From the NCBI RefSeq assembly GCF_000150275.1, contig NW_002060943.1:1726832-1790831 (forward strand): a stretch of 64,000 nucleotides of DNA, read 5' to 3'. Numbering within the stretch: the stretch's first letter is position 1; the number at the start of each line of letters is the position of its first letter. Made by a program: the position numbers and the translations under genes. The DNA comes from Trichoplax adhaerens. Taxonomy: Eukaryota; Animalia; Placozoa. Shown piece after piece: positions 1 to 64,000 of the stretch. A model generated the notes under the pieces. That model ran no database searches. It was not told where the DNA came from and saw only the letters and a list, made by a program, of their open reading frames with translations.

Positions 1-619
1 ACAACATCAAGTCAATGGAAGCTGTATTGGATCTTTCAATATATTAATAGTATATTGTCCAAATGAGAAGACAATAACCAAATTGAAATTAGTTTAATTG
101 AATATTGCTTCGTTGCGGGAGGGGTGCAAATTGGAATACGGTTAAATAATCCTGGTCATACAACAATAGTATCAACAGGGTAAAAGGACCAGCTGGCTTA
201 CAAGATATCCTTGCCGTATTGACGAAAAGGATGCAATACCAAATTGCCCAAAAAAGCAATGTCTACAATAAGCAATGACCTTAATTAAACAAGCAAAAGA
301 AGCACAATTTGATACTATAGCATCGCAGTTGAATTTCAAAGTAAGGACTAGCCAGTGTGCTTGGCAAAGCAACAAGTCGTTCAATTCACCAACAAACAGT
401 ATAGTCCAAAGTCAAAAGAAAGAACAAAAAAAAAAAATGCACTTTGCTTGAGTGAAAATGGTCAAAGTAAAATCAACCGCCAAGTACAAATAGTGTACTA
501 CAATCTGTCAACAAAGTAAAAATAAATCAAGTCAAATGGATAATTTCCAAGGACTAAAGTCAAGTGGACCATTCGTCAAAGAAAAATGAGTGAAAAAATG
601 CCAATTAAAAATGTTGCTC

Positions 620-1030
620 TTTCGTCTTTGGCGATATTCCCTTTTCTTAGCAATGCGGCGAAAAGCAGCAGCAGCGGAATCGGGACAGTGATAGTGTGAA
701 CGCGTGCGTGTGCAGCCTACATAAGGTATTGTAAGGATTAGACGGCAGACGGCCAATACCGTAATTTAAGTAGATTTTCACCTTGCCAACATGACCGTGA
801 CTACATGGGTACAGTACCGACGGCACACGTACAACACCACAACGGTGTGTTGCAGTGACGTCAAGTTAGCATACTGTCGTACAATGGCGTTGGTGGTCCA
901 ATCATCCGCTAGCCCATCCGACGTCGACTCGATCCAGTCTCAGGTCGACTGACAGGTAGAGACGGACGTTTCTCATGTTGTCACAGATCGATAGCACACA
1001 CAGCCCCACCCTCACAGTCGGTTAATCTAG
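620..1030. promoter_or_regulatory. GC-enriched promoter-like island, probably belonging to a gene lying left of the window
   Basis: Locally CpG-rich; perfect CRE TGACGTCA at 856-863; CCAAT boxes at ~753 and ~898; no recognisable CDS. Confidence 0.4.
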
Positions 1031-1046
1031 ACATGGCAGAGCAAAG

Positions 1047-1666
1047 CTAGCTGCTACGCTTTCCTCTCCTAGTACTGAGCTTTTCACGTTCTGGTCTAGT
1101 TCGTTATTTATTGATGATTATGCGGGATAGAAAACATTTTAGTATTCAGGATTCTCCATCTGATTTTCGCGCTTACTGGTCTAGTTAGTTATTTATTGAT
1201 GATTATGCGGGATAGAAAATATTTTAGTATTCATAATTCTCCATCGTCGTTGCTACCATGCAATCACATCTTGCTCTTGTACCTCGAGAGACAAAGCTTA
1301 GCGGCTGCTAGCTGCTACGCTTTCCTCTCCTCATAAGTAACCGCTTCTAGTACTGAGCTTTTCGCATACTCCTCTGGTTATTTATTTATTGATGATTATG
1401 CAGGATAGAAAACATTTTAGTATTCATAATTCTCCATCATCGTTGCTACCATGCAATCACATCTTGCTCTTGTACCTCGAGAGACAAAGCCTAGCGGCTG
1501 CTACCTGCTACGCTTTCCTCTCCTCATAAGTAAACGCTTCTAGTACTGAGCTTTTCGCATACTCCTCTGGTTATTTATTTATTGATGAATACGCACATTT
1601 TAGTATTCATAATTCTCCATCGTCGTTGCTACCATGCAATCACATCTTGCTCTTGTACTTCGAGAT
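1047..1666. repeat. Tandem repeat, ~190-bp unit, ~3 copies plus a partial ~90-bp subunit
   Basis: CTAGTACTGAGCTTTTC recurs near 1069, 1347 and 1540. GTTGCTACCATGCAATCACATCTTGCTCTTGTAC occurs three times. TTATTTATTGATGA occurs four times. Confidence 0.92.
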
Positions 1667-4600
1667 ACGAGTAGATTTAGATTGCTCGTGGGTGCAGAGA
1701 TATCCAACTCTACCATCGACTAGGAAAGACTGCCATCCTACGTCGAATCTACTGTATAAATGCAATCATAGACTCAAAATATCCCAAAGATAACAAACAT
1801 TCCCCGACTAGGATGAAATCAGGCATCATAAAATACTGCCCCTAAAATCACTTTCATCATAATTTGACATCCATTTTATCATTTCTCATCCATACTCGCA
1901 TCAATTATATTTCATAATTGTCAAATCATGAATAAGAAAGGCCATAATGGTGTTGGTATTTTCTCCTCATCGTAGCCAGCGCATCCATCCAAATGTATCC
2001 AAGCGTAGCCACATTGAATGCTTATCCATGGATTATAATTAATTAATTTACCATGAAAATTGAAATAGTTAAAATGGAATATCAAGAAGGTATTATTGCA
2101 TGGATGGAAGTTCACTGAAATATCACGTATATGACTCAAGATGGAACACAACAACCATTTCTATAAATACGCCTATTCAGAAGTTGACAGTAAAGCTTGC
2201 ATGCCAACTTATGCATCATTTGAATCATTTTATCACATGTTCATAGGAATAATTAAGTAATATATAAATAATAATCAATTGGCCAAATCTATATTATACC
2301 ATCGTACATCATGTTTGCACAGCAATCAAAATAAAGGAATCTAGCAACGAATCAATATTTTTCATAATCGGTATGATAAATCCTTTTCAATTTTCTTGGA
2401 TCGAGTACAATATGGTCTCAGCAGTTCTCAATTTTCCTCCTATGGATAATTGGTGATAATTTACTGTTCGTTCTAGTAAAGACAATCATAAAGCTTGCAA
2501 CATACACATTTCCGGTAGAAATTGCCAAACTATGTGAACTACATGTCAAATTTTCCGCTTCTAAATTACTTTTATACCTTGTACCGTTGCATAGAAATGT
2601 ACAATGTACTGATCATAGTACTTTGTACTTTGCACTTAACCACTTTTTACTCTTTCACTTGGCTATATTTCTAGAGTGATCATCAACGATCGTTACTCCA
2701 GTCATAAAATGACCATTCTAATAGTCTCTGACACAGGAAGAGTGGCTATCAAATTTCTCGAATTAATGATTAATACTGCATAATGCTAACAGATTAATGA
2801 ATCAATCGTTATGATCCAATATTTGCACACAATAATATAGCCCAGTTGGCAAGGCGATCAGAAAAGCTAAATAGTCACGTACACGTTGTAGCCCTGTTGT
2901 ACAGTTACAGTAAAGGTACATTAATTTGTATAGGTATATTACATTGTACGTAGAGCAACATACGTTATTTAAATACGAACAGACAGTATTAGGAAGTAAA
3001 GTTTATTGTTCGCCTAATATCCTATAATATATTTTAATCAATGCATTCATTTTAGATGCTTGAATTATTTACAGCTTATACTAACTCAGTGCCATATTAA
3101 AGTACAAGATGTACGTAGTAACCTTCAGGGCACTCTAGTAATCGCTTCCTAAATAGACTCCATTCAGGAATATTAAAGTGGTGTAATCGTTTCCTTAGTA
3201 GACTCCATTTAGGCACACTAAACTGACATGATCACTTATAATACTTTGTGTATTCCTTGTACCCCGCTGATTAGAGATAAAAATCATCTATGCTTTGATA
3301 CCAATTGTATATCTCCACTAAAAGTCAAAAATTCAAACTGCGACGCAGCATGCCATAAAAGAACGATTACATCATGCGGTGCAAGTGCAACTAGGATATC
3401 CATTAGAGTAATGTAAGACATTTTCGTACGTAGGCATAGCGCTAAGTATCAGCATCTAGCTGTATCGTAGCCAGCCCAAGAATCCATTTTCTCCACTATC
3501 ACTATTTTTTGCCTCCGAAAATCAGTATGCAGTTTCAGTTATTGCACACTACGAGTATCGCAGCCTTACCTGCTGATTATCTGGCCGAAGCACTCAATAA
3601 GAAAATTGTAACTCGAACCTCAAATATTATGCCACCGATTACTATATTTAAGCTACTAATGATAATCCTGATATCAGATCAACTATGATCTTGTTACTTG
3701 TTGCACATATGGGTATTATCGTTTAAATAATCATATCAAAATAGTATCCAACCAAGCAGAATAGGCAACTTGCAGACTGGATCTATATGAATCGTGCGGT
3801 GAACCAATAAGCAGACAAAATCAGACGACAACTCTTGTTGCGAGGGGGCTGGAAAAGACGGAAGGGAGTAGTATTTGAGTAGATATTCAGACAAATCAAG
3901 AATACTAATAATATTAGTCGTACTTTTCACTGTTTACCACCGCTATATAAGGAATACTATGACAGTACAATATTTACATTAAGATAAAATGATCACCTTT
4001 AGCGCGTAACTATAAACTCCAATCTAAATTTCTTGTTATCGAGATTGATCAAAGTTTTTCTCAATTTTAAATTACTAAATTCCAAAATAGATTTATAATG
4101 TTACGACCTCCTTCTTCTCATATAACAGCATGTAATGGTAATATATTTACAATATTGTTTATAGTGGCTATACTATTCACGTTTAACTGATACGACAAAT
4201 CACCAATTCATTCATCGATTGCAACAAATACTATAGCCGATATCAAATTGACAAATTTCATTTCATTTGAGACTTATCAAGACAGAAAGTGGTAGTTGCC
4301 AATATCTGAAACTTAAAATCTAAAATCTTATCACACACTTTAAATTAAGATATCACATGATCCTTATTAATATTACACAGTAACCCATCAATTAAACTAA
4401 ATTTGAAAACTATTGTATTGAAATATTTGTCTTAGCTTTAGATTGTGAACTACTGTGTTAAGTAATCAATATAAATTCCGTAGCGATCTATTACCAAGTG
4501 ATTCTAAATGAAGGATTGTCCTGGAGCATATCATCATCATCTATTCTTTTCGATTAATGCACTTAATCATTCCAAAAGAAAGATACGGTCACGTTTGTAT

Positions 4601-7600
4601 TGAAATAATTCAAAAGTATTAACTGTATTAAGCCTAAATCATAGTTATCTTAGCTAAGGTGGATAAATTGGAGTTAGCATTATAAAATAAAATTCCATGA
4701 AACATAGCAAATCTGTCGTCCTCCTGTAAAGTTATTTTGACATGGATTAACAGATTGGATAGAGGAATATTTATCTTTACATAGTTACTGCGATATTGTG
4801 CAATGTGTACCATATGTTTAGTATTATCGAAATTGGTTCATACTTTATTATTATATGAATAAATACAAGCATACATAACATAGTAGAAGATTCAAGAAAG
4901 ACCTACAAAAACAATTATACAACCTAATTACTATATCTGTAATCTTTACCAGATTCAAAAAGATCTTGCCGTTATAAAGTTACTTCTATGCTCTATTGAT
5001 ACGAATCAATTCGTATCCTAAGTCGGCAATAGCACATATACATTAGAGGAAATTATAGCCTTGTTAACACCACCTATATGGCTAGTTTTTTCATCAGAAA
5101 ATTTGTTACTACTCTTATCTGCCTCTATCGTAATATTACTAATAGTTTTCATTCTCTGCAAAGGTAGAAACTAGGGTGATCATGCCTGCTTGTTTAACAC
5201 TTTATTTCATGATTTCATTTAAATTTCAGTTTACTTCAGTATTTTGCCACGATTATTGAGGTAATTTAAAGTTATTTTACCGTATTATCATTTAAGCTAA
5301 CTGTAATAGCGATTACCGCTAACGATTGATGATACTGTACTGTATGATAGCTTTTATTAATTTTTAAAATATTGCATAACAAGCATTAGCAAATACAACT
5401 TATGTTGAGAAGGTCAATATCAACTCTAATGAATTGGCATTAACATTCTATTATTCCCCCGTGGAAACAGATTCGGCGATTAATTGTAGTAACAGCTGTC
5501 ACATCGGAATAACCTGTATAGGATCAACCGGTGTCATCAAAATTTTATTAATTAAACTGAAATATAACTTTACTCTACATATCTCAATGTCATATTGCAT
5601 GTTTGCAGAAGTAGCAGGTTTACGAGTACAAGTGCAAGGAAAAGCAGATTTCATAATGCTTAAAATAATCCAATACTATTCTAATTCAAGTTTGTAGATA
5701 TATCTGCCCCAGATTTAGTAACACTAATAAAAATCACTTACTGGATACGATCCAAATGATACGTTATGTGTCAATTTTTGTAATAAGCACTGCTCCATGA
5801 TCTAGTTCATTTAATCGTATTTACTTACCAAAGATGTAGTGGGCTGATACCATATTGTGCCTAATTATTAAAATATTAACAGATGGCTTACGGCATGTAA
5901 TAACTTTATAGATCCTGTATGATGAAATTAGGCAGACTTTATTGGAATACACCAATACGCTACCATCCTGCTTGTCTTCATGACTGGATAATCGCTGTAT
6001 TGCAAATGTTTCTTAGAGCAAATATGAATCAGATTCAATATCAACAATAATAACGAGATATGGATGCATGTATCATACCATCATATGGTAGATACTTTCA
6101 AGTTCAATATTGCAATCAAACCGATAACTTTAATTCACTACTTTAGGCTTTAAAATTTCGACTGTAAAATTTATACTGGTTGCTAAAAATAGATCTATTA
6201 CTATAGTCATACATAATCTGATTTATTATTTAATATAAAATCGCGTATTTAACCTGCGCTTCGAGATAATCTCTTTCTAATTTATACTAAAATAGATAGA
6301 TTTGTAGCCCTGAATAGTCTACAAGTGACGACATTATAGCATTATATTGGATTAGCGTGATTTAATTCTACCATCTGTGTAGTGAAATTAATTCAACAAA
6401 ACTGTTCAAGGAATAAACTAATTTTTAATCTTCAGTGTTCTGAACAACGTTATTAAAATCTATATCTTTCTATACTATATATGTAATTCATGTGTACTAG
6501 TTATAATATAAGTGATTGTAATACATATATCTATGTTACCTATAAATTTATATTGATGTACAATTAAAAAAAGTGTAGTGCTACCACTGTATTAAAGTAC
6601 TGCTCTGTGGCTTAGCATTACGTTATATAAAATTAATATATCGCTGACGCATAACGTATATCATAAGACGAGTATTCAATATACATTTGGAAATTTAATA
6701 GCAATTAGATTCTTAAATTGGTTAGCAAAGTTGTTTTCCGAGTATCTCAAGCTGGAAGTGGCCACCATCTTGTACGCATATACGCGTATATCGTATAAGA
6801 TGATAATATGATCAATGATTACGTTATCACGTTGTATCACTAAAGTGGTTATCATTTTAATTGCGTTTATTCAGTGAATGTTAGTTGAAAATCAAATTTT
6901 TCTTACATATAATTTCTACGAATAATTTACCTTTAAAGCAAAAATTCCCGAAAAATAGATCGCTAAACATTAGAATTTTACTTTCCTGTACCATTTCATA
7001 GCACAGAATTATCATTATGTACGCGGTTAAAATTCATTTTCTTTAATGATTAAGATATTTGCGATTTGGTGTAGATTTTTGAAAGTGTACTGAATGCACT
7101 GAGTGACTTATTGCAGTAATTAAAGAAGATTTACGACGTTGACTACGTGGATCACTAATACTAAGCGATAAGCAGATACCATTCCACCACAATTAAATTG
7201 TGACAGCTGTAGCTGCATATGACATCCAAGTAATACTGTAGCATAGAAATTGTTACATAAATTGCACAAGCCTTCACGATTAAAACCGGAATGTATCAGT
7301 CTCTCCTCAATTGAGCAAATCTAATATGATTTATCTTCCCAACAAACCTCAGAAAATAAAGGATTACTAGCCTAATTATTTTGAGGTTCGCTAGAATCAC
7401 ATTCCATCTCACACATAGTTCTATTATAATTATAAATAAGTTTTAAGTTTTATAGCGATCGTTCCCTTTGCAAATCAAGTGGCATTTCAGTAGAAATTAG
7501 CATGTTGTACCGTAACTTAATTATTATAGTGACAAATAGTTATAGTATAGTCGTTGTTGACAATAAGGGGAAGTTAGTTCAGCCAAGGGACTGCGATATT

Positions 7601-9944
7601 TTAGTCGTACCTAGGGGTATTTATTTAATCCTCTAAAAGTATATACATATGTACATTTCTCGTTCAAGGAATTAGCATTGAGATCTTAAGTCAGCTTAAA
7701 CTCATTCATTCGAATTTGTGCAGCCTTTATCCACTTAAGAATGAATGATTAGTGATATAAAGGGAATTTGCTGCATATTATTGGCCAAAAGATGACTACA
7801 GATATTTATGTTAAAAAGATTAGGATCATGAATGTTCTTCGCTAACCGAATAAGTGCTATTAAGAAGAGCATGGACCATGGATAACTGTCGGTTAATTGT
7901 GGAAAAAGTAAGTCTAAGCGCTACTACTATTATAATTACGGTACAGGATATAACTGTAACCGCACTAGGATCATTAAAGAGCTTTTTGTATCAATCGTGT
8001 GTTTGAATTTCTATTTATTTAAGGATTACTGACGTTGTTTGTGCAATATTATAGATAAAAGATTTATAAAGATAGTGCTGTGGATTGATAGTCGCATAAC
8101 CCAAACAATAGCCATTGCCATATTAATTGACTGATAGACTGCATTCGTAAAACTTTGCAATTACAGTATTGACAATATCGTAAAATGATTACATTGGCTT
8201 ACATTAACTATCGCATATGACAAGCCTGTTTAAAGCAATGTCCGTGTTACAGCAGAACGATATCAGAAGTATATCGTACATACACCTAGCTAAAAATAAG
8301 GTAAAAATATCCAAAAGTATCCATAATTGTTACAGTTATAACTGTAAGTGTATAAAGTGGAATAGTACTATTACTGTAGCATATATATCATAATTTCCGA
8401 TTAACAAAGTATAAATAATAATAATTATTATTATATTAATGCGGAGGGTACGTTCATATTTGATAAAATCGGCCGAGATACAATATCATAATTCAGAAAA
8501 GTATACCACTTCATAGAACAGATGTGAAATATGGATAGGTAAAATTAGAATAGAAACAGCTGGTTAAGTACAGTTGCATCGCCAGTAAAACTATTGGAAT
8601 AACGAAATACTTTTACAAGCATAATACTATAATTGCCTATATATCATGCTACGGTTAAATATATATGTGTTAATACCTTTAACAATAAGATTGTTATTAA
8701 GGTCTCTTAATCAAGCTAACTTCATGGCCAGCAACTCTTGGCCACTGAAAAATATTACGTCTAACAAAGTAGCACCAACAATCAAAGCCTTCAAATGCCT
8801 AGGTGTACACGCGTATGTCATCGATAATTATGATATAATTTATAAAAAGCGTATACGGCGGACGAAAATATTCGTCAACAAGGTAAAATGATAGCGAAAG
8901 TAGAGTAGTCACGTTTCAATATAACCATATGTAAGTAATACAATAAAGCGGATAAATTATTAGTAGACTACAATTGATTGACCTAATCATTATAAGATCA
9001 TTACGTTATATACGCGTAAATGCCATACCACGATATCTTTCATCATAATTAAAAGCAAAGCTAATATGCACCACGTTTAGTTAATTTACGCCGTACATAC
9101 TTAAAAATACAGAGTAATCAGTATGGATTAATTGACATTAAAAAACACTTTACTTACTAAAAAGGCTTAGATAGATTTATACATACATGATAATAGCATC
9201 TGCATAACAAAAATAATAACAATTTTATGAAAGGCATAGGAATCAGATAAATCACACTACTAAGAATGCGAAGACAGAAGCTAAACTCATGTTGCAAATT
9301 CGATAAAATAAATAATTATAAATTGTTCACAACTCCTTCAAGTCGATGACGATTTAGATCTCGTGACATTTGATATATATAGGAAAATTTTGCCGGATAA
9401 AAAATTGAATATTAAAATGTTATTACCTTTTGTTACCGCTGTTAAATGAAATGCACAATCAATAGAGATTAATATGCGAATAGTATCGATTAGCCATATA
9501 AGTTGATTATCCAGGAAAATACTCGAATATCATTCATTCCAGATAGAGCATTATAAGTTAGTGAAAAGATGCGCAAATACACGAAGCCCTAACCAATATA
9601 TTATGCTATTTAGAAAGAGGACCTATGAATAAAAATGTATTAACCGTATTAACGCCAAAATGTAAATCAAAATAATGTCCATAGAAGACTAAATACGCCA
9701 TTGTGTACTTCAAAGAAACAACTCTAAAGAGACATAATCTCAAGTTTCCGATTATATACCAGCGAAATACAACCAAAGCTAAAATGAAATGATTTGTAGA
9801 TATTTGCGACTAATACGGAACTTTCATCAGTAATAAGTCATAGCTACCAATTAATGTTTGTAAATTTGCCAGATTGCCATAACCAAAACTTTAACTAAGG
9901 ATTGTCCTTTAATATTCCCTATCAGGTAATCAGTCCGTAATTTA

Positions 9945-12900
9945 TTAAGCATATACTCCATTAGTATTGGCGGTTACATGGGAAACATTGTCACTTGCGT
10001 GATTTGATGGATGATCGTTGCCTTGAGGTGTAGGCAAACCTCCCGCATTAACGTACCAATCGACTCCAGGCTGCGTTGTGTTAATACCAGCGGTATCGCG
10101 TGCAGTTAAAGCCTTCGTATTTGGGCCTTGATCAAAAGATGTATGACTTGGCGATGATTTACTATGGGTCTTCATATGTTTTCGCAATGACGAAGGATGC
10201 GTGTATGCCTTTTCACATCCCGGTACTTTGCATATATATGGTTTATCAGAAGTATGAACATGCGAATGTTTTTTTCTATCGCTGGAATTGGCAAATCGAC
10301 GACCGCATCCTTCAAACTCGCATATAAACGGTTTTTCACCTAATAGCAATAGTGATATTATTAAATACAATACAGTTATTTTTTGCGCGCTCTGCAATAT
10401 ATCTACTTATCTGATTGAAATCAATTCATTAATCAATCATACTACTAGATATTATAGACCTAGACAGATATTACATTACGAGTTCAAATATTTACTTTCT
10501 ATTTGATAACAGAAGATGATAACGAAGTATGGCTCAGTTAATTTATATAAAGAAGTACTATATCACCCATGATGGTAAATCAAGTAACATTAATTGTATC
10601 ATTAATCCACGTGGCAATCAATAATGAAGCAATCATAACGTTATATTATTAAATAAAACTCGTTTCATAAAATGTAAGAGTAACATAGCTGTTAGAGATA
10701 CAATTGTACAATAGGATAGCATGCCTACGATAAAATAATTAATGAATGGGTAGCGATTCTTTATAAACCATTGATCAACTTTGATTTACAATATGCGCGT
10801 AATCTGTTAACGGATACTGTATACAAAGTAGGCAGGAAAAATAAGAGCGTTACTACTAAAACTGTATGAAAGTCATGAATCTATCTGATAAGCATTATCA
10901 AAGCCGCCAGTGGGAGATATTACAATTTGTCTACTTCATAAATAATAAATCATTTTCAACTTCAATCGTAAATCAACACCGAAGAGGTACCGGTAAATGT
11001 GCAGCATGCGAATTTTATAACGTAAAATTTACCATGATTCAGGTCGTACTAAGTTATTTTCAGCGCACTCATTGAAAATAAAAACATCAAGTATAATCTC
11101 TTGTTTTCTACCGTTCAAAAATACTAATTTAAAAAATTGATAAAACTTGCCTGTATGAGTCCTCTTATGGATTTTTAGGTTTTCAGAGCGGGCGAATAAT
11201 TTGCAACAACTTGGAAAAGGACATTGAAATGGTTTCTCACCAGTATGTACTCTAATATGGTTAACTAGCTTATATTTGGCTTTGAACGGTTTTCCAGCAC
11301 GTTGACAGTTTTCCCAATGGCATGTATGAGTGGTTTGATCAGGGGCTCCAACATGGTCAACATTTAAATGGGAAACAATTTCCTGCATAGAACCAAAAGT
11401 GCGGTTGCAAACCTTACCAAAACGGCTACTTTGACGGTCCTGGTTAATCCAGCGACATGTCAATTGCTCTTGCTTGGCTTGCGGACGAACAGTTGGTATA
11501 ATAGAGTGAAATGAATTATTTGGGTCGTGATTAATATGACCATGGGCGGATGGGTAATCGCTAGGTAATCTTTGAGCATGTTGATTTAAGCGAGAGTTTT
11601 GATCAATGTTTGAAAAATCGGTAAGGGATGGAGCCAAACCTAAATGGATAAATTAGTTCTTGCTTTAATTTACAACTTAAGTATATTATTACACGAAATT
11701 TGTAAACGCTAGGGTCGGTAACGCTAGTACATTAAACTTTTAAACACCCATCTCTATCTTGACTGAACATAGCATAAAAATATATAACGACTAAAATATA
11801 ATCAGTCGTCATTATTGTATTGATGAATTAGATTATATTACTACGCAGTCATGACTAAATGAGCCATCGATACCATGTGAGACTATAAAACTATCGATAA
11901 GGCACCAACTATGAACGTATTCGTAATAATTATTAAGCAGTAAAAGCTAGTAGGATAAAATGATAACGCTAATCTACATCTAAAATAATAATCTTAGATC
12001 ACACAGTACTACATCCTAGGTTCATTTTACTACTGTGCCAGGACTATGATACACTGCATGTGTACAGACACTCTCAGCACGTTACTGAACATCATATCAA
12101 ATGATTACTCGCAATGTGTCTTGCTTCCTATATTATCACTATATCCAATTTAATTTACTAAAATGCAAGCGATCATTTTATCTCGAGCAGCAATTGCAAG
12201 TTAAAAAAATACTTAGTATAGTCTAAATAGTTTCCTGTTGCGGCTAAACACTATATAACAGTTTATCGCCGAATGTGAGACGATGTTAAATAAATACAGT
12301 TGTACCGTGCAAATATTTACATTTTCTTTTATTTTAGCTCATTTGGAGGTGAAATTCTACTGTATTTCATCTTCAAATGTGAATATGGTCGGTCTCTAGA
12401 TTCACCATTTGTTCAATCAAGGATAAAACAGTATCCGTAGCAATGAAGCCCACTATGTAGCGAACTGTGTAAATCACTAACGGCTGTCCAATATAAGGGC
12501 TTTTTAAGCATAAATAGGTCAACATTTCAACTGATTCAGATGTTGCAAAAAGAGATTTCAATTTCTTTATATCATTAACCTCTCCTTCCTTTTAAAATGT
12601 GAAGACAAACACGCCGTCTTTAAGTGAATATGGATTCAAGCTGGCAAATGACATTTGCGTTTTATTGAGTCGGCCAAATTTGCAGAATCAACAAGTTAGT
12701 TAGCCGAAAGCACGCCATTGCCCCGGACACTGATGTCCACTTTCTTAACATACTGTAACGTACGGTGGTCCATGCTATCTTAATCAATCCAAAATTATAA
12801 TCGCTGGAGTTGTGCTAGCCTCGCTTATCATATACTGTACAGCTAAGAATTATTAGAATTTGTATTTAATAATCCATGAAATTGTGCCTATTTGGCACTT

Positions 12901-14771
12901 GTTGATCACGAAACGAAATTGGAGGATTGAATCCGTGGATTTATAGCGACCTATTCTACTACTTACTCGACATGGTTGCTCAATCATTCACACTAATCCA
13001 TTTCCCGCCTGATGAAATACTTTATGAAAAAATTTATGGATTGCGCTGACCTAAACTATTCACCACTCAGATTTCTCTCTTTCTCCGCATGTCTATAGTA
13101 CAGTGTACAGTATTAACAAAAGAGATTCTTCTGATGAGATCTAAATGGCAAGGCTGCCGTACATGCAACATGCTTTCAATTGTAGATACAGCAAAGTAAT
13201 GTAACGGAAATTTGTTACTGTAGTGAATATTAGTAGTAATGTCATCGATGTTATAGCAGTGTATCAATCACAACGAACATCCTGAATTGGGTGGATAAGT
13301 GTATTGCAGCTCTCAAAATGGCAACAATAGCTAACCAACTTCAAAGTACGTATATAAACAATCGAATCTCCTGTACTCGTATCTTCTGGAAGTAGATTAA
13401 TTAATTAAGCACGATCGTGATTCTCAGTGCCATACGAATTAGTTAGGCACAATATAAATGATAACAGTTAATGCTATTTATTGGAGCATAGATGCTTTAA
13501 AGGAAAGTAATCTACTACTTTGAATTGCAAAGCCCAGCTGGGAGCAAAAACATCACACGCGTATTAGGACACAGGCCATTGGTGTTCTACTTTCTGAGGA
13601 CCCCGTGCAAGCTGTTGTTTCATCGCGCTCAGTAAAACAAGTTATCTGCGTGCGTACTTTTCGAAAGTAGAATACCCTCAATCAAGATGATTTATGCCTA
13701 AAATGCAATCATTTACACATTGGATGTCTCCCTGAGTGGAATATGTTTGCTTTCTTATCTTAGAGAAGTATCGCATCCTAGTGTACAGCACGCTACCTTA
13801 TAGCACATTCATAATTATGATCACCTAGCAGCGATCTTGGAATCTACTCGCTATACTGCATGACGCTATCTGCAGAATATCACTTCACTAAAATATAACT
13901 AAAAAAGACAAACACAACCTTCACGTAGTTCAATTATATTGATGGTGAACTAAAAATTGATATATCAAATAGTAATTGGAGGATGACTGATAGGAGAAAG
14001 TTAAATAGAAATGAAAAGCAACTGTTAGGAAGGCGTAAATTTGAATTAGAATCATTATAAGTACACCGGAGGGGTCACCACTCTCTACTGTGCTATTAAC
14101 GAATCACTAGTGCATACGATAGTATAGATTATGATATACAGTAGCGTGTCATTGGAAATTGTCAATTTGTGATTTATAATTAATACGATAGCAACAATAA
14201 AATGGTTGGGCAAATTATTACTAAGCCCGTAATGTATCCAAGTCGATCAATATCCATACACAGTCGAAGATAAGCTTTACACTACTTTTTAATCATATTT
14301 ATCTGAACAGAATGGTTTACCTGGGAAAGGCGGAGGAAATCGGGGATCTCGCGATGATGCGATAACAAAATCGCCAGTTAAATGCCTTGGATGAGTAGGA
14401 TAATGAGCAGGAACTGAGTGAGGGGGTGGTGGCATTTGGTAGGTAGGATTGTGGATCGGAGCAGCAGAAGTAGTAAATGATGGCTGATTGGAAGCCTCAT
14501 TTAAACTTTGATGACGCATAGCATCGAAATAGGGATGAATGTTAGACGCAGTCATCTGTGGATCTTGTCCAGGATAGTCAGGCATTCTCATGGTAGGCGT
14601 ATGTTGATGAATGAATTGGCCAAGCACTCCGTTTGGCGGTGGTTGGCAATCAACAGGCGGCGGAAAGCGAAGTGAATTCGTCATCGTATTCATGTTGGGA
14701 TGATGTTGGACTGATTTATTCATCGTTAATAATGATGAATCTCCACAATTCATTACTAGAGCGCTGTTCAT
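9945..14771 (-). CDS. Zic: Zic-family C2H2 zinc-finger transcription factor, ~444 aa; coding exons 14771-14321, 11639-11151, 10339-9945
   Basis: Five tandem fingers with Zic signatures (CRWIN..C..H..H, CHWENC...[68 protein letters not shown]). Both introns are phase 1 and join in frame (451+489+395=1335 nt). Pro/His/Gln-rich N-terminus. Confidence 0.96.
10340..11150 (-). other. GC-AG intron between Zic ZF3 and ZF4 (HTG|EKP, phase 1)
   Basis: Minus-strand donor CAG|GCAAGT and acceptor TTAG|GTGAAAAA. This junction restores the canonical HTGEKPF linker. Confidence 0.88.
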
Positions 14772-17700
14772 ATAGTGGTTGTTAAAGAAACGCTATAATG
14801 AGCGAAAAAAAAAGTAAATCCAGGCAATCAATTAGTACAGTCGAAAATCATTTCTTCAATAGAAGTAGAAATACTGCACTATCTCGGTCATAGATAGCGT
14901 CCTTGTCTATACAACTACTTTTCTACTGTCCAAGTGTAGTATATGGTTTATCAATCAAAACTATTTAAAAGTCACAAGTCAATCTAATCGTAGAAATCTT
15001 GTAACATTTATGGTCATTCAGCACAATGGGCACAGTGAAATGATGGAACTAAATATACTGCAACACTACAGTACCGTCCATGACGGAATAGCGACAAGGA
15101 TTGGCACAAGCAATCCCAAAGGTGGATAAAACTATCTTCGAAAGAAAGCCCTGCTCATATATTACTCAGTCTAGATAATGACTACTATCGTCAAACGATA
15201 TGATGTACTGTATACTATGCTGCATGGACTACACAGTACTGTATGATCGAGTAAGCGAAGAAAGAATTGACTACATCAATTTGTGTCAGCGAAATGCAGC
15301 CCCTTCGCCGGTGTGTAAAAAGTCGAAGAAGAGTTCTGTTCCTATTAGCCTTCCAAGGTTGACAATCAGAGCATTCAGGCTGGTGGACGGTACTATGATA
15401 TCAGTATCCCATGATCTAGCCAAGTTATCGCGGCTAAATTTGATCGTAATTAAACATCTTGACTTGGATGTACAGTCAACTAAAATGCAAAGGCATTCAA
15501 CTGCTGCATAGTCGTATCGTAACAAGTAAAATTGTGCAATTGGATGATGTAGTATGAAAGAGTCGACTAAGATAGATGAAATGGCATCTCAACAGAGAAG
15601 CATTTTTTCCCTCCTAGTAGCCGACATCAAAAAAGAATGACACATCAATTAATGTCTGAATTGATCGATCCGTATCTAGTACTACTGTACTGAATACGAG
15701 TTTTGAATTGGTTCAATGTCCTGCTCTGCTTGACTACTTGTAAAGAAGATCAAATATTTGACAAGGATAACAACTTTCCACTCTATTTCAGGAAGTTTAG
15801 ATATAATACAATCAATTGAGTCGATAATAATGTTGGAATATTTACTGACTTTTCACTGCGGTGTGATTTCGTCAGGGCAAAATGACAGATTAGCAGAAAT
15901 TGGCACAGCCCAGCGATACTTTCCGGTATCCGTAAAACCAAAACCAATGATAACAATGTATTTGAATTTTCCAGTGGATAGCTAACTACTGTGTACAAAA
16001 GGAGGACTTATCAATTGCACTAGCTCTGCACACGATGGAGCAAATTTAGGCAGCAGGCAAGCAGAGGTATAAACCCTAAAAACGACAACAAATTAGACCA
16101 CCGGTCGTCAAAGATGTAGCAAGCTAATAAGACTCCCTCAGTTGACGGGTGATCGAAGCAACTAATTGAATTAGTTATTCCTGTGCAATAATAAAAAAGA
16201 TTTTTTCCTCTCTGCAGCACAAACATAACCGCAACACCTTGGGGGGTTGCACCCCATGACCGATCCATTGATTTCTTCAAAAGTGATTGACGTAACAATG
16301 ACAATCAAAGTCTTAACTACTCGACAAGTCCAACTAAACCAGTGTCCTCTTCAAGGTCTTTTGACTCTTTATTTGCTCCTAAAAAAAGGATATCTTGAAT
16401 TAACATCATTTCAATCGAAAGATGAGTCGGCATGGAGACGCCCTGCGGCGTTATGGCGCCGTTGATTGGTTGCTCCTCTACAACTTTTCCATCGACTAGA
16501 TCGGCTAAATGGAGAAATTTTTTTTTTTTCTTCCAGTCTCGATCTTCAATGTTGTCAAGTTGTATTCATTAATGAGCGTGGATATTATTATTATTATATT
16601 ATTATTTTTTCTCTCAAAATGACTCCAGACCAATACAGTAGAGTAGTATTGACCGCAGTAGAAAATCAGACCATGGGTGCGGTACACCAACTACCATCAC
16701 TGTATCCGTATCGTACTGGGAAGACTGCAGTGAGGATTAACAGTAAATAATGATTTTAAACAGTCTCACAGTTTTATTCGTGTGATCTCTTCTTCGCTGT
16801 TGTACGCTGTATTCTCGACTATAGCGTATTATAGTTTTTGGGGGTCGTTAATCACTACTCTTAAGCTAATAATATTAATTGTTAATGTACATATTCTGTA
16901 GAAAAAATACAATACCGTGCAGTTAGTCTTGCATAACATATACAATGTACATTGTACAGTATACTAGACACCATACACAATATACAAGCCTCCATTTTAC
17001 CAGCCACAACTACTGTATAAATTGATATACAATTGTAATCCATTCAATAGTTTCAACTTTAATCAATAAATGGATTGAATTAGTCAAGACAGTACACAGG
17101 ATACTGTAGTCGCTGGAGAAAGTGATGCACTACAATGCGAGTAAAAACCAACGTCGTAGTAGTCTACCAGCGTAATTCAGTAAACATGTAAACATTGACA
17201 AATTCACTTCCTCCATGCTAACTTTTCTTTCCTTATTTTCCTCGACAAGCAAGTTGGATACCTTGCAATCGACTGGCATGGGTTTTCCGCCAGTATTGAA
17301 ATGATCATATTATCATATGTAAAAATTGACGGATTAATGATAAATAACTCTATGCTGTGCCCCGACAACACCAAATCAAAATTTGAAGAGCTGGACTGCA
17401 CCACAGTCGACCGGTCTACTGTAGACAATATAGCAACCTGAGTAAGCACCAAGGGTAACTCACTTGATAACTCAGCGTGCAGTTCTCACTTCTCAGTAAT
17501 GAATTGCCACAAGTTAGCACGATTAAAAATGAAGACTCAATAAAGTTCATGACATTGCAGATGCTTCATTGCTGTGATTGAATTTTGGCAATGGGAAATA
17601 TGAGCAGATACTCTCGACGTAGTGGTGATTATTGTATTAGTTGAAGACGAGTCCGTCATCCTAGGAAGAAATCGTTTACTACTGGATGCAAATCATGCAC

Positions 17701-20700
17701 ATTATATAGTAATGCGTGTTAATTTTCACTGTCGTGATTATATTGAACTCCTACCGCAACTTCCAACAGCTACATGTTTCACTGTCTAGCTTTAAATGAC
17801 TTATCATTGCTGTAAGAAATATTCATTGCAATGAAATGCAAAGTTGGTTCAAAAATAAATACTGATCAACGTCTCGCTCTGTGATCAACTTAATTTGTCT
17901 ACTAATTACCAATAATGAATAATTATAGCATGCTTTCCTAAGACCGGGCTACAAATCTACGGTTAACAGGTATAACGATAAATCACAAACCTATATTGAA
18001 TAACGAAGTAGCCAATGCTAAATCAGAAGTATTTCTTATGTCATAAAAGACAGTATTTAAAATTTAAACGTTCAACGGACTCTACGGGAAAGAATAATTT
18101 ATAATTAAATAAATAATAAAAGATATATGGAATCCAGTGTATACCGGAAGCACAGATTACATCAAAATTAGAAGAGTTTTTCACTGTCTGTTAGCGTTTG
18201 CAATACAACTACTGTATACTGTAAAATCTACTTTGGCCACATTTTACTCGTATTAACTGTAAAATAGAATTTTAAAATTCAGATATTTATTCACAGCAGT
18301 GAACATATTAACGTAAATACCGCAAATAGTATAAATAAATATGAGATAATCCACCCTTTTGTACGGTACAGCAAATTACGTGAATTGTGAGCTATAGAGC
18401 GTGATAATGGTTAAAGGTGCCACCACTGCCACGTCGTATAGGCAGTAGAAAGTAAAATATGGCATGCAATCCATGAAAGACAAGCACACACCTTTAAGAA
18501 TTTTTTTAATTTTCACCCAAGTCTCTAGCTTACTTCCTACTACCACCGATAAAAAAAACTACAATTGAGTAATAAGGTGCATTAGGCGAATTACGCGTAT
18601 ACTCGTATTGTTAATATTTATCGTGAGCGGACACACTGTAAGGTTATCGGGTTATACCGTATTATCACGCCATGATCTGTCGCATCCAGTAGCTATATTA
18701 TTGATCTTGTATTTATGTCATAGTTTTTAATGATACAGCATTTATTCCTGTAGGCCTGCAAGAATGGTCACTAAATAATAACTAATTAATACATTATTTA
18801 GGCATTATAATGGCAATCATGGCAATTACTAAGGACTTAATACAACGACCTATTGCATTTCTATAAATTGGACGTAAATTGATTTGATGACATTTCAGAG
18901 TATTTAGTCTAAAAGCCAAAGAACCCTTATCTCATTAAGTCAAAGAAGAAGCAAGCTCGTCAATACTGTTCACTATGTCTACAATTCAAATGGCTATCAT
19001 AAAGATACATTTTATTTATTGACTAATGCTGTAACCCTATTGTGCTAAATCACTAAATAACTTTTACATATGACTTTGAAGACATAAAAAAATACGAAAT
19101 TTCAATATGGTGTTCGCGTGTGTGTTGTCTGCGAGTATCAATGCCGTATCCTAGCAGATACAAAATAGATTTATGCCTATTACTTTCCCATATCATCACT
19201 ATTCTTTATTCGTCTCCTTCAAATATATTATAATGACATCATGACATTTATCTATTAGCACAATAAATTATGTAGCTATTGTCTCTGGAATAGGAGTCCT
19301 TTGCATCTTTTAGCTGCATTATGTCGCATATCCATAATATACACATAATATAAATGTCGCTATCATTCATTTGTAAACCGCGATACATTGATGTATTTTT
19401 CTATTGTAGAATATAGAACAATTACTAGGTCGTCAAAGTCAAGAGCAGGCAAATAATAAAAATCTACTTAATCAGCCTATTGTTGTATGGACATGCATAC
19501 TCTAGTAAAATTTATTCTTACAGCACAGCAACATATAAGAGGCGTAGAGCGTACATGATTTGAAAGATAGTTACGTGAATTATAATAGTAAATAATTTTA
19601 TTATTGCGTTTATTTTCTCTCTTAGTTCTACTGTTATTGTTGAAATCGCCAGTTGTCTATTCTGCTTAAATAGCTAATAAATTAACTTAAAATAACAGAA
19701 GATATTTGTTACTATTCTCTATATTCTCAGTGAATCATATTTTAAACATGTAACAAAAATGATTCTTCAGCCATCCATTATCTCATATTGGACTCATCTT
19801 AAGTTATACGATTTGTCACTGAAATTGATGATTATAATTAGCAGATGAAATGGCAGTATTGGTAGTAATAATTTAAAAGATGGCAAATTAAAGATTTTTC
19901 ATGTTTAAAATTTTAGGCCCGCCAGTAGAATAACCTTGACTTTTTGATCTGAGACACTATCATTTGCGAGGCAAAGAAATATTAAATAAATGCTCTCCAA
20001 GTCATTCTTAAAGAACTTTCTTATTTATTACTTAGATAGGGGGCAAAGTACGTAGATAGAATAAAGAATAATAAATAATCCAAATTGGAATACAAAATGA
20101 ACTGTTGCACATCCTGCTTTGCATCGATGCGATTGATATGAGTTACAGTATAATCCGATTATCAATATGGCAATTACCAACCATTGCTAAAGGATTTAAA
20201 TAAGTGATACTTGTAAAATTAATATACAGTACTATACGTGTATTATAAGATAAATAACTGATCTAGCCCACAATTTCAATGTAAAGCGTCTCCTGTTGAG
20301 ATTAATTAACGCAATTTCGATAGTTCCTTAGTATGTTTTACAATCTTGAATTACAGCGGATCAAGTATGGTATATCATGAAACATTATCGCAGTAAGATA
20401 GATGAGGCGGTATTTGTGTAAGTCTTTTCAACGTTAGTAATAAAAGATTCGATGAGCTATTGTCGTCATAAATAAACAAATTGTATATTCTTTGCTCCTG
20501 CTGCTCCAGCATAGAGTATGTTTACGCTGCGCTGCTAGCGCCAAGCACCATGTATCCATAGAATACTGTATACTATACAGGTATAGCTACTACCTAATGG
20601 AATGGATATGTTCTCTTTAATAAAGTAGGAAACAAAATACTAACTTCAACGATTTAGTATTGCATTACTCTATGTTGAATAATACCCTGACCTCGTAAAT

Positions 20701-23700
20701 AAGTAATCAGTGTTACTGATTATTCACTGGCAAATAAGCCTGTAGTCAGTAATGAGCTATACAAGTATTAGCAGTATTAAAAAACCTTCACCAACTAAAC
20801 TATGCTTGGGCTGTACCCGATTTATGGCGGTTAATACTCCACGCACTACATTTTACATCATTTTATCAAACTTATTAAAAATACAGCAAATAGCTTACCT
20901 CCAGTTGTTAAAATCGACAATAAATTTCTGCTATATCCTAGTATCACTGCATACTTTTAGATCTCAAGATACCACACCAAAATGATTACTCGTAGTAGTT
21001 AACTACCTTAATATGATAACAAAGAACCTGTGTAATGTTATCTTTGATTCTTTGCAGCACTCAAATAAAAGACTAAAATGCAATACTTTAATTTCTATGT
21101 GTACTGTTCGAGTTTAACTTTCATAAAACTGTTGTTAAACAGTGAGTTGATCATCTAACCTGTATGCTTTTAATGTACAGAACAGAATAAACATGTTGTC
21201 GGCACTAAACATTCATTACTCTTACACTTATACACGTACGAAGATGATAAGGTTTCCATTTGTACCAGTATAATTGTACTAGACCGTACACACTGATGGA
21301 CTGCTAGAGAATAGTTGTCCATAGCATAACTAAGTGAACACTCACTAATATATTCTTTCCTTTTGCTCAGGAATTTGCAGCCTAATAGAGCAAACGGGAA
21401 GCATCTATTAGGATATTACTCCTTTCCTAACACAATTATTTAACGGCCATAAAGCTATGACCTTAGCTAAGTAGTCAACGAGAACGTTTACTTATACTAC
21501 TGTATAAAGCATAATCAGTAAAGATTTTAATGGACTTAAAATGAAGAGTTATTTGATGATACTTTACATAGAGCTGTACCTAACATCAATCTTGTATGGC
21601 AAAGACGAAAGCAGTGACCACGCCAGTTCAGATTCAGTTTTTATTTTTATTTTAGTTTTACTCAGTAAATAATACTGCTTATTGCTGTTTCTTTCCTATC
21701 TGGGAGAAGTAAGATCATGAAAGGGGGTGGAAGATCACAACTGGAAACGCTGACCTCCCTCGAATAATTCTAGGGAGCCAGTCAGCTTTGCACTGTGTAG
21801 TTCTGGTCCCGGTTTGCTGTAAAATCCACAAGTTTCGCTTCAATTGAATTTAATTTATCGTGGTAAACGATTGTTGTATTTGTATTTCGGATCACAGCAC
21901 GCTGTACGTATATTGCATGCCAAATTTGCTAACTGGTAGTAAATTGTAGCAATTGCAGCAGTTGGTGGACACAGCAGTGATGCGATATAATTAAAAGTTG
22001 AAGACTGCATGTAGCGAGGTAAATAACTATAGTGCAATTAATATCTTCAATCCCGATAAAGCAAGACTCTTGCAGAGGTAACATCTTAAGTGCATATCCA
22101 CTATTTTATTAACAAGGAGTATCTTATAAACGTAGCTGGCAATAATTAATTGAACTCACTATGTGACTGAGCGCCATTTTACGACATGAGTATCATTTTA
22201 AGTGCTCAATGCCGTGCTGTATGTTCAAAATTTCTACTACAGGGGCCCTACACCCTACTGTAGTCTAGGGTGTAGATTAAGCTCTTGACATTAGTGTCCC
22301 TAGTGTAAGCCAAGTAAACACCAACATCGAGTAAAAACTCCCCAGTTCAACCCTCGCCAGGCTTCGTTTTTTAACACAACATATTCTCTGTTTCTGTTGT
22401 ACAAGTTACTTTAATGCGCTCGTAAGAATACAACGCCCAGCGATTATGTTCTGACATCCTAGTCAGAGAAATAAATTAAGTTTATGAGCCAGCGCTGAGT
22501 GCTGCGCCAAACAAAGCAACACGTACAGACAGTAGAAGAAATGGACGTGTTATCCAATCTAATTGCTGGTTACTTGATAGCATTTTCGTCTTACTCAGCA
22601 AATTGACGGAATGATGATGCTAAACGATTACTTAAACTTTATACAGTATTCTAATTTTTGACAATGTTAATTAATTTAATAGCCGATACACCAAGATGAA
22701 ATGTATATTCTACATTACAGTAATTCGACACAGTAGTACTTTCAAATGCCTTCGGTGTTTTTCGGTGGTAGGCGAATGAGGAATTTAGCCTATGGCTACT
22801 TTGTCAAGTCTACACCATGAACTCTGTACCATGTTGACATTATCAAGTAGCACCATAGAGTTTCTATACTGTACTGTAATGGCTGAATACGTCCATTTCT
22901 AGGATACAATCAAGCAGACGAAAGAAAAAGCTTGTTTTGTGTTGCGGATAGAGAACTCCATTTATAATTCACAAAACTCAGCATCCACAAGGTGGATATC
23001 CAAGGGTGAATTTATGATCAAGCGTGCTTGACGCCGTATATCATGAATAACGTCGTCGCTTGTACCTATATCTTAACAATTGAAGTGTTTTGACTAATTC
23101 ATGGCGTCCCTGCAAATATATAATAAAGCAACATAAAAGAATGCGTTGATATAGCAAGAGAGAGGTATCTATTTGGAAGTATTTTTGAGTCAAGGCGACA
23201 CAAAACTGAATTGATAGGCAGGATTAGGACGCCGATAGGACTCCATTGACCGTTTTAATGCAGTCTTGACGTCGGCTGGGGAAAACATCTTGAAATCTAC
23301 TTATGCCTTCTAGCACCAAAATGACCCCAATAAAACCACTTGTTTCAAGAGGAGAATTATTCGTATTATTGATTTACAGCATTGACTAAAGTAATTTGTG
23401 ATATTTGTTCGACAACAGGCTGGTAAGATCATGCCCGTTGAAAGGCAGACTGGCAAAGGTTGGTAAAGACAACTGCACTATTATATGGAATGGACTACTA
23501 CTGCACAGTGACGAAGTAGTTTATATTCAGTACTGTAGTTCATGATTCAAAACATAGTAATACATTGTTCACCATTTGTCTAAGTGGAGATTTTTGATTA
23601 TCAATGATATTTAATACATAATACAGGCATGGTAGACGCCATTCTTCAGTATGAATGCTGTAAAAATAACAGACTACTGTTATTGAGTTCATGTGTACTG

Positions 23701-24679
23701 GCCAGGCTGACGAATGATGTAAAAGAATACAAAAGATATACAGTGCAAAAAACACAATATTAGCCATATTGTCTAGTCTATAGGCGAGAATTGAGCATTG
23801 TTTCTCTCACCACTTTCATCACTCTTCTGTATGTTACACCCACTAAAGCCTGATTACTGGCCTTGTTTAGCCTTGATAGAAGAATGGTAATTGTACTGCA
23901 GCCCCTTTCCTTTCCAATTCTTCATTTGAATTGCTGTTTCCATGTCTCGTCGATCGATGATCCTTTCATTGAATGGCAATAAAGAAGGGCATAGATCATC
24001 CGCTTTCAATAGGAAACTCTTTCGTTACTAGATGATGTTTTGTAGGCTAGATTGTAGCCTGTCCGTATAAGTGTTTATTGTTACTGAAAAGTAGAAGAAC
24101 TGATTGTGTAATAGAGTCAAATTGAACAAGAAATTCAAGCTTTGTCATCTTCCTTTTGGACGCTTGAAAAACATAACTATACCATACAGTAAATCACTTG
24201 CAGTGATTGCACATACCGTATATTGTCATTTTAATTTATGCCTGTATTCATGCAGTACAGAGACTTCCGCTACTGCTTTGAAATCCCCTAGCCTCAGTAC
24301 AATAATACTCTTAACCACGGGCAAATGTAATCCAATAACAGTAGAATGGCAGTGGCATACCCTCATCTCCCGATACAGAATTAGAAAATGCCGAAACTCG
24401 AAACCAACCAACAGTTGATGGCAACTACTGCAAAGAAAGACTTCCTACTTCAGAGTAGTAAAATGCCATACAAACGTGGAATCGATCATGCAGACAAAGA
24501 AGGGAATGTTTGTTCCTGATCGTGTAGGCCATTGTCATCCAACAAAGGAACTAGACCACGAACTGCGATTAGCAAATATGTCCTTTGATTTACTTAACCA
24601 AATGTTTGCGTTGAAATTTTTTCTTTTTTCGCCATCTAAATTGAAATTACTAATCCCCTCTACCCTTTCTCCATGTCCA

Positions 24680-25000
24680 CTTTGAAAAGGGAAAGTGTGA
24701 CAGCAGTGATGGCAAGTGACACATTACTACATGTTGAATAACTGTCCAAAAAATTGAAGTAGTCTACTCAAGAGTGGACACTTGACAGTCATGATGCCAA
24801 TATGTTGGAAATATTAAAATGATCACTTTTTTCAATCAAACCACAGTATATGTTATATGGACATGAATATGATTTTAAATAAATTGCTACTCTAATTTTC
24901 TTCAAAGTTGTTGCGATTACCTGCATCAAAAAATTGAGTACTGAATTGTGCATGGGTGTATTGAAAGGGATGACACAAGGTTGTCCCTGCTCTGTTCATG
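24680..25000 (+). mobile_element. Possible highly degenerate non-LTR retrotransposon reverse-transcriptase relic
   Basis: Frameshifted, ordered fragments resembling RT motifs: SDG..HYYMLNNCP, EW../LTVMMPICWKY, FSIKPQYML, VLKGMTQGCPCS. Confidence 0.4.
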
Positions 25001-28000
25001 GACAAAAAATGCTTTAACTCTTAATTGAATGAATGCCTTTTACTTGAAGACGCCTTTTAAACCGATATTTTCAATCAAATGTTGCTAGATAGATTGCCAA
25101 GGAGACACAGCGAATACTACAGTAAACTGTAATAGGTTTGAACGTTTTTACCACCGCAAGATGTGGTGTCCAGGTTAACATTATCCAACGTAGAATTGAA
25201 AATTACATAAAAGGAACTGACAAACCTGAATTAGATACACGTTAGCTGCTACAGAAGGTAGTCTGTCTAGCAAGAGATACTGTCGGCGGGAAAAAACGTG
25301 ATTGGGAAATGCAACGGAATTGAACTCCGTGTGAAGGGTGTTTAATCGTGATTGACTAGGGTGGGGGGGGGGGCAATTTCAACATTATACAGAAGTAGTG
25401 TGTTTTAAAAATATGGTAATTCCAGGGATTACTAAAAGAGGAAAGATTCAAGCGATATACAGTAGTATGCAGTAAAGAACTGTGACGTAAAATACTATAC
25501 TGTAGTCGGTTTTTGCGAATAAAGTAAATGCAGATTATATTGTGGTTGGTACGATCAAGGTATGTATAAACTATTCGCACAACGTATAACATTAGAGTCT
25601 TGCTCTAATTGAACATCCAATAGAATTGAATCCAGGAGATTGCGAATCTAGGGGTTAATATAGCGAAAATTCGAATGATAGAAATAACACAGGGACTTTA
25701 ACGGTAATGCTTTTTCTTACTTTCATTGATTTCGATATGATCAGTTTTTCGAACATTCTATTGCTGTATGAGGTCATTTATCCTGTTCAAATCCGTTCTT
25801 ATCTTATCTAATTATGTTTTAATTTAAATGTACTACAATACAAATGCACATATAGAATACAAGACTATGCTAAGAGCCTTACTAGAGCAAATGATATTTA
25901 ATCTACTTTAACTAATTCATGGCAACTAAAACCCATTCATTACAGGTACATATTAATTAAGTTATAGTAAGTCGTAAATTAGTTAAAATAGATTAAACGC
26001 AATTCGTTCTATAATCATTCCAATGCTACTATTGATTCATTTCGTGGTATAGGTACGCTCGATATTAGCGTACAACTCATGATATTATCATTGAACTATT
26101 TTCTAGCGAACTCTTTTTATGTTAACAATTGATGATGTTTAGCACTTAAGATAAAGATTGGTTATATAGTATCCATGCGTATGAAGAGTAGAGGAGATAT
26201 AATAATTAGCAACAGTTGTGCAAATCAATGAAAAGGTAATCATAATTATTGAAGCTTTGCTACTAAATTCTCCAAGTGCTTGTATTTTTGTCGACTTTCT
26301 TCCTCATGGTGCTCGTTTTAGATCAGTTTTTAACGGTGTCACGGCTTCTCTCAAAATTATCAGAGAAGAAGAAAAGAATACAAACCCATTCTTCTTCTAT
26401 TAGATTCTTGAAAAGCTCCTGATGTATCTACATTACTACTGAAAAAATCTTTCCTATTTACCACATTGCCCGTTAGTTCATTTAGACAATACAACTTGTA
26501 AGCCAGAAATAAAATAGGTGACCAATAAACTTGTTACCATTCTTATTTTCTATGGAGTCCAATTATTCATTCATTTTGAACGGGTTTATTCTGCTAGTTA
26601 CAGCTCACAAATATACTGCAAGAGACAGTGAAGCTACTACAACCGGTATAGCCAAAGATGACTAGAATCCTTGGTATAACTTATGCGAATAAATTATTAC
26701 AGTATTGCCTCTATTTTTTGGCTCACATCCTACTGTAAATTAAGGAGAAATTGCCATCATATGAGGTAATATTAGACTTGATCTCTGTTACTTAAGATTA
26801 TTTTTGGTCATGGTTCTCTATCAGCTGCTTAATACATGTTAATAAAGATGACCATATGCAAGCCAGTCCCGGTATTACTATAAACTGCTGAAAGTTGATA
26901 TGCGAAGACCGACAAGATGATAAAATTTTATTTTTGAAATTTCCATAGTCTACTGCAAGTTTATGTACTATGTACAGTATGCATGTGAAGGCAAGGTAAT
27001 CACTCTCAACATTTAATTAATTTGATTCCATGCTCACTATTTTCAATTTTATGCGTCTTATATGGTTAGACTAGTGGAGATTATACAATGTGCACTTATC
27101 CAAAGTACCAGATTTAAGCTATCGTGGATTACTGTACGACTACTTACTGTAATCGGTGTCGGTGAAATGGGAACATCTTTATTAATATACAGTATACTCA
27201 ACTATCATATCGTATCAGTATCCGATTGATTAATTTGATAAAAAAGTAATTCTGGAAATTAAAAACTGTTGCCAGCGTTAATTTACGGTACAGCAGTTGC
27301 ATAATCTCCATGCTGCAACATTTTTATACTGGATTTTCGATTTTTTAAACATAAAGTTTCAAGCCATGCTAGTCCCTAATCATGATTATGATAAACTTAA
27401 CATAATATAAAATTTATGGAAAGTGTGCACAGTAAGTTAATAGAGATTGATTTCATTGATGCTAGCCTATAATTAATCTGAAGCTAGGCGATGATTTAAA
27501 TAATAATACCAAGATAATTGTAAGCAATACTGAGCGTAATATAATTGTGAAGTGAGATTTCGGTAGATGTTTTACAAACTGTAAATACTTTCAATCTAGT
27601 CACCAGTGGATCACAAAACGAATAAAAAGCTTTCAAGGTGCCGTAGTACTATTTCTATCAGACATCAAACCGTGAATTACGTACAACTGTGCTGTAAATG
27701 CTTTATTCATAACTCAATCAATTTTTTGGGATTAGCTTTGCCATCTACTCTTGAGACAGAAGAATTCACATAGTAATGTTTCGTATTATTTAATAGCTAC
27801 TACTAGCAACCATTGCTGCTCATATCTTCGAGAACAAATTTTACTCATGTTATACGTATATCTTAAAGGCAATCCTTATAACTTGCAGTACTAATTCACT
27901 TTTATTCGATTGAAGACCTGGACTGTTAGTGGACTATTTTATATATCTGTAATCGTGACAACCTTCATATACATGCATCAAATACTAGTAAGACTAATTG

Positions 28001-30309
28001 CTATACATAATATTTGAAAATCTAGAAAAATAAAGAATTAGATCTCGAAAAGTAACGATTCCTATACGAATTCTATAGTTGTGGAGTATCGTTCTAGAAA
28101 GCGAGAATACAAAATTACAAAACTAGAAGTTGATATATTCGCTGTATAGAATAAATTCATATTCATCTTAAACCTTAAGGACATTCCCAGAGATCTCTTG
28201 TTATATCTATCCATAAATATTATCTCAGTGAGCATTTGTCATTCTGTAATCAAATGATTATGTCTTGTCGTAGTTAATATTACTAACAAATATTCTAGGG
28301 CGCAAAAACAATTGCAGTACCTATATAAGCGTATTTCATTATAATTTTTGGTGTTGACGTCGCTCACAGTACGTAAATAGCTAGCTAGCTAATCAAATAA
28401 TGTAAAGTCAATCTTATGCAATTCTTATTTTAACTGCCAGCGCTATTTTAAATTTCATCATTCCATCAAATGCAAAGGTGAAAAAATTTGATATTTTAAC
28501 TATGACCTTCAGTTCAATTTGATTTAGTACGGTGAATTATATAGGCCACTGGCATTCTCCTTTTACGATTGACACGATATTTCGTGAAGGAATAGCGACT
28601 AGCACTAGTCTATTATAAAGTACAATGTAAATTTTACATTTTGTTAAAATATATACTAAATCTACAGTATAGGTTATCGCGAAGTACAGTATAAAAATTT
28701 AATCTTGATAATTACACATTATAGCTAATTGATATTAAAATGCTATATCTTACAATTAGCACTTAGGTGCAATCGTCCTCGTATGTAACGCTTTTTAGAC
28801 TATGGACTTCAAGAAAAGTATTTATATCGATCAAATATTTTCAGCAAATATGTCACACAATGTAAATAAGCTTAATTATATTAGCTGATAGACGATGGAA
28901 ATGATGGATTTATCCTGATTTAAGTTCAATCCCTATTCCGAATTTCGTCAAAAGTAGTTAAACGGTATAGCAATTATCTAATAACACGGTACAATCGATA
29001 AACATACAAATTTATTTCGTACAGAAAAAATCATTTTCACGATTCTATTATAATGGCTTACCGCCTTTACATAGCAATAAACTTCATGTGCAACTTAAAA
29101 AATGCATACTGTTAAATTATGTTGTAGCTATATAGCTAGTAAATACTCGAAAATGATGTTATAACATCAGTATAATGTTTAAGATCGCTTCTTGAATCAA
29201 TTATTTTCTGTGAATGCTTACAATCTAGTTAAAATATTGTGCCAGCACGGTATAGCTATTAGACAATAACCGTATATTTGTTACTTTGTTGTCATTAAGA
29301 TTATTCTGCAAATTGAATATTTTTTATATTGATATTGCATAAACTGCACTACCTGCATAATTTAGTCAATAGCTAAATAAAGAATGATTTATAGACAGTT
29401 ATGCACTCGTACTTTATCGTATACCAGAAGGTATAAACGTTTTAGTATCATGATTGCCATAAAAGATTGCATATATGATTGTGAATATCTGCGTTGAAAC
29501 GTACAATCAAATGTAATCAATCTACACAGCCATTTTTCTAGCACATAAAACCTTCACATATTTTTTTTACGGTATTTTAGAAAATAAATGTTTACTTTAA
29601 TAAATGACTACTTTAGTACACTTCTATACTATATAATATGTTTTAAACTTAGCTAAAAGGAATAATCGATATCACAATAAAAAATTCCTAGCATCCAATC
29701 ACTTACCAACAATGTTGTCAATCATAGCAAAATCCATAGCTCCCATAACTTAGATATACATAGTAATTCAAAAATATACATTGCCTAAGTATAATAAGAA
29801 GCGTAAAGTTTTCGTATCGATATTAACTTTACGAATACTTTTTCGCGTAACAGCTGTGCTTAATACTTTGTATTAGCTTTCTCTATTAAATATATTCCAT
29901 AGTCTGATAATTTACGTATATGAAATCCACATATGCTCGTAATACAGTTTTATCATTACATTACCATATTACATGACCAAGCATAGTATCATAGATTCTA
30001 TAAACATGCTAAAATTAAAATAGTATTCATGGATTGTTTGATTATACAATAAAGCTTATTCTTAGTCTACCTACATTATGGTATCAACAAAATAATCTTT
30101 CAGTATACTGTACAGTGTTCAACATTATGTTACAACGAGCAGGCGCTAAATCGATAATTCGATTATTAAAGGCATATGTAGGCAGGGAAGCCTAACACCA
30201 AATAGTCCAAGATATCTCTCAAAACTCGAGATGTGGATAGGGATACTAATATAAAATGAAACGATGTTGTCAACACCAATTAGAAGCTGCTAATCTTTAA
30301 ATATCACAG

Positions 30310-33300
30310 TTACTCTTCTAAGCAACTTGCTAGAACTTTGATATTTCCTTGATAATCCGCAGTAACTACAACTTCTCCATCGTATAGTTCGAGTACATTT
30401 AGAAACTGCATCGCCATGCTGGGCACAGGAACAAAAACGGCGCTAGTAACAATTGCGGTATGGGCTAAAGCAAAATAAACGGAATTTATAATGGCATTGT
30501 AACATAAATTATACTGTTAAGTTGATTATATAAAATAAAACCTTGAAAACTTTCAAAACAGTCATTACGGTCGCGTCTGGAAGATGATTTTGCATAATCA
30601 TGGTACGTCTTCCAGGTATAAACGAAGTAATCCTCTGATCCACACACTATTGATTCACCGCTTTGACTAAATTTAATAATTGCATAGAACTGGCGTCAAT
30701 GCTAGATTTTGTGTACGAAAAAAACTACTGTATTTTAAACTATGACTAAATTTAGGCAAAGATGTCGTATCATTAATTGAAATAGCAAGATTACTTGAAG
30801 CTAGCTCTTATCTGACTACTAGTGTTCAGACATCCTTTGTATTTGCAGGTCATTTTAAAATCTTTTAAATCGTATAGTCGAATACGAGAGTCATTTGATG
30901 TTACAAGAATCTAGCATGAAGTCAATAACATCATTTATGATTATAAGGATCAATTCATAAATATCCTCGCTACTCTAGAAAATAAAGAAGTACCTTATCA
31001 CTGCCAGGCATAGGTATTATGCCACAGATTTTTCTTCCTTTTGAATTTCGCCCCCTTGAGGATCGAACATGGATTTGGGTATGATATTTCAATTGCTAGT
31101 ACGGTAATAAGATACGACGTCAAGATTATCCAATCATAGTAAAACACTTTTCCTAATTTTAAATCTACATTCAATTCACTAACCTCAGTATCGTAAAATA
31201 TGCATCTTCCATCATAAGTGCCAATAACAGCATATTTACCTCTCTGGCAAAAATTGGTCGCAGTAATCAATTTTGCGGCTGCAATAAAATATAGTCAGAA
31301 AAATATTCAATTATGGCACCTGAAGCATATAGTGACGCAAATCTTACATGCATCAATTTCATTCCACATAGCGACTTTCTTTTTAGGGATATTCCATAAC
31401 CGTAGCTTTCCATCGAATGATCCGCTAAGGAAATAGCGATCGTCCTGAAACATATCAAATTTAATGTTGCTATAGCTGGTTAAGTCGCACGTATAATATA
31501 TAAACTGCGAAAAAATTTTTGAAAATTACAAACCAAGGGATGAAAGGCTATAGCAGCTACAAAGTCAGTATGAAGAAAACAACAAAGACACTCTTTTTGG
31601 GATACATGCCAGAGTCTATGCGGTTACAACAAGTTGATAAAATTACTAGATAATTATTGCAACATTATTAATTCAATATCATATGCTTTTCATAAAGACA
31701 TACCTAACAGATTTATCCATTGAAGACGATAGCAAAAAATAATTACGCGACCAAGAGAGATCTAGAATATCAGCAGTGTGCCCATTAAATATGCATAAAG
31801 GTTTACCAAGAAATGGGCCTTCTTCTAATGATCCTTGAGTCTAAGGGTATGTTATAAATACAGTGAAAGTAGTTTAGTATTTGAATCTACTACGCAAAAA
31901 AGTTGATCAGAGGCGCCTAAATAACAACAAATATTGTACCGGTTGACTTGTACTAGTTTTTTTCTTAGGTTTCTTTTGATCTATCAAAAATTGCATAAAT
32001 CATGGAAGAAATCTTGCATTAATCTGAGTACCTTCAGAATTTAGATTATAGACGAAAATTAGGCAATTACAAAGTATTACTATAATGGTTACTTGGTAAC
32101 ATCTCTTTGAAGTATTCCGAACAAATTTTTAAAACCCAAATTCGCTACAAAGGAAATCATATAAGCAAAAATCAGCTCAATGCTCCAAAGATCTACCAGT
32201 AGCTCAGAATGAATTTAAAATTAAATATTATATTAGAAATGCTATGATTCTGCCAGTACCACTACTGTATCTTGACCACCGCTCGCCTATAAATTTTAAA
32301 CAAATATCGAATGGTTAATGGACCAAGGTGTCTAAATTTTTAAAGTACGGAATTAAGGACTAGAGGTAAAGCTTACTAGTAACTTGCCACAATTGGAAAA
32401 ACTCATTGTCCATATTGGTCCCTAATGATAAGAAGAGCATAGTAACTTCTAATTATGATACAGCTTATATTATAAAAGAACAAAATTATGTCTAGATGCC
32501 AGTACCGTATGCTCTCCGCTTAAATCTTGCAGTAACTTCGTATTAGAAAATTCATATGGTCCTTTATGATGGGATGCAGCTTTATACTGTAATATACATT
32601 TACGCCGTCACTATAATCAGTCGTCTCGCACAAGTGAAGTGGTAAGAACTGCGTGTTTTTATATAAGTAGTAAAATGATCATACATTTCGCTAAAATTGG
32701 GCTAATATATAATCGCTGATTGACGATACCTTTATTTGCTGGGTATGATCACTTTGAACGTTTACTTCATCGTCTTCTTCCTTCTGACCTATAATTCCAA
32801 TAGAGAAGCAAAGTAATTTCAGCAGCGATGTTATAGAAATAAAGAATAAAAATTTACAAACCATCATCTCCTTTCTTCTTTCTTTTAGTTCTCCTTCCTA
32901 AGAAATGTCTAAATCCTTTTCTAATAAAATTAAGAAGCAAAACGTGTTCTACATCATCAATACGAAGTAAACAATATTATTCAATCAACATGCAAAATGT
33001 TACTTTTTCTCCATCGATTTATCTTCCATATCAATTTTATCTTCCTGTTTATCGTCCACTTCTTCCTTTGTTTCTTCCTTTGTTTCTCCCTCACTAAAAT
33101 TTAAAATAAAAGTGTTAACTTCTTTTATCACATACTGTAGAAACTTATTAGCATCAATCTATCTTACCGAGATAACTCAGAGGTAATCTTCATTATATGC
33201 ACTGAAAGAGGGTTTGCACCAGTAGGAATATGCTTCTCAGCCTCGCTTAATGGAATTTCGACACCCGTATCTAAGTCCTTTACCATAACACCTTGCAATA

Positions 33301-36300
33301 TTTTCTAATAAATTATGACAATTTAGAAACTTATGCAGTTATCATTTATCTAAAGTTATATCCTAATGTGGATACTAGTATGCGCGTCTAGCATATCAAA
33401 GTTTACAGTAAAATAGGAAACTGAAGTCTACCTTTTCACATGGTGGTTCGTGAGGTTTATCCTGCTTCGGTGATGTTGGTTCCGCAGTTTTGACAATTCT
33501 AGCACCTTCGAGAGCTGATTCAACAGTCATGTCCCTCTGAACGCGACTAGGTGATGCACTGTCTTCGCTAAGGTGTAAATGTTTCTTTCTCGTGGCCTTT
33601 AACAAATCTACGTCATAATATTTATTTAATATGCGTTACGATACATATAATATTCAAATCTACGTACTTGCTTGTACGTTACTTTCGTAAATATCTACGT
33701 AAATTGAAGAAACCAAAGACTGTTAATTTATATTATAATTAGGAACAATTTGGTTCGCCGCACCTTCTTTAACAGAGAATTTTTTATCAGGCGTGGTCGG
33801 AACGTCATGGCTATTATCCTTACTAGATTTCAATGTGGTATCACCTTGGGTTATCTGCAAAAAAATACAGATAGAGAAACTGATATACTCTAATGCGATG
33901 ATAAATATAATTGCGCCTAGATTAGAGGAAGCTTCTATCTGTATTACTTTTTAAATAAATTCCAACTTTATTATTAGATAACAATAGTATACTTTAAAAG
34001 TAAGATTTACAACATGGATGGAATGCAGTTTGTTTCGCCAATTCATTTAATCGCCGACACATATGGCATGATAGATATGGTATGTACAAGGATACAGGGC
34101 AATAAAAAACTTACCTCATCCTTTGATGACACATTTTGAGTCAACCGCATAGACGAAACCTAAGTAACAATTAATAGGTATAAAGTACATGATAACAGGA
34201 GCTATCAATCAAGCAACGTGATAACGAGATTATTCCTAGGCTTAAAATCAATTCATAAATTTATCGTGCAAAAACACAACACCTCAGTTTGAGATTGCGA
34301 TGGCCGCTCGACATTGTTGCTGGTAACTTTACTGGGCTGTTCATCCGATGCCTCACTCCGACTATCTATGTCTTTATTACTACTACTGTCACTACTTGGA
34401 GGAAAAGAAATTTTTCGAATTTCTGATTTCTTTGATTCATCGGAAGTGTGACTAGCTCTATCGGAAGAAGATGTCTTTCTCGCATTTAAATCAGGTTGAC
34501 TTTCTGTTGGTTTGTCAATGTCTAGCGAACTGGTTAAATGTTGCGGCTTACTGGGTACAGACTTGGATTCTTCAGAAGTGGAGCTAGCTCCATCAGAAGA
34601 TAATGCCTTTTCCATATTTAGATTAAGTTGGCTGTCTATCAGTTTATTCACGTCTGCTGAATTGGCTAAGCGTTGTGGTCTACGAGATACGGTTTCCTCA
34701 ACTTCATGCTGTTCATCAGTCTCAGCTTGCTTGATATTTTCCGCGGCATCGTCTATACTTAAATCTTTAAATACCGGTAATTCATTCGATGAGCATTGTA
34801 AAAAATCAACTAAAATTTCAAATGCTAATAATCGCTTCTACGGACTTTATAATCAACTCATTATTCTACAGAATTTATTTGTTCGTTAGAATACTGAATT
34901 TGAATTACCATTGGATGTTCTACTTCCTTTTGTGGATTGTTGGCTAGAAATACTGTCATTATCTGACTGTTCCTATATCACAATGACGTCAAAGCAAATG
35001 TAAATGATTATGATGATTGTTATCCTAACTCATAAGAAAGCATCGGTAGCAAAAGTGTACGTACGAATGGTGCATCTTAATTATGTACCATATAAGACAT
35101 ACGAGACTAAATTGTCTAAATATGTAGATCTAATGGAGAATTAGGCATCATTGAAGAAACAGACTGATCCATTATTCATAGCTAGTTAGATATATAGTTT
35201 ATCTAGGTATAAAACAAGGTATATAAGCCTTTATCGGTGATTCTACCGGTCGTTACAGAATCGATGAAATACTCAACTAATGTTGTACATTAGCGCTAAC
35301 AAATACAGTACGTAGATTAACATATTAGCGACTCAATACCGTGAGCTACTGTTAATGGAGCTGAGTAATATTAGCTTTGTTAGTAATAAAAATGTAAGTA
35401 TGTATCCTGGAGGAACCGCATCTGTCAATTCTATGTGTTGTAATGAGTGGATAGATAACTACTTTATAGCTTTCTTCAATTCGTACCACTTCTGGCCATA
35501 TTGAAAAATAATTTCAAACTTTCGCAATCTTTTCATAAATTATGGTTTACAAAATAAATCTTTACCTTCTTGAAATGTAATATCATGGACTACTACTAGA
35601 CACTAGAAGTCTATGGTAAAATATCCTGCAATGCAAGGCATTCTTCGACGATTACTTTGATGTAAGAATACTCAGTCTCTATTCAATCAATCAGTGATAT
35701 ATCTATCAGATCGAAAACGACGGTATCGGTTGATTATGAACTCGGATTGAAAGAGTATTCTCCTGTCGATATCGGCTATAATATGTCATAGTGACGTATC
35801 CTATTTTGCCAACAATGGCATATTCTCGTATACTGAGGTTAAGCTTAATCCAATATCATTATTCATGGTAAGTTTCAAACCTGCTCTGCTGATGGATCAT
35901 CAGACACCTTTACAATATTAGTATCTTGATCAACGTTTGCATGATCGGATGATGGAGTCTGGTGAATATCTTGGTCGTCATTATTAGTATCATGATGGTC
36001 TTGATCCGCATTTGTATGAATATCGCCATCACTCTTGAAATGATCAGACGATTGATTTTCACCTGTATCCTGATCAGTATTTACATGGCTGGATGATAGA
36101 TTGTCATTCTTGTCCTTTTCAGTGTCACTGCAAGTATCATTAAGAGCGAGATAATTAGTCTATGCCATTACTGTCTGGGCAGCCACTAGGACTGCATCAT
36201 ACGATTTGAGTTAATAACAGAAAATGTTTAACAGCTATTTCAAGCTAACATTAATTAGAGTCTATTCATGGGCTACTATTCTAATTAGTAGGTGATGTAG

Positions 36301-37498
36301 TAGCTGTATCCCGGTGGTGCATTGTCAATAAAGCTTTTCTAGTACTCTAGTATCAAAGTGAATTTTAATGAAAGTTAAATTACAAATCCATTCAGTAGAG
36401 TGAATAGGCTACGCCTTCTACGCTATAATTTGATTCTTTGACAAAGAAGGACCAATTCTTTTTCTGCGTGACCTAGATATCTTCTACTATATAGAAGTCG
36501 CCATCATGGTACTACATGATTTCATCGACTAGATCAGATGGATGTTTTGTTACTGAATACTAACATCGATTCAAACTGAAATGGGACTGCAATGATGAAA
36601 CTGTACAATATAACGATAGAATCAAGGCAAAAAGCGAAAATTCATCGTCGACGACAGTACAATACTGTCCATGACAACAAGCGAGTCCATGTTTGTCAAG
36701 GATCATTCCATCTCTTTGTTTGACAGCAGGTAAAAGCATGGAAAAAACTGCTGATGCTAGCCAAGTTGGGAGTCAAGGCATCATTTCAACGACATGACAG
36801 TAGAAGAAAGCAAAAAATGAAAATGGATCGACGATGATCGTCCATGCTTGTCAAGGATCATTGGATCTCTTGGTATGGTAGCAAGTAAAAATAGGCCATC
36901 CACTGTTGAGGATTTCTTTATTGTCAATGAAAGTAGAGAGTTTATGGCCAAGGAAGAGGCATTTTTTTTCCTGTCTTGAATCAGTGGATTATGTTGACGT
37001 ATTATCGCAGTGCTGTAGGGTAGTAGAGAGTATTGAAATGGCGATAAGACGTCCGCAGAACAAACAACGATGCACTCAAATGGATGCGATCCAAGTAGCA
37101 CTGCTGTCAAAAGACAGGCAATAGCGATTGCTGGAGACTATTTCTTCCATGGTGTATCATGATATAAAATGGGATAAAATCATGTTACGGGGCCGATAGG
37201 GGAAAACTGCTTGGTTCTACTGAACGATCAAGGAAGGCAAAGTCTACCTCATCGACTATGCTATCACGTCGTTTAATTAATGTTGAATGCATTCTAATGA
37301 TAGAAAAGCTATCATTAATCCTAATGTATACTCAATGGAAACAGTTATTTCAGTACATAAACAAAAACATCCATTATTTTGGCTAGTTGGACTTGGCCAA
37401 CATAGCCATGAATAGAGCAATTAGCCATACTTAGAGCAAATTTTGAGTTCGTCTTCAGCATCGAAAAATTCGTCGGAGCTGCAATCACTCGTCGCCAT
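30310..37498 (-). CDS. WDR44: WD repeat-containing protein 44 (Rab11-binding protein / rabphilin-11), about 25 exons
   Basis: N-terminus MATSDCSSDEFFDAEDE (FFAT-like). Rab11-binding segment VMVKDLDTGVEIPLSEAEKHIPTGANPLSVHIMK at ~33168-33304. WD exons [107 protein letters not shown]. GT-AG introns; stop TAA at 30310-30312. Some exon borders in the low-complexity N-terminal part are approximate. Confidence 0.95.
36629..36890. repeat. Diverged ~155-bp duplication in WDR44 intron 1
   Basis: GTCCATG(T/C)TTGTCAAGGATCATT..ATCTCTT...AGCA.GTAAAA at ~36685 and ~36840. Confidence 0.7.
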
Positions 37499-39197
37499 GT
37501 TGAGTGGAGGAGTTGACCGGAGCTGACGTCAATCTTTTGTGTCAGTCGTCCTGTCGAGTCAACTGGTATAGTGTCAAGGCGTTTTTTCCCAGTCTTGCAG
37601 AGATGTTGGCTAGTGGGGGATGTGAGGAAATGTCCGGTGGAACCCTTGTCTAAGCTTTCTGTCTATACTTGCTTCTCGATGTTGGACTAGTGGATGGTAG
37701 ACTGTTGCCTGTTCAGTCATGTTTTCACACTCTACTCAACACCAGTGTCCACGGTGATAAATAGTATGGACAAGAAATAATGTCATGTATGACGGTTGGA
37801 CTTGTTCTTGTCAGCAACGCTCTATACGACATCATTTATGCTAGCCACGGTTGACAGTTGTCCATCATTCCTCATTTCTGACAATTACAGTAAGGCGTGA
37901 TGAGTGCAGTAGAAGGAGCGATTTGAGTAGTTGCAAAAGTTATGTCACTACTACAGTGCTACCTAGAATAACAAGTCATCATGATAGGTGACATTCATTT
38001 TGGGATGCAAATAGACAGTACAGTACTGTGTACTGTGAAATCGACTGTACTGTACACTGTACACACGACAGTACTGTGTACTGTGAAATAGACAGTGTAA
38101 AGTACTGTACGGTCCTACAGCACGGCTATAGTGAAGCGTACTGTACTGCACGGTTATAGTAAACCGTACTACAACTGCAGTACAGTAACTGTCAACCAAA
38201 AAATAAAACTCCAAAATAAGTGTGTCTAAATAAATTCATAATTTAATTATTAAAACACTAAAAGGAAAATCACTTAGGAAATAAATTTATTCATTAATAT
38301 GATATTGGAGGCGGTCACTGTTAGGTTCGATTAGACATGGTTCAGGCTTTAATTCAATGAAAGTGTATCAGGGGAGAGGATCAACTACGTTCGTTAGCAG
38401 ACAAGTTCTACTGGAGAAGTCGAGAATGCTGACAAGTTTGCTGTCTGGAAGATCTTCAAAGATACTGTCAAAAATATGACGCTCTTTGTAGTTATAGAAA
38501 TAGAGTCTAGTGTGCCAGTGACGATGATCACGGAACACTACATAGATTGCTGGATTGAAAATAAAAGTAGTAATTTACTCCCGAAATAGCATTTCAATGA
38601 AAATTGGATAATTATTGTAGCTGCGAATGCTACGAAAAGTATAAAAGCATGCAACTTTAGATTATTCTGTTAGTTCGTTCTGGAAGTCTTTAGAAGTAGT
38701 ATTCGGCTAGAGTAGAGCTGTGTGTAGTTAATCTTTGTATAAGATTCAATAAAGCCCTTATTTTTCTAAAATTTGGAATCTCGTGATTGGTATATATCAC
38801 ATGCTATCCTACTGTAACTTCAAAACTCGATGGAAGAATAAAACCTGAATAGAAATCAATCTATGGGCCTTTTTAAGACTAACTCCTAATAAGTTACAAA
38901 TCCTTCATCGCTGTACGCACTGTACTGTAGTAATGCTTCGCTAATGATGGCAGTACTCTACTCTGTACTGTACACAGGATGTTACCTTTCACTTAATTAA
39001 TTATCGAAATCTCTCACTCTACTCGTATTGGATGATGGAATGAATTGCAATCATTTGACAGTCAATAAAAAGATACAGTATATCTGAATATTGTGATAAT
39101 ATGTATTGGTCATTTTCTATTCTAGCTACAATATTGAACATTGCTTTTCCTTTCAAGCCTAAGCCATGATAAGTTACTATTTTATCACGTAATACAG

Positions 39198-39553
39198 CAA
39201 CTTCAAAGTAGCATCAAAATCGAGTCTTAAGATGAGCATTTGAAGTCCATTTTAGGAAAGAGTTTTCCATAGTTCAACTTCAAAGTAGCATCATGAATTG
39301 GTGTTCAAAATCAGCATTATAGCTCTAGTTCATCAAGTATTCTCCATGATACAAAGAGTTTTCTATAGTTCAACTTCAAAGTAGCATAATCAATTGGTGT
39401 TCAAAATCAGCATTATAGCTCTAGTTCATCGAGTATTCTCCATGATACAAAGAGTTTTCTATAGTTCAACTTCAAAGTAGCATAATGAATTGGTGCTCAA
39501 AATCAGCATTATAGCTCTAGTTCATCCAGTAAGTATTCTCCATGATTCAAAGA
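39198..39553. repeat. Tandem repeat, 96-bp unit, ~3.5 copies, between the divergent WDR44 and RRM genes
   Basis: CAACTTCAAAGTAGCAT recurs at ~39198, 39275, 39371 and 39467. Confidence 0.92.
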
Positions 39554-40476
39554 GGAAGTTGATAAACAGCGACTGCTAACAAGAAGAGAGAGGAACGGCA
39601 AAATCAGTCAAATACGGAGATCGACTATTTTCTCGGTCATTTCAATCCTATCGTCTAGGTACATTAAGCAACATCCGTTGCACTACTTGTTATCAATAAT
39701 AAAAATAAAGAAAGAACAGAGCATTGCCAGTCTCTCTTGAATTATTAATAATAATATTATTAATGCAGTAGCCATCTTTTGCACAAGCGGTCGATCACAA
39801 CTTCTACTCTATACTGTATCCTATCCTTCCTCCTTTTTACAAGACGTTGTACTGCTTGACAGATGATGTTACAACACATTATCAATCTTATTTTCTCTTT
39901 CCACAGTACAGTAACGGAAGTTCTTTGGCTTGGGTCTCTACAGTACAATGTACTGTAGACTACAGTACAATATAGCATGCAGTACTGTAGAAATTGGACA
40001 TCAAAGGACACAAAATGCACAAAGATGCGCTATCTTCGCTACTACTACGCATAACAGACTGCGTACAATACAGTATAGTAGGGTAACAAGCTGCGTTTGT
40101 TGCTTATCCTGGACGAACTAATCCTGTCTTAACGTGATAAAACTGCCATTGCAGCAAACAATTGGCGCATAGCCTGTTTTCACTGGGACAAGAAAGACTT
40201 TCTCTTTTTTTTTTCTCAAAGAAATTTGTAAGTTTTCAAACTATTGCACAAGCACTATCACTTGCTAGTTTACTTCTTCATATTGCTAGATTGATTTTTG
40301 TAGCCGCGATAGAAAAGTAAGCAATGCGTAAGGGTGAAAAAAAAGAGTGAAACTATTGAATTTTGTTAGCCGCGTGACTAAAACCCTATCGTCTTTTCAG
40401 GGTACGCGCTCGATCGAGCAGTGTCTGTGAAAATTGGCTATTTTCAGATTCAATTAACAATTATTATTGCACCGTG

Positions 40477-42669
40477 ATGAATGGCGAAGAAACTCAAGAA
40501 GTAGCCGAAGACGGCACTCGACTTTTTATTGGCGGCCTAAGCTCTGAAGTGGATAATACCAAACTTCGTGAAGCTTTTCAGCAATATGGACGCTTAAGAG
40601 AAGGTACAAAGTCGACCAATGTATTCAGTGACGCGCTTTATCTTGCTGAAACCAATTTTTTTTTTTTCCCCTTTGCATCATCAAGTGTAGTACTGTAGTG
40701 TTGAACAACGTTGGAAATAATCCAACGTACAACGTGTAAAGCCATTTGCTTCTCTATCAACACTTAGTTTGATGCTGCTATGCTAACACCCAGTATCTCG
40801 TGATTTTAAAAATGAAGACCCTTTTTACTGACAACGGTTGTTCATCTTCTTCCCATTCTGCGATAAAAAAAAAAACTTTTTACTACGGTACAAGCAGCCA
40901 TATCAAAAATCCCTTCCCGTGAGTACGTTTTTTCTGCTCCATTTTTTTGTATCAAGTTGATCCAGGAAGCGTAATTATAAGTTAAACAAGTCATCATGCT
41001 ACTGTGCTCCAAATGGATCTGCAGATTCTCGTCTTCAAAGTTGTTCCGTATACTGTAGGTCAACCCGATACAGTAATCCATGATTAAAATGAAGAACGAA
41101 TCACTAGCGTCCTAATAAATACATGACGTCAGTATTATAGGAAGATGGAAGAAATACTGTAGATTTTTCCTTTTACCTCTATCAGCATTATAAAAATAAA
41201 ATCGTCACAATAGCGTCCATGTTTGGTAGTGCGCGTACATGAGTCTTAAAAATTGAAAAGTACAGCTGTACCTATGCAAAGCCTGTAAAATAGAATTTTA
41301 TAAAATAGCAAAGCAATATGACATAGGCTCGTAGTGAAATTCAATCTGTGTAATGACTAACAGTTTTGCTCATTTTTTGAATTGTATAGCGTTCGTAACT
41401 GTTGATAGGATGTCGGGTAGATCTCGTGGATTTGGATTTGTGTCGTTTTACGACCCGGAAGATGCACAAGATGCCATTGACCAGATGACTGGCAAGGTAA
41501 GCAGTAAACATAATAGACCAGGCAGTTGCTACAGAACATCCTAAGTCCCAATGGACGCTATGTTACTCAACGCGCAACGATTAACCATACTAACAGTAAA
41601 TTAATTGACGGTCATTTCATTTGTTAATTCTTTTTTTTAATCTAGTAATTTAATACCAGCATCGATTAATAGGGATAGTTTTTAGCGAGCACAATCCCTC
41701 CCGTAGTAGTCAGCATTCCATCAACTGTAGAAAACAAAAAATTGAATGCCCGCACAGTATTTTGCTCCACTGCAGTAATTGTTTTATACAGTAAAGAGTA
41801 AAAAGTATTCATGCTAGCGAGTAAAACTGCCTAGAACTGTTCCATCTCTCACTACGCCAAATTGGCTATATTTTAGCGCCATTTTGATTTGGAAACTTTT
41901 TTTTATGTAGGAGCTATGCGGTCGCAGCATTCGGGTTAGTCATGCTGTAAAACAAACTGATCGAGATTCAGGCAACGGCAGAAGAGGTGGCGGCGGCGGT
42001 CGAGGACGAGGTAGAGGTCGTGGTGGTGGCCCCGGAGGTTTCCGTCGTAAGCCATATAGCGATCCTCGTGGAGGACGTGATATGGATCGTGGTGGGCCTA
42101 GAGCAGGCGGTCCGCCACAAGATTATAATAATAACTACTACAATAAATATGGTGGAGATAGTGATCGCCAACCGTATTCGAGAGAAAATCGCGATAGTGG
42201 TAGTAGTTATCGACCAGAAGCAGCCAGTTATCAACCAGATTACCGAAGTGCTCCTAGCAGCGGCTATGGCACTAGTGCACCCTATAATAAGGAAGAACGA
42301 TACGGTGGCAGCCAACCCCAAAGTCGTGGCGGATATGGCCAGAGACGTGGTAGTGGTGGACACCGTGGTGGTTATAGAAGTAATGTCCCTTCCAACTCCT
42401 ATAGCGTAGATGATCGCAGTTCGCAATCTCATGCAGCGGGAATGTATCCTTCACGCGCAAGTGAAGGATATGCCCGCCGTGGCCAACCTTCAACTCCAGC
42501 AACTAGTGGTAGTGGTAGTATGGGTGGTGGTGCTGCTGCAGCCGCTGCTGGTGTTGGCGGCGGCTATCGAGGTAGCTGGAAAGATAGCAACGCCAATCGT
42601 GGCGATCGTTTCGGAAGAGACAACCCAGCGAGGCAATCTTATCCTGCCCGGCCGGAATACCAATATTGA
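40477..42669 (+). CDS. RRM + RGG/Gly-Tyr-Ser-rich RNA-binding protein (RBMX/hnRNP G - CIRBP/RBM3 family), ~330 aa; exons 40477-40603, 41390-41496, 41911-42669
   Basis: RNP2 LFIGGL and RNP1 RGFGFVSF, with the RRM spread over three exons joined by GT-AG introns (phase 1, phase 0). Long RGG/YG low-complexity tail. 127+107+759=993 nt, in frame. Confidence 0.92.
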
Positions 42670-42725
42670 GGTTTGATCATACTGTAATATAGAAGTGACT
42701 GTATCTGCTATTCTAAATCATAGCG

Positions 42726-42749
42726 TATATATATATATATATATATATA
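42726..42749. repeat. (TA)12 microsatellite in the 3' UTR of the RRM gene
   Basis: Direct read of the sequence. Confidence 0.95.
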
Positions 42750-43922
42750 CATCTACATTTTAATTCAATTTGCGGTATTGTAGGCTTTAATTATCATTAT
42801 GTAATCCACTACTGGGTAAGATCACTTTTAGTAATAGAACATATCAAAGTTACATTTGCACTTTCCGTAATAATTTTTGGATTTGGTGTATCTTATATCG
42901 CCGATACCTTGTTAATTGACTATTTGCTAGAATAGTAGTAAGACCACTTTAGTCCTTGGAAGATAGTCTTGCCAGTATATTATTGTGCCTGCATTCACCG
43001 TTTCCCTCGCCACTTGCAATAATGAGGATATTTCTGTAAGGGTTGCATCTTTCTTTGGTGTATTAACATCTCAATGATACAATTTCACTCTCTAACTATT
43101 GGTTTACTACAATCATGAAAGAAGCGCAATGCGACTGTTTACCATTTCTTGCAGTAATTGCCAGCCACTTTTTCACCCCTTATTCAGTTCATCGTATTAT
43201 AGGCTGGAATATTGATATCACTGCAGTAGTTCATAATGAACTAATACGAAAAAATTTTAGGAAAAGGCGAATGCATGAAAGCAAATGTTCTACCATTATG
43301 AAACTTTAACAATTTATATCAATCAATCGCCTATGCTCAGATCTTAAACCCTTGCATGCATTTACCTACAGCTCGTTATTGAAATTGCCGATGATCTTGC
43401 AACAGTGTCTGCAAAAGAATGAGTTCTCTATTTCATTGAGTGCATTATATTATCCTCCACATATGATAAACGCTACACTCTTTAAGCGGAAGCCAATGTT
43501 AACAGATGATTGCTTTATTGAAATGTTGGTAATATAACTACTTTGAGGTGTCAATCTCGTTTATTCACTTAAGTTTCAATATTGTTCATGACCGCCTGCT
43601 TAGATTGCGTATCAATTGTATGTATATGTATTGCCCATGGTATTAGAGTAGTTCTTCATCGTTGATGTTACGCTAACAGCAATCTGCAGTTTAAGATCAG
43701 AACTATTACACATCTTAATGCATGTACAACATTGCATACACGATGATCACTAAAACCTATGACGACTTATCCAAAAGTACCTACTACCGATATGGAAATA
43801 ACTTTTTTAAGATACCATAATAAAAGAGTTTTATATCATCTGCCCCAAACTCTTTTGCCTCAGCAGCCCGTATGAGTAGCAGTAATGTGGCCAAATAACC
43901 GACCGCATTGTACCTTTGCAAA

Positions 43923-44033
43923 TTAACTGAATTTGATCTTAAAGTAGACAGAGTCGATGCGTTAGTTTATAATGAGTTTAACTGAATTTGATTTTAAAGT
44001 AGACAGAATCGATATATTAGTTTATAATGAGTT
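43923..44033. repeat. 55-bp tandem duplication
   Basis: TTAACTGAATTTGAT(C/T)TTAAAGTAGACAGA...TTAGTTTATAATGAGT twice in tandem. Confidence 0.9.
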
Positions 44034-46142
44034 ATAAATATGGATTTACCGAGTTTACCTACTACTTCCTATCAGTCGACAGAAATGTGCACAACTTACG
44101 AGAGTTAACACCCAAACCGATAAAACGCTCTATGAACTACTTGTATACCTGTAAAGATTGCAATACTGTCTACATTGTAACTTTCTGAAAGCAATTTTTT
44201 GTCCTGTTAGCTTTTACCACGACTGACACGTTTTGTACGTGATTAGCAAGAAGAAACTTTGGTCGTACCATAAACTTTCGTTAATCCTGACAATCCTAAC
44301 CTGTCTCGGATGATATTATTTCGAAAGTATCCCATTAACTTAAACTAGCGAGAAATTGTTTCATTATTGTAATTAGTTACCATAATTCTCCAGTAGATAA
44401 TTTTGTATTTGCTTCCTGCTGATGTGTCACAATTTTATGTGGCAACTTTTCATGTACAAGTACCTCTAAATAGGCTTTAGCGTTACATCTCTTTGATGTA
44501 AGTTATGTACACTACTATGAATCTTATGCATATTACAAACTTTTCCGTTCTTGCCTATTGGATGAGCTATATATAATACGTTGATTTTCGAAGAAGAAGA
44601 AGCTTGAGATTGACAGTGTCTGAGCTTGAAGACTAACGACTTTCAAAATGCAGAGTTTTCTGAATTTTCGAAACGTTGAATATTTAACAACTAAATTTTT
44701 AAGCTTATGACGAATAAATTGCAGATTGACTGTCTTTGTCTTGCAACACTGCTATATCAAATCCATATGCCATTCTTGTGAGCTTTATAATAACACCATT
44801 TCAAGTAAACTGACGAGAAAAGGTCAAGAGCGTATCGATATATTGATACTTAGCGTGATTCTTGTGTGATGTTTCTAAAAACTCTTAATTTTCGTAATTG
44901 TAATTTCAATCGACGGCATCAATTTAGTTGATAACTTGAGAATGTATACCGATTTGTTATGGATATAGTAGTAGTAATAATGACAATGTGATCTAATCTC
45001 TATAAATTGCTGCACTATTTGATATGTATGTCGTGCGCCATCATGCTCAAGTTAAACGAATTCTTCGAAGATCTATGCATATTTGTTGTAGCTGTGATAC
45101 TATGCTGATACCTTACGCCTACATTGTACAGATTGTCATCAGTAATTTAACTTAGTCTAAGAGAGCAGATCCGGTTCCGTGTTAGCAATTTCTAGAGTTC
45201 ATCTGATAGTGAAACGGTGCTGCCGACAAAAATAAATGAATGTCTCACTTAATCTCATAGAATGACTGGCATCAATCTGAAATGCAATTGAAACGTATGA
45301 TAGGGACCTGTACATGCGGTGTGAAGCAGATCTTGCTGATATATACATATATCTTATCTCATGAAGACCTCTTAATTAATTATCAATAGATAAATTCACG
45401 TGTAATTACAGCTTTTAAACGGTAGCAGCTTCGCACGGTACAGTCGTAAAATCACTTTTATTTGAGGAGAGGATACTAGTATGCACAATGCAGCCTCGTA
45501 CAAGTTTTGCGTTGAATATATATTATAATAATGCAAGGAAGCCAATCCGACTTTGAAAATCAACTAGTTAGAAGTGATAGTGATGCGAGCACACCCAGTA
45601 AAATTATTTATCAGATGCTAGCATCCGGACGTGAGTTAATCAAACTTTGATCAATGCTATTAATAAGCACTCCAGAACATATCGAATTGATATGATAATT
45701 GAACAGAAAATTAATACCTTGTGTTGTAAAACTTTTTCGAGTGTGCGATTACTAAGGACTTTCAACAAGCTTTAATAGATAGCGATGACGTATTGGTTAA
45801 ATTAAGGACTACTTTGTCTGCTTTCATTATAAACGTCTAGTAGAACTGTGTAATACAGTAAATCACATCGTCGCTGTAGGTATTCAAGTTAAATAAACTG
45901 ATTATATTATAAAATTGAATCTTTGTCGGACTTCTTTGTGTAGCACAAGTTGAATATTTTAGATAATATGCCGGTAGACTATACCGAATAACCTTTACTC
46001 ATGTATAGCATGATTTTAAGGTGTTGAAAGATAACTTTCTTGCAGTGTTTTATGGCCAGATAAATGATAATGAAGCGATACTTTAGAATAAATACTACGA
46101 TCACATCGTAGGTAAGTTAGTAGCTGTTCACACAACTAAACT

Positions 46143-46199
46143 TAGTACCATTTTGAGTCTTAATTGAGTATTTCCAAATAAAGACTCAAAATGGTACTA
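46143..46199. repeat. Perfect 19-bp inverted repeat with a 19-nt spacer
   Basis: TAGTACCATTTTGAGTCTT (46143-46161) / AAGACTCAAAATGGTACTA (46181-46199). Confidence 0.93.
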
Positions 46200-46491
46200 T
46201 CTTGATGGAATATAACCAAGGAAGACCTTGAACGGTTCACAAGTAACCTTATACCGTATATGAGTGCATAAATGCAATAATTCCCATGCAGCCTAATATT
46301 TATATTTCAATATAAGGTGGCAACTTTATTGTTTAAAGAATGCTAAACTTTAAAATAAGCATATGATAACTGGCAGCGTTTATTCTAGTAAAGCACAGTT
46401 ATTCTACGTTAAATCCAATCATATTCGATCGATCATAATTATTATTAGAGTCTTATTCGCTAATCTTAGCGCAAAATAAGTACCCTACAGA

Positions 46492-48287
46492 TCACTGTTT
46501 TTTAAATCGAGATCTTAAGTGTTCTTGTAGCGGATACTGTTCCGTTTCCATCAGCATGATATACTCTAAATCTCCATCCTCCAAGAGTTTATAAATCTTT
46601 TGAACCTATACAAATAGATAAGAATCACACATAAATTTTCAAACCAAGTCGTTATCAAACTTGTAATCCATAAATGCTATAAAATTTTGTAGCTCAAACT
46701 GCATTGAAAGGTTTGCTCATTTTATTATCAGACGAATAAACGTGAATCATAGCTAAAACATCGCGACTCTAAGCTGAACGAATGAACAACGCTATGGGGC
46801 GCACCTTTGTTACTTTAGGAGGCTTCGAATCCGATTTTCTTGTAATATCTGTAGTCGTCACGGTAATTTGATTGTTTGTCATTTCACCTTCCATAATATC
46901 GCAGACACCTGAAAAAGGATGTAAATAGATATACGAGTACATGAAATTATACAGTATGCTACGCTTGCAACAGTATTTTCTAAAATATTAGCTGCAATGT
47001 TCCTACTGTACACGTATTTTTTTTAAGAACTTTGTTTGACGATATTACGTGTACTGCTTGAAGCAATGATGTTCAAAAGTCCTTTCGCAACTACGCTAAT
47101 GCTGTGTTAAGGTATGGACTACTAAAGGGAACATTTGGTTGTCGATTACTAAGGTGATTTACCGCTTTGATGCATTATGGTCTTATACCGTACGAGCTCA
47201 CATAAATTCAGTTATCAAGTGTTATACTTGTATTATTAAAAGTGCATCCGTAAAGTACGCTATGTGCATGGAAAGACCTCTGTAGTAATTATTAATTTCG
47301 ATATCAACTATACGCGTACCGGCGTAAGTACTTCTTCGCTAGCTGTAACTCTACTCATTGATTTCTCGTACGGTAGTCCATGCTTTTACCCAAGTACAGT
47401 AATAAGATAGGTTGTAGTAGCAATGTGTATACATGAACATTTTACACAACTTATACTTAGGTACTCGAATGTACTGTATCGGTAGCCGAAGCAGGCATTA
47501 CATTATCCATTCTGAGCAATATTGTACAATCCTATCACAAGTCATATTAATCTAAGTAGGATTGCAAGTAATAGAAGAAAAGAGCGTATTAAATTACTAG
47601 AGTTAAGTCACAAGATTCTGTAAGGACAGCGAAATGATAGTACAATGCAGGTATTGACTAACCCAGGTTATGAGCAATAGCAGCTTTGACGTGATTGCGA
47701 TCAAAGAACCAAAAGCCACTCTCAAAATGCATCGGTGTGTTATTCGTCAGATGCCAACTGCTTGATTGAAACTGTAGATTGGGCTGGCCAACATGGGAAA
47801 ATTTAATTTCCTCCTTATAGGAAAATGATTTAATGTTAGGATAGATGCCATCTCCTTGGCCACTCCAGGTGCCTAACAGCCAAGAGACATCCTGTAATGA
47901 TTCGTGCAAGTGACATTTATCTACCAAAAGAGCAGACGAGTATTTTCAGTTCCTCCACAAATTAAAAGTTTATACACCATTATGGAATTAAATATTCTAC
48001 AAGTAAGCAGTGCCATTACACATTAAAACAGAATAATATAATGTGTTAAGTCAGGCGCTTCCTTTCTAGTTTGACTTATTATCCAGATAGAGCATTAATG
48101 GGTAAAGTCTTGTACTAGTGGAAGATTCAAGCTCTACATTGCTGTAGAAAGATGGTGCAGCTGAACTGATTGAGCTGCAAGATCGTGCATGCAGTTTACT
48201 ATGGATTACATAGTATTACAAATTCATCCTGTCTCAATGTTGCAGCCATAGCTAACTTATCTATCTTACAATCACCTTACCTGCCAT
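46492..48287 (-). CDS. Stand-alone nitrobindin (THAP4 C-terminal domain / DUF1794 heme-binding beta-barrel), ~160 aa; exons 48287-48281, 47920-47663, 46908-46805, 46605-46492
   Basis: Motifs SWLLGTWSGQGDGIYP, FSYKEEIKFSHVGQP, PMHFESGFW, AHNLG, and C-terminal QEHLRSRFKK with the presumptive heme-ligating His. All introns GT-AG; 483 nt in frame. Confidence 0.9.
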
Positions 48288-49126
48288 GTTAGACTGCGAA
48301 GAAAATAATAAAGCCTGCAAGAATTTTCGACTAAATCTTCCACTAGTGATAGCTGTTGACAGAGCATGAAAGCGCATCTTCCACAAGATACTGACTACAG
48401 TACCGTATAGTGTTTACAAATATCAAAGTCCTGATCGATAATTATGGACTGTCCCATACAACATCATCAATAGCGATCTTTCCAATACTAGATGCTATAC
48501 AGCGGAGTCTTCATCCAAACCATCCACAGATACTGACTGAGTACGCGCATATTGTCCAAATCACGGAAGCATGGACACCGGACCCTGGTGTACAGTACAT
48601 TGTATTGTAAACTGTACACTGTACAGCAGGGTACTTCGATTGAGAAGAAGACCTTCCGTCCGTCCTTTTCTGCCATTCAGCTGGTATAAAGTCTTGACTC
48701 ACTTTCTACTTTTCACGGCAAGCTTTATAGTAAGCCATATAGCAGTAGGTGATATTTGGGTGGCTTTCCCTACGAAAGCATCGTACCCCTGTGTAGTTTC
48801 CTGGCGCTACGGTACCATAGTAAACAAGTAGTTTACTACAGCCTACAATTAGTGGCTAGAATGTTAACGGTAACCATAGTGATATTGCAGTTACATTGAT
48901 GAGCCCATACAAGGTTTTAATATCAAGATGCTGCCCTAGACTACATATCATTATCGAAAACTGTTATAAGTTCAATTCCTCGTATTCTACTGCATTCTGT
49001 AGAGGAAAATACTTTATAAAAGTGACTTTTACCGATTCTCAAGCGCTTATAAAAGTGACTTTTGCCAGTTCTCAAGCGCAATTCTCGACTATTAAAGATT
49101 ACTTTTTAACGAATTTCATCGCGAAA
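48288..49126. promoter_or_regulatory. Bidirectional promoter region shared by nitrobindin and IFT80, with X-box-like sites
   Basis: Head-to-head ATGs ~840 bp apart; GTAACCATAGTGAT (48870-48883) and GGTACCATAGTAAAC (48811-48825). Confidence 0.55.
49014..49079. repeat. 33-bp tandem duplication just upstream of the IFT80 ATG
   Basis: TTATAAAAGTGACTTTT.....TTCTCAAGCGC twice. Confidence 0.88.
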
Positions 49127-52100
49127 ATGAGGTTCAAGATCTCCCATTTAAATGAACAACATCATATCCTTTTCTATCAAAAGCTAACTACGTGATGGAT
49201 AGTAATAGCAATGGGTTTAACAATAATATTGTTATATTATACTCGTTATAGTACTGCAGTTTCTGTATCATAATAAAATTAGCTTAAAAAAAATAGTTTG
49301 TACAAAAAATTTTCTAACATTTCTCATGAAAAGAGTGGCAGGTAGGGCAGTATGTGCAATAAGATGCTACTGCCGCGAACACGAATAATAAAAAATGATT
49401 AAATTAAAATGAAATCACAATTGACTTAACCATTTTTACATCAAGATTTAGTCAGTTGCTTAGGATGGATTACAGCAGATGAGCTATACTCGTGCGGGTA
49501 AGTAAAGATAAAAGTTTAGATAAAATTGAATTTATCGACTGCACAATAGGTAGCAATATTGAAATTTCAAAAAATTCATAATTGTAATCCTTATATGCGA
49601 TATGCAATTTACGCGCACGTACAATGATATAATTATACTGTCAGTACTGAAAGTAGAGTTAGTAATCTTTGTTGTTCATACTATCCACGTAGATAAGTGC
49701 CATAGGTCTAATAACAAATCAGGCTTGATACTTTCAACTGTAAAATATATAAGACTCTACAAAATATTACAAACTCCTCATTCAAGTTCACATTTTCTAA
49801 ATTTTAATCTTAATTACGGCTCGGATATAGTGATGATCACCAAATGCTCAAATGGAGCTTACTATCGGAAGACACAAAACAGGTAATTACAGCTACATTC
49901 TGGCGTATAATTATTATTTAATCGACAAGCAACTTAAATAATGTACATTCGAATGTATTTTATGTAGGTCGCTAAGTTGCCCGCTGAAATCTATGCTACT
50001 GATATGCACTGGTTTCCAAAACTAATCAGCGGCAAGAAGCAATCGCAACCTGAAATTTTAGCCTTAGGATCAACTGATGGTACAGATTGTGACGTCGTTA
50101 CAGAAACATTTATTACTAACTTAATCAATTATAGCCTTAAAGAAAGTAATAGCATACAAAAAATCATCTACTAGGTAAACTTCATCTAATATCCAAAAAT
50201 GGCCGAGTTGAAAAATCCGTCGACGCTCATAAAGGTGCTGTCCTAGCCACAAGATGGAGCTATGATGGCAGTGCTCTAGTAACAGGTAAAAAAAAACTAT
50301 TGATTGATACCTTTCGTAACTACTATTTTTGAAAATCACTTTCTAACCAATCATACTTACTTCAGCGGGTGAAGATGGCCACGTTAAAATTTGGTCAAGA
50401 AGCGGAATGCTACGTTCAACTCTGAACCAAGCAGGTAAAACTCAGCCTAGCACATTATTATTTATCTAGCAATGTTAGTGAAAAATTATATCCATAATGC
50501 CCTTCATCATGACTCCCTAGCTTCTCCAGTCTATTCTACCGTTTGGAGTCCGGACTCGGATCAGGTTCTTCATACTTTTGGGAAAGAGTTGATTATTAAA
50601 CCTTTGCAGCCCACATCGAAACCTATACAGGTGATCATTCGATACCAGATAACGCCGATAAGGCTTGCAACGACTTATCTATGTCTTGTGGTTGATTTTA
50701 CTGGACATTTATCGTAAGTATTCATGCGTTTTTATATTTCGATATAGTGGAAAGCCCACGATGGAGTTATTTTAAAAGCCGACTGGAATCCAATCAACAA
50801 TCTTATCATTTCCGGAGGTGAAGACTGTAAATATAAGGTACATAAAATATAGTGAATACAAGTATTTAGCACTTGTCATGTAAAATTTTATGACATCACC
50901 ATTTGTAATTTTAACTATATTCGTATTATACACCTCTATCTTCTATAAATAATTTAAGGTTTGGGATTCATATGGCCGACTATTATATGCAAGTCAAGCC
51001 CATGAATTCCCAGTTACTTCACTATCATGGTCTCCTGATGGTACGAATAAGCTACAATCGTAATAAATTATGTAAATATAGTAAATTTTTGATCCAATAC
51101 TTCATTATCATTTATCGTCCTTTTCAGGTGAACTGTTTGCAGTCGGATTATTTAACACGTTGCGACTATGTGATAGAAGAGGGGTATGCACTTTTACATT
51201 AGAATACCTATAGCGCTTAGCATTAACTGTTAATATTTTTTCTATAATCTCTTGAACTATTTTACCGGATGCAATATTAATCTTTAATTTCTAATCAGTG
51301 GTCGTACAGTATGGATAAACTTAACACAGGATCGATATTTAGTATCGCTTGGTCGAGCGATGGTACTCAACTTGCTGGCGCATGCGGAAATGGTCAAGTT
51401 ATATTTGCCAATGTAGTAGAACGGTCGGTTTCGTATAAAATTGTCATGAAATAGTCGGTATAATGAAAAGCATCATATAATTAGCTGATATGGACGCATT
51501 ATTAATTCTCTAGACGCCTAGAATGGAAGAATTTTGAAATAACTATCACCGATTCCAAAACTATCAATGTTAATGATGTCAGTAATGATTCAAAAGAAAT
51601 ACTAGGTGCGATATTAAAAATACGTGAAAAAGTGCAGTATTGACTGCAGAGAAATTTTAATTGACTTTTCAATTCTAAAAGTTAGCTATTTATAGCAATA
51701 TTCTCACATTTGTTAGCAGAGATTCAAAATTTACTATTAAGTACAACACATTTTATTATCATAGATTTTCGAGACAGAATTATTAAGACTAGCCTTTCGC
51801 ATGATCATTTACTTGTTACAACCACAACGCAATGCTACATCTATAGGTAAGAATTACGAAATATATTGATATTTTATTAAGTATCTCATAGTCTGTGCAA
51901 TCATATCTATATACAATAGTTTATAATTATATTTAGGTAATTAGTATCTTGATAAAATTCAGATACTAACATAAAATAAACTTACATATTAAATAACAGC
52001 TGTAAGAATTGGAATACGCCCATAATTATCGACTTAAAAGACAGCACAGTTAGCTTGATCCTGCAATCAGAAAAGTAATATTGACGAATAATCATAATCA

Positions 52101-54720
52101 TATTTACGGTGATGATAACAATGTAGTTTACGAACCCTTTAGATTTAATATGGCTTCTATCATTTATGCAGATATTTCCTATTTGTGGACAATATTAATG
52201 GTATCCAGATTTATTCCTACGAGGTAATCTATTATTAAAGTATTTCAGATTATTAGTGTTTAGAAGGTCAGATCCTTATTTCAAAGCATCTTAATACATT
52301 TAGTTACCTAATATTCATCCAAATAATACGAAAACTTCATATTCATATTTGATGATTTCTGTTTTAGGGAAGATTAGTTTCATCACCAAAACTGATTGGA
52401 GTGCGTACAGATCTACTAAATAAGCATACTGTGTCATTAAGCAATGATACATTAGCGGTTAGAGATGTCAAAGATGAGCGGCGTAAGAATTTCAATCATT
52501 GCTGAAAATAATTCTGCTTATTAGGATATTGCTAATGAGAGTACCGATAGTCTAACATTTCAAATTTTTCATTTCTCAATATATGAAGTAATTTATTTAT
52601 TCGAGACCGCCAGTGGGAAAGCTGTAGGCTCTGGCAAACCGATACAACATCAGGTTTAGTTTACTAATTGATCTAATTACAAATTGATAGTAGGCAGTAA
52701 CTTTTAATAATATGAAATGTTTTAAATTTTGTGAGGAATTTATATTCGATTTAGCTGTAAATTCTCTGTTGCTATTAAAGAGAGAAGTAGAAATGAAATT
52801 TTTACTACGTATGGATATTGATAAATAAAAATTTCGCTATCAAACTCTTAGTTGGAAATAATTGAGACCTGTCTTGACCAATGTGGTCCTGCTATGGAAC
52901 GCCAACTCGCTATCATAGATAAAAATAGAGATGTTTATTTAGCCAAGGTTCGACGATCAGAAGCGGCATTCATCAAACTAGGTAAGCCAATATACGACGA
53001 CTTTTATTTACATTATGAGCGAAATCATAATACTGCATAAAGTATAAACGCAACATTTCTAAGTCGCACTATAGTAGCTATACCTAGATTTCTTAATATT
53101 TAATTCACAGGTACTATGGTATCCTCATTGGCATGGAATGATGCTTGTAATATGTTAGCGGCAATTCAAGATAATCACTTTACCATTTGGTATTATCCAA
53201 GTGTTGTCTACGCTGATCGCGATATTCTTCATTTAACACAGTACGAAAAAAACGCCAGGTAACTAATTAAATATTTAATACAATTGTACCGGTACTAGAT
53301 GATGTTTAGCTAACTTAACCAATGTTTAATGTCAATTATCACGATTAATATATTACTAATTCTATCAAAAACGATGAATAATATTGTGGATTAACGACCT
53401 AAAGCGAATTCGGTAAGAGTCCACAAATTTTAAGTTTCGCTGATAATTACTGCGTAATGAGAAGAGCCGATGGAGCAGTTGTCACTACGTGGTAAGACTA
53501 CTATTTGTACTATAGGATTATTACTTGTATAATTACTAACTAGAATAGAATCGTATTTTAAAATAGCCATTTACAAATGTTAACATTACTTTCTATTAGC
53601 ACATCTCCTTATCCGGCAGTGCTGCATGAATATGCTAACAAAAACAGATGGGCAGATGCTGTTAAGTTATGCCGATTTATCAAGGTTATCGTTATAGCTA
53701 TTCAATCACTTTTTATTTCTTTATAAAAGATTTCATATTGGAAAATTAGAGATAAGGAATGTGAAATCAAATATTAGAATTATTTAATAAAATTCGATAT
53801 TATTCTTATCTACAATCATAGGATCCGGCGATGTGGGCATGTCTAGCTGCCATGTCCGCCTATGCTAAAGATTTAAGCACAGCTGAAATCGCCTATGCTG
53901 CAATTGATGAGGTATTTAGTCGCTATTAAGTCAATTGAGAATACTATGGAATGCGCCATTTGTTTTATAGCAATTACTTATCTCTAAGATTTTATGTATT
54001 TAGGTGGATAAAGTACAATATATTACATATATCAAAGATATTCCATCGCGTGAAGGCCGCAATGCTGCCATGGCATTATTCTGCAGACAATCGGCTGAAG
54101 CTGAAAGTATCTTATTGCAAGCTGGATTAATATATCGCGCTATTGAAATGCATATTAATAACCATAATTGGGAAAGGTAAAAAAAATTGCCGACGTCAAA
54201 AATAGAGGATAATTTAGCGCTGAATTCGCAGCTAAATCCCATTTTTGGATTTATTTTATGCAACAGGGCCCTAGATCTGGCAATCAAGAATAAAACGCAT
54301 GTCGATACGGTATTGGCATTTCGTCAAAAGTATCTGTCCAAACTTAAGCGGCAGGAAACTGATAAAAAATTTGCAAAATATGCTCAAGAAGTTAGTCGCC
54401 ATATGATAATTATTCAGATAGATTGATTTTACGTACGGTAATATAGAATTGGAGGCCATCTTATGCTAACCAGCCAAATTAAGTAGATACGAACATATTG
54501 TAGAATAATGTAATCATTTCTTCTGTATATATAATATGTTTTATATGTATTGATTGCTTCGTTATTAAATTGTTTTCTTGCAATCTTACTTGACTTTTAT
54601 TATATTTTAATTTATAAAATGTTTGTATAGGTCACCATCGACTGGGAGAAAATTAATGCTAAAATTGAAAATGAACTACAGAAAGAAAAGGAAAGACCTA
54701 CCACTACAAAACGAAAATAA
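49127..54720 (+). CDS. IFT80: Intraflagellar transport protein 80 (IFT-B, WD40), 25 coding exons
   Basis: Translated exons [12 protein letters not shown]|[145 protein letters not shown]. Stop TAA at 54718-54720. Confidence 0.96.
49164..49439 (+). other. U12-type (minor spliceosome) AT-AC intron, IFT80 coding intron 1
   Basis: 5' end ATATCCTTT; branch-point-like GACTTAAC at 49423-49430, 9 nt before the terminal AC. Removal restores a His codon (C|AT) and the IFT80 frame. Confidence 0.93.
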
Positions 54721-57700
54721 AATTTGAAATATCCAGCCCTATTTGGCTGTAGAAAGATCTTAACATATTGCTAGATACACTTACGATAGGATACATGCGT
54801 ATCATTCGTCAACTTATTTCACCATCATGATATTAAGTTAATAACCATGTCGGTGTTTGTAGTCGCCAGTTATATCTTCTTCTATAATGTAATTAGGGTA
54901 GGTACGCATCTAAATCAGCACAAAATTCTGCTTCTTTACCCGTAATATGAACTTCATGCCCTTGGAGATATATTTATATATAATGTACAGCATTTCAAAT
55001 CATGTACTGCAATTGGACACACTGACAGAATATTGCATTTGTCAATTTATCTCTTATTATTAATACGGAATAATACGTTAGTCTGCAAGGCAGTTTACTG
55101 CACACTTGAATTGATATTAATGCAACATACGTTTAGAAGACTTAAGAAAATTAATAATATTGAAAACTTATGCGAATTTCTTCTAATTTTTTCTTTTATG
55201 AAATGATTCATTATGTTAACCATGAGCAAACGCCTTACCAATTAATATTGTGGTAAAATATGTTAAATTCTACCGAAAAGTGTTTAATAAAGCCAGTAGA
55301 AATATAGCGAATATTTTCATAGGTCATGCATGTTATGCTAACTTTTACAATGGTATATATTACACTCTAATATAAAGGCATACAAGAAGTTTTTAGAAAT
55401 GCATGATATACCATACTAAACTCTGGTATGGAGGTATTTATTGAAATCATATTAATTCACTTCATATATTCCAGTACAAATATATATACAGTTTGCTTAA
55501 ATATGATACCTATTCGGCTTATGAATAAATGAAATCGGTTACTATTTCAGTACCATGACATAAAAAATTTCTAATTTTCCTCAAAAATATGACTAGTTTA
55601 TGCGAACCAGCGGGCACTATGCCTGTATACTTGATCTACTAGAATCTAGTACGAAGGTATCAATTGGAGCCGTTAGGAATATATGATATTAAAGTACTCG
55701 TATGCCAGATACTGTACCGTACAATTCCAATAAAGCTACATGGACACTTTTATCCATCAACAACGAAGGTATTAATTGCAATATGAACCAATTTTAGGTG
55801 GCTAATATCGTTGCAACAGTATTTCTGGTTCGCAGTCCTCAATTTAAATTTGATGATCAACGCAAGGATACTAGTACAGTAGAATTTCGAAATAGTAGAA
55901 TGAGGAAATCAGAGTATTAGTTAGATACACATAATATGATACTTTATTGGACTCGTACTAATACAATTGCTCTAAGCTATACTATTTACAAACAGAACGG
56001 CGATAGATGATTAAAATGTTAGTAAAAATGAGTGCATTTATTGCTAGATTTAATATAATTATTTAAATTACTTAATATTCATAAAGGATAATAGGCAGTA
56101 AATCAAACGAACTGAAATTTCCTGTAGACTTAGGCACTCTAGTGTACAGATAGATTACTGGAAAGAAACTCTGGAGTACGGTGGTCTATATAAATAAAAT
56201 GGCTACTGCTGTAGAGTATCTACGTTAAAACTGTCTTTCGAATAGTGCCTGGAAGAATCTCAGTAAACAGAAACACTAGTACATAGAGGAAATATGAACT
56301 AACTTATATGATACTTATTTTCCGAAACGACTTGAAGAAAGATTTTTAACTGTCAGTAGCTCTTAGCGATCCATATGAATAAATGCGACCATTAATTAGC
56401 TAGAAACAGTAATTCTAATTCACAGATGAGTAAATGAAAAATCAGTAAGTAAAAAAATTGAAAACTGACCATATCAATCTCTTCATGTCGGTATATCATT
56501 ACTTTAAATATAACGGTAACTAAGCAGTAGAAAATTTAGATCATCTGTTATCATCAGCCAAAGCACAATTTCTGCATTAGCTAATAGCAGATCAGCTTAT
56601 AAACGCATCTCTGAAGGCTCTCTATACGCTGTATCTTGATTATACCTTCCTATTAATAATATAGCAATACATCCTGTGCATCCAAAATTTAAAGCTTTAT
56701 GCAAAATACTCTCTAAATGCACATCAAAATTTAAAGCTATAGACAGAGTATTCTGTACGAAAATTTTAATACTTCATCGAGGAATATTCCTGCCACTAAA
56801 ATTAAATGAATAAGTTGCCTGAATTATCGTGCTATTTTGAAGTTGATGGTAATAAAAATAGCGTACATTGTAGGCCATGACTTCTTAGCTGTTAGTACGG
56901 TTTCAATCCGTAATTGAAATATTAAGAAAAATTAGCCCATTAAACCGTATAAGATTATTGAGAATCAGCTCATAAGGATAATTCTACTGTATCTACCCTA
57001 TTGTGACTAAAACACGTTTTTATATTAACTATTATCGCAGTGGCGCGTTTACGGATTCGGAAAATTGACACTATGAAATATTCATCAAAACCAGAAGAGC
57101 CTTCAATATAAATTGATAATGTTTAAATACACGTCATTGGTTTTGAGGAGCACGCTTAAAACTTTGTTTATTCATAGCATCAAGGGTGAGCATATTGACA
57201 CGAAAGCATACTGTCGATTCTCAAGCTAATCTCTATGAATCGACAATAAGATACCTTAATTTTCTATGAATCCATTACTAAGTTCATTATCATGTTTACA
57301 TGAAATTTTTAATGATTTATTTGACTTTAACGATCATTAGCGCTAATGCTATGTATACAAGCTAAAATAATCTCATCAACTATTTACGACATAATATCAC
57401 TGAAAGATTGCATCTGAAAAACTAAATTGGATCATGTCTGCATAATTTAGCAGTTGATCTTCTACATTCTAAAGGAAACAGGTTATACTAACCTATTTAT
57501 TTGCAGTATTTTGCTTTTCTAGGCTTTTTATATGCAAAGTTGTTATTTTGGATATATTCAGATAGATAGGTTTAGTCTTAGTGGATAAATAACAACCTAC
57601 AAAGCCGTATTTGTTTTACCTACCGTATATAATAAACAGACGATTGTAAATAATTTTATGAGACTATGTCAATAAACTAATTACTGGTTTACAAAATCGT

Positions 57701-60306
57701 AATTAATGACTCAAAAGTTAATCCTATAATTCCATCATATAATTATGCTAATGCCTACTTTATGGTTGAAATAATGCGACAGAAAGCATTTATTTGGATG
57801 ATTACGTGACTACGGCCTATCAACATATTCTAGCGTTAAAAATGGATCGAGGACATGTCAAATCAGGTCACAGTCATCTATTATTTTATTAATTTTTACG
57901 AGGAAATAGCGGAATAAATGAACTAATCATGTAATAAACACACTATAGGATTAAATATTTTTATAATCATAATCAGCCCTCCTGTTACCTTAACACCTTT
58001 TCTAAACCTTAATCCTATAGGAAAACGCCATACTTTAAAAAAGGTAAAGTTACATGATCCATTTCATGAAATAGAATGCTGCAATATTAACAAGGGCGAT
58101 ATAATCATCATCTATCCGACGCTCAATCTATCCTACTTCTTGTATCTGTACTATCATCATAGAAGAGCAAGGTCTTGCAGGGCAAACAACTACTGCTATA
58201 TCCTGTTGAGCTAAAAGTTAAAGCTTAACTACATGAGCAAGGGCAATAGGATCATCTCTCACCTCCAATTCACGATCCGTTCTACTATTATCGCATCTAT
58301 GCTTAATTCCACCTGATCATGTGGATGCTTTAGTTGCAATATCCTAATGAGCTAAATTGAGCTTAGGTATATTAACAAGAAAGTGTAGTCATTACCCTAA
58401 ATTTGAGTTCTGCTCATTTATTTATTTTTAATTTATTTCAAATAGAGCTAATTATTAATCAGTGAATTATAAAAACTTGCTTTCGTTTTATTTGATTCAT
58501 ACATAGGAATCCAATACTCTTATTTCTCGTAGTAATTCCTTACTACACTAATTATTTGGTGAGGATCTGGTCTAAAGCTTCATCATCATACTAAACACTA
58601 ACACATCCTAGAATCGCTAAATTCTATATTGAATAGATTAACTTTTTATTGTCTATACAAATGGAAGGCCTTGCTTAGCCATTCCACATTAAATATAAAT
58701 TTAATACAGGACAATCGCCTACCGATGACTATTAAAATTTATGTTATCTATTTTCTGGTAATGTAGGCAAAATGATCACCACTAAATTAAGAGCTAACCT
58801 ATCTTAGTAGACCTTACGTATCAAATAAACGAATCCGTCATATATGCAAAAATATATGTCATGATTAGTTATTCGAAACTAAATATATATTTAATACAAT
58901 TTAAACGTTTGTCGTTAACCATTTTATATATCATGTAACAATTTTGTTGAATAATTGATAACTATACGGCCAAGCTACCTGTACCGTCCTTAAATGCTAA
59001 AACATCTTCTTACGTCTAAATTATATATCAAGAAAATTAATCTGTTGTATATATATACTGTACGTTCGCCGTAACAACAGATAGAACGCCATGATTGCCT
59101 ATTCAATATTGCATATAAACTTAATATACTCCAACTGTCTAACGATGACTCTTTTATTTACGAGTGTATCACGTAACCATTAATTCTATATTAATTATCT
59201 GATGACAATGTGATCAAAAACGTTGGGAAAAATACTAAGTACCATATCTTGCTACGTCTAATAAACAGCCCCATTTAAATTGTGTTAAGTAAATTTTTTA
59301 ATAAGGAAATTAGCTTGTAAGCAAATGTGGTGATGAGGAAGAAAGGATTTAAGTAGTAAATAAGAAGGAAATATAAACGGTACAGGATGGAAATTTCGCG
59401 CAGTTTATAAAGGTTAGAATGAGTCTTCATCATATAGAAATCAGGAATTGTATTGGAAGAATGATAGCAAAATAAAGAACTATGATCGCCGTATACTCTG
59501 GATTTAATATCTATGCTATATATATTAAACAGGTAATGAATAGTATGAAAGTATATTATAAGGTAGTGGCTAAGAGCTCTTCACAAACATGTTTACGAAA
59601 GTGTTCGAGACTAACGAGAGCATTCAAAGAAGATTAATAACCCAAGAATCGAAATAGATATGGCTAAATTTGATATCAAGTAGATTTATATTTTATGATA
59701 AAAATCATTAGGTCATAGAGATCATTGCGATATTGAATTGAAGTTGAATATAGTCGATTTGCTTGACGATAGTCATTTTATCTATCTCTTGCTTCAACTC
59801 ATTTTATGATTAATATTTGATGAAGTTCCGAGCAAAAATATCTTCCCATACTAATTTTCTACCGTATACTCATATACTAGTAGAAGGTCATGGTTATAAA
59901 TTAGAAATGGCCTTAATTAATTTACAGTCTATCTCATTTCTATTTAAGTCATTTTATCCTTATATCATTACAGGTAAAAAGAAATATTTTCACCGCAATG
60001 GATAATATCCGTAAGCAATGTTGATCGCTAGAGCATAATGTGTAATTGAATTCTGACATATCGTCAGTCAGATCTGTTGTCTAATTTATCTGACTTTCAT
60101 GACAATCAATCCTTAATTGTCGCCCATTACCAGCGCTTATTTGATTAAGATTTACATTTTAATCATTCTAATTCAATCATTAAACAAATTATTCGGTAAA
60201 CAGTAAGAGCGGTAAATTGTTGACATAAGGAAAGATAATTGACTTTGATTGGATTAAAATCAATCTTTGAATTAGAATGATCTCCTAATTCGACTCTCTC
60301 AAAGCT

Positions 60307-60313
60307 TATAAAA
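60307..60313 (+). promoter_or_regulatory. TATA box of the lysozyme gene
   Basis: TATAAAA 68 nt upstream of the ATG. Confidence 0.6.
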
Positions 60314-60380
60314 GAGAGAGGAGATTGATTTCTAATTTATATCTAATTCGACTAGCTTAATAGATAGGCTGTCTAGTAAC

Positions 60381-63206
60381 ATGATGAAGTCTGTAATTCT
60401 TTTATCCGCTTTTGTCGCCGTGGGTAAGAATTATTTTACAAGGGTTAAATTTCTTTCTTGATTTCAATTCGTGTTTTCCAACGGGCTATTAGTATTGTAG
60501 AAGAGTTAATTGTGTAAGATACATCTTTTTTCTATACTATTGAGCATGATTAATTAAAATCTTAATATGAATCGAATCCATTACCGCATATAAATTAATG
60601 ATCCTTGCTTTTTTCTCTTAGCTTTTGCCGCACTTAATGACGACTGTAATGCTGGTCAAGGTTCTTGCCAATATGATTCTCAATGTTATACCGGCACTCC
60701 AGCCAGTGGATTATGTCCTTACGATCCCAGTAACGTCAAATGTTGCCCAAAAGTCGGTAAGATATAGCTAGAAATACCATCAATCTCTACCTTTAGGATT
60801 ATTATGCATAGTGTAGTATGAATTGCTACAATTTAAACATTCCGCTGTAACTATGCTGAAGGTTTCTACTTCGCATGACATAAAATTGTACCTACAAGTG
60901 GTTTATTAACCAATTTAAATTGCTCGTGAGCATGCTTTTACAGCAAATGCAGAAATGCCATAACTTACTCTAGAGGGGGTCATCATTTAATGGCTTAGGA
61001 AAAGTAAAAAGGAAATATTTAAAATTAGATTCTATCGTTCATCATCATAATTAATTATTTATTGAATTATGAATTTAAAACCCTAGAATATTTCTATAAC
61101 AGGACTTCCTTTTCCTCATTTTCAATGTTGTAATATCGTTTGTAATCATTAATAATATTAATCCAATTATTGTCCGCAAAAATAGCTTTTTTAGAATTAT
61201 AATAGTTGCTCGTACTACATAGTAATGTAGACTAGCAATTCCATATTTTTTAAGGATATTATCTGCGAAAAAAAGGACCACCAAAATTTATTAACTAAAT
61301 TATTTTCCGCAAATATAACTTTTTTCAGAATCTTAATATTTTGTTATACTTCATTATGATGTAGACTAGCAATTCAATATTTTCAAGCATATTATTTACG
61401 AAAAAATAAAATACAAAAATTATTTACCCAATTACTCATCCGCAAAAAAAAACTTTCTCCAGAATCTTAATAGTCAATTGTGCTCATTACTATGTAAATA
61501 GCAATTCATTATTTTTAAGGGTATTATCTACGAAAAATGGACTACCAAAAATTATTTACACCATTATTCTCCGCAAAGATTACTTTTTCCGTAATCTTAA
61601 TAGTCATTTGTACTTTATCACGATGTAGACTAGTAATTCAATATTTTCAAGCATATTATCTACGGAAAAATAGATTATTTCAAACTCTTTCTAAAATAAT
61701 TTGGCGGATGACTATATCCTGCGTCTATTTCTATCTACTTTAATTGCATTTTCTAAATCATTTAACCAAGATTATCCTTGAATATCGTTCACTTTAGGTC
61801 AAAGCTGTAAAAGTAGCACTGGCAACTGCATGTTGACAACCCATTGCGGTGGTACAACCTATTCTGGCTACTGTCCAGGCCCTTCTAGTGTTCGCTGTTG
61901 CGTCTCCAGTAGCGGTAGTGGCGGTAGCTACCCAACTAAATACGGTGATTTCATGAGAATCAACCCCAGTGGTGCATCATCAGCTACTGCTAGACAAGAT
62001 GGTCTTTCATACTCTGGTGTTGCTGCATCAAACAAATTGGCTTCTAACGATTATAACCGATGTCTCCGATACAAATCACAGTTCCAAAGTGCTAGCTCAA
62101 GCACTCAAATCCCAGTTGGTCTTATCACCGCTATAGCCAGCCGTGAATCTCGTTGTGGTGGTGCTTTAGATTCTAATGGATATGGTGATCATGGTAATGG
62201 ATATGGTTTGATGCAGGTAAATCTAGACGATAGTTATATCATTTAAAATACAGAGTTCTAATTATGATTATTTGCCTATACTCTATAGTTCGTTCATTTC
62301 ATGTGATATCGAGAGATCATGACCTAGTATTTAGATTACAAGATGAGTATAGCAGATTAGCGTTCTTCTATAGAGAATAAAAGTTTCATTAATTTATAGA
62401 CAATCAATGGAATGAAAATAAACCAAATTTTTAGATACGTATGTAGTGTCATGAAGCCAAACCAAAGCTTAAGATCATTTCACGTATCTAGACTATGATC
62501 GCAAAAATTTCTGATTAATTTAAACGTTATAATTCCATTGCATAAGCTTTTAAATATGGAAATAAAGTCATGATACTAAACTTCAAGAGATTATGACTCA
62601 GTGGTTAGATTATATAATAGGCATAGCAGATTTAGCAATCTTCTACAGAGAATAGAGTTTCATTAATTTGCAAAGATAATCCATGAAATAAAAACCAATC
62701 AGATTCTCTCTCGATTCAAATTTTTTATGCAGTAATATGAAATCAAACTAAAGCTTACGATCATTTCTTGTACCTAGACTACGATCGTAAAAATTTCTTA
62801 TTTACTAGGACATTATGTTGCATATGGCTCTAAAATATGGAAATAAATAAGCAGACTAAACAAAAATCTTCTCAAAATAGGTGGATAAAGTCGTATTTGC
62901 TCCTATAATTGTTATTATTTCTTTGAATAGGTCGATAAACGTTATCATTCTCTACAAGGTGGACCATACAGTTCAACTCATATCTCCCAAGCTACTAACA
63001 TTTTGATCAGTTCCATCAACGGTGTTGCTAACAATCATAGATCCTGGACCAAAGAACAACAAATGCAAGGTGGTGTTGCTGCCTATAACTTTGGTGTTAG
63101 CAATGTGCAAAGTATTGGTGGTATGGATATTGGTACTACTGGCAACGATTACTCCAATGATGTCGTTGCTCGTGCTCAATGGTTCCATAATAATGGCTTC
63201 AACTAA
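60381..63206 (+). CDS. Secreted goose-type (GH23) lysozyme with signal peptide and two N-terminal 6-Cys modules, ~290 aa; exons 60381-60423, 60622-60756, 61798-62216, 62931-63206
   Basis: Signal peptide MMKSVILLSAFVAVAFA. G-lysozyme motifs YGDFMRINPSGAS, AIASRESRCG (catalytic Glu), GYGDHGNGYGLMQVDKRYH (both Asp), WTKEQQMQGGVAAYNFG, MDIGTTGNDYSNDVVARAQWF. 873 nt in frame. Confidence 0.96.
61168..61680. repeat. Diverged tandem repeat, ~132-bp unit, ~4 copies, in lysozyme intron 2
   Basis: GTAGACTAGCAATTC-like core near 61227, 61361, 61494 and 61625; TCCGCAAA near each unit start. Confidence 0.85.
62310..62850. repeat. Diverged ~277-bp tandem duplication in lysozyme intron 3
   Basis: Collinear matching blocks (ATAGCAGATT..TTCTA.AGAGAATA..GTTTCATTAATTT; AAAGCTTA.GATCATTTC..GTA.CTAGACTA.GATCG.AAAAATTTCT; AAATATGGAAATAAA) each occur twice. 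Confidence 0.85.
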
Positions 63207-63323
63207 ATACATGTACAACTACTCAGTTTTCTATTCCACTAAAACAGTCAAATACCCTGTCTGAGGTTTAGATTAATTTACTCTTTGTTCTTGATAATAC
63301 TACTTCAATTGTCGTATTTCTAG

Positions 63324-63359
63324 AATAAATGTTTGTATTGGAGTAGATAGTTCAATAAA
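63324..63359 (+). terminator. Polyadenylation signals (two AATAAA) of the lysozyme gene
   Basis: AATAAA at 63324 and 63354, ~120-150 nt after the stop codon. Confidence 0.55.
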
Positions 63360-64000
63360 AGCAATTAGCAACTTCTATCAGTTTGTTTTAATAAATTCTC
63401 CACCTAGTCGAAGTTAGCAGAGCGACTGGTATGTTATACCATAAGGGGAAAATGTAGTAACCTTATACAAGGATCATATCATAAATTTTGATACTCTCGT
63501 ACAGTTGCTTTCTTATGTTGCTGATTAATTCTTAGCTTCTTCTGAAATTTATCGTGTTAGTGATCACTACGATTTTTCAGTAGAAGGATCAAACTCTGGT
63601 GTTATTGTTTACATGCGAGTCTAACTTACTATAAATTTATTCTTACCTTCTTACAACATTAGTATCGATGATATTAGGATTTTGTAGTGAAACATCTGGA
63701 ATTTGATGCTAAGTTCTCCATAGTGGCAATAATACTAGGATTTTAAGTGGAATACCTTGCTTTATCCTGCAGGCTTATTTCACCATCTTACAGTACCGAC
63801 AATTGTCGTCTCTTTTAGAGTTTTTACCGCGAATTTACAAACTCTAATACCATCACTTGCTTCTATTACATGGTTAATCCCACCTCCTTGTATAATAGTA
63901 CTCTTAGTATTAGTAAAGTAGGAAATGGTATTTTGATCTTTAAGCAGCAGCTGTTATTTTTCCTCTATTTTTAAAAATCGGCTTACTGGCTTAGGTTGCA

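Follow-up and report, generated by a model that had tools for sequence, protein, structure and literature searches.

The goose-type lysozyme gene of Trichoplax adhaerens encodes a pro-domain of two cysteine-rich repeats with a predicted beta-defensin-like fold

The closest described system is PLys, the goose-type (g-type) lysozyme of Trichoplax, which is listed in UniProt as A0A369RX22 for Trichoplax sp. H2 and as B3RIZ1 for T. adhaerens (Berndt et al., 2026; PMC12855814). Its muramidase activity was measured for the native extract as well as for the recombinant protein, and the enzyme is secreted by ventral gland cells into the acidified feeding groove. PLys kills B. subtilis but not E. coli, against which the full precursor is also inactive. 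By top-down and N-terminomic mass spectrometry it was shown to be cleaved before Ser100, where the most abundant native proteoform starts, so that this form lacks the N-terminal domain; PLys peptides were seen only from Cys75 on, and none were reported for the first of the two modules that make up this domain. [quoted passage not shown] For the biochemical comparison, a trimmed construct beginning at Met112 was made from the T. adhaerens sequence B3RIZ1, and the full precursor was taken from the H2 entry. The precursor melted at 50–60 degrees and the trimmed enzyme at 25–35 degrees. On Micrococcus cell walls the activity of the precursor was three-fold below that of the trimmed enzyme at the pH optimum, and 9 versus 11 U/pmol were obtained at pH 5.0; the LD50 values on B. 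subtilis were 130 and 100 nM, respectively (PMC12855814). PLys matters as the lysozyme of an early-branching animal employed in extracellular digestion, and this account is already published.

The cysteine-rich repeat (CRR) was introduced with the rusticalin-like proteins, which were described from placozoans, corals and basal chordates and in which a signal peptide and a pair of CRRs are joined to an M15-type L-Ala-D-Glu peptidase (Daugavet et al., 2019; PMC6339383). In HHpred searches a single CRR was similar to the family and fold of the beta-defensins, and a CRR pair to the tick carboxypeptidase inhibitor TCI (1ZLH). By jackhmmer, 382 CRR proteins were later collected, 301 of them fungal and 69 metazoan, with phage lysozyme, amidase and peptidase M15 as the commonest partner domains and NlpC/P60 also found (Daugavet et al., 2020; PMC7379824). 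An earlier, sequence-only reading of the locus described below had regarded the identity and origin of its modules as the points still in need of checking; these had in fact been published (PMC6339383, PMC7379824). The existing record covers the gene and its processing as well as the module family with its beta-defensin-like character and its spread on hydrolases; to this we make small additions: an exon plan common to an M15 peptidase gene, apparent purifying selection on the modules, and a type A-first order of modules. Our own tests concerned gene structure, domain identity, catalytic residues, predicted fold and family distribution; for activity, cleavage, stabilization and localization we rely on Berndt et al. 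(2026).

The window analysed, a stretch of 64,000 nucleotides of the T. adhaerens genome (contig NW_002060943.1, positions 1,726,832–1,790,831), is AT-rich, eukaryotic DNA with a GC content of 0.29–0.40. Frame-by-frame translation of window positions 60000–64000 yielded a gene of four exons on the plus strand (60381–63206) with canonical GT..AG introns. The exons total 873 nt, or 290 codons plus the stop, and the encoded protein of 290 residues runs from a signal peptide through two six-cysteine modules and a Ser/Gly linker to a complete g-type (GH23) lysozyme. The span proposed previously, 60622–61903, covers both modules, but the gene itself extends beyond it on either side. Exon 1 (60381..60423, +) carries an ATG ATG start, encodes a hydrophobic signal peptide (MMKSVILLSAFVAV) and, with one further base that opens the next codon, ends in phase 1 before the donor GTAAGA. 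The first cysteine-rich repeat is encoded by exon 2 (60622..60756, +; 135 nt), which is symmetrical with phases 1-1. Exon 3 (61798..62216, +) contains the second repeat, the Ser/Gly linker VSSSGSGGSYPTKYGDF and the N-terminal half of the GH23 domain, whose C-terminal half, including Ser256, is followed by the TAA stop in exon 4 (62931..63206, +). The exons were translated, searched and folded individually, and the results reported here hold exon by exon.

This locus is the gene for PLys and is therefore already known. Compared by eye, the exon translations agree with the PLys precursor printed by Berndt et al. (2026; PMC12855814), with which they share the Ser100 cleavage site, Met112 and the GH23 domain, and the published landmarks Ser100, Met112 and residue 256 fall on the computed coordinates. 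The sequence-only reading had cautioned that a placozoan GH23 lysozyme was already reported, and this is right. By computation, the Ser100 codon occupies 61917..61919 (+), which places the experimentally determined N-terminus of the mature proteoform (PMC12855814) at a cut between Gly99 and Ser100 within the linker (VSSSG/SGGSY), and the Met112 codon begins at 61953 (+). Residue 256 is Ser in the window, the state of T. adhaerens (B3RIZ1), versus Gly in Trichoplax sp. H2. In this genome, exons 1 and 2 and the stretch of exon 3 for module 2 are intact (60381–60756, 61798–61952); B3RIZ1, if it is without the signal peptide and module exons, is a truncated model rather than the product of a truncated gene. 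The genome (105.6 Mb, 1414 contigs) harbors a single g-type lysozyme locus, in agreement with the literature.

The part of exon 3 that follows the linker aligns to residues 4–95 of solved g-type lysozymes (E 2e-19) and exon 4 to residues 96–185 (E 5e-26) of these 185-residue chains, the matches being the enzymes of ostrich, goose, swan, cod and salmon. All three acidic residues are kept. Alignment to 3wyh and 4g9s places the catalytic Glu176 in an SRES motif (62145..62147, +) and Asp190, corresponding to Asp86 of goose lysozyme, in GYGD (62187..62189, +), and Asp201 lies in the QVD motif of exon 4 (62934–62936, +). We take Glu176 to be the equivalent of the catalytic Glu73 of goose lysozyme, and the reference catalytic set of the goose enzyme, Glu73 together with Asp 86 and 97, is present in full. 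Judged by this end-to-end alignment and the kept acidic residues, the GH23 domain is intact, as had been proposed. A Pfam scan of single PLys exons called no family, SLT (PF01464) included, and a placozoan fragment resembling exon 3 (P0038) matched SLT with an E value of 0.0077, under the curated cut-off. In comparison with the vertebrate g-type lysozymes (goose 153L, ostrich 3WYH, cod 3GXK, salmon 3MGW), the whole catalytic domain is alignable and the catalytic residues are common to both, but PLys has one disulfide (from its two cysteines C148 and C179) where the vertebrate enzymes have two. Moreover, the solved vertebrate enzymes begin only where the linker ends, and the N-terminal module domain of PLys is thus absent from them, in agreement with the sequence-only reading.

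Both modules belong to the CRR family of Daugavet et al. (2019, 2020). The two six-cysteine strings noticed before are present letter for letter, with the spacing C-x6-C-x5-C-x9-C-x8-CC in module 1 (60645–60746, +) and C-x6-C-x5-C-x8-C-x7-CC in module 2 (61806–61901, +), and in all six frames of the window they are the sole matches to a loose C..C..C..C..CC pattern. Beta-defensins have the canonical spacing C-x6-C-x4-C-x9-C-x6-CC, to which both strings are near but not identical. Module 1, with the sequence CPYDPSNVKCC, represents what we call type A, defined by an eight-residue C4–C5 loop reading CPxDPxNVKCC; type B modules have a seven-residue C4–C5 loop. The invariant positions in our module alignment are C8, G13, C15, C21, G24, G29, C31, P35, C40 and C41. 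With the CRRs of the rusticalin-like proteins the PLys modules have in common the six-cysteine pattern ending in CC, the conserved Gly and Pro, the tandem position after a signal peptide and the fusion to a bacterial-type cell-wall hydrolase (PMC6339383, PMC7379824).

AlphaFold2 models of the modules, built with alignments of 29–30 rows of natural relatives, reached a mean pLDDT of 79.6 and 84.7. In structure searches they retrieved almost only proteins with the small three-stranded sheet of the beta-defensin fold, among them hBD2, hBD4, the C-domain of an oyster big defensin, platypus DLPs, helianthamide and the double beta-defensin AvBD11. The Z scores were low (2.0–2.8), as is expected for chains of 37–44 residues, and module 1 had only four structural matches, three of which fall in the beta-defensin-fold set. 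The matches share 15–29% identity over 33–40 aligned residues, values that are compatible with most or all of the six cysteines being superposed and thus bear only indirectly on the disulfide pairing 1-5, 2-4, 3-6 of beta-defensins. The predictions themselves may be steered by the cysteine pattern. Foldseek searches of the module models against the PDB gave nothing significant, with no rows for module 2 and best rows at E 4–9 for module 1, including platypus DLP-2 at a TM score of 0.42, and the ESM Atlas yielded no usable match to module 1. At E ≤ 10, no Pfam family and no defensin model matched either module or any of ten module-only relatives, and a PDB sequence search with the profile of the four-module alignment found no match at the same threshold. 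The similarity to beta-defensins that the sequence-only reading had deduced is borne out for the predicted fold, but not for sequence profiles or charge: both modules have a predicted beta-defensin-like fold and appear defensin-like in fold only. Their C2–C3 and C4–C5 loops are longer than those of the beta-defensin fold proteins, and they sit in a hydrolase precursor, not in free peptides.

Membrane-active beta-defensins are cationic. The net charge of module 1 is -1 and that of module 2 is +2, and the median across 447 modules of the family is +1, with 45% carrying no net positive charge and only 16% reaching +3. These values bear on the proposal that the modules are freed by cleavage as defensin-type antimicrobial peptides working alongside the lysozyme. 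The predicted fold would suit such a role, the structural neighbours include big defensins and the double beta-defensin AvBD11, and the natural cut does part the N-terminal domain from the enzyme. Against this, the near-neutral charge is unlike that of the cationic peptides, Pfam defensin profiles were not matched, the free N-terminal domain was not detected, and the full precursor is inactive on E. coli (PMC12855814). We consider a released antimicrobial peptide very unlikely.

A profile of the four Trichoplax modules (two of which lie in a second gene, see below) was searched against 1.84 billion representative proteins and matched 501 representatives at E ≤ 1e-3, 85 of them at E ≤ 1e-10. 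Among the best 150 of the 501, the partners are mainly peptidoglycan hydrolases: Pfam assigned Phage_lysozyme (15), Phage_lysozyme2 (6), VanY (5), NlpC/P60 (5) and Amidase_2 (4), besides GH25, M23, GH19, Muramidase, Peptidase_M15_3 and Tae4. Only two family matches carry names, and both are fungal (Ascobolus immersus and Coprinopsis marcescibilis). The sequence-only reading had placed repeats of the CPxDPxNVKCC type on fungal and protist hydrolases such as NlpC/P60 peptidases, and the homologous modules on Phage_lysozyme, NlpC/P60, VanY, Amidase_2, GH25 and M23 proteins agree with this. The family is mostly fungal, with a patchy distribution of its metazoan members. PLys stands apart in its GH23 partner: among the best 150 matches this combination is absent except for the placozoan PLys fragment P0038, an exon 3 fragment of 169 residues, which is also the only representative of the PLys cluster in the set. 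Arrays in the best 150 proteins comprise 1 to 19 modules, and the spacing of module 2 (6,5,8,7,0) is the third commonest among the 447 modules. Of the 24 proteins with a type A module, 23 have it at the head of the array, and the adjacent order AB occurs 13 times and BA never (best 150 of 501).

CRR exons number exactly four in the Trichoplax genome and are divided between two genes, PLys and a gene for a rusticalin-like M15 peptidase (L007 5891–7751, minus strand; G000:C1388). The final exon of the latter is similar to Peptidase_M15_4 (E 7.9e-5), and this is evidently the rusticalin-like gene; a phmmer search with the two Trichoplax M15 peptidase exons returned no rusticalin-like orthologue among its best 150 matches. 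Both genes follow the same exon plan, in which a signal peptide exon ending in phase 1 precedes a module 1 exon ending CCPKV+G and a module 2 exon starting G+QSCK. Module 1 of the peptidase gene is of type B (CAGPWNIQCC), that of PLys of type A. Between the two genes, the second modules share 80% of their residues but only 72% of their nucleotides. Identical codons number 12 out of 34; a further 16 show synonymous and 6 non-synonymous differences. The introns of the two genes are unrelated. Recent gene conversion between the two loci is ruled out by the DNA identity of 72%, the synonymous differences in 16 of the 28 codons for identical residues and the unrelated introns, and the synonymous divergence together with the unrelated introns points instead to an old shared cassette under selection.

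A PLys orthologue in a contig of another placozoan (L008), which was reached via P0038, retains both module exons. Relative to it, synonymously and non-synonymously changed codons number 14:2 in module 1, 16:6 in module 2 and 66:14 in the lysozyme domain. These ratios imply that the pro-domain is as constrained as the enzyme, and both PLys modules are, judging from the codon changes, under purifying selection. Such constraint would also be expected if the modules were peptidoglycan-binding units that target the hydrolase in the manner of LysM or SH3b domains, with cleavage merely freeing the enzyme. The overwhelming share of peptidoglycan hydrolases among the partners (best 150 of 501), the copy number of 1 to 19 per array, which is typical of avidity-based binding modules, the near-neutral charge and the 80% protein identity of module 2 between two Trichoplax hydrolases despite the many synonymous changes all fit this explanation. 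The measured properties of PLys do not: with the modules attached, activity on Micrococcus cell walls is three-fold weaker at the optimum, killing of B. subtilis is no better (LD50 130 versus 100 nM), and the most abundant native form is devoid of the domain (PMC12855814). A binding function of the modules is accordingly judged unlikely, although less so than the release of a defensin-type peptide.

According to the reading that we prefer and hold to be very probably correct, PLys is a pre-pro-lysozyme with a stabilizing CRR pro-domain of predicted beta-defensin-like fold, which is clipped to give a more active mature enzyme. The signal peptide would direct the precursor into the secretory pathway of the ventral gland cells, and the two tandem, disulfide-rich CRR modules of about 35 residues each would form a compact N-terminal domain that is connected to the muramidase by the Ser/Gly linker. 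As a stabilizing pro-domain, it raises the melting temperature by about 25 degrees and lowers the activity about three-fold at the pH optimum. Cleavage before Ser100 then removes it, leaving a more active but less stable mature enzyme that would digest Gram-positive cell walls in the acidified feeding groove. Of the three functions that the sequence-only reading had offered for the modules, the cleavable pro-domain is the one demonstrated by experiment (PMC12855814), and peptidoglycan binding and released peptides stay in the position of rivals. The precursor is not a true zymogen, since it keeps most of its activity at pH 5.0. This high residual activity also speaks against the idea that the tandem modules are an enzyme inhibitor comparable to the tick carboxypeptidase inhibitor or helianthamide, which would damp the attached hydrolase until its release or block bacterial or prey enzymes. 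Such an inhibitor could account for the lower activity with the domain attached (PMC12855814), the HHpred similarity of the CRR pair to TCI (PMC6339383) would agree with it, and both models have helianthamide, an amylase inhibitor of the same fold, among their structural neighbours; all the same, we regard an inhibitory function as highly improbable.

Within the pro-domain reading, the CRR pair might have been recruited as a ready-made exon cassette that the M15 peptidase gene of Trichoplax also has, and in the family as a whole CRRs might act as eukaryotic adaptors of secreted, bacterial-type cell-wall hydrolases. The purifying selection, equal to that on the catalytic domain, suggests that the modules do more than stabilize a transient precursor. 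A wider interpretation combines these points: CRRs would be a mainly fungal branch of the beta-defensin ("trans-defensin") fold, unplaced in the superfamily, arranged with a type A cap first and type B modules after it and selected as an adaptor for secreted hydrolases; the cassette would have been exon-shuffled between placozoan M15 and lysozyme genes, and the modules would have a conserved role beyond that of a disposable pro-peptide because they are as constrained as the catalytic domain. As a whole we put this interpretation forward tentatively, considering it possible but on balance somewhat doubtful. Hundreds of bacterial-type cell-wall hydrolases in eukaryotes carry CRR modules, and the only role tested for them is the thermal stabilization of a precursor. 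Should the modules prove to belong to the beta-defensin fold, as a branch of fungi and metazoans that serves in binding or regulation, this would inform the question of how defensin-type domains arose, and likewise that of how hydrolases acquired by horizontal transfer become adapted to secretion by eukaryotes.

The non-coding parts of the two Trichoplax CRR genes have some features of their own. Upstream of PLys, a motif resembling a TATA box (TATAAAAG; 60307..60314, +) lies about 70 nt 5' of the start codon and may function as such, and an AATAAA about 120 nt past the stop codon (63324..63329, +) is a likely polyadenylation signal. Intron 2 of PLys (1041 nt) contains a tandem repeat with a unit of 132 bp in 3.8 copies of 76% match (window 61164–61671), and its counterpart in the contig of the other placozoan measures only about 540 nt. 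Introns of the M15 peptidase gene (approximately 6280–6470 and 7100–7180 of L007) are filled with dense ACAGTAC/GTACTGT arrays, which lie inside the gene body. Finally, the acceptor and first codons of PLys exon 4 (gaatag/GTCGATAAAC; 62925–62940) are nearly duplicated 50 nt upstream (aaaatag/GTGGATAAAG; 62874–62890); use of this copy would shift the frame, and it therefore looks like a decoy or the relic of a small duplication.
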